A stretch of 64,000 bases of DNA, counting the filler. It is 15 parts of 15 records of this genome, joined end to end, with 100 filler letters (N's around TTAATTAATTAA, not from the genome) between each part and the next. Parts side by side here need not be neighbours in the genome. Positions count along the whole stretch, not along the records: positions 14,833 to 21,349 come from SRR7504441_32701; 14 more parts are not named here. One strand, given 5' to 3'. A model generated the notes under the pieces. That model made no database searches. It was not told the DNA's origin and saw nothing but the letters and a program-made list of their open reading frames with translations. Each line of letters begins with the position of its first letter. Position 1 is the stretch's first letter. This document shows, one piece after another, positions 1-64,000 of this stretch. The position numbers and the translations under genes were made by a program.

Positions 1-1063
1 TGCAGCCAACCGGTACGATGCGTTCATGGACTCGTCCGTGGCCTTCTGGGCGCTCGATTTGGACCGGTACATCACGTCGCTCCAGGCGGACCAGGTGCCG
101 TTTCTGGTACTCAGCTGGCGGGACAATACCGGGTACTCGTACTATTCGCTGATCCTGCACGGGCCGCACACCCAGGTGGTGGTCGAGCTGATCTCGAGCC
201 AGAAGCCCGGCACGATCCCCGAGAGCAGGCTGGTTCCCGACCCGACTGTGCGGTACACCTCAGGGATCTTCTACGAGATGGGCGTGGGCCCGAAAGGGGC
301 GTACCCAGCCGCCCCCAACCGGATGCGGCCGCTGTGCGTGTCCAAGGCAACCTCCGACATGGACGAGGTCACCAGGTTCTACGAGCAGGCGCTGTTTGCC
401 TCACAGGAGTGGAACGTGAGCTATGCTGACGGCACCCGGATCTCGTATTGGAACCCTGGGTTTGCTTCAATGGCCGACAAGATGCAGGTGAGGTTTGTCC
501 AACGGAACGCCAGTTGGACCTCGGCTAGTCTGAGCGTGGCGGAGCTCGAGCAGTGGAAGTTTTCAGGGCACAAGATGGTGGCGAACATGCACAATAGCTC
601 AGCCAACACGATCTGTGGATTCGATAAGTGGTATGACAATCACTATGGGATCGACGGCAGCCAGACCAGCCTCACTAAGTACAAGGCCGCCTTCGACAAG
701 TACGACAACGGCAAGGGCTGGCCGTATTACCAAGCGTGGGGTGGAGCGCCTGGGCCCGAGAACATTTATGTGGTTGACCCCACTGGGGACGCAATCCAGC
801 TCGACTCGTCTTGGGATTATGGCACCACCCCGGCTGGAGTGGCTGGCGACGCGTTAGGCACCATGTGCTCGCAGGGCAACTGCAAGTCAGGTCAGCGACC
901 GACCCCGGTGCAGTGCTCTGCAAAGCTGGAGGCAACTTGTGCTGGGCTTTCTCTCAAGAACTCCAAGTGCTCGGATTGCGTGTATGACAAGCAGAACTGG
1001 GACAGCCTGGTCAAGGCTGGCTGCCTGAATGCGGATGTCGTCGGCTACTGTGTCGGCCAGTAG
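1..1063 (+). CDS. Uncharacterised protein, possibly glyoxalase/VOC-like, with Cys-rich C-terminus; 5'-truncated
   Basis: Open frame of at least 345 aa ending before an AT-rich 3' region; 'DEVTRFYEQAL' and 'NIYVVDPTGDAIQL' resemble VOC-fold segments; about 8 Cys in the last 70 aa. Confidence 0.55.
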   Translation, partial: AANRYDAFMDSSVAFWALDLDRYITSLQADQVPFLVLSWRDNTGYSYYSLILHGPHTQVVVELISSQKPGTIPESRLVPDPTVRYTSGIFYEMGVGPKGAYPAAPNRMRPLCVSKATSDMDEVTRFYEQALFASQEWNVSYADGTRISYWNPGFASMADKMQVRFVQRNASWTSASLSVAELEQWKFSGHKMVANMHNSSANTICGFDKWYDNHYGIDGSQTSLTKYKAAFDKYDNGKGWPYYQAWGGAPGPENIYVVDPTGDAIQLDSSWDYGTTPAGVAGDALGTMCSQGNCKSGQRPTPVQCSAKLEATCAGLSLKNSKCSDCVYDKQNWDSLVKAGCLNADVVGYCVGQ

Positions 1064-1473
1064 CCAAATGCACATGAATTTGCGAGTTGTAAATAGAGAG
1101 AGAGAGATTACATTTATTAGTAGTTGAGTAGGTCAAAAAGTTGTAAATAGAGTAACCATCGACGTAATCGACGCCGAACGGAGTACACGTGTAAGTTAAC
1201 TGCTTAGTACACAACTAAAAATTTCATGAAAAATTTAAGAGCACGTTAATCATTGGCCAATGTTCCCTTTAACGTATGATTGTGATCTGATTGACAAATG
1301 TTGTGGCTTCAAATGCACTTTATTGTATACAAGTATAATAATGCAATAATTTAATACTGTATGCACTCACGATGCAATCGACCTGTCGAGGAATGACTTG
1401 AATGACTGAACATGAATTATACCCGCGCTCTTGCCATAGGGGTGAGCACTGGGCTGGGGCATATGGCCGTCTA

Positions 1474-3141
1474 TCAACTCTTCGCGTCCTGGAATGCATT
1501 GACGTACTGATCAATCGACTCCGAGGGGAACCACTCCCCATGCACTGTGAATCCTACTTTGACAGGCAACGGTGCCTCGGCGATCGTCTCCAGAGAGCTA
1601 GCATCGGCCACCACTAGCCAGCTCTTGTCCATCAGTCCATCGAACGCCTTGAAAATCACCACCCCCTCTGTCTTGTCCTTGCTGCCTGGCTTGGGCACAA
1701 ACGACGCCTCTCCTGGATACCAGTTGGGCCGGTGCCAGGCCGCAGCCACCACAGGCTCGGGACCGCACAGCTCTGTACGCACAACGGCCCACGAGGCGAA
1801 TGCGGTGGACTTGTAAAATACGTGCTGAGCCCAGTAGCCACAGTAAGGCTTGCCAATGTCGGCTGGATGCAGCTTGAATAAGTCGTGCTCGTTCACGCTG
1901 TTGTTCACCGCCGGCCGACCAAACAGCGGCTGCTCGCTCACCAGTCCCCGGTTGGCATCCAGGTGGTATCGGGTCACAGTTGCATATCCGGGCGGCCTAT
2001 TCTCCTTGCCGGTGGCTGTCCTGGGCCAGGCGTCCCTCTTGGTCTTGCTGATCTGCACGTCCATACTGTACCGATCGAAGAACAGCCCGTCCTGAATATT
2101 GATATCCACCACGAAGCTTCCATTGCCTAGCGAGAAGGCGTTCACTGTGTGTCCATAGTAGAATTTGGGCACCTCAAACCTAACCACTGCCCGCTGCTTG
2201 AGCCCGTCGCCCAACGGCACTAGATACAGCACGTTGGTCTTCTCACGCACCGCGTCCACGAAGCCCTGTTTGAGCGTGCCGGTGGCGAACAGTCCCATCA
2301 AGTCGTAGTGGATTGGCTGCTGAATCACAATCGCAAACTCGCCCTCGTCATCAGAGTCCACGTATCCGAAAGAGTGCGCATAGCTGGCCTTGGAGGTCGG
2401 GATGCTGTAAATCGGCTCGAGTGTCCCGACGCTCTCCGCCCGCATCCGGTACAGCCCAAAGGACTCGTCGCCTGGCATGGCCTCCATCACCTTGCCTGTT
2501 TCGACCAGCGTGACCAAGTCCCCGTTCCGCATCTGGATCGGATGAGCCGTCCCCCCCACCATCTGCTGCATCAGTGGGGAGACCGCGCCCGTGAGCTTCT
2601 GGCACGGGAAGTCGGTCTTGCAGGTGAGCGAGGCAAACTCGGCCTTGCTCTCCAGAGTGGCCCGGTCCACCTCCACGAAGGTTGGGGTGTCAGACATCAC
2701 CTGGAACGAGCCGTCCAGCCGGCCCGGGAAGATGTTGACGTTGTTGTTGTCGTTGGACGCGTTCAGGAACCCGAGCGGGCTGAGCGCCGGCTCGCACCGT
2801 TGGGCCATGACGTTGAACGCGATGTCATCCTTGCGCTCGCACGCCGCCCGAAAGCCGGACTGGAGGAACTTGGTCTGGAACCGGACCCCATCCGGCCCGA
2901 AGCTCCATTGGTGCAGCTTGGAGAATCCGTCGAGCACGTGCGTCACGCACCGCTTCTGCTTCCAGCACCACTGGGCCGGCCCCACCTGAATGAAACGGCC
3001 CCGGACGTACTCGGGCACCGGCCGGCCTAGAAAGTGCAGTCGGTGGTTGGGGTCGTCGAACTCGTCCAACACATCCTCAAACATCCGGTTGTACCCCAAC
3101 TCCGCCCCCGCCGCCCCTATCAGGGCCAGGAGTACCGCCAT
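1474..3141 (-). CDS. Carotenoid cleavage oxygenase (RPE65/CCD family) with predicted signal peptide
   Basis: 555-aa intronless ORF; HVLDG, TAHP, YAHSF, HTVNAF, PGEASFVP, EGVV and FTVHG motifs, which include the four Fe-binding His. Confidence 0.9.
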   Translation of the reverse strand: MAVLLALIGAAGAELGYNRMFEDVLDEFDDPNHRLHFLGRPVPEYVRGRFIQVGPAQWCWKQKRCVTHVLDGFSKLHQWSFGPDGVRFQTKFLQSGFRAACERKDDIAFNVMAQRCEPALSPLGFLNASNDNNNVNIFPGRLDGSFQVMSDTPTFVEVDRATLESKAEFASLTCKTDFPCQKLTGAVSPLMQQMVGGTAHPIQMRNGDLVTLVETGKVMEAMPGDESFGLYRMRAESVGTLEPIYSIPTSKASYAHSFGYVDSDDEGEFAIVIQQPIHYDLMGLFATGTLKQGFVDAVREKTNVLYLVPLGDGLKQRAVVRFEVPKFYYGHTVNAFSLGNGSFVVDINIQDGLFFDRYSMDVQISKTKRDAWPRTATGKENRPPGYATVTRYHLDANRGLVSEQPLFGRPAVNNSVNEHDLFKLHPADIGKPYCGYWAQHVFYKSTAFASWAVVRTELCGPEPVVAAAWHRPNWYPGEASFVPKPGSKDKTEGVVIFKAFDGLMDKSWLVVADASSLETIAEAPLPVKVGFTVHGEWFPSESIDQYVNAFQDAKS

Positions 3142-3150
3142 ACTCGCCAG

Positions 3151-3250
3151 NNNNNNNNNNNNNNNNNNNNNNNNNNNNNNNNNNNNNNNNNNNNTTAATT
3201 AATTAANNNNNNNNNNNNNNNNNNNNNNNNNNNNNNNNNNNNNNNNNNNN
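3151..3250. other. Artificial contig linker (first of 14; the others start at 7528, 11534, 14733, 21350, 30551, 34369, 37948, 41778, 45797, 49712, 53342, 56455, 60894)
   Basis: Identical 100-nt cassette of N44-TTAATTAATTAA-N44, which puts stops in all six frames. Confidence 0.98.
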
Positions 3251-4868
3251 CGTCGCAATTGGCCTGAACTGCCAAATTGTGACGCCAATCTGCCGCACAG
3301 TCTGGCTGCAGATGGGGCATCCTGACCTTTGCAGTGCAGTGCGTTGATCGCAACCTCGCACACATTGCCAATACCGTTATCTAGGCTTCCAACCCCCCAC
3401 AGCACGAGTGCATTCAAAGCGTCGAATAGCGCGGCACGCACGCTGCCCGCAGTCTCGCGGGCCAGGGCCTCGACCACCGGAGTGATCACTAGCCTCAAGC
3501 CTGACCAGTGCTCGGCCAGCTCGACGCAAAGCTTTGCGGCCGCATGTCTGCACACCGCGCCTTCGACGCTGCCTATACTCTGCGAGAGTGCGTGCATTAG
3601 CAACATCGACGCCTCACTGCTATGGTAGCCATCAGCCCCGAGTGCGCCTGCGCACCGCACGAGCCCAGTGCGTGTTGCGACCGGTAATGAGGCAGCCTCA
3701 AGCCCCTCGGCAAAGCGCTGCAGCAGTACACAGGACAACGAAGTACCATTCTGTTCTAGTTCCGCACAGCTCAGGGCAGACAGCGCCTCCAGAGCAGCAG
3801 CCGCCACCTCCCGCTCCTCCTCCTGATCCTCGCTTTCTGTGAGGGCTCGCGCCGCGTGCACCGTGCCTTGGGCGATCATGTCCAGTGCCCGGGCTACTCC
3901 CGGAGTCACACACTCCAGTACCTCATCCTCGACCATCTCGCCGATCGCCAGCATTGCACTCACACACTGCCACGCCTGGCAGCGCACCTCTGCATCGTGG
4001 CTACCGGTCGCTGCCACCCGCAACCCGAGCCGAAGCACCGCTTCGGCCTGGTTGGGGTCACGATGAAACGGCCTCATCACGCATCCAGCTAGCCCTCGAA
4101 CCCCACTCATCAGACCACCCAGCAAGCCCTGCGGTGGCGAGTTGTGCTGGTGCGCTGCGTTTGCCGCCTCCCCGATCGCAGCAGCCAGCTCCTGCAGCTG
4201 CGATGGGAAGGTTGCCCCGTTGGCTGCGAGCGAATCATCTTCTAGGAAGTCACTTTCGAGCAAAGCACACAGGCAACGGATCGAGGCCGTTCGGACAGCC
4301 ACGGCTGGGTCTTGCAGGACCGCACGCTTGACCACCTGCAGGCAGTTACTATATACAGGCACCATCCGGCCGCCCAGCGACTGCATCAGCGAACTGGCCA
4401 GGTCGAATCCCAGCCGCCGGTGCACCTGCCGCCTGCTCGCCCTGGCCCGCTACAGCCGGCTGCCTCGGAGTGGTGTCCAGTGAGATCAATCGCCGCCTGC
4501 TGCAGCTCTGGCCATGCACAGTCCCGTGCGGCGCAGCACTGGGCCACTGTCTGCGCCAGCTCGCCGACCACGTGCAGCACACCGGCGGCACTGTTCGTCG
4601 CAAGCTGCTGAATCACGCACAGTTGAATCTGGGTGCGCTCGGCGTCGGAGAGCGAAGACCACAGAGAGGGCAGGCGCCACGACAAGAGCACGGCGCACAG
4701 CTGCTGCACGCCGGCCTCAACACCGGGGCGGCCGATGCGCGCGAGCAGCAGCAGGACAAGGCCGGGATGCTGCCACCGGCCGAGCTGGGCCTCGGCTGCT
4801 GCGCGGTCCGCGTTGTCCACGCTAGAGCTGCACAGGCAGCCCAGCACGCGGTCCAGCTCTTCCTCCAT
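3251..4868 (-). CDS. Importin-beta/karyopherin-like HEAT-repeat protein (importin-4-like); 3'-truncated; intron 4426-4463
   Basis: N-terminus 'RAAAEAQL...QQLCAVLL...LW..LS..ER..I' and 'WPEL' typical of the IBN_N domain; frame change repaired by a 38-nt GC-AG intron. Confidence 0.7.
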
Positions 4869-4915
4869 CGGGCTTCCCTGGGAGATGGCAGTTACCGTTA
4901 AACGGCGCGCCAAGC

Positions 4916-6991
4916 ATGCTTGGAGAAGGAAGGCCCTCCAACAAGTCGTTCGTGGATCAGCCGCCGCCGAGCAGCTACTCGTTCGCCCCGGCCGCCACCG
5001 GGCTGCTCGCCTCGCGCGGCTACCCCACAGAGGAGGGCCAACGCCCCCCGAGCTGGGCGCGGCCACGGACTGTCCAACACGACCTGCACTACCCTGCGCC
5101 CGAGCAGCCGGCCGAGCCGCACCTGGCGTACAAGGAGCCGTGCCGGCTGCACACCTCGCGCGAATGGGCCCGGATGGTCCAGCACACCCCGCTGGTCCGG
5201 CCTACCCGGGACCCTCGGGAGGTCCAGTCCCCCGGCCAAGCCCTCCTGATCGCCGGGCTCGGCTACCGCGACGCCATGGACGAGCCGCCGGTCGAGCGGC
5301 CACGCAGCCCTCGGCTGGATCCGCATTACCTGCCGAGCGAGTTTCACTTTCGGCCCGAGCTGCTGCCCGCCCACCACGACCGGTTCGCCCGGCTGCCGAA
5401 TGGCCATTTACCCGGCGAGGACCCGCCTGCATGCCCGGCGTTGGACCCAACTTACGCGGGACTGTGGGAGGCCGAGGCCGAGGCCGCCTACACTGAGGCG
5501 CTGCAGGACCGAGCCAGCAGGGTCCAGCGAGCGGTCGAGCCGGAGCCGGAGCCGAGCCGAACCTGGCTCACAGACGAGGAGGCGGCCATGGTAGCCCGGC
5601 GGCGAGCGCTCGAGGAAGAGTCGCGCGCCACGCGGCTGAGGGCCGAGCAGGATGCGGCGGCGCGTCGGCGGCTGGCAGAGGGAGGCCTGTACGAGTTAAG
5701 GGATCGGCAGGAGGCTCGGGTGGAGAGCGAGCGGCGACAGGCCGAGCAAGAAGCGGAGAGAATCCGGCGGCAGGCCGAGCAGGAAGAAGTGGCCAGGCTG
5801 GTGGCCAGGCGACAAGCCGAGCAGGAGGAGCTGGCGCGGCAGCAGGCCCTGGATGAGGCCGCAGCCAGCAGGAGGGAACGTGAGGCCAGCGAGGCGCGCC
5901 AGCGAGAGATGACAGCACAACGCGAGCAGCAGGCAGCGGCCGCAAGGAAGAAAGCGGCCGAGGAGGAGGCCAACCGGCGAGCCAGCGAGGCTGCTGCTGC
6001 GAAGAGAGCCGCAGAGATGGAGGCCAGGCAGCGCGCGAGGGCGGAGGCGGAGGCCGAAGTCAGACGGCGGGAGACTGAAGACGAAGCTGTGGCCCAACGG
6101 AAGGCGGATCAGCAGGCTGAGGCTCGCCGGCAGGCTCGTGAGGAAGTGCGGGCGGAGGTGCGGCAGCGGCAGGAGTCTGACGCAGCGGAGGAGGCCGCTT
6201 CTGCCAAGTGGAAGCCAGAACGGCTCGAGGCTGTGATCGCGGAGGCGGAGGCCCTGTTCAAGGCGTGCAGTCGGGGCGACAAGGAAGTGTGCGAAGTGCT
6301 CAGGCTCCGCCGAGGGCTGACCAGCAACACCACGCTGCGGGCACTGGTTGGTTCAGAGCCTGGATGGAAGCAGTTCTATGAGAGCCTGGCGGAAAACAGG
6401 CCGGAATGGATTAAGCGTGGCGAAGATCAGCGGCTGCATATCACCAAGCAGATGGTGGTGCAGCATTTTATTCGTTGCTACAGGGACATGGACCAGCCCA
6501 CCGGACAAGGCGCGAGTGCGTCCACTTCCAGCAAAGATGAAATCTCTATTGAGGTCAAGCGGCCAACTCCAAAGAGCAAGACCCCAAAGAGCAAAGAGGA
6601 TTTCGACCGGAATTACGACATGGACGCTGCCATCGCTAAGAGCTTCAGCCTCGAGCCGTCGCCTCGCAGCCCGCAGGGCAAAACTTCGCCTCGCAGCCCC
6701 CAGGGCAAGCCGTCAGTCAACCCAAAGTCAGAGCCCAAAACCAAGCCAGAGCCCAAATCGCGGGGGGGCACTCCGAGATCCACATTTGGCACCCCCAAGG
6801 GCCGACCGCCCACCCGCGAAGGCAGCTTTGACATGGACGGTGCAATCGCCAAGAGCTTTGGGGCCGAAGCACTCAGGCCGCTGTCACCAAAGTCGATGGC
6901 CAGGGCCCAGGAGGCCCCGCCTAGGTCTCGCTCGCCCAAAGGCAATCGGGTGACAAGGCGACCACCGAGCCCACGCTCACGTGACGATTGA
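4916..6991 (+). CDS. Charged coiled-coil protein with Pro/Ser-rich tail
   Basis: 691-aa ORF; E/R/A/Q-rich helix; internal repeats DMD(A/G)AIAKSF x2 and SPRSPQGK x2. Confidence 0.7.
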   Translation: MLGEGRPSNKSFVDQPPPSSYSFAPAATGLLASRGYPTEEGQRPPSWARPRTVQHDLHYPAPEQPAEPHLAYKEPCRLHTSREWARMVQHTPLVRPTRDPREVQSPGQALLIAGLGYRDAMDEPPVERPRSPRLDPHYLPSEFHFRPELLPAHHDRFARLPNGHLPGEDPPACPALDPTYAGLWEAEAEAAYTEALQDRASRVQRAVEPEPEPSRTWLTDEEAAMVARRRALEEESRATRLRAEQDAAARRRLAEGGLYELRDRQEARVESERRQAEQEAERIRRQAEQEEVARLVARRQAEQEELARQQALDEAAASRREREASEARQREMTAQREQQAAAARKKAAEEEANRRASEAAAAKRAAEMEARQRARAEAEAEVRRRETEDEAVAQRKADQQAEARRQAREEVRAEVRQRQESDAAEEAASAKWKPERLEAVIAEAEALFKACSRGDKEVCEVLRLRRGLTSNTTLRALVGSEPGWKQFYESLAENRPEWIKRGEDQRLHITKQMVVQHFIRCYRDMDQPTGQGASASTSSKDEISIEVKRPTPKSKTPKSKEDFDRNYDMDAAIAKSFSLEPSPRSPQGKTSPRSPQGKPSVNPKSEPKTKPEPKSRGGTPRSTFGTPKGRPPTREGSFDMDGAIAKSFGAEALRPLSPKSMARAQEAPPRSRSPKGNRVTRRPPSPRSRDD

Positions 6992-7718
6992 ATCAGATCA
7001 AGTATGTACGGACCGGAATCAATTGTACTGTACTTGGATTGTACTTGTACAAAGCTCCGAGCTGAGTAGAGCTTCTAAAGTTACGGTAAATAGTAGTAAA
7101 AATCAGTTTTATATAAAGAATCATACACACTGAGCTCGGTCACATACTTTACATGGTGCGCAAGTGAACATTTGGTGCTCGAGTCTATGAAGACATAGTA
7201 ATAATGCTCTCCTTGTTCGAACTCCCCGATGCGCTTGGCACCTACACTCAAGCAACCAACTAGGGCGGGGCACCTGACCTACCTTGCCACTTGTCGCTCT
7301 TTGACCGTCACTGGACCCTCAGCTCCCTGCACTAGAGCTCAGCACTCATATGCTCACTCCCGGATACCTCATCGTAGCGTCAACGTTCTACGTTCTAACG
7401 TCGAACTGCTACCCTCGTTCCCCTTGCGCCCCTTGGATTTGTCCTTGTCACACGGCCCTGCACGCTGCGGCTCAGCGAGGCCGACTGAAGGTGGTTTTCA
7501 CCAAATACTCTCCAGAATCGGAGTGTCNNNNNNNNNNNNNNNNNNNNNNNNNNNNNNNNNNNNNNNNNNNNTTAATTAATTAANNNNNNNNNNNNNNNNN
7601 NNNNNNNNNNNNNNNNNNNNNNNNNNNACACACCCGACCCCTGATGCAACACGCGCACAGTGGAGCGATCTAGGGACACTATAGTAATTAGCTTCAGGTT
7701 TAATATGCATTAAACGGT

Positions 7719-8090
7719 TTATACTCTACAAAGGTTTGGATTCACAAGGCCCGTGCGAGAACCCGCAGGGGCATTCTGATAATACTCGGCTTCGCTTCTG
7801 AGTGCTTGGATGCTTTGCTCTCGCTCAGCTCGCAGGCGGGCGAAGCTCTCAAACGCAGCTGTGGCCTCCGACTCGCTCACAGTGCGGGCGGGGAACTGCC
7901 TCGCCAACAGCCTTTGCAGATGTGGCAACCCGAAGACTGTGCCGGGCTCGATCATCGACTCCACGGTCTCTCTGCTGAGCGGCGTCGGAAGGCCGTCAAA
8001 CAGCCCTCGACTCGCCATGCCCTTCGGGGGCGGTGGGGTTGCTGCATTGTCGTGAAACATTTCGCTGGTTGGTTCCGCTGTCTCCTGGTT
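7719..8090 (-). CDS. Hypothetical protein, probably the 3' part of a gene
   Basis: Natural-looking frame (113 aa from ATG 8060) running into an AT-rich 3' region; frame is closed by a stop about 20 codons upstream of the ATG. Confidence 0.4.
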   Translation of the reverse strand, partial: NQETAEPTSEMFHDNAATPPPPKGMASRGLFDGLPTPLSRETVESMIEPGTVFGLPHLQRLLARQFPARTVSESEATAAFESFARLRAEREQSIQALRSEAEYYQNAPAGSRTGLVNPNLCRV

Positions 8091-8513
8091 GCGGCCTACA
8101 CCCTGCAGCAGTGTCCAATACTAATCGATGCGATTCTGGAAACCCACCCAGATTTATTTGCAACTGCGAGCGAGCACTACAAGCATGTGCTCAATCAGTT
8201 GTCCACTGCAGTCAGCTATGAGCAGTGGTTGGGTGTGGCTCGCAGCGTTTGGACACCATTTCTGGCACCGGATCCAACACGAATGATTGTAGCTACCATT
8301 CGGAGGGCCAGGAAACGTGACAAACTGGCAGCCAAAGCAGGGGAGCAGCCATCAATGCTTGCAGTACTCCCGGGCCCAATTATGATGCTTATCCAAGAAT
8401 TTGTTCGGGTGAGATTATTACCACCATTGTTCCGCCAATGTAGCTGGGGCTTGTTACCCGCAATCCAAGACCAACTCGACCTTATTCGGCATCGCCACCG
8501 TAGCGTCAGGTGA
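8091..8513 (+). CDS. Hypothetical gene fragment with F-box-like segment (MLAVLPGPIMMLIQEFV)
   Basis: Lower-GC coding-like frame that starts abruptly at GCGG 8091. Confidence 0.35.
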   Translation, partial: AAYTLQQCPILIDAILETHPDLFATASEHYKHVLNQLSTAVSYEQWLGVARSVWTPFLAPDPTRMIVATIRRARKRDKLAAKAGEQPSMLAVLPGPIMMLIQEFVRVRLLPPLFRQCSWGLLPAIQDQLDLIRHRHRSVR

Positions 8514-8529
8514 GCGTAACTATGTTTCA

Positions 8530-8710
8530 GCTTACTGATATGAGCGAAATGTTCCATGGTGCGAGCAGCTTCAACCAGGATCTGACGGAGCGGCTGGGAC
8601 GGTCTGCTGTCACTAATATGGGCCGCATCATCAGTGGTGTGAGCAGCTTCAACCAGGATCTGAGCGGCTGGGACGTTTCTGCTGTCACTATTATGAGCTG
8701 CATGTTCGCC
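8530..8710 (+). pseudogene. Two degenerate DUF285/PARCEL-type repeats
   Basis: 'TDMSEMFHGASSFNQDL...SSFNQDLSGWDVSAVT.MSCMF'; the first copy is scrambled by small indels. Confidence 0.7.
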
Positions 8711-8966
8711 ACCCCCACAGGTGCCCGTGCTCGCAGCCTGCTTCTGCCACCACCATACAATACTGCTTCGACACCCTTGGTTGGCCTTGGCGGGGGCCGA
8801 AGCTGCGTGTGTGGACCACAGCTGTGGCTCCCTGTATCTTGCGAAGAGACGTAAACTTACAACATAATTAAGTAAATGTACTTACGTAAACTAGATATCT
8901 TAAAAATTATTTATCGCTTGTGCAGCATGTTGTGCAGTTGCGCTTGTGCAGCAATTGATCAATTGA

Positions 8967-10634
8967 TCAATCGCAAGCAATTGCGGCTATTGCACCGGGC
9001 TGGTCGTCACTCGTCCCTGGCACCTTGTGGTTTGCATCCAGCAGGCCTGCTCGGAACATTGCCCCGCAGAGGGCGCGGGAGGCCTTGTTGGTGTTTTCTT
9101 TACTATTCCAGAAGTGGCTGATTCCCGACGGGTGCGGTAGCACGATTACTAGGCATCTGTCCACGTAGACTTGATCAAACAGCACGGGCTTGACAGGGAT
9201 CCACTTGACAAACGACTTGGCCACATTCAGCCCCAGCAGCACCGCCAGCGAGTACTCGCCCAACTGCACTCTGCTCGCCTCCTCGGCGGCTTGCTCGATA
9301 GGAAATATATCGCCGTCGCCTTGGTGCTTGGCGTACCCGGTGCTTGCTTCGTGCCACGGCTTGCGCGGCTTGCGGCCCGGGTGGTGGTTGACTAGATTGA
9401 GCCGCTGGAACCGCATCCACAGCTGGCTCACGCTCAGGCCGCACAGCTTGGCCACTTTCCGCTCCGCGAGCCCCTGAAGAGGCCGGCAGCACCATTCATC
9501 CATGCACCGATTTTTGCCCGGGGCCTGCCCTACAAGTACGCCACGCCGCCTGTACGGAGCCCGCCCGCCCAGGTAGCCAACGTACCAGCCGAGCGCGCTC
9601 CGGGCGGAGGTCTGGACCATGTGAGGCCAAAGCCAGCCCCATTCACAGAACACCAGGTGGGCTGACGCAGCCGGCATTTGGACAGAGTGAAACTGGGTGG
9701 GGCTCGTCCACCAGCCCCACTTCTGGACGTACTCCTGGCAGAACCGGACCACCGCCCGAGCCAGCCGCTCCGCCGCGCCCAGCCCGGGGTCGTCCTCCTC
9801 GGTCGGGGCTTGCTGAATCAATCCCTGAGCCAACAGCCAGCCTAACTGACGCCCACAGGCTCCAACTCGCTTGCCATTCGCCGGCGGGCCGGCCTCCACC
9901 ACCCCGCCGTGCGTCAGCGCCAGCATCCTCTCGGGCGGGGCACCGCCCGTGTCCCGCTGGACTAATTCGTCTACCGCGGCCGCCGAAGGCTCGAGCGGCG
10001 CCAACACTGCGACGAGCGCCTGCAATTCTGCCCGCATGCACCGCTCCGGGGAGGGCCAGCGGCGGAGCAGCTCGTAGAGCACCGGGTCCACCTGCGGCCG
10101 CGGGGCGCACCCGAGCATCAGTCCGGCCAGCAGGACCGCCCAGGGGTCCTGGTAAAGGATCTCCTCGAGCAGCCCAAATGGAGAGCTCGGCGGGGCGTCG
10201 GCCAGGGCGGGGTTGGGCTCGAGCGCCGGCGGGGTCCAGCCGTCATCGGGGGCCCACCGCCAGCCCTCGGCCATCAGCATTCCGCCCTGCATGTCCAGCT
10301 GCTGGTTCGGCTGCAGCACGCACAGCGCCTGTCGGTTGCTCTCTGGGGCCAGACCGCGCAGTCCGTTCCCAGCGGCCAGGGCCGGGTTGTCCCCGCCGAG
10401 CGAGCGTTGCGCCTCCCCGAAGAAACGGGAGCAGCCCGAGGGCAATGCCTCGCTCCGGCGCTCGTACGCCTTTTGGTAGTCGCGGTTGGGTTGGTAGGCC
10501 TTGCAGTAGCATCCATGCGCGCACAGGTGCCGAACTGAGCCGGTCCTGGCCAGCTCAGGGCATCCGTCGGCCCCAAAGAACCGGCTGACAGCGCTGCCCG
10601 CACACTGCCGCTTTGGCGGCGGCTGGTCGGCCAT
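8967..10634 (-). CDS. MBD4-like HhH-GPD glycosylase domain fused to a uracil-DNA-glycosylase-like domain
   Basis: 'SPFGLLEEILYQDPWAVLLA' and 'LLRRWPSPE' (MBD4-type); 'GVLVGQAPG', 'VLLG' and 'LPHPSG..HFWN' (UDG-superfamily motifs). Confidence 0.7.
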   Translation of the reverse strand: MADQPPPKRQCAGSAVSRFFGADGCPELARTGSVRHLCAHGCYCKAYQPNRDYQKAYERRSEALPSGCSRFFGEAQRSLGGDNPALAAGNGLRGLAPESNRQALCVLQPNQQLDMQGGMLMAEGWRWAPDDGWTPPALEPNPALADAPPSSPFGLLEEILYQDPWAVLLAGLMLGCAPRPQVDPVLYELLRRWPSPERCMRAELQALVAVLAPLEPSAAAVDELVQRDTGGAPPERMLALTHGGVVEAGPPANGKRVGACGRQLGWLLAQGLIQQAPTEEDDPGLGAAERLARAVVRFCQEYVQKWGWWTSPTQFHSVQMPAASAHLVFCEWGWLWPHMVQTSARSALGWYVGYLGGRAPYRRRGVLVGQAPGKNRCMDEWCCRPLQGLAERKVAKLCGLSVSQLWMRFQRLNLVNHHPGRKPRKPWHEASTGYAKHQGDGDIFPIEQAAEEASRVQLGEYSLAVLLGLNVAKSFVKWIPVKPVLFDQVYVDRCLVIVLPHPSGISHFWNSKENTNKASRALCGAMFRAGLLDANHKVPGTSDDQPGAIAAIACD

Positions 10635-11022
10635 TACCACGATCTGGGCGAATTCAAAGCGATGACGATATCGATCTGGGCGAAATAGTCGGCTGACAGT
10701 CCGGCAGTACAGATTGACTGGGACTATTGGTTGACAGGTTGGTCGGTTGGTTGACTATTGGTTGACAGGGCTTCCGCATAGTACGTCTCGCTTAATTTAT
10801 TCAATAAAATCGTAAAATTTACGGTTCGACGATTGATCGACAACCCTCGAATCGATGGTACTACAGAATAACGGATGATGAGTACCGACACTCAGCCTGG
10901 TACAAGGGCATGTCCGGTCGATACGGAGTCGAAGCAATCATTCATTGTCTAGGGAGCTGGCATCTCCACTTGCATGTACACAGAGTATTAACAGGCGTAG
11001 ACAGCTCCCGTCCCAAGCTCAC

Positions 11023-11533
11023 TTAGTTGGGGTTCTGAAGTTTGTCTGCAATCATAGCCTGCCAGACAAGTGGGTGAGTCAGCATTAAGCCGTTAGTCAC
11101 CTCGGCGCTGCGACATGCGTTTACAGACCCAGTCAGCTTCACCAGCCGGTCGCCATTCGTGTTGGCATGTTTTTCGATGTCAATCTTGGCACCGGACCTG
11201 GCCTCGATGTCCTTGACCACAGCCCCGCCAATCCCGATCACTCGCGCCACAATCGCGTTCGACACAAAGATCTCCAGCTCTGCTTGCGGGTTCTCCTCAG
11301 GCCGGCTGTCATTGTTGCCTCTCGCAGTAGCGCCGCCGTACGAGCCTCCACCTCCGGAGTCCGCGTACGAACTACCACGAGCCGGCGCAGAATGCCCGCC
11401 AGAATGGCCGCCCGAGGGCCCGCCGTACCCTCCACCACCATACCCACCACCATGGCTTCCACCGTACCCACCACCACCGCTGCCTCCTCCTCCGTAGCCT
11501 CCGCCTCCGTAGCCTCCTCCTCCGTAGCCTCCT
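11023..11533 (-). CDS. Gly-rich (GGYGG) KH-domain RNA-binding protein; 5'-truncated; one short intron near 11061-11100
   Basis: 'VARVIGIGGAVVKDIEARSGAKIDI' KH GxxG motif. Confidence 0.8.
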
Positions 11534-11647
11534 NNNNNNNNNNNNNNNNNNNNNNNNNNNNNNNNNNNNNNNNNNNNTTAATTAATTAANNNNNNNNNNN
11601 NNNNNNNNNNNNNNNNNNNNNNNNNNNNNNNNNGGGGGGGGGGGCAG

Positions 11648-11834
11648 CATCTGCGTCGGCGTGGTGGGGAGTGCTTGTGCGCTGTCCGATGCGCAGGACC
11701 CCCGGATGTTTGTGAAGATCCTGATCATCGAAATTTTCGGCTCGGCGCTCGGGCTGTTCGGGATCATCGTTGGGATCATCATGTCCTCCAACACCAGCGC
11801 CTCGTTCGGCGCTTCGCTCGCCGAGTTCTCCTAG
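11648..11834 (+). CDS. ATP6V0B: V-type ATPase 21-kDa proteolipid subunit c'' (last exon; absent from the ORF track)
   Basis: My translation: [48 protein letters not shown]...*, preceded by a G-rich CAG acceptor. Confidence 0.9.
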
Positions 11835-12191
11835 ATGCAGCCGCAGCTCGGCGCCGCGCTCAGGGGTGCTAAATGAGGCAAGAGGGCACTCAGCCGAGTG
11901 GCCTCATTGGGTTGCCGTGAAGGGCTAACGCAGACGGGTTGCTAGCCAACGCCGATCAAAATAAATCTGTGTTAAGCAATGCTGAGTCTCGGCCCCGGCG
12001 TAATCCCCGGCTCCCGGGGGTGATTAACAGTGAGACTTTTTTCAACCCAAACCTCGTAACTCATTTATACTAAAGCATGTAGACATTCAGTCAGTTCCTA
12101 TGTACCGTAGTCGTACGTACTCGTACGCAGCACAACCGATGATTACAAATCATTACATGTACCGGAAAGAAAAATTTGAAATTAGCTTCGA

Positions 12192-13412
12192 TCAAATCAG
12201 CCTAATAAAGGTCACGGTCAGCGGTCGGCCGCATTGTTTGATTATCTTCAGCGTGTCATTTAGCCCGGCTTGTAGCACGCACTCGCTCCCCACCACAGCA
12301 ATAGCCATCCCCTCCAGCTCGGCGGGGAGCGACTCATCCTTGACCGCGTCCACCACCGTGCCGCAGCCCGGGCTGGACAGCGTGAGCCCCAGGCTGCCCT
12401 CCGCCTCCCAGGTGTGCTGCACCGTCGCCCCCGCTGGCAGCTCGGGCACATCTCCCAGCCGGTGCATCATGCCAGCTGGGCCCCGGTCAGCTCCGCCGAG
12501 ACCGACTGCGGCACCTGAGATGTAGCTGGTCCAGCTCCGCTCCTTGACCACCCGCGGGTCTCTGCTCAATTGCTGCTCATAGGTGAGCTCCGCTGCAATT
12601 TGCTCCCCAAACAATCCTACGTACCTGCGCTACACCTCACCCCAGCCCACCAAGCGGCCGTGCACCGGTCAAACGCGTCTCGCCAGTTGACGAATTCTAT
12701 TCGCTCGGCGGTGGCCTTCTTTATGAACGGCTGCACTAGTTTCCACAAGCCCCAGAACACAGTCGGCGCCGCGACCAGGATGATCCGCTTCAGCCGAGCC
12801 CTGTAGGCCACCTGCCGCCACCCTCGATCGCCCACGCGGCTGTGAGGGCTGCCTGGAGCAGCTGGAGCAGCCGTATCGAGGTGCGGGGGTCCAAGTGACG
12901 CACTCCGAACCCACTCAGGTCCATTACCCTGCCGCCGCTCAATCACCGCACCGGCCCGAGCCGCACCAGCTCCACTGGCGCTGCTTGTCGGCACTGCCCG
13001 GGAAGGCAGCTAGCCATCGCTCGAAGAGGCAAGTCATGTACGTCTCGACGCTGATCGGATCCACGTTGCGGCCCAGCGCGAAGCAGTGCATGAACACCAA
13101 GTCTCCCTCGGCGTCCCGCCCAAACAGGCGCGCGTCTGCCCAAAGGATCAGCCGCACCGCCCGCCGCCGGGCCGGACCGTGCGCGCGCGGGTCCTCGAGG
13201 CAGGCGGGGCACTGGAGCTCAGCGAGCAAATCCCTGTGGGCCACCCGCCACTGCAGCGCGGCCCGGAGGATGGCCAGCCGCTCCTCCAACGTCTCGCGGG
13301 CCCGGGCGTATATACCGAGCACCTCCGGCGAGAGCCAGTCCCGCTCGTGGTCCGACAGCCCGAGTTCAGGCTCGAGCAACACCGCCGCTCTCAGCTCATC
13401 AGAGGCCACCAT
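12192..13412 (-). CDS. CRAL-TRIO (Sec14-like) lipid-binding protein with C-terminal PDZ-like domain; multi-exon
   Basis: 'ILRAALQWR', 'GRDAEGDLV', 'YRARLKRIILVAAPTVFWGLWKLVQPFIKKATAERIEF'; C-terminal 'GSLGLTL...IKQCGRPLTVTF'. Confidence 0.8.
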
Positions 13413-13449
13413 GCCTGGCTTTGACTCGTAACGCACTCGATCTCGGCCG

Positions 13450-14598
13450 ATGGCGGCACCACCCGGACCCGGCCCCGCACTCTTCCCGCTGAACAACCTG
13501 CTCGTCCCCGGGGTCAACAACGCCCCGCTGTTCTCGGTCGCGCAGGCCGCACCTGCGGGCGGCGACTGCTGGGTGGCGCTTGACAGCGTGCCCGACGGTT
13601 GCATATCGCTGGATCCGTTTGGTATGACTGTGAACGTCTGTCCCGCGCCGGTGAGTGCCCGGCCGGGCTCGGCTGACCGGGGGGGCAGCACTTCGTGCCG
13701 CCGAGCCTGCAGATCCAGGTGCTGCTCGACTGTCCCGGGCTGGATTATGCCGCCCTGCCGGCGACCGCGGGCTGCGGGCCGGCGCCCGGCAACACGGCAG
13801 CCGGGCGCCGGGAGATGTACGACTACCTGCTCAAGGTGATGAAGTCCGGGTGACGAGCAGGCCGGCCGGGCTCGGCTGACCGGGGGCGGGCAGGACACGG
13901 CGCATCATGACAGCTCACCTCGCTGCAATGTGTGCGTGGCTCACACCCGCGCAGCCCGGCCTTCTCGTCATGGAGACGGTGCGGCGGGCTGGCCGGGCAG
14001 GCGGCTGACCGGGGGCGGCAGGACGTGGACATCTGCGCCTTGGCCGACGCCAAGGTCTGGCACGCGCCGCCCGGGCCGGTGCCGCTGCCGGCATTTACGT
14101 TGCCAATGTGGCCAAACGTCGAGCTGAAGTGCGTATATGGTGGGTGCTGGCCTTGGGCTGGCTGAGCGGGGGCAGGCTACTGGTACGAGTGCCGGGACAA
14201 CGCGGCGGGCAACCACTTCTTGCAAGTCCGGTTCGTGATCCCCTATACTCACGCTCAGGTTATTTTTTTATATATAATAATTTATATACTGATTTAATTT
14301 CAGGTGACGGGCTGGTACGCGGGGACTTGGACCCCACAAGTGGTCCTCGTCCACTTGTGGTTTCCGGATGCTGGGCTTTGTGCCGTCATATCGCACGACA
14401 CCCAGGTGGCCATTTAATAATAAATAATACATCATAGATACTAACCAACGGGGACAGGCTGGTTCGGAGTCAATCATCAATAATGGAGCCGGCGCGCCCT
14501 CATCGATGCAGCGACCGCAGAGTCTCAGTACGCCTCATACAGGGCCTTCGTGGACACGAACATGCAATTTAATTAAATTTGAGGAGGATTTAATTTAA
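13450..14598 (+). CDS. Uncharacterised seven-exon protein (introns 13651-13688, 13850-13893, 13979-14021, 14140-14175, 14259-14303, 14406-14457)
   Basis: Removing six GT-AG introns with CTGAC/CTGAG/CTGAT/CTAAC branch sites yields one continuous frame. Confidence 0.65.
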
Positions 14599-14832
14599 CA
14601 ACATAATTAAATGTACTCTACATTCCAGCCCGAGAGCAGGATTAAATTGTGTGCTTTCAACCTAGTTCTAATGCTGGGCCCACCAGCAGAATAATTCTGT
14701 TAGGCAGTTTATCGATACCTATTTTAGCAGCCNNNNNNNNNNNNNNNNNNNNNNNNNNNNNNNNNNNNNNNNNNNNTTAATTAATTAANNNNNNNNNNNN
14801 NNNNNNNNNNNNNNNNNNNNNNNNNNNNNNNN

Positions 14833-14915
14833 TGACTGGCGGGTGACTGGCGGGTGACTGGCAGGTGACTGGCAGGTAACTGGCGGATGGTGGCAGGTGA
14901 CTGGCGGATGGTGGC
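14833..14915. repeat. 11-bp minisatellite TGACTGGC(G/A)GG at a contig end
   Basis: About 7 imperfect tandem copies. Confidence 0.85.
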
Positions 14916-15260
14916 ATATGAGTGTGAAACGCTCCCCTACTATCATCCGACACTCCCGGGGCGCCTCATTGGGACCCCGTGTACACCCGCTTCCACAACT
15001 CCTTCGAATGTTCCCGCTGATGGCCGTGCTGATGGCCATATGTTGGAGCAATCCGTTCATCTCCAACAGTGCCGGCCCTCCGTGGCCCTCTCCCGCCCCC
15101 GATCTCACTATGCCAGTGTGTTCAGGCCGTTCATTCTCAGGACTGACGTGGCCGCTAACAACAACACCCTGCAGTGCACAGTGGGTGCCGGTGGCAGGTC
15201 TGGGGCGCTTCTGGGTAAAGACCTCGTTCGGCGAGCCGTGAGCGCGGCTGGGGCGGTGCT

Positions 15261-16186
15261 ATGCCCTGTGTTGATCGGACCAATGACTTTTTTGAACTGG
15301 TGGGCGCGCTGCGGGGTGCGGCACCAGCTCGCCGCTCGGTGAGCCAACCAGCACCCAATCCCGAGCACGCCCGCTTCGCCGCGGATGCTGCCCGGTGCCG
15401 CGAGGCGATCAGCAGGGCGGAACGAGGGCTGGAACGTATGCGACGGCTGGGGCAGCATTCCAGTGTGTTCGATGACCCGACAGACGAGATAAATGGCCTG
15501 GGATCGACGATCCAGTCAGGTCGCAGCCAGCCCGCCACCAGCTGACCGGAGGGCTGCCAGATCTGGACCAGGTTACGGGGATGATTCAGCGGCTCTCCCA
15601 GGAGCGCTCCTCGAGCGCCCACTCGGGGATGTTGGCGGCGCTCAAGTCGAGTGCAGTGACGCTGGCCCAGGACTTCGCCAATACCTCCCGATCACACCTG
15701 GAGCGGATCAAAACCACCGAGGCGCACCGAATGGCGTTCGGCGGCCAGGAGAGCGGTGGTCTGCGGGCCCGGCACCGCAGGAGTGGGCTGCACGTGGAGA
15801 TGAAAATGCCGGGACTGGAAGATCCAGATGACACAGCGGATGATGCGTGCGTGATCAGCCTTCCACCCGAGCTGGAGATGCAGATGCAGCAGCAGCAGAG
15901 GCAGCAGCACGCCAAGCATCGGAGCTTGGCGGTCGAGGGGGTTCAAACGATGATTGAAGATTTAGCTAGCACGTTCCAAAAGATGACAGGGTTGCTCTCA
16001 CAGCAGGGTGAGATGCTCAGCAGCATCGACCAGAATATGGACACCGCACAAGAGAATGTGGATAAAGCCCAGACCAGCTTGAGCAAGTTCCTTGAAGGGA
16101 TCTCAGGCAACCGCCCGCTCGTGCTCAAGGTCTTTGCGATCCTAATAGCTTTCACCGTCTTTTTCTTTGTGTTTGTGGCGAGGTGA
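15261..16186 (+). CDS. STX5: Syntaxin-5/Sed5 Qa-SNARE; intron 15520-15560
   Basis: N-terminal 'DRTNDF' Sly1-binding peptide, 'SSVFDDPTDEI', SNARE motif 'QQGEMLSSIDQN', C-terminal TM. Confidence 0.9.
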
Positions 16187-16325
16187 TTACCGACTAGCCA
16201 ATAGTGATAGTTATTACACTGTTTCCTTTCACTTGCTGCACCGTTTGAATTTGCCACAAAGGGTAAAGTGGCTGTCATTTGTCGTTGTGTTCGGTTTACC
16301 GGTAGGCCGACAGGGCACCGCTCAG

Positions 16326-17875
16326 ATGGCAGAGCGGGCCAGCCTGTCGGCGGAGCTGCAGCAGAGGATCGACCGAGTGTACCAGAACTTGGTGGGTATT
16401 CAGCGGAATGCGGCCGACAGCCAGTTTGAGGCTGCCGACCGGAACGGGGACGGAGTGATCGACCGGCAAGAATTCGACCGATGGGTGCAGTCCAGCGCTA
16501 GCCGGACCCCTTCGCCTGTGCCGGCCGGCCCAACAGTGGCTCCGATCCCGGCGCCAGCTGGCGGGTTATCGCCGGATCGCCTGCTGCAGCAGGTGATAGT
16601 GGCTGGCTGCGGCTGGGAGCTGGTGGCAGATACGGGAGATCCGTGCCGAGGCGCAGCTCCAGCTGGACCGGGACAGCCACACCGAGCTGATGGAGCAGGT
16701 GCCCCGCCGGCCGGGCCGATGATCAGGCGCTGGCCAGATTAAGGAGCTTGAGACTGCCTCGGGCCGACGAGACGAGTTGCACTTGACTGAGCTGCAGGCG
16801 GTGCAGCAGCGAGCGGACCAGCTGGCCGAGGCACTCCAGGCCGAGCAGAAGCGGCGGGCGGAGGCCGAGCAGTGCTGCAACGCGCTGCGGCACGAGGTTG
16901 AACTGAGCTCGCAGGCGCTCGAAGCAATGGGCGCGAGGGAGCAGGTGCAGCTGGCCAAAACGGTCGAACTGCAGGAGGTGCACGCCGAGGTCCAGCTAGC
17001 CAAGGCCGAGAACCAGCGGAGCCTGGACCGGATCGGCCGGCTGCAGGCCGAGCTGCTCAAGGCCCAGGCCGAGGGTGAGAAGAGCCAAGCTGTGATTCTG
17101 GAGCTGAGCGGCGCAGCAAGCGAGGCGCACAGCACAATGGCAGCGCTCAGGAACCAAACTCAGGACTTGCAGGCGGCCAAGCAGGCGGCCGAGGCGGCGG
17201 CTGCGGGGGTCCGGGCCCGGTGCGAGCAGCTGGAGCAGGCAGTAGCTCAGGGAGGGGCGAGCGCCAAGAAGGAACTCGCGGACAGGGAGGAACGGTGGCT
17301 GCAGGCTAGAGCTGAGCTGAGCTGCGGGCAGGCTGGCGGCTAACGAGATGCGGCTGCTGGCTACCAAGTGGGAGCTGAGCGAGGCGCAGGCGGCCTGCAG
17401 CGAGAAGCGGGCCGAGGCGCACCAGAAGGACTCGGTGGTCGAGAAGATGGCGAGGGAGCTGGCTGAGGCGAGGTCGGAGGCGCGCAGGAAGGAGGCCGAG
17501 TGGAGCGGGGCCAAGCAGCAGGTGTTCGCGGTGGTCAAGGAGCTCGAGGCCGAGCTGGTGGCCACCAAGCAAGAGCTGGCCGAGTGCCGGATACAGATCG
17601 AGTCGCTGGTGGCAAGCCTCGGGCAGCAGCGCAGGCCAGCAACTATACAGCCCGCAAGCCAACCTCCAACCGACCAAATCAAGCGATTGTTCGACTCTGA
17701 CAACCGATTGTTCGACAGAGTCGACACCAACCAGGATGGCGTGATTGACAGAGGCGAATGGCACCGGGCTCTCGAGCGGGCTAAGCTGATGGCCAAGACT
17801 CTGAACAAAGCCTCGCACTCACCGCCAAAGCATACGACAAAGGCAGATCCGTTCGGCTACTACGACACAGTGTAG
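16326..17875 (+). CDS. Coiled-coil protein with one EF-hand at each end; multi-exon
   Basis: 'DRNGDGVIDRQEF' and 'DTNQDGVIDRGEW' flank a long heptad region; frames joined by short introns. Confidence 0.7.
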
Positions 17876-18008
17876 GAACGATGGCCGACTAATGTAAATG
17901 CGCTATAATGACTATTTATCAGAGCTTGATCAGTCATAATTATTTCAAGAGAACTCGAGAACTCAGCGTGTGCTCGAGGGTCTATCATGATGAGTATTAG
18001 GCTCCAGC

Positions 18009-19259
18009 TCAGCGTATGAGCTCCCTAGGCACTACCGGTGAGGGCAGTTCTGGGGGTCTTTGGCTGGGCAGTTCTGGGGGTCTTTGGCTGCGGTCTGGCT
18101 TCCTATTGCTGTTGACCCTTGCTCTTGTGCACGATCCCGGCCGCTTGACTTTCTTGGACAGACTGCAGTCTGGAGTGAACGTGCAGTGGCTAAGCACCTC
18201 CCGCTCCTCCGACGAGAGGCAGTTGGTAACCGGCCGGAGTGGCCTCATGTAGGTCGGCTTGCTCGACGACTTTGAGAATCGGCCCCTGTTGATTCTCGGC
18301 GTGAAGGTGCACTGCGAAAGCTCCTCGGCCTCCTTCTTACGTTCTAAAGCTTCCCTCCGCTGACCCCACATGGCCCGCTCATTGGAGAGCAGCGACAGTC
18401 TCTGGTGCTGCGACATCTTGTCGGTGCCTCGGTTGACTCGCTGGGTCTGGACCAGGTTCTGGCTCTTTGCAGACATGGCCGGCCTGAAAGCTAGCTTGGC
18501 CTGCCTGTCCTCCTCCAGCTCGGCCTCGTGCCGCTGGCTCCGTCGGCACGATCGGCGGGCCGAGAGCGCCGAGAGCGGGCCCCAGGTGCAGTCCTGGTTG
18601 CGCATGATGACCACCATCTCGGCCACAAACTCCTCCATGGCCATAGTGTCCGTCTTCCACTTGAGAGCGTGCTCTAGCAGCAGAGGCTCCAGGAACTCGC
18701 ACTCGTCCACGGTCAGGCTGCACATTGTGTAGTCCAGATCGGTCAGGTCGATGTGCCCTTGCTTGAGCGGGTCAAGCTTATCGTACAACTCGACCACCCG
18801 GCGCATCTTCATCTTGTTCACGATCTCGCGCGAGTTCCTGCTCACAGACTTGCTCATCGAGGCCGTAGTCTTCTCCCGCTCCTGCCGTTGCGTGTCCTCC
18901 GCCGCTTGCCGCTTGCTGTGCTGGGTGATCGCGCCCTTATGGTTGAGGCAGTCCCCAATATCGGTGTACACCCGGGGGGTCAGATTATCCGCCGGGATAC
19001 CCCGGCTTCGGATGATCCGATTCTGGGTCTTCGCCAGCCCGTTCTCCCCGTTGTTCCGCCGCCGCGCCACCGAGCGGGAGCGGGCCTTGATCGCCGGGTC
19101 GATCTTGACCGGCGAGACCTCCACCGCCGGCTGCAGCCCGCACCGGGCGTGCACAAACTGCGCCAGCCAGTTCTCCACCTTGTCGGCCTCGCCGGACAGG
19201 GGCCGGGGGGTCTTGTCCCCCGTCCGCGCCCTGTGCGGAGTGGCATCGCGCCGTGGCAT
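18009..19259 (-). CDS. Basic protein with EF-hand-like segment and CTFxP repeats (possibly cytoskeletal/ciliary)
   Basis: 'LYDKLDPLKQGHIDL', 'LAFRPAM', 'QCTFTPRIN', 'HCTFTPD'. Confidence 0.55.
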   Translation of the reverse strand: MPRRDATPHRARTGDKTPRPLSGEADKVENWLAQFVHARCGLQPAVEVSPVKIDPAIKARSRSVARRRNNGENGLAKTQNRIIRSRGIPADNLTPRVYTDIGDCLNHKGAITQHSKRQAAEDTQRQEREKTTASMSKSVSRNSREIVNKMKMRRVVELYDKLDPLKQGHIDLTDLDYTMCSLTVDECEFLEPLLLEHALKWKTDTMAMEEFVAEMVVIMRNQDCTWGPLSALSARRSCRRSQRHEAELEEDRQAKLAFRPAMSAKSQNLVQTQRVNRGTDKMSQHQRLSLLSNERAMWGQRREALERKKEAEELSQCTFTPRINRGRFSKSSSKPTYMRPLRPVTNCLSSEEREVLSHCTFTPDCSLSKKVKRPGSCTRARVNSNRKPDRSQRPPELPSQRPPELPSPVVPRELIR

Positions 19260-19735
19260 CGCCCTGTGCGGAGCTCTCCTCCGCTTACCGAGGGCTCGCC
19301 CGCATGAAAACAAACCTGAAAAATTCATATGTCGTTACGATTTGCCGTGGATTCCGTCGGCGGGCTGCAGGCGCTGCAGGCGGGGGGCCGGCCGGGGGGT
19401 CGGGGCCACCGGCAGGCGAGCTCGTGCTCGCGCACGAGCCTACCGGTGGCCGGGCGATCGGCTCGGCGGGGGCGGTCGCCTTTTTGAGCCACCGTAGATT
19501 TCAGCGCGACTGCGCGAGGCTGAGCAGACAATGGCATGGTACCGATAAAACGCGTCGCACGTACGTACCTGCTCGTACAGACCATAGTACAGACTACACA
19601 AGGATCTACGCCGGCTCGTACGTTACGGGATTGTAGAAAAGTTGAGAGCTATGCTAGCCTGAGGTAAGCCTGAGGAGGACCTTTATATATAGCCTTGTTA
19701 TTCACCTCATGCACCATGTGGAAATCGCTTGGTCT

Positions 19736-19958
19736 TCAGGGGTGATCACGGTCGCTTTCCGGCTCTGGGAGCACACGCATTCAGGCTCAGTGCATGGATA
19801 TAGTTATGTGGGGCACCTTGGATTCCCTGCTCCTGGTCATCACTTTGACTTTCGGCTTGGGTTTCACAGACACGGGCAGCGATGGTTTCCTTGGCATGAG
19901 TCAAGCAGAGTCAGCCCAGCGCCACCAATTTCTGTTTAGCTGTCTCAAGAGTTTCCGC
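19736..19958 (-). pseudogene. 3' end of a coiled-coil gene (two introns), 5' part missing
   Basis: Spliced frame AETLETAKQKL|ETIAARVCETQAESQSDDQEQGIQ|EPESDRDHP*; begins at CCGC 19955-19958. Confidence 0.45.
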
Positions 19959-19971
19959 AAGTCAGCGCTAG

Positions 19972-21197
19972 CTCGGCTGCCTGGAACGCGTCTGCGGTGA
20001 TGCGTGGGATCCGTCGAGCTGGCTGCCGGAACAGCCGCAGCCCGCACGGTGGCAGCCCGCTGACCGGCCGGCTGATGCTGCTGTCAGGGTGCTCCCGCCC
20101 CGGCGGCACGGGGCATGCGTCCGAGTCTCAGCGCAGTGCAACTCAGTGTTTCTGGCGGTGGAGGACGACGGATTGCACGAGGAGCTGCGACAGCTCATTC
20201 AGGTGTGCGGACTACTCTTGATGAACTTTCCACAGCACGCGACGAACGTGATCATGCTAGGCAAAATAACCACAAGCTCCAAGAGTTATTGCAGCAGACG
20301 TCAGAAGAACTCAAAGAAGCTAATTCCCAAATTGAAGTAGCCAAAAATGCCGAAATATTGGCCAGTTCTAGGGTGGAAGAGATGGAGGCACAACTCCAAG
20401 AAGCTCAAGCAAGCGAGCAGCTAGCCAAATCCAAGTTGACTGCGGGCTTCATTGATTGACCCTTGATCTGAGTGCTTCACGTCGACTTTCACTAATTGGT
20501 TGATTTGTTCTTCGTATTCAAGCTTTAGTGCTTCCATTTCATTTTCATGCTGAGCAATGGTGGTCGCTAGGCTTTCTTCATGCCTGCGTTCTGCAACTTC
20601 TAGTTGGTCCTCAAGCATCTTTTCCCGAGTGCCGTGGGCTGTTTGCGCTTCTTGCAGTAGGTCTGTTGAGAGCTGAGACTTAAGCGTCTTTATCTCCTCC
20701 TCTGACTCTTGCTTTGCGGGATGACCCAAGCTCAGGCACGTCATCAACAGCTTCAACATGAGGAGCGCGAGAGGAAAGCGGCCTTGTGTGGAAAGTGGGA
20801 ACGCATTCGTGCAGCAAATGCTGTGCTTACAGACCTAGCACTCAAAGAGAAGCAAAGAGTGGGCTATGTTGGCCGGGTTGCCTCAACGTGCACCGTACAT
20901 GCATCAAGGCGAGTGCCCTGATCACTTCACTTCTGGCACGAGCCTTTGACTTTGTTCTCTTCTTGTACAGGTTGGAAGCAATGGGATCGGCGCTACGCCA
21001 AGTACGCAACACATAACTCAGCTTATAATCTCATCCACGGCGTTCCTGAGGAAGCCCAATGTGTGGTTTTCAAGGTAAGTCAAGCAGCCTGGGCTTTCGG
21101 AAGCGCGGTCTCTCATCTTGTGCCATAGGTGTTACCACGAAAAGACTGCGTGTTTGAAGTGATGCAAGATGCAATCAGCTTTGCACATACTCCGTGA
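19972..21197 (+). CDS. 5'-truncated hypothetical gene; exons 19972-20048, 20088-20202, 20839-20908, 20971-21074, 21129-21197
   Basis: Exon phases (2,0,1,0) are mutually consistent and give a stop-free frame ...HEELRQLIQ|HSKRSKEWAMLAG...HQ|GWKQWDRRY...VFK|VLPRK...HTP*. Confidence 0.55.
20207..20781. pseudogene. Three coiled-coil coding fragments (+, -, +) lying inside the intron of the gene above
   Basis: ORF-track frames 20115-20459 (+), 20421-20759 (-) and 20709-20921 (+) each look like coiled coil only between GCGG motifs at 20207, 20442, 20716 and 20778. Confidence 0.65.
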
Positions 21198-21449
21198 CGC
21201 ACCGCGAGGCCGGAACGGCCGAGTCCGTCGACGAGGCGCGGTAGCGCTGAGCCCATCTTCAGATCTAGGCACTTTTTTTGTTAGAAAAACAGTATGGCCG
21301 GGAGGAGCAAGCTTGTAGCAGCCCCGAGGCCGGCCGGTTAATGTAGTTCNNNNNNNNNNNNNNNNNNNNNNNNNNNNNNNNNNNNNNNNNNNNTTAATTA
21401 ATTAANNNNNNNNNNNNNNNNNNNNNNNNNNNNNNNNNNNNNNNNNNNN

Positions 21450-22484
21450 TAAAACTGACTGCAACACCGCCGCGGGCTGAATAGTCCAGCAGCGGATGAG
21501 GGGAGGGCTTTGCGCTGGGCTTTGGCTGGCTTTCGTGTGCTGGTGCCGGCCAGTAGCCCCGCAGGCCCAGTCGTTCAGCATCCGACCCGACACGCTGCAC
21601 CACGGACTCACCCACGCCGGAGTGGTGGCCGCCGGATCTGTCTGCAGTGAGCGCCAAGCAGGTGACAACTGGCACCGGCAAGCAGGTCCGGTGCAGCTTC
21701 GAGTATCAGACGCTGCCCACGACCAGCGCTAGCACGGCTAGGGTGCCCAGGCCGCGAGGGTGCCGGCTGACCGCTGAGGCCAGGTGGCTGCGGTGACAGA
21801 CGCTGCTGACACGGCGCGGGAGTTATTGGCGGGGCTTCGGGGCGAGTGTCTGACGGACCTGGAAGCGGTCGGGGACGGGTACTGGCACTACATGGTGTGC
21901 GTGGGCCAAAAAGTCAGCCAGTACCACGACAGGAACCTGCAGGCCGCTACCAATATGGGTAGCTTGCCCGGCTAGCGAGCGAACGGCCTGCCCTCGCTGA
22001 GGTGCCCCGGCCAGGCGGATTTGACGCTCGGGCCACTCGGCCGCTCGGGCCTACAGTGCAGCGGTTCACAAACGGCAAACCGTGCATGGAAGGCAACGGG
22101 CGGAGTGAGGTGCTGCGGTCCTCGACTGTGAGATATCACTGTGGCAAGGCGCCGGCCTGCCCGATCGCCGCTGAGCGGGTCGCCGACAGGTGGGCGTGCT
22201 ATCAGTCTCGGAGCCTCAGCTGTGCACGTACGATATAGCCGTGGCGCACCCAGGGCTATGTTCGTCGTCCATATTCCCAAAATCTGGCGACAGCAGCACG
22301 GTCTCACGCTGGGGCCGGTCGGGACTGAGCATGCGACAGGCCGTGAGCACCAAGCAGCAGGAAGATTGGCTGCTAGAGCTATCTGAGGTGAGTCTGGAGC
22401 ACCGGTGAGAGCTGATGGGCGGCTCAGGATGCCGCGGGTAGAGTTGGGTGCCTTGTTCGGGGCCTCGCTGCCAGCAGCGAGTAG
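21450..22484 (+). CDS. OS-9/ERLEC1-like MRH-domain lectin; multi-exon; ends uncertain
   Basis: 'GYWHYMVCVGQKVSQYH', 'FTNGKPC...RSSTVRYHC', 'VSEPQLCTYDIAV.HPGLC'. Confidence 0.75.
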
Positions 22485-22965
22485 GGCTGCCGCCTGGGCT
22501 GTACTGATTGGCTCGACAGAGTCACTTTTGGCGGGTTTAATTTGACGCTGCAGCATGGGAGTGGCAGCTTGCTTGAGCCTGTGCCAGTCACGGACAGCCA
22601 AGTGCGGTCAGTGGCCACTGCTAGCCCTGGCAGCGAGCACTCATAGAGCACTCATTGGGGTTCAGAGGCAAACGCCGGCTGTTGCTGCACCCGGACGAGC
22701 TGATCGCCCGACAAGGTGCGGGAATGGCGGCGCTTTTGATGATTGTTGGCAGGCGACAATGCCGTGAGGTCTTCAACGGAGTTCGGCGGATTCGTTGAGA
22801 GCATTGCTGTTTGGTCCGACGAAACCCTTTGATTGAATACGCGGCATAACAACATTATTGTGTTCTAAACGTATTGATTGTATGATGTTTTACGTACTCG
22901 TACTTTATTCATTTTACTCGTACGGTACTCGTACCGTACAAAGCAGGAACACGTGACCCGGCATT

Positions 22966-23538
22966 TCAAATATGATTGACAGTTAGCTCCGCCAGTGGCC
23001 CGTTATCCGGGCCAGGGTTCTTCGCCGCCGCCCTCTCGACGCCCTTGGCATCGAGCTTCTCCTGGCTGGCGTTCCACAGCTCGAAGGCGCGTTGTCGCAC
23101 TGTGTCGGAGCAGCGGGCCGGCCGCATGGTTTGGCCTTGCCTGGCCGAAAGCTCGCGGAACACGGGCGGCATGGCGTCCATCCGGTGCACCATCCCGCCG
23201 ATCTGGTCGGGTGAGATGTACACGCAGGTGCCGACGCCGGCCATGATGATCCTTGTGAGGCACATTGGACACGGCTCCAGGGTCGAGACCAGCGTGTGAT
23301 CAGCCAGCCCGGCCTCGGCGTGCGCGGCCTCCCACTTGTTGAGCACCACCATCTCGGCGTGCAGGTCCGACCGGAACCCGCCGTCCGCGTGCACCTGGTT
23401 GTGGCCCTCGACCACCACCGCACCACTCCCGTCGAGCAGCACCGCCCCCACCCCGTACGTCCCCTTCGACGCCGCGATCGCCGCCTGCTCCAGCGCGCAC
23501 AGCGAGGCTGGCTCGTCGTCCGCCAGGTCTGCGCTCAT
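22966..23538 (-). CDS. Zn-dependent nucleoside/nucleotide deaminase (TadA/CDA-like fold), intronless
   Basis: 'GVGAVL', 'HAEMVVL', 'STLEPCPMC'. Confidence 0.9.
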   Translation of the reverse strand: MSADLADDEPASLCALEQAAIAASKGTYGVGAVLLDGSGAVVVEGHNQVHADGGFRSDLHAEMVVLNKWEAAHAEAGLADHTLVSTLEPCPMCLTRIIMAGVGTCVYISPDQIGGMVHRMDAMPPVFRELSARQGQTMRPARCSDTVRQRAFELWNASQEKLDAKGVERAAAKNPGPDNGPLAELTVNHI

Positions 23539-23682
23539 CTAGCGGTCTCCGCCAGGTCTGCGCTCAAGCCGTCTCGTGCTCTTCAGTCCAGTCCAGCTCG
23601 GCAGCCCGGCGAGCTTTCCGTTAACGTTGCCTTCAGCCCCCCTGACTGGACCTTCCAAGGCGTCAGGGACACGGCTTGCTCG

Positions 23683-23734
23683 GGGTGAGCGGCTGGTCGG
23701 GCGGGACCGGGTGAGCGGCTGGTCGGGCGGGACC
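23683..23734. repeat. Perfect 26-bp tandem duplication just upstream of the ferlin start
   Basis: GGGTGAGCGGCTGGTCGGGCGGGACC x2. Confidence 0.9.
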
Positions 23735-23753
23735 GGGCCCCGAGAAGCCCACC

Positions 23754-26700
23754 ATGCCGTTCGCGGTCCGGGTGCACATCATCGAAGGTCGGCCCCGGCG
23801 CTAGGCCGGCCGAGCTGCGGCAGGCCGGGAGCTAAAGGGAGTGGACGATGGGGGCATGTCCGATCCATTCGTCATCGTCTCCGTCTGGTGGGCCCCGGCC
23901 CGCCGGCCGGCTCACCCGGGCGCTGGGCAGCGGGCAGAAGCAGGAGACCGATAAGTTTGAGAAATGCTCGGCGTGCGTCTGGGACAAGATCATGTTCTTC
24001 GAGCTCGGCGGGATATCGGCAAAGGAGTTCCAGCAGGGGATCATCAAGATCGAGTGCTACGACTGGAACGCGATAGGGAGCAACATCCTGATCGGGGACT
24101 TCCAGTTCGGGTGCGGCGGGGTCAACATGAAGCCAGACCACATGTGCGCTGGTCGGCCAGCCGGGCTGAGCCGTCGGGCTGCAGGCAGAAGGGCTGGATC
24201 CCGCTGCTCAACCCGATGCACGGGTTTGACTACCAGGGCTTTATCAAGGTGGGCTGCGGCGGCGGCCACGGGGCGAGATGTGCGGCAGGTGAATGTGTCT
24301 GCTATCAAAGACGGGCAGGCGCATAAGGAATCTGCCGAGGAGGAGGAGGAGCAGGACGAGAGTGATCTGTCCAAGTGCCTGATCATGCCGCCGGGGATGA
24401 AACCCAAGCCTTGCCGACTGTCTTGCTGTGTCTACAGATGCACAGACCTGCCACAGATGGTGCGACCGGGCGGTGCCGCCTGCTGAGTGCGTGGATATAG
24501 GACGTGTTGGGCTGGTGCGACGGGTTCATCAAGATGAAGTTCGGGCCCGAGGTCAAGACCGAGGTGGCTGAAAGCTCGGCCAATCCGGTGCGTGCGCCAT
24601 TGGAAGGAGTTAGGCTGACGGTCGGGTGCAGGAATTTTTAGAGGAGTTGAATTTACCTGTGATGCTGCCTTCGATGGCAGACCAGATAGAAATCATGCTG
24701 TTTGACGACGACATGGGCATGTCGGAAGATTACATTGGCTCGGCATTCTACTCTTTCCGCGAAATCAACGACCGGACCGTAATCGGGCCTCACTGGACAC
24801 ACCTGTATGGCTGGCCCGAGGATGCGACCGAGGAGCAAATCGCCGACGTGAAGGACATGAAGCCAATCGAATACAAGGGCTCGTGCTTGCTCAGCTTTGC
24901 CACCGAGGACGACAAGGGCGCTAGGATTGGGAAAAAGAAATGTGAGCCGTGTGAGGAACCGGCGCTGGTTGACTACGAGTTCCGGTTGGACCTGTTCCAA
25001 GTGAGCGAGCTGCCTGAGAACGTGGAGGACACGGAGGTGTTTGTGCGGTTCGGCCTTGGTTCAGAGCTGAGTGAAACCAACTGGGGTCAGAGCAAGACGG
25101 CTAAGCTGGTCGGAAACTCATGCGATTGGTGGCTCAAAGACCGGAAGCGAGGTCAGTATAAGCTCAAAACCAAGTGGCCAGTGCTCAAGAAGAGCAATTG
25201 CTACCACGAGAAGCAAGTGCCGGATATCTTCATAGGCCTGTACAGCGACTCGATGATGTATGGTACAAAGCGGATCGGGTTCTTGCGATGGGAGTACGAC
25301 CTTAAGAAGGCTAAGCATCTGGCAAAAGACGAAATCTGCTGGTACCCTCTGATCACAGACCCGTTCTCTGGGATTGTCCAGAAGGGGGCAATTCCAGGCT
25401 TCATTCAACTGAGATTCCAGTTTGGGGAAAAGAAGAAGCTGCCCAGGGCAGGAGGCTGGCCTCAATCACGGAAGGCAGATTACTTGCTTAGGGCGCATAT
25501 CTATCAGGGGAAAGACTTACCTGCCGCCGATGCGGAAGGTACTAGTGATGCGTTCTGTATCATGCGGATGGCTGGCCAAAAGGGGCAGTCTAAGACCATC
25601 TACTGCACGTGTGCTCCCAGATGGTATGAGACTGTTGAACTTCACGTGTCGCTTCCAACCAACAAAGACCTGCTCCCGAACATCTACTTCCTGCTGTACG
25701 ACGAGGACGAGTGGGGCCCGCCCGATTATCTAGGGCGGTTTGCAGTTCAGACCAGCAACGTGGAGGCAAAGTTCAAAGATCCAGCCCAGGACCAGCTGAT
25801 CGATGACGTTTGGCCAAACGGCGACTGGTACCCTCTAGTGGTGGGCGAGAAGGACGGCCAGCCCGAGACTGAAGGTGTGGTGCTCGCTACGTTCCAACTA
25901 CTGCCAAAGAAGGGTCCAGATATAGAAAAACTCAAGGCCAAGAATCTGTACGGTCCTTACCCCGAGCACCCCGATGGATGGTTTGATATTTACCCTGAGC
26001 ACCTGCCATGCATTTTCGAGTGTTTTATCGTGGGAATCAGAGACCTCGAACCCTACAGGCTGCTAGACTGCTCTGACCCAATCCTTGAGCTGGACTGTGG
26101 GGACCGATCCCCTGAAAAGATCAGACGCACAGAGCAAGGAGAAACTCCAAACATGAGTTGGAAGGAGCAATTGCAGCTAGAGTGTGACCTTCCAGTCAAG
26201 ACAATCTTCTCCCCAAATCTCAATCTTCGTGTTTACGATAACCGAATGATGGGAGAGACGCAGGTCGGCTCAGCATCCATACCTGTTGCACCATATGCTA
26301 AAGGGTCGGCATTTTCAGCGGTTGAGCTTGAAATCAAGCTCCCAGATGGCGTTGAATTCGACGAAGGTGGTGAGGAGACGGACGAGGAGCCGCCACCACC
26401 GCAAGACTATTTGCCGCAGGATCCAATTGAGATGAATGAAACCATTCATCCAGATTTTGGGGATTGGAAATTCGATACCATTGTGCGCGGAGGACAGATT
26501 GGGCAGCGTTCTATTCCACCAACCAAGCCAGTAGATCCTTTTAATGACGGGGAGGAGGAGGAGGATGAAGGCAAGAAGAAAGACCCAGTGAAAGATCGGC
26601 CATGCCTGGGCAAGGACTGGGAGACTTCCCCTGAAGGATTTACCAAGTCGAACAAGCCGCCGTTTCATGTGTATGAAGTTATGCGAGGCGGTGGTGGTGG

Positions 26701-28243
26701 AGAGGGAGGCCTGCTTTCAATGCTCGCCTTTTCAGCTCCACCTAAGTGTGTGGGCAGAGTCAAGATGAGGTGCCGTGCATATGCAATTGATTCTCCAGAG
26801 CACACAGACGAGCCGACTCTTGAGGATGCATGGTCTGAGTTGGGCCGTGACAAGAAAATGACCCTGAGGCTTTATTTGATACGTGGGATCAGTTATATGG
26901 CAAATGACAACGATACCAACCCATTCTGCAATGTGTACCTTACTAACCACGATCCTATAATGGACCAGGAGCGCACACTCCGAGAGTCGACGCAGTCTCC
27001 CAACATCTATCAGTATTATGAGTGGAAAGGGGTGCAGCTTCCTGGAGACCACACTTTGACCATCGAAGTACTTGACAGTAATTTGCTTGGTGACGAGTTA
27101 ATCGGAAGAGCCAAAGTAGACATCGAGGATAGACATTTCACGACCAGTTGGTGGGATAAAAACATCGAGGAGCTCAAGTGGCGGCCAAAGGAATGGTTGC
27201 CACTGTGGAGCCCTGACTCAACTATACCGCAGGGGCGAGTGGAGGTGTGGATTGATTTGCTTGACGACAAGGAGGCAGGCAAGGTGCCAGTGATCCCTCT
27301 CGAGGCACCCAAGGGTGACCCATGGGAGCTGCGCGTGGTCTGCTGGAAGGTCACCGATTTGAACTTCCGTGACAAGACCAGCGTTGATCTGTTCTGCTCT
27401 GGGCTGTTGGAATTCAAGAGCATCGAGACCGACAAAATGACTCGCCCTGTTGACCGCCAGGACACGGACACTCAGCTGTTCATGGAACCGCAACATTATG
27501 GCTCGTTTCACTATCGATGGATCTTTCCAGCGCAGCTGCCATGCAGCATACCCAAACTTCTAGTGCAGACTTGGGATTTCGAGCTGCTCACACCAAACGA
27601 CGCCATCTGCGAGTGCAACCTACAGCTCAAAGGCTTTTTCACAGCTGCAGAAAAGAAAGGCGGATACCACAAGGTCGACTTAGACCTTGCAATGACTCAC
27701 CCGAACTTCCGAGGAATCCAGGGAAATGTACAACTGACACTGGAGATGATGACGCAGGAAGAGGCGGAGGCGGATCCTTGTGACGACGGACGAGCCAGCG
27801 AGCTTTTGGACCGGGAAGGCATGTATCAGTTCTACCGACCTCCTGGCGCCTTCCCATCGTTCTCGCTGTGGCCAATCATCAAAGCGCGGCTGATGAAGTA
27901 CAAGAAGTTTTGTATAATCTGCTGTGTTGTACTTATAGTGTTGCTGTTGGTGGCTGCATATCTGTACATTTCAGTTATGTCTGATGAGAGACTCAAGACT
28001 AATGTGCGGCCATGGAGCTCCAGCAAGTATGCTCGGCTTGGTTTAACGCCCGTCCAATGGGACTGGAACCAAGATGCAGCTTTGCTTGGACTTCGTGGGT
28101 CTGGATGTGGTGTGATGGCCCAAGAGGTGGAGCAACTTCTACCTTGGCCTGCAGTGATTTACAGAGCTGATGGGTACCGCAGAGTCAACTACTTGTTCTT
28201 GGAGGTTTTGAGTTTGGGCAAATGGCTGCACGGGCTCATATAA
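23754..28243 (+). CDS. Ferlin (multi-C2, C-terminal TM) extended by a peptidase-S74 intramolecular chaperone domain; about 6 short introns before 24632
   Basis: C2 domains ('VRVHIIEG', 'LRAHIYQGKDLPAADAEGTSDAF', 'LRLYLIRG', 'WELRVVCW', 'QDTD', 'FHYRWIF'); TM about 27908-27979; then SDERLK...GVMAQEVEQLLP...YRRVNY. Confidence 0.9.
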
Positions 28244-28625
28244 GAGAGTCAGAAGATACAGTGCTAGATATATAAGACTTAGTTACTCACTCACATCGGT
28301 GTCACCCGCCAACAATGCTATGACAGTGCCGATTGTACATATAGAGGACTTATAGAGCATGACTTCACGGTCAGTGAAATATTTGAACACTAAATTATGC
28401 GTCGTGAAGGGCTCTAGTGCGCATTTACTCGTACTCCGCATTATGATTGTACTTGTATATACTTCGCATCCCATTAAAGGGATGTCATGAAAGTGGCATC
28501 AGAAAGGAGGTGTTACAATCATTAATAAGATAGTCGTCTGACCCGATTTGACAGAAAATGTAAGCCCAAAACGCTTTGCTAACGCTTTGTGTAGACAGAC
28601 TCATGCGATGATTATGCACTGAAGC

Positions 28626-30482
28626 TTAAACTTCCATGACATCAATTGTAGCCAGTGTACCCGGCCGCGTGACGATTGGCCTAGCTCTGATCCACAAAGT
28701 CTGCAAGTGGCAAACCCAGACATTCGTGGAAGCCTTCAAGTATTGCCGTCTCAGCCTGTGCAAGGTACACATGAGCAAGTCAGACAAGTGGGGTGTAATC
28801 ATGGCAGATACCATGAGGAGATCTCGTGCCTTACCTACAATTGGCGGATTTTCATTGAAGAGCGCGCTCATCAACCGCCTATACTCCCTTACCACATGAC
28901 CCTTGCCATTCTGTATCAGCCCTCGAATCACCTGCAACAATGGCACCACTCAGAAGACTAAACTAGCCATCATGCTCACACCTGCACATAGTATGACGCA
29001 TGCACTGCAGCAATTCCCCGCCGATTCCGTTGGAAGTCTTCAGCTTGGGCTGAGAGCGCCACAAGCTGACCTTCGGCGGACTCCTGTATGGTCTTGTTAC
29101 TGGATTCACATTGCTCCATAGCCCGGGCAGTTGCTTTGATGATTTGCTCCATCGAATACGACCGGCCAGCTTTCTTGAGGTTGACCCACACACTGCACAC
29201 TTGACACAGCTCGGCATATGTCTCCTTGTACGCGGCCGTGTTCTGCTGCAGCCCTGGGAGCACCATCAGCAAGCTGAGTGCCCGCCTGAGCTCATCCGAG
29301 TCGCGCAGACAAGCGAGGAACTCTTGGCAGGTGACTGTGGCAGCTGTGCCAGAGACAACTTCATAGATTGCGTCTGAAAAGAGCATGGCCTGATGACAGG
29401 GCAACGCTCGCAAGCAGACCTGTCCCACAATTGGCCCAACCGGGGCCAGGGTTGTTGCCTTGTAGAGCTTAAACTTGGACACGCGCTCATGGCCGTCCAG
29501 GTCAAAGAATTTGGTGCAAATCACCAGGAAAACTGGGTGTTGGTGCATCGAGCGGCCTGTGCTCTGATTCTTGTGCTCTTGTAGGAAGAAACTAAGCCCA
29601 ACCACCAGCTCTACGAAGGTGATGGCGTCGTTGTGGTGAATGTCAAGTGTCTCGAACATCCGGCGGACCAAAAAGTGGTCCTTGAAGCCCATTTGGCCTG
29701 TTAGCTTTTTGAAATGGTGCATTTGCATCGGCCGCCGCCCACTACCTGCTCAGCGTGCTCAACAGGGGGACGTTGCCGGCCAGTCCACCGGTCAGCCCAA
29801 GATACGTCTGATGCAGCGTTGATATGTACGACTGCAGGAAGCCCGTCTGCTTGGCAATTGCACGACTGCAAAATCCGTCGTCTTCCAGCGTCCTTTTGCC
29901 TGCCCTCCAGATGTCAATCCACGATCTTCATTCCAGTCACCTCCACGCCGCTCTAGCCCACGCCGTGAGGATACCTTAATCACCGACCGCATCGACCGCA
30001 TCCCTGCCAGGGGCTCCATCTGGCTGCCTGGTGCGCAACTACCTGTGGCCTCTCGATCGTTGAATTCCTTGAGTAGGGTACCATCGGCCAGGATATCTTC
30101 TGGCCACTCTACCTGTCCGCCCACACCTGTCAGCTGCAGCTCCGGACCCGGCAAGTACGATTCCAGTCACTGGGTTGCGATTGTGCAGAACGTTCGGCTC
30201 GCCTTGCGATTGAGGCCAGGGGCGTGGCCCAGCACTAGCCAGCTTACGTCGACGAGGCCTCGTGCGGGCCATCGTCTGGTGAGGTGTGACTTGGGGCTGC
30301 AGTGCTGCGCGCGAGAGGGTTCGGATGGTTGCCAGGTGCCCGGTGGGCGCGCGTGGGCTTCGGGGCCTGAGCCGGGGAGCCATCACCGTGGCAGGGCGGA
30401 ACCCTGGGAGCTGCGAGTTGGCCGCTGGGTCTGGGAGGAACATCCCCGGGAGTGGCACAGTGGCTCGACCACTTGGCGCCAT
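28626..30482 (-). CDS. EF-hand (calcineurin-B/NCS-like) domain protein; multi-exon
   Basis: 'LVRRMFETLDIHHNDAITFVELVVGLS', 'FFDLDGHERVS'; several short introns. Confidence 0.6.
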
Positions 30483-30650
30483 TGCGGATAAATCTGGCAC
30501 CTTTCGGCAGTTGGACCAAGTCGACCTGACGAGCCGCTGGGCACTGAAATNNNNNNNNNNNNNNNNNNNNNNNNNNNNNNNNNNNNNNNNNNNNTTAATT
30601 AATTAANNNNNNNNNNNNNNNNNNNNNNNNNNNNNNNNNNNNNNNNNNNN

Positions 30651-32674
30651 ACCCGCCCAGGAATGAGGCCGCTCCGAGCAGCGCGTAGGTGCCTTCTTCG
30701 ATCCCAACGTTGATGCCGCGTGCACCGTCGAGTTCAACAACCATCATCCCGACCAGCCGGCCATAGGAGCAGCCACACAGAATACACGGGATGAAGAGGC
30801 CAGATGGGACAGCCAGCCCGTAGGTGACAACAGCCAGCACAAAGTATGTGACCATGAAGAAGATGAGAGTGGACACCCTGAAGACCTTTTCCGAGTTGGG
30901 AGCAAAAAGGTTCCTGATGGCGTCGTCTTGGGTGTTGAAGAAGATACTGGCCAGGTCATTATAGCCGTGCTCGTTGGAGGGGCAATGGAAGTTAATGTAA
31001 TGTCCGGGGGCCTCGCCAGGGCACGCTTCCCGGCCTTCGGTCGGTGCAAAGCTGGGACAAGGCTGGCACGAGACCATCATCGGGAGGATGAACGAACACA
31101 TTGCTGTGAGGACAGCCACGAGTGCAGCCTCCCACACCTTGCGCCAGCCGACCGAGTTGGCACGCCGCCAGATGCAGATTTTGGTATTGATTTTGATGAA
31201 GAGAGTGCCAAGCAAGCCACCGATGATTCCAATGAGCACGACAGGAAGGATCTCATAGGGTGAGTAGTCGAATTGCCCCTCCTGGCATTACGCAATCAGC
31301 CGCCGACTAGTTAAGGCTAGACCTTGATGTTAAAGATGATGAAACCGCCAGTGCCGAACTTTCCACAGCCGCCACCCTCACACCAGGTTCGGAGCGCACG
31401 CAGCGTGATGTGCACCACAGCGTTGCCAAAGAAGCACCGCCAGAGTAGCTTTGGGCGCATCCAGGAAGAGGCTTCTTCGATCACGAACAGCACCCCTGCA
31501 GGCCCAGTCAGGCTCGCAGGGCCGGTTCCACCCACCGCCGACGGGAGCTTTGAAAGCGGCGGCCACGCCCGCAGCTGCACCGATTGTGATGAGGTCTCTC
31601 TTGTCGCGATCGTTCTGGAACATTTTAATCCACTTGCCTGGTCCGCATGGCTCGCCCAAAGCCTGGACCAGCCGGACCTGTGATTTGGAAAGCCTTGCAT
31701 CCGCCTTGTCCGAGCATTGCTGCGATGCAGGAGCCGACATGTACCGTCGGCCCTTCCTTTCCCACAGCGAGTCCTCCAGCAATGGCACAGATGGCGCCAC
31801 AAATCTTGGTGAAGAGCGTAGAGAAGAGCAGCGCCCCTGGGAGGTTGATGCCGTTGAGATAGGCCTGCCCCGCCTGGTTAGCGCTAGGCCGCAGCCGGCC
31901 ACTCGCCTTGACGTCTGGGATGCCAGAGCCGGCGGCTGGAGGTGAGACAAAAGTGGTCAGGATGGTGGCGATGATGGTCAGTCCGACGTCAAAGCACATG
32001 TACACCAGGAAGGCCAAGATGGTCGAGTGTTCGTTGAGCGACACCGCCGTCTGGCCCCAAGGTGACTCATCCGCAAGTGGGTTAACTGCCAATTAAAATC
32101 GAGCGCGCGCGCACCTCAAACTTGTAGCCGGCGATGTTCTCGACGCAGAGGTTGATGAAAAAGGCGGTGGCCCCGGTGAGGAATCCAATCAGCAGAGGGT
32201 ACAGCCAGCGCATCAGTAGATAGATCCGCCGGTCCGCTGGGGTGCGCGCAGCCTGCTTACCCCGATAGCTGCCACCCCGCAAATGAGATAGGCTGGAGTT
32301 AGGGCTGTTAGGCGGGGGCGCAAGGTACACAGCGTTCTCGTAGATCTCGTAGTCCAGACTCTCGATCTTGGAGGCTTTCTCGATCAGGGCCACCTTGGTC
32401 TTATCCTCGTTAATCAGGATCTCGTCCTCATCCAGCATCTGCCCGGGCCCGTTCCATTGGGCCGCCGACGGGACTCACCAGCGCCGAATCGTCCGCGGGG
32501 TCCAGACTATCCATCTCGATCTCCTCTCCGAGCCTGTCGGCCCCGGACCTGATCGGGTCCTCCTCGTCCTCCTTGATGCTCGCCGGGTCAGACTTGCGGC
32601 GCATTCCCTTGAGTTTCTGGGCCTTCCGCCAGTCGGCGCGCTGGCCCACCCGCGGGGTCTCTGGGGTCATCATG
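30651..32674 (-). CDS. CLC chloride channel/antiporter (CLC-6/7-like); multi-exon; 3'-truncated
   Basis: 'ESLDYE', GSGIP, GKEGP, '[16 protein letters not shown]', 'LFVIEE', GLFIP. Confidence 0.95.
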
Positions 32675-33383
32675 CTGATCCGCTCCCCGCCGCTCAAGTC
32701 AAGCGAAGTCTGGTGGGCGGCGTGTTCGGCGGTTGGCGCGGAGCACGTGCGTTAGCGGTCTCAACGGAACCGAATCCGCCCTGATTTTCGCTAGGTAGTG
32801 TGCTGCTTCGGCGAGCACGGCCGCGCGTGTACCGACCGGGTAGGAGCGCTCCTCCAGTCTCTCTGCTACGGCCCGAGTGTAGCCACCTACTTGCACAACA
32901 TGGCCGCCTCCTCCGTCGCCGCCCCCGCCCGTGTCCTCCCGCCCGATACCTAGGAGCTCCGGGCGGGCTATGAGGAGCACTTGGAGCTGCAGCTTGCTGC
33001 GTACAGGTGCCTGGCCGGCCTGCTTGGCTTCTGACGCCGGGGACAGGAGCAGCAGATCTCCACCGATGCAGCCTACGCCCGAGCTCTGCAAGCCGAGGTT
33101 CCGGCACTGCAACACTCAAGCGCCGCCACCAAATGGAGTGCCCGACCCTCAATTTCCCCCGGGCGCAGTGCCAGACAGGAAACACTGTCAGAACTGCTTA
33201 AAGGAAAACTAGTAGTGGTACTCAATGACTTGATACCGTACACCACACAAATCACACCAGAACAATATGTCCCAGGTGAACCGGCAATTGTGGATCCCGT
33301 GCCACGCATCAATCAGCAGCTGCTAATGAGGCCGCATGCACAACAACAACGCAACAACAACAACAGCGCAGCGCGATTGCGCG

Positions 33384-34368
33384 ATGGACAGCTCGGGCCC
33401 CGGCGGGAGGAGGCGGGCCGAGTGGCTGGACTGCCTGTCGCGGGTGCTCGGGCTGCCCGGCGGGGCGGTGGCCGAGCGGCTCCAGCTGCTCACCGACGTG
33501 CTCAACGCGCAGGGTGCCCCCGCCCGGCCCACGCGCCCCAGCCCGGGGCGGCAGAGCCTGTCCTCGGTGGTTCGCGCAGCTTGCGCCCGGCTTCCGGTGC
33601 CCCCCGGCCCGGCCCAGCTGACCTGGCCAGCAGCGCTGCCGTCCGACGACGCGGTGATCGCCCAGCGGCTCCAGCGCGAGTTTGATAACGAAACCCGGGG
33701 GAACTGCCGCCGGAAGCGGGCGGTATGACCGGGCTTGTGCTCGGGGCGAGCCGGGGCCAGTGCGCGCTGGAAATGGAGCCGGACCTGGCGATGGCCCGGC
33801 GGCTGCACCGGCAGCTCAACCAGACGGAATGCGAGCCGGCACCGCGCGACACGCCGGACGGTCCGCGGTCGGGCGACCAGTTGGACGAGTCGAGCGACGA
33901 AGAGCCGGGCTGTGCTGGGCCTCCGGTCCAGCTCGGGCAGGCCACCTGCGAGTGGGACGGCACGCTGCACCCGGAGCGCCGCCGACTGGGCTTTCCGCCC
34001 CGCCAGCTGCCAGCTTCATTGGAGGGCAAGCCGATCGCTGGGCTGGTGGCTGTCCAAGACCCTACTGGCGAGACCTTCTGGCAAGAGCCGTCAAGCCGCG
34101 GGCTGACTGGGCGGCAGGTGCGCCTGGGACGGGAGCGGGCTCTCCGGGGACGGCTGGCTGGCCCTGTGCACGAAGCAGCGGCTGTCTGTTGGCCAAAGGC
34201 TCTCTCTGTGGAGCCGGGAGGCGGGTGAACTCACGCTGTGGCCTGTCCCCAGGAGCGGAATAGAACTGGCACCCCGCCGCCCGCGCGCCCGGGCTCACCT
34301 ATCGCAGGCGCTGGCCCGTGCGGCCGATCTGTCGTGCGGGCAGGAGAAATGCTGCGTTAGGGTGGTGA
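33384..34368 (+). CDS. Hypothetical protein; spliced; partial
   Basis: Frames 33384-33728 and 33725-34228 with repeated 'D..IA.RL' helices; joined by a likely short intron. Confidence 0.4.
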
Positions 34369-34468
34369 NNNNNNNNNNNNNNNNNNNNNNNNNNNNNNNN
34401 NNNNNNNNNNNNTTAATTAATTAANNNNNNNNNNNNNNNNNNNNNNNNNNNNNNNNNNNNNNNNNNNN

Positions 34469-37400
34469 GCCGTGGTTGGGTGTCGCTAGCTGCCAAATGT
34501 GGAGCGACACTAGAGCTACTCCCGGGCGTTCGGAGAAGAGCGCGATGCGGTTCGAGCTAGCACTCGTCGGCTGAACCCACGCGGCAATTGCCGTGCTCTC
34601 GATCCCGCTGCCATCTCCAATCGCTGCAAGCTCGGCGCCGCTGGCCGTGCCGTGCGCAATGAGCTCGACAACAGCGTGGTCAACATACGCGTGGACTGTC
34701 ACCTCGTTGGCATCTGCACCCGACTCGCCAGCTGGCCACGGCCCCGCACGGAGATCAGCATCGAGCCCAACCCCTGACCGAGTCCGATCAAGTAGTATGT
34801 GCCTGCGGGCTTGGTCAAGCCCAATCGCCGTGTATTCCTGCTTGTCGTCGGAAGCCAGCACGAGCAGCCCAAATTTGCCAGCCGCAGCCTGATCCGGCAC
34901 CCGGAACTTGGCAACAACCTCCAGCTGCAGACCGGATGCGCCGGCTACAAACGAGGCGCCGGCAACCCCGCCAGTGGGAAGCGTCGTCGCCGGCATGTGA
35001 GTCAGACCCCGGCGCAGATTGGCCAGCTCCGGCACAAATCGCTGGCGCATCCGGCCTTGGCGAGTGACTGTGAGATCGCGAGGCAGGCTGAGCGTGTTGT
35101 TGGGTGCTTGCATATTCGGTACCCGGCCGCCGCCTTGGTTCCATCCGTTGTTGATCCAGCCGAACAGGACTCGTCGGCTTGAGTCGCCCGCAGTCTTTGG
35201 GCAGCACCCAAACTGTTCCATGTTGGTGCTGACTGCGAACGTGAGACCTGTGCTGGTGTTGTCGGCAGGGGTGAACGGAGACCAGTCGAAAGGGGCCGAC
35301 GACTCAAGAGCAGGCATGAACGATCCGCCGGCTATCGGGCGTGGCCCTATATAATAGTTGGCATAGTCGTAACATAGCCCGGATGAGTTAGTGCTGTTAC
35401 TCCCTGGCAGTCCGGTCCAGCGCATGTCTCCGTACGAGGTTGTCAGAAAGCCGTACATGCTGCGAAAAGCACTGCTCTCTGGCTCTGCAGCCGGCAGGGG
35501 AAAGAAGTCCGGCGTCACGAATTCATGCGGCCGCGGCCAGCTGCCGACTCTGGGTACGAAAGCGGTTTTTTCGACTAAAAATGGCTCATCGAGCTCAGTC
35601 CACGGTCCGGTGATCCCAGGCGCAGACCAGTAGAGCTCCAGACCCTCGCCGCCTGTGCAGTGGATTCCCTTGTCGTGCTCAGGTGGGGTATCGCCGGGGT
35701 CGCAGTGGCCGCATGCATTCGCGGCGTAGAACAGTGATACGCGCTCGTCCCACCACATCACAGGGTCCCAGCACCCCATCGCAACTGTCTTGTTTGTCCC
35801 CGCGTTCAGTGGGTCAGTCGTCGCATAAAGCACCGTTGGGGGTTCGAACGACCCGAGCGCTAAGTCTGCCGACCTCGAGATCGAAGCGTCGGTTGGCGAG
35901 TTTGCAAACGCCACAGTGACGTTGCGCTGATGGTCGTAGATCAACCCGCCTGATTCGAAGCGTGGCCCGCCACCAGACGTGCTGTTGCCGTGATATTGCC
36001 AGGAGACGAGGTCAGCAGTCGAAATATGCGCCCAACCGACGTGCGACAGCGGCATCACGTGCCACACCTTGGTCACTGGGTGCAACAGCGCCCCGGCAAT
36101 ATCGCCGCCTGTCATCTGTCCCAGCCAGGGCGGTGGCGTATAATGAATTGCCGGCTGCGGCACGTATCCACCATGAGTAGCGGTAGACTGTGGGATCGAA
36201 TCGGCCCTGGCTGGATCGTAATCTCCCGGCCGCCGCTCGGCGAGCGTCAGAATCTGGCCTTGCGACCTGAGCGTCGCCTGCAGCTTCCGCAGATCTACAT
36301 CTTGCACCGCCACTCCATCAGCGACGGCCATGGCGGCTGCTACCCCCGCGCTGTGCCCGACCACCATGTACGGCGACTCGAGTCTGTACGCGCCATAGCC
36401 CAAGTGCGAGGCTGCAATGCATGTCGGAATCAGTAGATTTTGCACCTCAGCTTTCCGAGGCACAATCGAGCCGTACGGGATCTCGAAGCTCCCCGCGGGC
36501 ACTTCCAGGTCGCCCTCGTCCACAGCCCGCCACACGCCGCCCCTCGATAACGCGACCCTCTGCACCTGGTGCACGTCTATCCCCCAATTGCCTATACCAA
36601 TCGAGCTATTGTCTGGCGCCACCCCTTGGACTACAGAGAGCACACCGCCAGGCGGGCCTTCGCGCAGCACAAACTCATTGACAAGCCTAATACTCTCACG
36701 GACATACAGCTGGGTCGGCCAATTGTCTGAGTCTTCGAACTCGTCCATGCACAGCCCATAGCTGGCCATCTCGGTACGCATCCCAACGGGCACCGCTTTG
36801 CTGGTTGCCAAGAAGTAGAGCAGCCCCTGCTGATAAAACTTGTGGGCCCGGAAGATCTGCGCCCGTCTGCTGGCGTTAGCGAGGGGCCACTCCCACGAGC
36901 CGCCGACCATGTTAGTAGAGATAGGGCCGAGCGTGTTCAAGTCCAGCTTGGCAGGGTCAGCACCCGGCAGCTTGAGCTTACCCCAGATGAACATCCCACA
37001 GCCCGGCTGCCGGTGCCCCCCGGGGCATTTCTCGATGTATAGCGCGTGCAGCTCGGGCTCAATCGCCAGGTACCGGCGGAGTAGCTCGTACTGTGCCTCT
37101 GAGTAGCCCGGCGGCCTCGGGAGCGGGGCCATGTTGGACTGATTGTTGGTCAGACAGACCCTGAAGTTGTACGCCATGATCTTCCGGTCTGCCGAGCCCG
37201 GCCGCCCGAGCCCGACCTGTCCGACCATCGGCAGCGGCCGCCCGGCCTGGTCGAATGGATCGACGGAGTAGTTCTGCCACGGCGGAAACAGCTGCCCTGG
37301 GTCCGAACCAGCGAATGGCCACGGCTGCACCCCGGCGTGAGGCTCATTGTAAGTGGACTTCGCCTCCCGTCCCAGCGCGTAGCTGGCCCCCGACAGCCGG

Positions 37401-37942
37401 AGCAGATCGCCCTCATAGCTGGCATCCACAAACACCTTGCCCTCGAGCACCAGCCCGTTCCCCGAGCCGTCCTCGGTCGCAATAGAGACCACCCGCCGAC
37501 CGTCAGCAGACAAGTCGACGCGCAGCTCGGGCGAGACGCGCCGGAAGACAGTGACCGCGCCGGCGACCTCGGCGAGCATCTGCTCGAATAGCTGGAGCGA
37601 GACCTTGCACTCCTGCGCTTTGGGCAGGAACTGGCGCCGCCCGGTGTAGCGCTGGCCGGCCCGGAAGAAGAAGTCCCGAGCGAACCCGCCACAGATGGAC
37701 CTGTCGCCGGCGTCGACATCGCTGAGCCCGCCGCTGGTCATGCCCCCGATCGGGGTGTCGCCAACCACCACCAGGGCCACTGTAACCCGAGCAGCAGATG
37801 CGTTGGCTGCCCCGATCGCCGTCATCACTCCAGCCGAGGTCGCGCCGTAGACCACCACGTCAAATTCAGCGCGCCAGGTGGCTGCAGCCCACTGCACGGC
37901 CGAAAGCAACGCAAGCGGCAGCGCCAAGGCCCGGCAGCCCAT
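34469..37942 (-). CDS. Secreted FAD-dependent oxidoreductase (FAD_oxidored type) fused to a GH32-like beta-propeller/beta-sandwich
   Basis: Signal peptide; 'DVVVYGATSAG', 'GGMTSGGL', 'FVDASYEGDL', 'LYVRESIRL', 'IPYGSIVP'; then 'WAHISTADLVSW', 'SG', 'WDP', 'PDFFPL', 'LSLPRDL', 'QRFVPEL', 'VDHAVVE'; intronless. Confidence 0.85.
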
Positions 37943-38146
37943 GATCANNNNNNNNNNNNNNNNNNNNNNNNNNNNNNNNNNNNNNNNNNNNTTAATTAAT
38001 TAANNNNNNNNNNNNNNNNNNNNNNNNNNNNNNNNNNNNNNNNNNNNAGTTCAGACAATAATTCATACATTAATTCACAGGTGCCCCCACCCGATACGTG
38101 CAAGCTGTTTGTGTCCGACGAACCAGGCACATTTACTCCCCTCGCG

Positions 38147-39420
38147 TTATTCGCATAGGCCATGAAGGACGTGCCGCAGCCTGTCCCCCAGGACGTGGTC
38201 GGGGGTCCACCCGGCCAGCAGCTCGGTGCGCAGCTCGTCGCTCGTCGCTAGCAGCTCGGGGGACAGTCCGGTAGCAATGCCCTTGGGCGGCGTCAGCCCG
38301 ACGCACCGCAGGGCAAAGTCGATCCAGCGCCTGCCGTTCAGCAGCGTGACCTGCTCGCAGCAAACGGACCCTCCCTGCGTCTGGAAGCCGGTGCCGTACA
38401 CAGCGTACATGCTTGACCGGTCCGCCGGGCCGGCGGGGTCCACCCGCGACAGCAGACCCAGCAGCGAGCAGCTGTCGCCGACAAAGCCGGGCTCGAGCCT
38501 GACGGTTGCGGGGCCGTCGGCCGGGCGGGCCGTCACCAAGGCGCTCCACTGGCGGCGCGCACCAGCGAGGCTCATCCGCCCCGTTTCTGCCGCCGATATC
38601 CCAACAATCTTTGACCGGACTCCCTTGGTGGCGCTCTCGGTGGCCGGCAGGACGAGGAACCGCGCCTTGTTCCGACACCTCCCGTCGGCGGCCGCCGCCA
38701 GTGCCATGAGCGTGAGCGACTGCGGCACCGGCACCAGCGGGCTCGCGACCCAGCCGAGCTGCGACGGCGGCAGGTCGATCACCAGCTGAAAGCCGCCTGC
38801 GTCGTGCACCCTCGACCCCCGGTCCGCTTTAAAGTTGCACCCGAACTCGCCCTTCATGAACGCCGCGATCGACTGGGCACCGCTCCGAACACCCCACATG
38901 GCCAGCGACACCAGCGATCGCTTTTTTTGCTCGGCCGGTGTCGGGCATTGCACGCGCAAGGCCGCCGTGCTCCACTGGCCGCCGCTCAGAACGGCATGCA
39001 CCGCCTCGCAGGCCGATGCGCTGGGCGCCGCGGTCCGGAGCACCGTCCACTGCTCGCCCAGAATCAGCTCCAACGACGACGCCAGCGGTGCGCTTCCCAT
39101 TGCAGCGACCAGCCGGTCGCGCAGTGCCCCCGGGCGGACCCAGGCCGTGATGCTGTTCTCGCCCGGAGTGTCGCCGCGAAACACCAGGCACCCTGCGTCT
39201 AGCGCCAGCTCTCGGAGGACTCCCTCGAACGTGGCGACCGTGTGCGCATAGGAGCGCACGGTCGCCTGTTGTGCCGCGAGCACCACCTCGGCGCGCAGTT
39301 CCTCGACGCGCCAGCCGGCCCGAAAGGGCAGCAGCGGCCCGAGCTGTGCTCGACGAGCCTCGAGCGTCGACTGCTCCTCCCCGCTCAGCTGGACGCCAGC
39401 CGGATCTGCGCGTGCGACAG
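38147..39420 (-). CDS. C-terminal part of an uncharacterised protein, in a different frame from the upstream helicase
   Basis: Protein-like composition only in the last ~420 codons of ORF 38147-40024. Confidence 0.5.
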
Positions 39421-41777
39421 CCGCTGGAGGGCATGCGCCGTCAGCTTGGACACGTCGGCACCACAGGCGGCGGTGCACTCGCGCACCGCGTCGGGCCGTG
39501 GCAGCATGGAGCCCATGTCGTCGAGAAAGCGCACCTCGACCGGGTAGCGGCGGGCCCCCACCTCGAGCGTGCGCGGCCCCGCGTCCTCCGAGGCTTGGGC
39601 AAAGTAGCGGGTGAAGAGCACGGTGTGAGGGGTCGCCGACATGAGGACCAACCGCAGTGCGGGGTGCTGCCGCAGCACCCGCCGGATCAGGAGGCACGCC
39701 AGGTCGGCCTCGAGGCTGCGCTCGTGCATTTCGTCCAATATCAGATGCGTGTGACTCGCAAAGTGCTCGGGGTGGTGGGCCAGCAGCTGCACCAGGTATC
39801 CCGTGGTGACAAACCACACCTGGGTGTGCTTGGACTCGACTCGCCTGCCGTTGCCCATGCGGAGCCCCACAGTTCCCTCTCGGAGCCCCGGCTGCCGACT
39901 GACGTAGCTGTAGAGCCGGTCGGCGGCGATCCGCCGCGGCTGCGCCACAAACATTTTGACCGCTCCCCCCACTGCGAGGGCTTGCTCGTAGAGCAGCATC
40001 GGCACCCGCGACGACTTGCCACACCCGGTCTCGCCCGCAATCACGGTCACCTGCTGAGACGCCACCTGTGCCAGAATCGCCGCGCTGTGTGCGTCGATCG
40101 GGAGGGGCGCGACGTCATTCGTGGGGACCTCGATGCTTGTGGCCAACCGCTGCACGGGCACGTCCCGCCCGTCCTCGCACGCGCAGTCACGCAGCAGTGT
40201 GGCACAGATCGCCTGTGCCTCCGCGGTCAGGGGTAGTGTGCCGTGCGCGGCCTTCCAAAAGACGCGCCCGTCAAACACGTGCCGCGGTTCGGGTGGCGGT
40301 AGCTCGGCGCGCAGCCCGAGCAGGTCGACCAGGTCGTGGGTCGCAGCCAGTGTGGTCTGAAACCACAGCTGCAGCTCAAGGAGCCGAAAGGGCGGCGGGT
40401 GGCGCACAATGGCGTGCGCGGACGTTGGGGTGGCCGGCGCCCTGGCTGTGGCGACACAGTAGGCCATCGCCACGCTCTCAGCGAGCACCCTGGCCTCGGG
40501 TGCAGTCAGCCCCACGTCCGGTGCCGCGCGGGCGAGGTGCTGCAGCACCAGCCACGTGGTCCGGAGCACATCGGGCAGGTTGCTCGGCCAGCCTGGAGTC
40601 GCGGTCGTCGGGGCGGGGAGCGGCTGGGCCGACATCACGGCGCGCAGCCGAGTCAGGGGGCACCCCCCCTGGCATAGCCACGGGTTTGCGCGGGTCGTCA
40701 GCTCAGCCATGGCCGACGGGTCGCACGGGTCGCGCACGTGCTCCAGGACCTCGGGCACCTCGAGCAGGCCGTAGCAAAGGGCGCGCAGCGGGCGGGTGAT
40801 CTGGTCCGACGGCGGGCAGGTGGCCAGCCGGCTCGAGCCCCAGTACTGCTGCTGCCTACGGACTGCGAGCACGAACGACGGCAGCCTGAGATCCACCATC
40901 CCTTGCCGCAGGTCCGCCTCTGCGGGGGCGTCGGCGTCCGTCTCGTCATTGGCATAGAACCGATCCGACGCACACACGTCGTCGACAATGCCCGGGGCGA
41001 CGACCAGTGGGAGCAGGTGGAGCAGGCTGCACGGGTCGCGAGGCGGAGAGAGTCGGTCGCGGAGCCATGCCGCGACCGTGTCCACCCACCGAGCGTCGCG
41101 CTCTAGCCCCAATTGGGCGTGGATCGCACCAATGCTGTGGCGGGTGACGTCGTTGCCGCACAGCGCAGCCAGCGCGGGGAGCGCAGCCAGCGGGAGGCCG
41201 AGCGACCTCGCAACGTCTTGCGGCTCGATGAGGCGCCCGCGGACGCTGCTGGGCGTCACCTCGAGCGACGCCAGCGGCATGTACCGCGCCCCACGGATGA
41301 TGCAAAAGTCGCTGTCCTGGCTGAGCACGGCAAACCCTCCGGACTGCGCGCAGTGCGTCACCAGGGCGGTGTCAGCCTCCTTGGGTGCGACGCGCACCTT
41401 GACGCCCAGTGCAACGAGTGTGGCGACCACCTGCTTGCTAGCAAGCTCCGGGAGGCGTCGCTGCAACCTGTAGCCGGTGCCCGCGCACCAGCTGGCCACC
41501 TGGTGCGAGTCGCCGAGCTTGCGCCGCATACGGTGGCGCCACTCGGCCTCTTTGCGGTCGTCCGTCTCCGTCCCGTTGCCGGGGTCGAGCAAGCACTCGA
41601 GCGTCACTCCTGCTGCGGCCATCCGAGTCCAAAAGGCCTCCGTGGCCTCGGCGAGCTCCCCATACTGGCCACCCAGCCAGTGGACCTCGGCGGGCGTGCA
41701 CGTGTCTTGCTCAAACAGGTAGTAGAGCAAGCTGCTCAGGTCCACCACCAGCAACCGCGGCTGGGTCGCGTCGAAGC
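39385..41777 (-). CDS. Asteroid/FAM120-type PIN (XPG-like) nuclease domain + DEAH-box helicase RecA1 domain; 5'-truncated
   Basis: 'LVVDLSS', 'GGQY', 'KEADTAL', 'VLSQDSDF', 'LCGND'; 'GETGCGKSS', 'QPRRIAA', 'TTGYL', DEMH, 'LMSAT', 'YPVEVRFL'. Confidence 0.85.
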
Positions 41778-42252
41778 NNNNNNNNNNNNNNNNNNNNNNN
41801 NNNNNNNNNNNNNNNNNNNNNTTAATTAATTAANNNNNNNNNNNNNNNNNNNNNNNNNNNNNNNNNNNNNNNNNNNNGATGGCGAGCACCCGAACCAAGC
41901 CGAGCCATAGCATATCTCGAGGCATCAAGCATTAATCAATCATGTACAAGTTTTTTTAATTTTTAGTAGTTACGCCTTGACCAGTCAAAGCCGGTCTTAA
42001 ATAGGTCTTAATTACAGTCAGCCATCTGCCGTGAAAGAGAGCTTGAGCACACAGTCACTAGACTCTAGAGCGAATGCTTTGAGGGAACTTCCAGTCTACC
42101 GACAGGTCAACGTTCGACCCTTGAACAACTTCATAATATATGGTATTGACAAGTGAAGTGCACCAGTGATCGGAATGGCTAGCAATGTCCGGATTGTCAT
42201 AACTCAACTGTGTCAGTTTTGTAAGCATCACTTGTGATGGACTCTTGCGGGC

Positions 42253-44110
42253 TCAATTTATCAGCTGCGTCACTCTTATTTTTGAATGCCTCGGGGAACT
42301 CAGCTTTGTACCAGTCCTGTGCAACAAATCCCTGTCAGCAGATGACAAGACCAAGGCACGCACCTGGAACTCAATGAAGCTAAACGTTCTTTCTGAGACA
42401 GGTGCAATTCTAGAGTCGATCTCGGAGATTGACATGGGCACCGCAAGCACAAAACACAAGTTGGTGGTGAGGTTAGAAATTTCTTGGCCTTCAATTGTCT
42501 GGCTCTCGTTGAGGTCGTACCGCATTAGCAAATTGTTCATCCCAGCTGTGATTCGAGCATCATACTCAGCCACCTTAGTAGTGTCCATTTGGCCCAGAGG
42601 AAGGCCAATAGGGGCCTGCGGCAAGATGCCAATAGGATTCTGGATTTCGAGACGTTCAGGCGACTCCTCCAGGTCAGGGGGCTCTCCAGTTGGCGAATCA
42701 ACTACACAGCACCACTTCTCAGGAAGGGGTAGGCAGGCTGGTTTCACCGTCGATGTCTGGAGGCAGGATGGAGCTAGTGCCTCTGGAGAGCTGGAACTTG
42801 GTCAAGAGCAGCACAGCCAATATTGAAAGTCCCTCGCCACTCATGAATATTATGCTGGTAGTCGTATCAAATTTTTTAAAGTCTTGGAAGTAGAAAAGGC
42901 CTCCAAGAACAGCCATGCCTTCCTCCGTCACAGACTGGCACTGCAGCACACACAATATTCAATCATTTTGAGCGCATGCAAGCTAATGCATCTCGAGGGC
43001 GAGGATTACCGGGACGAAGATCATGGCTGGTGACCTCTCCAGCCCTGTTGTGGTGGCCATCATTTGGAGCACAAAACAGCCTCCAAGGACGACACCGATC
43101 GTCCACAGTAGCCATGATGTAAATATGGCCAGGATCCCTTTATCGTCCAACTCGCCACCGATTAATGAGAAGATGCTCTTGGTAAATGTGATATTCAGCC
43201 CACCCAATGCACCAGCAAGCGTGCCATAACACAGGTGTGTCACGAATTCGCGAGTGCCGTAAGAGCAGCACACACACCGGTCCGGCCACTCAATGGCATC
43301 CTCCTCGGCCGGCGCTTTCTTTTCGGGTGCCGGACTAGAATCTACATACTCACTGTATGTGTTTGCACAGCTCTCCTCCTCTATTCCCATGGTTGTCCCA
43401 GCGCCAGTAGCCTTGGAGGGCGAACTGTCATTTGGAGTGGGTGTCGCAAGTGCGTTCAGGTGGACCCCAATCTCGGGCGGCTCGTATTCCGGGGCTTTCT
43501 CTGACCCCGCCCCGTCGGCCCCGCCGGCATCCGGCTCGACTTTGCTAGTGTCCTCCTGTTCCTCATCCTCCGCTGCTTCTGAATCAGGCAGGAAGAAGCA
43601 CCCACCAAGCATGTATCGCGGCAGGAAGTATGTGACTATAATCAGCACCAGCGCGCCGGACACAAACGCGATGAAGCTCACTTCGGAGCACATGTTTATC
43701 AGCTCCTCGTTGGTGAAAGATTGGTTGTTCTTGGGCGCCGAGATCACAACCATCACAGTCCCGGCCACAATCAGCAAGATGCACCCGCCATCGCTCATCC
43801 AGTAGAACGGCTCGTCATTGAGCCACCAAGCAAAGAACGTATTGCTCGCAAAGATGATTGTCCCGCACGGCGCCAGCAGGGTGGGCGAGGCAAACACCAA
43901 CGCCACGCTCAGAAACAGCCCGCTCCCAGTGTAGAGAACCACCCCCCCGATTAGCATCGGCTGCTTCCGCTTCGCTCGGCGCTCTTCGGGCGGCTTTTGT
44001 TTCTCTATCCGCATCGAGTAGCGCTGTAGGTTGGCTCCAAGCGCCATTGTAGACCGCCCAACCATGTAGATGAGCAGCCCGATCACCCAGCTCCAGTCGG
44101 CGAACGCCAT
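42253..44110 (-). CDS. NIPA-family (DMT) Mg2+ transporter-like membrane protein; short introns in the 3' part
   Basis: 'ALGANLQR', 'FASPTLLAP', 'WWLNDE', 'GLER...FVP', 'VLGGLFYFQDF'; multiple TM segments. Confidence 0.8.
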
Positions 44111-44335
44111 CGCAGCCGGGCGTGAGGCGCGATCACTTGCCGCCCTCCATCGCGCTCACCCGGTATGCGCAGGCTCTCCCGGCCTGACCTCGGCACACCC
44201 GCCTCAGTCCCTCCGATGACCCGATGTGCAGGTTGGCTCCAAGCGCCAGGATAATTTGCAACGGATTTGCAACGGACGCAACAGACAATCGAAAGGCCCC
44301 GGCCCATTTGGACGCACCACTGCTCTGCAGGCACG

Positions 44336-45094
44336 ATGTGGAGGCGACTGGTGCTCCCTGTCTTGTTGGGCGTGCCGAGCCTGACGCTGCTGACGAGCGC
44401 ATCGGCGCCCTACTGGCAGATCGGACTGGCCCTGCTGGCGCTCGCCGCGGGTAGCCACCTGGCCACTGCGCTGTCGCACCCCGGCCGGGTGCCCGACGCC
44501 TGGCGGGTCCCGGACTGTCCCGAGTGGATCGCGCAGATGTGCCGGGAGCGCAAGCCCGATGGCCGGCTCCGGTTCGATCGGAAGTCGGGCAAGTACAAGC
44601 CTGACCGGGCCCACTACTGTCACCAGACGGGCGAGTTGGTCCTCATGTTGGACCACTTCTCGCCTTGGCACCGGACCGCGATCGGGTTCTGCAACAAGAA
44701 GCCGTTTGTGCTCGCGTACGTCTACACCTGGATGCTGGCTGCTCACGCAGTCGCGGTGAGCTCACCAGCGGGCGGGCTGGCGATCGCCGGCTATGTGACC
44801 AGTTGGCTGCTGCTGCTGCCACTTTCGTGGTTCGTTCAGTTGCACCTGCGTTTTGTGCTTCGAAACCTCACCACTATCGAGTACTACGAGAAGAATTATC
44901 GAGAAGCGGCAGGGCCCAATGCCAATCCGTACGACGTTGGCATCTGGCGCAACCTGCAGACCGTGCTCGGAGCCAACCCACTGCTGTGGCCGCTGCCGGT
45001 CGGAGGCGTCGAGGAGTGTGATGGCCTCTGTTTCGCTCGAAACGATGTCGGACACACTGAGGGGACTGCCGACGACAAGCGAAAAGACGACTGA
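44336..45094 (+). CDS. DHHC palmitoyltransferase-like protein with DHFS in place of DHHC (start uncertain)
   Basis: 'HPG.VP', 'KPDRAHYC', 'LDHFSPW..TAIG..N.K.F', 'NLTTIE', 'NPYDVG..RNL..VLG'. Confidence 0.85.
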   Translation: MWRRLVLPVLLGVPSLTLLTSASAPYWQIGLALLALAAGSHLATALSHPGRVPDAWRVPDCPEWIAQMCRERKPDGRLRFDRKSGKYKPDRAHYCHQTGELVLMLDHFSPWHRTAIGFCNKKPFVLAYVYTWMLAAHAVAVSSPAGGLAIAGYVTSWLLLLPLSWFVQLHLRFVLRNLTTIEYYEKNYREAAGPNANPYDVGIWRNLQTVLGANPLLWPLPVGGVEECDGLCFARNDVGHTEGTADDKRKDD

Positions 45095-45896
45095 TTGGTT
45101 TGATTTATCTTGAATGTGCGGTGTTAATCAAGTATTTATAGCTAAGCTCTTAGCTCTTAGCTTATTGGTACCTACAATACCTAGATTAGATCTTGTCGAG
45201 ATGCCTTGACTCGTCGTTGGTGTGCCCCTAGCATATTTTATACATGTACAATCCAACGCGTACGACCACCAATCAGATCCGCAACGGCAAAGGCATCTCT
45301 GAGGCAACCTCAGCCCACCCATGGTTGCACCAGCAGCCCTGCGCTGGCCAGAGGCCAGGGACGAGGGGAGCGGCTGGGGATGATGAACCGGACCTCTCGG
45401 CCGAGTACCCCCCCGACCGGCGGCTAGACCCTGAGCCGCCCGCAGGCACCCCCAACGGCCCTAGCTACGCCCGGCCCACGGCAAGCAGTGGCCTGAAGCG
45501 CGCCGGTGAGTCAGCCCTGCTCTGTCGATTGAGCCGTCGAACGTCGGCTGGCGCTTTCGACGATTAGCGCAGTCTCACACCAGAGCGCGGTTTGACTGTT
45601 GATCGGCAGATGCCTCGCCCGCGCCGGCCCGGCCGAGGACCCCAGGCATAAACGGATCCCGCCCCGGTGCGCGCACCCGAGGCATGTATGCCTGAGTGGC
45701 TTGCGGGCAGGTACGCCTCAGAATGGCGCTGTACGACCAAATACTCCTGGCAAGCCCCCAGCAAGGCCAGGTGGGCTTTTGTCGCAGCCCGTGCTCNNNN
45801 NNNNNNNNNNNNNNNNNNNNNNNNNNNNNNNNNNNNNNNNTTAATTAATTAANNNNNNNNNNNNNNNNNNNNNNNNNNNNNNNNNNNNNNNNNNNN

Positions 45897-46536
45897 GTCG
45901 CTCGAGCATTGGTCCGACCGCTGAGGGATGGCTGGCGATCATCTCCTTTATCGGGCCAAACATGGTCTGGAAGAGTTCACCCTGCAGGAACTGCTTGAAC
46001 TGGTCGTCTTCCAGCGCGGTCTGCAGGGCCCGGGTGGTGGCCTCCGGTCCTAGCGCAGGTAGCTCAATCGTCACTGGCTCCTCCACTCGGCGCCGTATGC
46101 ACTCGGGTCGGACGCCCTTGGAGTGGCTGTGCTCCCCAGCCCACTTGACCCAGTAGCTCCCGTCCGACTCCCGATTGATCACAATCGCCGCGTACCAGTT
46201 GCCATCTCCCCACAGAGTCTCCACAGGCTCCCCGACTCCAATGCTCTCGCCCGGCGGCGGCTCCACAGCGGCGCCCAGCACCAACTGGAGCACGCTGCCG
46301 TCCTCGAGCCCGGCCCCGCTGGCCAGCGCCGGGGAGCGATCGACGGCCCGACCCTTGAAGAAGAGCCGCGGCTCGGTGCCGTCGACCTGGGTGCCGTTGG
46401 CGGACAGCTCGGACAGGACGGCTTGGTACAGCTGCGCCAGGCTGGCCTGCGCCGGTAGTTCGACTTGCAGCTCCAGCCGCTGCCGATCTAGCTTCGTCTT
46501 GACCCGCAGCCGCCAGCACGGTGCGGACTCGCACAT
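45897..46536 (-). CDS. Ubiquitin-like domain + Tudor-like domain protein; 3'-truncated
   Basis: 'RLFFKGR...GLEDGSVLQLV'; 'VGEPVETLWGDGNWYAAIV...YWVKW'. Confidence 0.7.
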
Positions 46537-46646
46537 GGTCCTCACACCACTGATTTGGAAAGCTGCCGGCAGCGCGTCCGGGCAAGGCAGGTAAGCACCT
46601 CGCAGAGCTCCGCAATCCTGCGATTGCTCCGCAAGCGTGGCCGACG

Positions 46647-47741
46647 ATGCTGCTGTTCGGCTTGCGATGGGTCGTGGGCTCCCTGACGATCTGGGCCGAG
46701 TGGTTCTGGAGCACCACGCCCTGGCTTCGGCAGTCTCCGAGCGCCACTGTGCTCTACACGCTCAGCTGCCTCCTTCCGATGCTCTCTGTGCTGCTGCTGT
46801 GGCTGCCGCTCGAGGCGTGGACGCTCGCCCGATTGCTGCCGGATTTGATGCGCTGGCGTGGCAAGCCGCTCTCGGCCGTCGCAGCAGGCACTGCCAAGTC
46901 GTTTACGGGGCCTCGACTCGGGAGCTACAACGTCCAGTCTTGCATTGGCGGTGACCTGGCGGTGAACGTCGAGCGCACTGCTCGCGCACTCGTGGCAATG
47001 GAGCTTGATGTCGTGGCCTTGCAGGAGGTCGAGTGCTACCAGGTGCCACTGCTCGCAGCTGCGGCTGGCTTCAGTCATCATCGCTTCATGCGGCTTGGTC
47101 GAAGCTGTGTGTTCGGCGAGGGCTCGTATGGCGTCGCCATCCTCTCGAGGACATCAATTGCCGAGAGCCGCGAGGTGCTGTTGACGCGGTGGTGGTGGCG
47201 ACATCAAAAGGGCTGTCTCCTCGTCCGCGTGGGCGTAGCCGCTCCAGCGCTGGCCGACAGGCACCCCACCGATGCGACGGTGGCCGGTGCGAAGCGCCCT
47301 CTCTGGTTTGGCTCGGCGCATCTTCAGAATGACGTGACGGGCCTCGAGAACAGCGCCCAGCTGAAGGAGCTCGCATCACATCTCGCACACCTGCCGGCGT
47401 GGGTCGTCGGTCTCGACGCTAACATGCTCTCATGCAAGCTGCGGCTCGCGGCCGCGGCGTCCGGCATGCTGGAATGCTGCGGAGAGACGCACGGCGCCAC
47501 TTTCCCGGCGTCGCGGCCACTCTACAGGCTGGATGCGCTGCTGACGAGCGCAGCCGCCGACCACAGCGTAGGCGTGGTTGTCGGCATCGAGGAGGATTGC
47601 CGCGCGCGTATGGCCAGCTGGGATTCGCAAACGGGTTGCCACATCAGCGATCATCTTCCCGTTTGCGGACGCGTCACCGAGCTCGGAGTTCCAACGGACG
47701 CGTGGGCGCGAAGGCAGCATCATGAGCATCCTACCAAGTAA
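46647..47741 (+). CDS. Membrane-anchored endonuclease/exonuclease/phosphatase (EEP) family protein
   Basis: 'SYNV', 'DVVALQEV', 'GVAILSR', 'SAHL', 'GLDAN', 'RLD', 'SDHLPV'. Confidence 0.85.
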   Translation: MLLFGLRWVVGSLTIWAEWFWSTTPWLRQSPSATVLYTLSCLLPMLSVLLLWLPLEAWTLARLLPDLMRWRGKPLSAVAAGTAKSFTGPRLGSYNVQSCIGGDLAVNVERTARALVAMELDVVALQEVECYQVPLLAAAAGFSHHRFMRLGRSCVFGEGSYGVAILSRTSIAESREVLLTRWWWRHQKGCLLVRVGVAAPALADRHPTDATVAGAKRPLWFGSAHLQNDVTGLENSAQLKELASHLAHLPAWVVGLDANMLSCKLRLAAAASGMLECCGETHGATFPASRPLYRLDALLTSAAADHSVGVVVGIEEDCRARMASWDSQTGCHISDHLPVCGRVTELGVPTDAWARRQHHEHPTK

Positions 47742-48173
47742 GACAAGCAGAAGTCGAACGGTACATGTACTGTATACAGTCGAGACTCTGCACACACTGG
47801 CAGAAGGAGAAGATAGTGCACGCGATGAATGTTCCACTCTTAATCTACTTTTTCACACAACACCGGTTGTGACACATACGCGACGTATCACGTGTTCACG
47901 TCTACCGTACTACCGCGGGCTGCCGTACCGGTTACCGCGTTTTACGTTACTTTTAGCTCGCGCGGCGCGCGCACCCGCAAAAGCCGCACCCCCGCGGCCC
48001 GTGGTGTAGTACGGTCACGACACGCACCTGGAGGGATCCCTTATTTTTACCTTATTTTGCAATCAATTACAATCACATGTGTAAGAATTGTTTTCGGTCG
48101 CTATTCGGTCGCAATTCTATTGCATTTTTACACATTTTTACATGATGTTAATAGCCTAGCTAGCCTGAACTGG

Positions 48174-49650
48174 TTATCGTGCAAGTGCTATTGCTAGTAG
48201 GCCCTTGCCTTCGTCTACATGGGTCTCTCCACTCCCGACGATGATGTAAATTGCTGTGCGCATTGCCGAGATCTGCGCCTCGAAATCTTTCAGGCGGCCA
48301 GCCACATGCGGCTGCTGCGCGTTTTGCCGGGAGTGCAACTCAGTCGAGTCCCTTGTCTCTACAGAGATCTGGTCTAGCATTTGGAGATATGTACTGTGCA
48401 GCTCCGCGATGTGCTGCACAACTGCCTCCAGCAGCCGGCTCGATCGCCTACAACTCTGAGGATTAGCACAGGCAGAGCAGGCTGGCACCTGGCCAAGTCA
48501 AGCAGCGCCTCCTGCTCGACCAGCCCAGCAGCCTCCTTACCCACCGCGTACAAATGCTGAATCACTTGGCAGCTCAAGCTGGCCACGGCTACTGTCATGA
48601 TTCTAGATAGCGTCCCGAGCCCTGAAGATGCGTGGACCTTTCCCTGGCTCAGCCCTATGGCTGCTGCGGCTTCACCTGTGGGTCGCCTTCCTCCAGAATA
48701 CTGGCTCTGAACTCGCCCATCACTTGAAATAACGCTTGGTGCCACCCTGAGCACCCGGTGAGCGGCTGCTTGTCGCTTTGCCACACCCGAAAAGGCTTGC
48801 TCAAGCAGCTCCTCGCCTGGGTGTGAGCTAGTTGATTGCTGATCGCCTTTATCAAGAAGCTCAGTGACAGCGCTGACAGCAGCGCTGTTGTCCACAAGAG
48901 CACTGGCCTGTTGCAAAACGAGCTTGAGTTCCAAGCACCAGGGTGTCGCTACCTTTGCCCGACTATCCAGCTGCCTCTTAAGCTGTGCCGCTGCAGCACT
49001 CGTCTCCAGCTGCTCCAGCACCAATGTGCCACCAAGCTGCTCGAAAGCGTCCTCAAAGGTTGTAGAGCCCGCCTCAGAGACAAGCTCCATGCCCAACACT
49101 TGGTCCCTGTCGCCAACACAGAGTGTCAAGCCAGCCATCCAGAAGCGCACCGTTGAGGGTCAGGAGCAAGCTGAACAGCCGACGAGCAGCCCGCCTGATC
49201 CTCGTCAGCGAAGTCAAACACGTCTTCGATGTCCCAGCTCGGCGGCTGTTCTTTTGGTGCCTCCGTCTCCGACCAGTCTGCAGCTAGCGTAGATTTGACT
49301 GCATCTTTGGTCGACTTGAGTGTGTCGCGAACTGCCCCAATGGCCGATCCTGCACAAATACGTTCTTCAGCGGTGGCCAGCGTTGCGCTGACCTCCAAGC
49401 TGTGTCTCATCAACCTTTGAGCGAGCATCAATTAGCATGTCCCTGGAGTCGAGAAGCATTCCAGCCCCTTCGTGGGCCACCTCGGATACCAGTGCTATCC
49501 CGACCTGTCCGAGCACTCAACAAGCCGGTGTGAGCTGCCTGCACCTGGCTCACTTCCTTGCCTGTATCCCTCACAAAATGCAGACCCTCCTCAGCCACCC
49601 CCCGGATGAGACTCTTGAATGTACTCACGCCTGCTCTACTCCCATCACTC
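48174..49650 (-). CDS. Helical protein, possibly FAM114/DUF719-like; multi-exon
   Basis: 'FEDAFEQLGG..VLEQLE' resembles the FAM114 conserved segment; frames linked by short introns. Confidence 0.4.
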
Positions 49651-50220
49651 TCATCCTGTGTGCCTGGCTGCGAGCTGGCATTGCCTCCGAACCCGGCGTA
49701 TTTGTTGCTCGNNNNNNNNNNNNNNNNNNNNNNNNNNNNNNNNNNNNNNNNNNNNTTAATTAATTAANNNNNNNNNNNNNNNNNNNNNNNNNNNNNNNNN
49801 NNNNNNNNNNNCTAATCGTCAATAAAGTGATTTGAGTCTCTAGGTTACTGGTCACTTTTGGGTCATGCACTTAGGTCACTTAATGTGCGTCAACAATGGT
49901 ATCACATAAGATTACATGTACACAAGAGGACACGAATCTCATTTATTGTAAGCATTGGCTATTTGTATATTAAGCCAAACCGCGACCTCAAGTGTCTGAC
50001 TAACGAACTTGAAGGGCATGTAAGGCTCCATACTCGAGATAATAACGAGTCGATGTGCAGAGACAGGTTGGCACAAGTGCTACTGCACCTTGAAACGACC
50101 GCATCTCAGTATCGACATTTGATCAACAAGAAATGATGAGCTGGCACAAAAAGTTGGGCTGAATAAAACGAATCAGCACACGCGATGATTGGATTCCATA
50201 TTGGCTGTACACGCTGCGCA

Positions 50221-53200
50221 TTACGCACGGTACTTATATCCGGTGCCCGCTTCATCTCGCTCCAGGTACTCACGCTGGATCAGATCCTCAATTCGCTTCT
50301 TAATGATCCGCGCGTCCGGACGGAACAGCACTGAGAGCGCTTGGATCACTTCGTTCACCAGGGCGGAGTGTGTTAGAGTGACACGCGACTGCCCAGCACA
50401 GGTCACATGCGCACTGCATGAGGCTCACCTTCATTACACGAACTATGCACGCCTCGATGGCCAGTTTCCGGTCCTGCTGAACGTTCTCGTGGACCTCCTG
50501 AACCTGCTTCTCGTCGGTCTGCATCACAACCAGTGGAATCGACACACGATTCTTGAGCGGAGAATAGTCAAAGTTCACCTGTTGGTGCCCAGTCAGTCGG
50601 CTGGGACCCGATACATTTACCCGGAACACGTCTCCGTTGTTGATATCCTTGCCCTCCGGCTCCTTGAGCAGGATCTTCTCCTTCTGGACAGTGAGCGACT
50701 TGAGGTACTTCTTGAGCTCGCGTGCGTCAATCCGGAGCGCTGACGCGATCTCCTCGAGCGCCAGCCTCTCGTTAGCGTTGAATAGCAGCAGAACAAACGC
50801 CTGCACAGACCATTCTCAGCCCAGGCAGCAGAGGACAAGCAGGCACCTGTATGGTAGAGACCACAAGCTGTATCTTGCTGTCCTTGCCCTTCTTGCCGTC
50901 CTTCTTCTCCTTAGCTTTCTTGGCCCCGCCGATCGTGAACCCGTGCATCTCTACAGTGTTCTTGCCCATTGTGTGCACCCAGCGCAGCTTTCGGTGGGTC
51001 TGCTTGGCCGCATAATACTCTGTGAACTCATCCATGCACCTGCTCCTGCTCAGCGCAGCCCTCGTGGCCAGCTACTTGACAATCTCAGGAGGGATGTTCA
51101 GCTCCTCCGGCGAGGTGTAGGTTGGCCAGTACCCGTGCGTGAGCACTTGCACCTGGATCTGGATCGTGGTTGGCTGCCACAGGCTCAACCGACTGGACCA
51201 GCCACTGTGTACCTTGCCGCCGTCCTGCGCCTCAGCGAGCACAATCTTGCCGTCAGCGTGCTCGTCCTCAAAGTTGTGCTGGAAGTCCTTGGAGGTGCTC
51301 AAGTCCTGCGCACGGGGTGAGCCTGTTTGGTTGGGGGCTGGCACCTGGACCATCCCGGCCATCTTGGCGGTGAACTGTGAGCCGCACTGCATCTTGAGCT
51401 TGAGGATCATGTCGGACTCGAGGTGTTCCCTGACCAGGCTCGCCCACGGCCACACCGGCCCGGCACCGCATGTTGTTGGACATGAGCAGCCGCTTGGCCA
51501 GCTGGATCCTGTAGAAGTCGGCAAAGTAGTCCTGCGCTCGGGCTGAGCGCCGGCTGGGTGAGCGAGTGCGCCTTCTCCTGCAGGTGGTTGAAGAGCTGCA
51601 CGGTGCTGTCCAGCTGGTTGTTGATCACATCGTCGTCCACCTTCTGCGCGTTCTTGAGCGTGCTGTGGCACAGTCTGTATTAGCTCAGCATGCAGCTGAG
51701 TCACCGGTCGCAGAAGTCTGCCATCAGCTCAGCCGAAGTCTTAGTCTTGCCCTTGACTGTCACGTCCCTGTTCACTACCTGCGCCCCAGCTCAGCACCAC
51801 GGCCGGAGAGTGCGTTTGGGGCACCGCCTCGAAGGCCTCCTTGAGCGCCTTCTGGAAGACGAGGTGCGATTCGAAGCAGCCGTTCACGATGTTGGCAAAG
51901 TTGTTGTAGCGCTCGAGCAGCCGCTCAATCAGGTTGACCGACTCCTCCTCGTTGCACGTGTCCACCACTGCGTTGCCCTCTTCGACCACGTACCCGCGCA
52001 TCAGGTCGCCAATAGGCTGCAGGCCGTTTGGCAGAGACTTGACTGAGAAGAGTCTGTACATCCGGCACATGTCCTCGTTCGCGTGATTAGCCAACAGCGC
52101 GATCACTCCGGTGTCCTTCTCGATCAAGCGCTGCTGGTGCACCTCGAGCAGCTCGTGTTCGGCTGCCTCGAGCAGCTTGGACTCGGTCGACTCGTGCAGG
52201 TAATTGCGCACCCGCTCGCGCTCGCTCTGCCAGCCAGGTCAGCCCGCAGCAGCAGAGCCAGAGCTCACGTCCAGGTAGGTCTCGGCCTTGAGCATGTAGT
52301 GCGGGAAGCCTTCCTCGTCAGTCATCACACTAGCTTTCTGTGCGTAGTACTTGTGCGTCCTCTCTATGAATTCCTTCTCAAAGTCCTCCTGCGGGTCGAC
52401 TCAGCCAAGCACGACCAGCACTCGCCTGGTAGCACGACAGTGTGATCTCAGATTGGGCCACCCCGTCCGGCTGCTGGTCGATATTATCGCTCAGCCCCAT
52501 ATCACAGAAGATCTGGCCATGGCTCAGCCTGCGAAGCGCGCTGGTTCTCTCACCCCGACCACAGCCTTGAGCAGCCTGTGGTCCACTTCGCCGGACTCGC
52601 GCTCGGAGAAGACCAGCTCCAGCATCGCGTCGCGCACCCGGTCTTTGATCGGATCGAACACGTGGGCCTTGAAGCACTTCAGTGCTGCCAATCAGGAGTC
52701 AGATGCACAGCCTGCCCTTCGCGCAGCGGACCGACAATCCTGGTCGAGTCCAGATTGTGCCTAGGTACATGGTACCGGTCCTGTGGCAGTCCGAGTTCAG
52801 GGCCAGCCGTCCATGCCAGCGCAGCCGGTGCGGGTCACCAGATATTTGAAGAAAATGTTGGAGAGGTAACGCATCATCTGGCGCTGGTTCTTCCAGCGCT
52901 GCACCAGCTCTTTGAGCTGCGCACACCACACCAGCCGGATCACGTCGACACCAGGGCGGCCGCCGGGCGCGGGGGGGGGGCGCACCATTTCGACGCCCTC
53001 GAGGCTGCGCACTGCGGGCAGGACGCTCCCGAGCAAGTAGTCCTTAAACGACTCGGAGTAGCGCGAATACATGGCCTCGGTATGGTTGCCGTTCTTCTGG
53101 GTGCACATCCGGTAGACGATCCTGCGCCGGGGATCAGCTCAGCGGGCCGGGCTCAGCAGCGCAGCACGTGTAGGCATTGGACGAGTCAGCCACTGGGAAG

Positions 53201-53341
53201 TCCTCGTTGGAGCCGCCCTCGATGATCTTGATGATCTTGAGGATGGACGCGTGGGTTCTGTTCCAGCCATCCTCCAGCCCGATGGGCTCCTGCCCGCCGG
53301 ACCCCCCACGTCACCGAGCTGCATTTGAACACCGGCGGGCC
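50221..53341 (-). CDS. Cullin (cullin-1-like); about 10 short introns; start probably cut off
   Basis: 'YRMCTQK', 'LKMQCGSQFTAKMAGM', 'VLTHGYWP', 'HRKLRW', neddylation motif 'IEACIVRVMK', C-terminus 'IKKRIEDLIQREYLERD...YKYRA'. Confidence 0.95.
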
Positions 53342-53441
53342 NNNNNNNNNNNNNNNNNNNNNNNNNNNNNNNNNNNNNNNNNNNNTTAATTAATTAANNN
53401 NNNNNNNNNNNNNNNNNNNNNNNNNNNNNNNNNNNNNNNNN

Positions 53442-55371
53442 GGCCGCGATGACGGCTGAGCAAAGGGCAGACGCCATGGTCACTATGTCGCCTCAGCAAC
53501 GGGCAGCATTACTCGTCAGATTGACCCCTCAGCAAAGGGCCGTCACACTGGCTGCGATGACTGCTGAGCAGAGGGCAGCAACGCTGGCTGCACTGAGTCC
53601 AGCGCAAAGAGCAGCAGCATTGGCTGCAATGAGACCAGAGCAAATTGCAGTGGCACTGGACGCGATGACACCAGACGAGAGGGCAGCCACTTTGGCTGCG
53701 ATGAATTCCGAGCAGAGGGCAGCTGTACTGGCTGTGATGGATGCAGATCAAAGAGCAGAGGCATTGACGATGGACAGAATGAGGAGAGACCAGAGAGCCG
53801 AAGCAATGGATAGAATGACCTCTCGGCAAAGGGCATCGGCATTGGCTGCAAAATCACCTGCAAGTGTGGATGGACACCTGATGCTGCGAGCAATGGACCA
53901 GAGATCAGCGGTGCTGGGTGCAATCGACGAGCTTGCCACAAGACAAGATGAGCAGGCAGAAGCTAATTACACCGCGTTGTGGATGGAGGAGCACCGTGCA
54001 CGGGCCCGAGCTATTGCGCACCAGCGGCTTGTGCTAGGAGGGGTACTCCACCATCGCCAGCAGATGGCCATGTCGAGGCTGGATGCGGACCAAGCTAGGG
54101 CGGATGCTGAAGAGCAGGCAATGCGAGCAGAAGTCGCAAAGCTTGAGGCTGAAGAGCAAGCAAAACTTGCAATGGCGGAAGCAGAGATGACCAGACGTGC
54201 CGCTGAGGAACAGGTGGCAAGGAGCAGGGCGGAAGCTGTGTCATTGAGACAAGAAATTGAGCAGGAGGCTGCCAGGGCCAAGCTGGAAGCCGAGGGCTTG
54301 CGCCGGGAAGCAGAGGAGCAGGCTGCCCGGGACAGGGCTGAGACTGAGAGAATCAGGCGAAAGGGAAGGGACGAGACCGCGCAAGCCTTAGCAGACTTAA
54401 TGGAGACAAGATGCGTGCTGGCTGAAGCGGAGATGGCCAGGAAATCAGCGGAGTTATCTGCGGAGCTTGAAGCATCACGGAGAAGCGAAGAAGCTAAGGC
54501 AGCAAAAGCAAGGGCAGACGCCGAAACTGCCTGGGCTTTAGCTTCAAGACAGGCCGCTCGTGAAAAAGCACTACGGCAGAAGACGCTCATGGCCAAGGGT
54601 GCCGAGAAAATGCGGGCAAAATCTTCAGGTGCACCACGGTCGAGTACACGAGTCAGGGCCTCCAGGAGCTCAGGTGCCCCGTTGAATGCTGAAGCTGTAC
54701 GACGGCATCTGCTCGAGGAAGACTTGGCGAATACGCCTCCCGAGGCTAAACATAAACAGGCTTTGAGACATTCGGAGCTCGATGTGACAGGAAGCTTAGC
54801 CAGTGCGATGAATTCTATTTTAGACACACCAAACCAGATACTGAAGCGTCAGGTGTCGACCCACACTCGCAGTGCTGCAAACACGACAAGCACAGAGAAC
54901 GCGGAAGACAGGTGGCTGACCAGTCAAGATGAGCTTGCGTTAGCAGGACCGCATGAGCTCGATGCCGATTCCCCGGAATGGGCTGCCTCGAGTGTGGAAG
55001 GCGGTGCTTCACCCAGTAGAATCGGCCACTTCCGGAGATTATTGAGTCAAAGATACACGAACGTCGGTCGGCGAGAGGAGGCCCCGAGTAAGCTAGGCGC
55101 CGGAGTGAAGGCATCACGGAGCTACGGCAACCCTGAGGCTCCTTTGTTAACAGTGCCGGCCACACGGCAGGCCGACACGCAGCAATGGCTTTGGTCGCCA
55201 ACGGCTACTCATGCAGAGGCCTCTATCCAAGCTGGTGTGCCCACAATCGACTTGAGAATCACTCTGGCAGCTCAGTCGAATTTTGATCGTACGCAAATCC
55301 CACAGCCAATCATGCCTTCGAGTAATTTTGACATGACAAGAAGTCGCGCTGCCGGGGTAGAATACACCTAG
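53442..55371 (+). CDS. Protein with 12-aa tandem repeats (MTxEQRAAxLAA) followed by coiled coil; 5'-truncated
   Basis: About 11 repeats at 53449-53850; long open frame. Confidence 0.75.
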
Positions 55372-55559
55372 CGTCTGGCCATGGGTTGCGGGCGCAGACG
55401 GCTAGTAAGCGCATGAATTCGGTATATCCTAGCATTTAGTTACGAGATTACTAGAAAACTGGTCCAAAATGTGACCTCTTTATATTACTCGATTGATTTA
55501 ATTACTATGTACTTGTGATAGTAATTAATCATTTAAATTAAAATACAGCATTGATTACC

Positions 55560-56420
55560 TCATGGCCTTGGTCGTTGCGCCACAATGTTTGATATGGTTG
55601 TCAACAACTCGCCCGGTCTCACGTCGTCAGCCCGGAGATGACCCGACTCCACCGCCTCAGTCCACAGACTCGAAGCATTCGAAGTGACCTCCTTATGAGA
55701 CTGGGCCCCACTAGTTTGATCATCAGTCGACCCCGCCGCGGCCGCTTCTTTCTCGGCAGCCATCTGGCTCGCACGTTGCTCAGCAGCTACCCGCAGCCCC
55801 CGCTCGAGCTCTAACTCGCCCTCCGCAGCTCTGATCTCGCCCTCAAGTTCCCCAAGCCGCTCGCTCTTCCGCGCACTCTCCTCCTCCGCCTGCTCGCAAC
55901 GCCTCCCCAGCGACTCCACCCGACGCCGCAGCCTCTCCATCTCCTCCGCCTGCCCCCCGCTCAACCCTCGCCACCTTCTCTCGTGACACCTGCCGGGCTT
56001 CCCCCGCCCTGCCGGCCTCGGTCTCCGCCCGCCGGCCTGCCTGGCCCATCCTGAGCAGCGCGTTCTCTTGCACCAACTGCCGGCGCTGCTCCTCAAGCAG
56101 CTCGAGCTCCGGCTCCCGCGGCCGGGCCGGCCGTCGGTCCGGCGAGGCTTTGGCTCGGGCCACCTGCTTCAGCAGCTCTGATATCCGTTGCTCCAACTGC
56201 CCGGCCCTCCGGCCCTCCCGCTGGAGCTGCGCCCGGAGCTGGCCGTTCTCGTCAGCGAGCCGGCGGCGCTGGTCCAGCACCTGGCCCGGGCGGTCAGTGC
56301 GGCCCTGCCACAGGCCACCAGCTCGAGTTCGCTGCCCGCCTGCACCATTCTGCTTGCCGTTACATTCAGTGCGGCTCCGGCCCATGGAGAGCCGGGTTCC
56401 GCCCCAGCCAGGTTCCGAGA
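55560..56420 (-). CDS. Coiled-coil protein; multi-exon
   Basis: E/R/L heptads in frames 55843-56433 and 55560-56096. Confidence 0.55.
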
Positions 56421-56828
56421 GCAATTCGCACAAGCCGCGGTTCCTGCTACGCGTNNNNNNNNNNNNNNNNNNNNNNNNNNNNNNNNNNNNNNNNNNNNTT
56501 AATTAATTAANNNNNNNNNNNNNNNNNNNNNNNNNNNNNNNNNNNNNNNNNNNNGTAATCTCGGGCAGACTGAAGCGCTCCCTAATTCGAGTCATGATGC
56601 CTGCACTGAGCTGCATGTAGCGCTAGATGATTGTAGCGGCGCCGGTGTACCTCGATATAGTCTTCTCCTGAACCATCGACCGTCCCGGCTTGTCAGTGCT
56701 TGCCATCGCACCTCATCAGCCTTCCGCTCGTGTCGTGCGCTTGTCCGTTTTGTCACACGAAGCGGTGGGAGCGGACGCCCGAGCGCCGCCGCGCGCGGAG
56801 GAGGGACGGGCGCGCGTTGAGGGCAGCG

Positions 56829-57440
56829 ATGAGCGAGCCAGCTGAGCTGCGGAGACTACTGCGCGCCGGGCGCAAGCGCATCGCCGACTTGAAGCGGCAG
56901 CTCACCGAGTTTCAGAGAGAATATGCCAAGTCCGAGCGGTTGGCCGTGCTGTACAACAACGAGGCTGACCGGCTGGCGGCTGTGCTCGGGGAGGAGCTGG
57001 CCCCGTCTGCGGCCGATGGGTTCTTAACCCACCGCGACGCGTATGCACTCAATATGGCGATAGCCGCCCGGGGCGCGCCGGCTGACTCCACCGAAGGCCC
57101 GGGGCGGAAGCGGAAGCGTGAGCCCGGGCCGCTGGATGAGATGGCGGGAGCCGAGACCGAGGGCAAGTACGTCAAGCTGGACGTGCTCTGCGGGGTGGCT
57201 CAGGTGGATCATAAATCTGGCGCCAGCAAAGCGGAGTCGGCCGGCTCGAACGTGGGTGGAATTGGAAACAGCCAGTCCGAGAGTGGCTTGAACTCTGCTA
57301 CGTCAGTCGGGGGCCAGCCGTTCCCGGGCTGCTCCGAGCTGCTCACCATCGGGGACTCGGTGACTGAGATTTATGACCGAGCCTTCTCGGGCTGCGGCCA
57401 GCTGGGCTCTGGGGCTTTCTCGGCCGCGATTGAGTGCTGA
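56829..57440 (+). CDS. Small coiled-coil protein ending in degenerate BspA-type LRRs
   Basis: 'TIGDSVTEIYDRAFSGC', 'GSGAFS'. Confidence 0.5.
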   Translation: MSEPAELRRLLRAGRKRIADLKRQLTEFQREYAKSERLAVLYNNEADRLAAVLGEELAPSAADGFLTHRDAYALNMAIAARGAPADSTEGPGRKRKREPGPLDEMAGAETEGKYVKLDVLCGVAQVDHKSGASKAESAGSNVGGIGNSQSESGLNSATSVGGQPFPGCSELLTIGDSVTEIYDRAFSGCGQLGSGAFSAAIEC

Positions 57441-57772
57441 GCGGCTGAGCGTGTACACTAGCAAAGATGTTGATCAGATGTTGAAAATATAGGGCTCTTA
57501 GCGAGCCCGGGCCCAACGTCTCGATTATTTGTATAGGGTTAATACCGATAGATGTTTGAAGTTAGAACTACTAAAGATGATGATTCTTTAAAAGAGGCTA
57601 CTCGTACTAAGCGGATTGTTCTGTTCGGGCGCGAGGAGACAACTGAGTAACAACTGAGAGAGCTTGCTATTAATTAACTTAAACCACATTGGCCAATCTG
57701 CACATCAAAGTGCTCCATAATCATGCTACCGATGTGCATGCAATATTATGGTACGGGTAGCCGTATAACTCA

Positions 57773-60700
57773 TCAAGCACCGGTTGTACTTGTAGTGTTG
57801 CCTTGGAACTGCGGTGCATGGAGCGCCGCCTCAATCAACTCGGTGTCTTGCCTCTCTAGGCTCCGCACAAACTTGCGCAAGCTGAGTGCAATCTCGCTAG
57901 CATCTCCGGAACCTGGGAACATCCTCTTCACCTACCGACCAGTAACTACCCAGTAACGATCCATCACATTCACCTGCATGCCTGCCTCAAGCACTTGATC
58001 CATCTGCAAGCCGCATACTCAGCACGCCGAATAGACTATCAGACCTGTTGTCCAAGCAGGGCAAACTGATCGGCCATCACACCGAGATCAGCAACCAGTT
58101 CCTCCGGAGCAGACACTCGACTCACAATCTCCCAGCTGCGCTCGAGCATCGCTGCTTGCGCCCTGTGCTCCGACTCCAGCTGTGAGATCGAGCCCCCGCC
58201 GGAGGGCACACTCGTCTCGGCCTGAGGCCTTGTCAGCTCGACCGAGCAGCCTGGCACCTGCTCTCGAGCTAAATTAAGGTCGATGCTGCCCCGAGCACAC
58301 AGCGCCACGTACTCGAGCAGGTTTGCGGCAAGCCTCGAGCATCTGCAGCCTATGACAGGGCCCCCGACCCAGCCAGGCACCGGGTGTGCTGCAGGTTCTG
58401 GAGAGATATGAGCTCAAACCCTTTAATCTGCTGCTTGTTGAGCAAAGAGCCTACCATCCTGACCAGTCGGAGTAACGACACAAGCTCCGAGCCGCGAAGA
58501 AGGCTCCCAAACGCCGTCTCGAGCTGGTCCAAGTGGGTCTTGATGCTCCGTGTCCGGTCTGAATCACGCTCAACACCGTTGCAGCTGCAATGCGGGCCCA
58601 CCTGGGATGCAGATCCGGCTGAGCTCAAGCTCGGTCCGCAGACGAGCCTCGGCGCCGGCTCCGTGCAGCGCCCACAGAAACCTCTCTGTCTGGCTCAGCC
58701 CGGTCTGCTCGCTGCACTCATTGTGTCAGTTGAGATCATCCAATGGGTCCTCACCAACTCTGATGCGACCAGGCGCAAAACGCTGCCCTCAGGTGGTACA
58801 ACTCGAGCTGCCTAGCGTCTTCCGGACTCGGAAACGCCTGTGCGCTCACTGAGTCGATGCCACGGCACACTCACCTGGATGATAACCGACAAATCTGCGG
58901 CCGCCAGCTGACCGCGCATGCCCGACAGCTCCTCCAGCACGAACTCTGGCCGGTGCAGCAGCCTGCGTGAGGCCAGTTTGATCCCAATTAAATGAAGGTC
59001 ACATCGGAGCACACGCCGAACCGGGCCGGCAGGCTGGGCGCTCTCCCCGGGGCTGGGCTGAACCCTCCTGGAGAGTACGAACAGCCGGCCCGCATCTCGG
59101 CGCAGCCTCGCCCCAATTTCGGGGCGGAGTACCTGCGGCTGAGCTGAGCGTGTTATCCGGGTTGCTAGATGCACCTGAGCGGACCAGAGCAACGCTTCGG
59201 GTCCCGGCTGGAGGACAGTCCAATTCAGCCGCCGGAGAGAGCCGTGGGAGTCGCTCGGCCGGTCCAAGGCGGCTCTGACTTTTGCTGCGCCGGTAGAGTT
59301 ACAGCACCGGCCTAGCGCCTGTGGGGAGAGTGAGCATGGGCAGCGGGCGAAGAGGGTTTCCTGGAGGAAGTCGGACAGGTGAGTTAAGAGTTCGAATCCA
59401 GAGAGCGAGCTGCCGCACCACTCGACTAGCCGGGAGCAGGCCTGGTCAGCGGCGGCGTGTTGGTCAGAGAGCTGTTGAAGCGCGTGGAGGTCGAGTGAGT
59501 ACGTGTGTGGCCGGGTGCGAGGGTCGGCCTCTAGAGAGGCGACCTGGCTCCGGAGCGCGCTGAGCCGACGTCGCGCCACCTGCCGCAGCTGAGCAGCCGA
59601 CGGTTTAACGGACCTCAAACATCTCTGCGGAGTGGAAGCGGCGGAGCAGCTCGGCTGTGGGTGCCAGCAGATCCCTGCAGCCGGTCCTGCCCGGCGGTCG
59701 GTCGGGCAAGACCTGAGCGTGTCGAGGTGTCCGCTGGTTAGGATCTCAGAAGCAAGCACTGCGAGGTAATGCAACAGGTTTGCCTCGTCCAAATCCCGGC
59801 ACCTGCTCCGGTTTCTAAATATAAATGTCCGTTGAGACCTGGTGAGCGGGACCGCTTCGAGCGAGCTGAGCTCGATACCGGCTGCGTTGCAGTGATTCAA
59901 GCAATTCCCAACCGCCAGCACCAGATGAATTAAAACCTGCCGTTAGGAGTTCATCCACGGGCGGCCGCCAAGAGTGCCGTCAACGGCTCGAAGTCCAGCA
60001 CGGCTCTGCAGGCCGCTGCATGGCCTTGGAAGCAAAATGAAAGCTCTGCAGGCTCCTCCTTCAGCTGTCCTGCACAGCTCAGGCTGAGTGAGTGCTCCGG
60101 CCGGCGGGTGCCTCGCAGCTTTAAGAACTCGAGCCAAGGCCCAAACCTGCCAGGACCTCATCCCGTTAAATATATGATAATATATAATTATTATGTGCTC
60201 TATGAGATAGTAAGCGGATGGCATACTGGGGCAGTAGCACAGCGTCGCTTACCTCCGGTGGCTGGCCACGTAAATCATAAATTGCTCGGCCTCGCCCAGC
60301 CGGACGGTCGGATCGGCCGCCAGCCTCGCCTCAACGGCAGCCAGCTCGGTGTCCAGTGGCACGCACAGCTCTAGCGCCCGGATCGACTCAAGCCCGAACA
60401 ACGCTTCCACATTGAGCAGCTCCTCGCAGTACGTCTTGGCGAGCTCTGTCCAGCAGTCCAACGGCATTAACGGCGCGCTCAGCACGGCCGCGGCCAGCCT
60501 GCCGGGAGGCTAGCCCGTGCGCGCCGGGCGAGCTGACCGACGGCGGATGGGCGGGGGCAGTAGATGGTAAGCGGCTTGCGGGAGGCTCTGGGTCCAGTAG
60601 CCCGATGCGATCACCTGCGCCGCTTGGCGCCCGGCCCCGACCAGCCGGGCCGCCTGGACCAGCTCGTGCGAGGTCATCGGAAGATTCCGAAAGTGCGCCC

Positions 60701-60893
60701 GCGAGGCCACGTTGACCACCATCGCCCGCTCCGGGATCAGTAACTGCGCCCGGGCCGGCTGCACCCCCCATGGCTCGCCCGGGGCAGCTGGCGCCGGTCG
60801 GAACCTTCCTGGCCGGGCGGTCCGAGGCGGCCAGGCCCTCGCGGAATCGGAACAGCCTGCCAACCGTTCCGGAGCGGAGCGGGGGGGGGGGGC
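57773..60893 (-). CDS. Divergent formin with two FH2-like domains; multi-exon; 5'-truncated
   Basis: 'LGEAEQFM', 'LAVGNCLN..AAGIELSSL', 'NLLHYL', 'LRRLNW', 'MVGSLLN..IKGFELISL', 'NLLEYV'. Confidence 0.7.
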
Positions 60894-61202
60894 NNNNNNN
60901 NNNNNNNNNNNNNNNNNNNNNNNNNNNNNNNNNNNNNTTAATTAATTAANNNNNNNNNNNNNNNNNNNNNNNNNNNNNNNNNNNNNNNNNNNNATGGCGC
61001 TCACTTAGAGGTTACATGTAACCGATTATTAAGCTAACTGCTTGCCGGCCGGAACATTATGGTGTCATTTAGCTGGAAATGACATTAACGAGTGACTGCA
61101 GGTACTCACTCTAAGTGCACAGGTCCAACAGTGACCACAATCAAAAACATTCGTGTCGTCGCTAGTTGCTGTGTGATTAAGTTTGGGTTTCCCCTGAGTG
61201 GA

Positions 61203-63845
61203 TTAGTGTGCATCGATTGGTGGCAAGTGCAGGGCCGAAGTCTTTGCAGGTGTTGAATCTGCTTGTCTTGTATTTTCCAAGTCCCAGTCTGGCGTGCCTG
61301 CGTTGACATTACTTCCTATCCCGTGCTTGGTCACTTTGATGGGCTTGCTTGACGCCAAGGCTGGAGGCAGTGCTGCTCCTCCCACCCCGCCAACTTGTAC
61401 CTGCATCACCCGCTGATACTCGCCTTTGCCATCCATGACATCGTCCCGCCACTGGCCAGTGTACGAGTCCCCACTGGCATACGTGTATACACCAGACCCA
61501 TGCCGCTTACCAGCCTTCCATTGGCCCTCATACACATCACCAGCACACGGACCTGACATCCATTGGAACGTTCCCACTCCATGCATGATATCGTCTGTCC
61601 AGCCACCTTCATAAATGGACCCATCACTCTGAACATACTTGCCCTTGCCAATCTTTTTGCCATTTGAGAACTCGCCCTCGTAAATGTCTCCATTCTTATA
61701 TGAGAACTTACCATAGCCAACCATTGCATCCTGTGTAAACTCTCCCTCATACCGCTCTCCTGAGGGGAAGTAATACATGCCTTTTCCCTGCTTTTGCTCA
61801 TCCTTCCATCCGCCCTCAAAGATGCCTCCATCTGCGTGCATGTAGCACCCATGGCCTTGCTTCTTACCCTTATCAAACTGTCCATGGTACACGTCACCAG
61901 TCCGGTAGTGGAAACTCCCATATCCATTGATTACATCTGAATCCCAGGCACCCTCGTACCAATCGTGGGTGGGATAGACCATCTTGCCACTCCCAAATCG
62001 CTCATCATTGACCCATTCCCCCTCGTAAGATGAGCCGTCAGCATATACAAACAACCCCTTCCCCGTGATCCGCCCCTGACAAATTTCGCCAGCATACCGA
62101 GCCCCAGAAGCATAGCTGATCTTTCCAAACCCTTCAGGCAGGTCGTTCACCCACTCGCACTCGTACGTATCGCCACTTTCTTTGGTAAACTTGCCGACCC
62201 CAACACGCACCCCACCAGGCAGGAAGTGCCCCTCATGACTGCATCCAGCCTTTTCACCCCTGGCCCAAGTGAACACACCAAAACCCTTGGTCTCGCCCTC
62301 AACAAAGGCCCCACAGTACACATCCCCATTGCCATAATGCATGGTGCCCCGACCCGAGCGCACGTTCACCACAAACTCGCCCTCGTACCAGTCACCATTC
62401 CGGTAAAAATATGACCCAAACCCTTGAATCATGTCCCCCTGCCACGAGCCTCTGTACCATTCACCATTCATGTAGTGATAAGTCCCCGTGCCGTTCTTTC
62501 GATGCTCCTTCCAGCAGCCCTGAAATGTCTCCCCATTGGCATGCACCACGGAACCCTCTCCGCAGAGACCGTTGTTCTCCCAAACACCCTCGTACCGGTC
62601 ACCATTTGCGCACACCAGCACACCCTTGCCGTTCATTGCGCCGTCCCGCCACGTCCCTGTGTACTTGTCGTTGTTAGGAAAGCTCATCTCGACCTCAAAG
62701 TCGCCCACCATTGCATCATTCTCAAAGTTGCCTCGGAAAATATCACCATCATCAAAGTAGTATATGCCCGGACCGTGCTTTAGATTATGCAGAAACCCCC
62801 CCTCATACACGTCACCAGTGAGCGGTCCCGAAGTCCAGGTGAAGATCCCGTGCCCATGTCTCATTCCGTCTTGCCAGTCACCCTCATAGAAGTTTTCATC
62901 CGCCCACACATAGACCCCTTTGCCCTGCTGCTTCCCCTGCTCCCACAGGCCCTGATACCACTCTCCAGTACTCCAGTAGTATGTACCCTCCCCGTCGAAT
63001 TTATTCTGATTGTATTGCCCCTCGTAACTGCCACCAGCAGTCAGACAACCAAGACCGTGGCTGCCTCACCGGTCGCCCGTCCTCTTTCCACTCAGGTAGA
63101 TCATCGTGCCATCGCCATGCCTTTTATCTTCAGCCCATTCACCGGAGAAGATGTTTCCAAACCTGTCACACGTTCAGCCCGCCCACCACAGCAGCTCACC
63201 CTGAAAAGAATTCGCCTTTGCCATGTCGCTTTCCATTTAGCCACTCTCCCTTGTAGCGGTCGTGTGTGAAGCTCCAATTGAATGTCCCTTCACCTGCCGG
63301 GTAGGCTCGGCACCAGCCCTGACCAGCTAGCCGGCTGCACCCGATGGTTTGCCGTCTTCAAAGTCACCCAAGTACCGGTCTCCGTTCTGCCACGCACCGC
63401 TTCGGCCAGCGCCTACACCAACCACTGACCTTCCAAACAAACATGCCACGGCCGTCGAACTTGCCCTCCGACGAGAAGTCACCCTCATAGCTGCCCGCGG
63501 CTCTGCCCAGCCTTAGCAGCGCCGGCACCTGCTGCCGTCTGGAAATGCAATGTTCTGGTAGTAGGCACCACCCTCCATAAAGTGCCTGTTGCCGTCCTGA
63601 TAGTCCACGGGCACGTTCCGCCGGAACTGCTCCCGGTCGTCCCGGAGCGAGGGCACCCGTCCTTTGAGGATCTGCTGGGCGAATTTGGGCGGGTGTTTTT
63701 TGGGCGGCTCCGAGTGCCACTGGGGGCCCCGTCAGGTGGGACGGCGGGGGGGGGGGTGGGGGACCTGAGTGGTGGAGGACGGAATCATGTACGCCGGCTT
63801 GGTGTTCTGCGAAGCCAAGATAGGCTCCCCGCTGATAGACGCCAT
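61203..63845 (-). CDS. MORN-repeat protein; introns in the 5' part
   Basis: More than 20 repeats of YEGxWxxGxxxGxG. Confidence 0.92.
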
Positions 63846-63972
63846 CTCGGACCGCCGTCACACTCGCACGCACTCACGGCGCATCGGCGCAAAAATGGAA
63901 CACGAAGTCCGTTGCCGAGTCGTGAGTGACCTCTCAAGTGGGTCATCGCAGGTGTACCAAAGCCCCGACGAC

Positions 63973-64000
63973 ATGCAGATCTTCGTGAAGACCCTGACCG
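63973..64000 (+). CDS. Ubiquitin or ubiquitin fusion, N-terminus only
   Basis: ATGCAGATCTTCGTGAAGACCCTGACCG = MQIFVKTLT. Confidence 0.9.

Follow-up and report, generated by a model that had tools for sequence, protein, structure and literature searches.

The sequence analysed here is a 64-kb window made up of 15 contigs of 3–9 kb with spacers between them; a lower length limit of 3 kb may point to a metagenome bin. The mosaic described below lies in a 6517-nt metagenome contig from a marine eukaryote (positions 14833–21349), with a spacer (N44-TTAATTAATTAA-N44) on each side. The DNA of the window is GC-rich and intron-poor, and its introns are canonical. GC-rich genes fill the first 4.7 kb of the contig; ORF and Pfam analysis identifies among them a SNARE gene, a 441-aa ORF and a gene for a coiled-coil protein with EF hands. 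A single relative of the 441-aa ORF was found (L001, 74% identity, 1361 nt); it comes without flanks and is therefore of no use for synteny. Across the 12 ORFs scanned in the 6.5-kb contig, Pfam returned only SNARE and EF-hand families and one weak Cep57 match, with no recombinase or nuclease. No Rfam family was detected within the window, and a search for a relic of the dinoflagellate spliced leader, allowing up to 3 mismatches, gave 0 matches there. The window also holds an RPE65 ORF, whose Atlas match is labelled only 'Eukaryota'.

Architecture of the tail

The last 1.8 kb of the contig, at its 3′ end, constitute a mosaic tail in which seven pieces of 67, 75, 169, 235, 277, 295 and 255 nt (median 235 nt) follow one another from 19896 to 21268. 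Patch A′ (19896–19962, 67 nt) is identical in record 5 of metagenome X1, where its flanks depart from the window over 22 letters to its left and 87 to its right. Patch B (19963–20037, 75 nt) has an identical counterpart in the 521-nt X1 record 6, whose sequence to either side of it differs from the window; the right border of the patch falls inside a CCGC at 20035–20038. Patch C (20038–20205, plus strand) is GC-rich, and only when read in the frame of ORF 19972–20340 (GC3 0.75) does its codon-position GC resemble that of the genes nearby.

Three joints and three coiled-coil-like frames follow. Joint J1 (20206–20210, plus strand) reads TGCGG and has a composition change point at 20210 with wide support (20114–20244). 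It leads into P1 (about 20208–20444, plus strand), an open frame with a GC3 of 0.43. Joint J2 (20441–20446, plus strand) reads TGCGGG, and no AT-skew switch in the window is stronger than the one it carries (−0.88 at 20441). Beyond it, P2 (about 20445–20717, ~274 nt) is open on the minus strand with a GC3 of 0.46, and ends at joint J3 (20715–20720, plus strand), which again reads TGCGGG and carries the second strongest switch (+0.81 at 20717). Patch F (20719–21013, plus strand), continuous in X1, X2 and X3, has an open frame from an ATG at 20721 with a GC3 of 0.47 and contains a candidate GC-AG intron at 20909–20970. P2 is inverted between two plus-strand pieces, P1 and F. The initial annotation had placed GCGG at 20207, 20442, 20716 and 20778 and CCGC at 19955, and had recognized three coiled-coil pieces; the motif positions are correct, and P1, P2 and the stretch from 20721 are indeed open coiled-coil-like frames on the plus, minus and plus strands.

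Patch G (21014–21203, plus strand) has other neighbours in X2 (after 21013) and in X1 (before 21014). It contains an intron (21075–21128) with canonical GT-AG borders that is spliced out in record 12 of the RNA run X10, and it terminates with a TGA at 21195–21197. Element H (21204–21268, plus strand) is a GC-rich, 65-nt sequence that is multi-copy in X1, where the summed depth of its bin is 11.7 against 2–4 in the other covered bins. Its left neighbours differ between X1 and X2, its predicted fold is unremarkable (z −0.05), and the order G|H of the window is itself bridged by X10 record 12 (21127–21269). No telomere repeat occurs in the terminal 21269–21349.

The strand and composition switches were located without reference to any motif. 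A motif-blind AT-skew scan of the 64-kb window gave 21 switch points, of which the two strongest, at 20441 and 20717, lie 0 and 2 nt from TGCGG. ML composition change points fall at 20434 (support 20428–20447) and 20715 (support 20710–20727), and strand, frame and codon usage shift abruptly at about 20207, 20442 and 20716. The GC3 of P1, P2 and F (0.43–0.47) lies below that of all 18 long ORFs of the window (0.53–0.86).

Breakpoints in other metagenomes

Part of the stretch is present in 17 of 19 listed runs, and half or more of its words in none. Four of these runs were compared, the metagenomes X1, X2 and X3 and the RNA run X10, as low-depth Logan contigs; because their depth is only 2–4, a missing bridging record is weak evidence. 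The matched parts of the X1–X3 records carry 0–2 other letters (99–100% identity), which indicates the same population. Against the GC-rich genes of the contig, all three listed X1 records match end to end (17743–19215). In the tail, three of the five listed X1 records (5, 6 and 8) continue into 22–454 unlike letters, and X1 record 4 has small indels within 19535–19898. The X1 breakpoints lie at 19896, 19962|63, 20037|38 and 21013|14, and the same departure from the window occurs at 21013 in X2 and at 20719 in X3. Patches A′, B, F and G carry other neighbours in X1–X3. The interval 20038–20437 is without cover in all four runs, which are therefore uninformative about it. C and P1 were seen in none of them, and J1, J2, J3, 19962 and 21013 are bridged by none of these low-depth runs.

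Several records begin or diverge at the joints. X2 record 18 spans 20438–20626 in P2 with 1 other letter and so starts 4 nt before the GCGG; the start of X1 record 7 is at 20720, in J3. Both starts fit joints that exist in nature. X3 record 21 also diverges at J3, left of 20719. Overlaps at these joints are short or absent: none at 19962|63 and 21013|14, which are blunt, about 3 nt at 19896–98, and at most 1–2 letters on the F side of J3. In X3, as read from one low-depth contig, the letters left of F contain no GCGG. Restriction-ligation and reciprocal site-specific crossover both need the site in both partners, and the X3 partner at 20719 therefore argues against both.

Two boundaries that contigs bridge proved continuous, 20778 and 21204|05. 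The GCGG at 20778, which had been read as a junction, is crossed by X1 record 7 (20720–21005) and X3 record 21 (20719–20926) with at least 58 letters on each side; contigs from two independent metagenomes thus show that it is not a joint. The joint that had been set at the CCGC at 19955 is displaced, since the X1 records break at 19962|19963, 4 nt past the motif, and the breakpoints at 19896, 20037|38 and 21013|14 had been overlooked. Three pieces inside one intron are likewise not borne out: the supposed third piece, the remainder of the intron and the supposed second exon, together with 20778, all belong to Patch F and form one open frame from the ATG at 20721. The five-exon frame proposed for the plus-strand gene is not supported either. 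With obvious splice sites, through putative introns 20203–20832 and 20909–20970, it ends at the TAA at 21014–21016, on the breakpoint 21013|21014. In RNA (X10), whose cover does not extend to 20203–20832, only the intron 21075–21128 is seen spliced. The frame from ATG 20721 stops at the same TAA, the first three letters right of 21013|14, as would be expected at an accidental joint.

Comparison of independent samples, which the initial annotation had proposed as a check, revealed other neighbours for several pieces; none of the four runs bridges 20207, 20442 or 20716. The search for an intact donor gene, also proposed, recovered no such locus, and none of the collections searched yielded a relative of P1, P2 or F. 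P2 gave 0 matches at E ≤ 0.001 against 1.84 billion protein representatives. P1 and P2 matched nothing among longer proteins or in viral contigs, and the frame of Patch F matched nothing among proteins of near length. In exact-word searches, a 40-mer of F was absent from metagenome_contigs and genome_contigs, and a 30-mer of P2 from viral_contigs and genome_contigs. Within the 64-kb window P1 and P2 have no second copy, and the tail shares no repeat of more than 19 nt with the remainder. The similarity of B/C to H and the tail is not above that of shuffles, and no terminal inverted repeats were found at the pieces.

The central idea of the initial annotation was that DNA had been broken and rejoined, with GCGG or CCGC at every junction. 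The abrupt switches and the other neighbours elsewhere support a non-native order; a motif at every joint is not borne out. Four of seven independently defined breakpoints do not touch GCGG/CCGC, 20778 is continuous, and at 20719 the motif lies on the P2 side only. The three that do touch it, against a motif occupying 4.3% of positions, correspond to P = 0.0025 under a uniform null; with the H borders removed, two of five do so (P = 0.017). A weaker link between motif and breakpoints survives, and the significance of the motif common to the joints is modest: when two support intervals of these widths are placed at random in the window, 6.5% of placements have a direct 6-mer in common, and a three-way shared 5-mer arises in 2.6%. 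It is true that 20207–20778 holds no other GCGG or CCGC, as had been remarked, but motif-free pieces are expected at chance level (P(0) = 0.44, 0.42 and 0.75), and the block 20207–21197 has 5 occurrences against 5.1 expected. Runs of at least three co-oriented TGCGG at 100–400-nt spacing occur 9 times in the window, and its other 19 AT-skew switches have no link to TGCGG, with one exception in a stretch of 72% GC. The small number of junctions, of which the initial annotation had warned, is still the main limit.

Origin of the mosaic

The reading that we favour, with a probability of roughly 55%, is that the tail is a chain of 67–295-nt pieces of the organism's own DNA, put together by non-site-specific end joining or template switching. 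At least 19896–21268 would then consist of short pieces from the same marine eukaryote in a non-native order, at least one of them (P2) flipped. There are at least 7 joints within 1.4 kb, and these most likely formed without site specificity, by repeated template switching or by end joining of copied fragments, with zero or a few bases of chance overlap. The TGCGG(G) at three consecutive joints would then reflect coincidence or brief GC-rich overlap rather than recognition of a site. Within a cell, such a chain could be an MM-BIR or chromoanasynthesis-like repair scar, for example at a chromosome end that is broken or subtelomeric; in vitro, a strand-displacing polymerase could produce it by the same chemistry. 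The odds that the joints are present in living cells are about even. We infer the joining mechanism and the copying of pieces from elsewhere, the latter, as no donor locus was recovered, only from the records with another context. Because Element H is multi-copy and G|H is bridged by RNA, some of the other breakpoints might be other copies or strain indels.

A process directed by the motif, in which a nuclease, nickase, recombinase or preferential breakage acts at (T)GCGG/CCGC(A) and the fragment ends are then joined, appears unlikely. Fill-in of staggered cuts would regenerate the site on both sides and so give three co-oriented copies. TGCGG does stand at J1–J3, identical as TGCGGG at J2 and J3, in agreement with the motif-blind change points; the three-way coincidence has a chance of about 2.6%, the three matches among seven breakpoints have the low P value given above, and the J3 motif sits on the end of the P2 piece, as expected if ends rather than targets carry it. 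Against this stand the four breakpoints without the motif and the continuity at 20778. Two of the three matches (20037 and 21204) lie in motif-dense, GC-rich patches, and 21204 is a repeat border, not a mosaic joint. The GCGG-free sequence left of F in X3 speaks against a two-site crossover or sticky-end ligation at J3, co-oriented TGCGG runs recur in the window (9 cases), its other 19 skew switches are unlinked save the one in 72% GC, and the 12 ORFs scanned in the contig contain no Pfam recombinase or nuclease. More doubtful still is a stronger form of this idea, in which a TGCGG-cutting or -stalling activity refills breaks with 230–280-nt coding copies in either orientation and regenerates the word, building a eukaryotic cassette-like array. 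An ordinary native locus, with small genes or exons on alternating strands of a compact genome, samples that differ by strain and a coincidental motif, is to be judged as unlikely as the motif-directed process. Strain differences would here be indels, mobile insertions or other copies of short repeats. Each frame could have its own ATG and stop (20115–20459 on the plus strand, about 20759–20421 on the minus strand, 20721 onward on the plus strand), and convergent genes do lie 134 nt apart elsewhere in the contig (17875/18009). The indels of X1 record 4 in 19535–19898 show a population that is structurally variable here, Element H shows that repeats can give loose ends, and 20778 and 21204|05 were continuous when checked. 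However, such a locus would need 24–39 nt of head-to-head coding overlap between the minus-strand frame and the one that begins at ATG 20721, and a tail-to-tail overlap of 39 nt between P1 and P2. The P1 frame, too, enters Patch C with a GC3 of 0.43, unlike the coding sequence there. A native locus would also have to accommodate at least 6 structural differences in 1.4 kb between populations that are 99–100% identical in their matched parts, and joints far sharper than the other strand switches of the window.

Two other rearrangements would account for P2. One, which we regard as improbable, is an in-place inversion of a ~274-nt segment within a single long coiled-coil exon P1–P2–F. Flipping P2 between matching positions of the two hexamers (20443–20716 or 20446–20719) yields one open frame of 237 codons (20208–20918), and the unusual GC3 is common to P1, P2 and F; yet 47 of the 144 border pairs tried restore the frame, no more than the one in three expected. 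By the known routes, an inversion would end up with inverted repeats at both joints, whereas the repeats at the two joints here are direct. In addition, what precedes F in X3 differs from the end of P2, and J1 would go unexplained. The other, slightly more improbable, is one or two insertions with target-site duplication, in which P2 (and P1) would be inserted elements or captured filler at a 5–6-bp target, TGCGG(G). Direct 6-nt repeats exactly flank P2 (TGCGGG at 20441 and 20715) and a 5-nt copy flanks P1, and deleting 20211–20719 joins the host-like frame of C in phase to ATG 20721, a one-in-three chance. Against an insertion, the pieces lack terminal inverted repeats, occur only once in the 64 kb and carry long open coiled-coil frames, in which they differ from small non-autonomous elements. 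In X3, F is preceded neither by C nor by P1 with TGCGG, so that the predicted empty site is unseen in that one low-depth contig, and the shared direct 6-mer has a 6.5% chance.

What a chain of the organism's own fragments would mean depends on where the joints were made. Multi-fragment repair scars have so far been described mainly in tumours and human cell culture. Joints that are present in cells would make the tail a natural, inherited scar of this kind in a wild marine protist, and would point to a hypervariable region in the genome of an uncultured organism. Joints made in vitro would warn that, at the ends of short eukaryotic contigs from metagenomes or single cells, chains of foreign pieces can mimic scrambled genes. 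Whichever the origin, a GCGG-specific recombination system has no solid ground yet.

Comparison with known systems

Integron cassette arrays, a bacterial system, have a short co-oriented core at each joint and coding pieces on either strand, and both features recur here. Unlike in integrons, there is no integrase or recombinase gene nearby and no structured recombination site beside the core; the J3 partner lacks the core, as do most independent breakpoints. Pointers in ciliate scrambled germline genes pair the ends to be joined and change from one joint to the next. The tail shares with these genes coding pieces in both orientations and short repeated words as borders, but it has a single recurrent word; its GC-rich, intron-poor DNA with canonical introns is unlike ciliate germline DNA, and no rearranged somatic version was found.

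In Amoebophrya, introner-type or non-canonical introns have 3–5-nt direct repeats at their borders, and the elements carry 8–20-nt inverted repeats near their ends and form repeated families (PMC7789003). The resemblance lies in strain-specific elements and in genic segments of 120–240 nt that are bordered by short direct repeats, in a GC-rich genome of a marine, alveolate-like organism; P1 and P2, however, have long open frames and neither inverted repeats nor a family, and the intron shown by RNA here is canonical GT-AG (PMC7789003).

The report on chimeras of multiple displacement amplification (MDA) gives one joint per 10–22 kb, complementary overlaps of 2–21 nt in more than 70% of junctions, and 85% joining of nearby sequence of the same locus, with inverted joining less than 10 kb apart (PMC1855051). 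A flipped piece beside a direct one and short overlaps at joints, of which GC-rich ones are plausible, are shared with the tail, and an MDA origin would explain joints that are not seen in other samples. The density differs, with one joint per 10–22 kb in those chimeras (PMC1855051) against at least 7 in 1.4 kb here, an excess that speaks against an in-vitro origin.

For MM-BIR at subtelomeric breaks, the published data record a median insert of 155–234 bp, an overlap of 2–3 bp at 51–56% of junctions and 11–16% blunt junctions (PMC13065848). Those chains were seen as single molecules in cultured human cells, whereas the tail would be a scar in a wild marine protist, with no donor loci recovered and one pentamer common to three consecutive joints (PMC13065848). 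Both consist of many short segments in a row (median 155–234 bp against 235 nt here), in both orientations, with blunt and few-base joints and with the chain at the end of the assembled sequence (PMC13065848). The segments of MM-BIR chains come from several other loci (PMC13065848); A′, B, F and G here have other neighbours in X1–X3.

Host and contig context

The window is a string of 15 separate contigs (3007-9101 nt), since every gap has the form N44-TTAATTAATTAA-N44 (3151-3250, 7528-7627, 11534-11633, 14733-14832, 21350-21449 and nine more), the 28 runs of 44 N being paired around TTAATTAATTAA. These spacers carry a stop in all six frames, and nothing is inferred across them. Eukaryotic domains (RPE65, SNARE, EF-hand, C2, MORN and NIPA) on long, intron-poor ORFs, a GC content of 51-69% per 2 kb, and a run search in which every matching metagenome or metatranscriptome is of marine, seawater or aquatic origin together make an uncultured marine eukaryote the probable host. 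The Atlas look-up gives 'Eukaryota' as the sole taxon, and the window contains no spliced-leader relic and no match to Rfam families. One uninterrupted ORF (24614-28243, 1209 aa) carries a C2 domain and a C-terminal Peptidase_S74 (intramolecular chaperone of endosialidase), an uncommon combination for eukaryotes. Another (34469-37945, 1159 aa) spans its entire contig, with a glycosyl hydrolase 32 C-terminal domain downstream of an FAD-dependent oxidoreductase domain.

The run search listed 19 runs, 17 of which contain some of the stretch; the highest share of its words is 0.37, and no run reaches half. Four runs from four studies, X1, X2 and X3 (DNA) and X10 (RNA), were compared over the whole of contig 14833-21349 as low-depth Logan contigs, each of which, at depth 2-4, may derive from one to three fragments. 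The contig opens with a short tandem repeat (14833-14915) translated as repeated 'QVTGGWW', where one X1 contig 'goes back 65' and past which X1 and X2 both continue with unlike sequence. An EF-hand/coiled-coil gene (16149-17875) is split over three overlapping ORFs, each in its own frame (16149-16742, 16723-17343, 17321-17875), either by a pair of very short introns or by a pair of frameshifts, and X1 contigs diverge from the window inside it at 16838 and 17391. Over the GC-rich genes at 17743-19215, X1 agrees end to end in all three records among the matches listed. The 441-aa ORF there (18012-19334, minus strand) has a 74% identical relative on a 1361-nt JGI metagenome contig without flanks; the relative has a much lower GC content and shares a repeated C-T-F-T-P motif, so a related lineage has conserved this gene. 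In non-coding 19656-19698, an X1 variant shows changes of -11, +8 and -1 nt within 45 nt, so the population varies structurally at small scale.

Discontinuities in the contig tail

The last 1.8 kb of this contig form a mosaic: strand skew, change points, codon composition and frame mark genuine discontinuities near 20207, 20442 and 20716 (J1, J2 and J3). P1 (20208-20444, plus), P2 (20445-20717, minus) and the frame from ATG 20721 (plus) are all open and coiled-coil-like, and no other feature of this kind in the window is as strong as their strand alternation. A motif-blind scan of the window for AT-skew changes yields 21 switch points, of which those at 20441 (-0.88) and 20717 (+0.81) are the largest, at distances of 0 and 2 nt from TGCGG. 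Likelihood change points fall at 20434 (support 20428-20447), 20715 (20710-20727) and, for J1, 20210, with a wide support of 20114-20244. GC3 is 0.43-0.47 in P1, P2 and F (20719-21013), lower than in any of the window's 18 long ORFs (0.53-0.86). Patch C (20038-20205) resembles neighbouring genes in codon-position composition in another frame only.

Where other samples cover parts of the tail, these are 99-100% identical to DNA of the same population but are attached there to other neighbours. X1 record 5 matches only 19896-19962, flanked by 22 and 87 unlike letters, and record 6, a 521-nt contig, matches only 19963-20037. At 21013|14, X2 is unlike past 21013 and X1 is unlike ahead of 21014. 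X1 record 7 (20720-21005) and X3 record 21 (20719-20926) span 20778 without differences, with at least 58 letters on each side, so that what had been divided into 'piece 3', 'intron remainder' and 'exon 2' is one continuous stretch, F. Record 7 begins at 20720, and X3 diverges left of 20719. X2 record 18 (20438-20626) ends 4 nt left of GCGG, too short to bridge J2; J1, J2 and J3 are bridged by no listed record of the four low-depth runs, in which 20038-20437 has no cover. X10 record 12, an RNA contig, matches 21127-21269 without difference, and its 8 extra letters are the end of the upstream exon; intron 21075-21128 is therefore spliced, and the order of G (21014-21203) and H (21204-21268) is genuine. 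On its left side, H adjoins other sequences in X1 and in X2, and its summed depth is raised (11.7 versus 2-4). This 65-nt GC-rich element at the transcript 3' end is multi-copy in X1, has no second copy in the window, and its predicted fold is no better than shuffles (z -0.05).

The initial annotation proposed locating an intact donor gene. None was found: P1, P2 and F have no protein relatives, viral contigs match neither P1/P2 nor the exact words, and these words are not present in JGI metagenome or prokaryote genome contigs. The window holds no second copy of the tail pieces, and the pieces carry no terminal inverted repeats.

The GCGG/CCGC motif and the gene model

The initial annotation placed every junction on GCGG/CCGC. 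Its motif coordinates (19955, 20207, 20442, 20716, 20778) are correct, but the first junction lies at 19962|63 and 20778 is no joint. Seven independent breakpoints, where another sample's contig diverges by at least 20 letters, were identified; three touch the motif (20037, 20719, 21204) and four do not (19895/6, 19962|63, 21013|14, 21268). With 4.3% of positions touching the motif, a binomial test gives P = 0.0025, and P = 0.017 for two of five once the H borders are excluded, values that are optimistic because the null is uniform and two of the three contacts lie in GC-rich, motif-denser patches. Pieces free of internal motifs are expected by chance (P = 0.44, 0.42, 0.75), block 20207-21197 holds 5 motifs versus 5.1 expected, and at least three co-oriented TGCGG in a row at 100-400 nt spacing occur in 9 runs within the window. 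A three-way 5-mer arises in 2.6% of random placements in the window. The motif coincidence at J1-J3 is suggestive, not compelling.

The proposed five-exon frame does not hold when the evident splice sites are used (GT-AG at 20203-20832, GC-AG at 20909-20970, GT-AG at 21075-21128), as all frames of the joined exons reach a stop before the end. Both the frame joining the first three exons and that from ATG 20721 end at TAA 21014-21016, the first three letters right of breakpoint 21013|14. Another 26 GY-AG pairs could rescue a frame, so frame arguments carry little weight. The candidate 62-nt GC-AG intron 20909-20970, with G after the acceptor, is very short, like the RNA-proven 54-nt intron 21075-21128.

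Origin of the joints

The tail is a chain of 67-295-nt pieces (median 235), and we favour, with a probability of about 0.55, a chain of joins that is not site-specific. A motif-directed process, to which the coincidence at J1-J3 would lend itself, is unlikely given the four motif-free breakpoints. The 43 letters of X3 left of 20719, unlike the window, contain no GCGG, and this motif-less J3 partner, together with the lack of the motif at most independent breakpoints, argues against both AciI-type ligation, given where AciI cuts, and a two-site recombinase. An ordinary locus with strain variation would suit the small-scale variant at 19656-19698 and is equally unlikely beside the discontinuities at J1-J3. 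In-place inversion is more doubtful still: flipping P2 gives one open 237-codon frame with 47 of the 144 border pairs tried, no more than the one in three that is expected. This gain weighs as little as that from removing 20211-20719, which on a reading of the coordinates aligns the host-like frame of C with that of ATG 20721. Insertions with target duplication, which the direct hexamer TGCGGG at both P2 borders would fit, are marginally less probable again; when two intervals of change-point-support size are placed at random in the window, they have a direct 6-mer in common in 6.5% of cases.

The favoured chain of joins could represent templated insertions by MM-BIR-like repair in the cell, or an amplification counterpart in vitro, at about even odds. 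It is established that a de Bruijn assembler cannot produce blunt joints, so each joint must have pre-existed in the sequenced molecules. The 3-kb lower size limit of the contigs would presumably suit a metagenome bin from which eukaryotic contigs were selected, and this would speak for real DNA. That three other samples lack the joints points to a private event or an artefact.

The tail resembles MM-BIR chains at subtelomeric breaks in piece size, mixed orientation and its mix of blunt and short-overlap joints. Such chains have a median insert of 155-234 bp, 2-3 bp overlaps at 51-56% of joints and 11-16% blunt joints, and they reach 16-109 inserts (PMC13065848). MDA chimeras, the in-vitro counterpart, are 85% inverted, with 2-21 nt overlaps and only one chimera per 10-22 kb (PMC1855051); the joint density of the tail is roughly a hundredfold above that rate.
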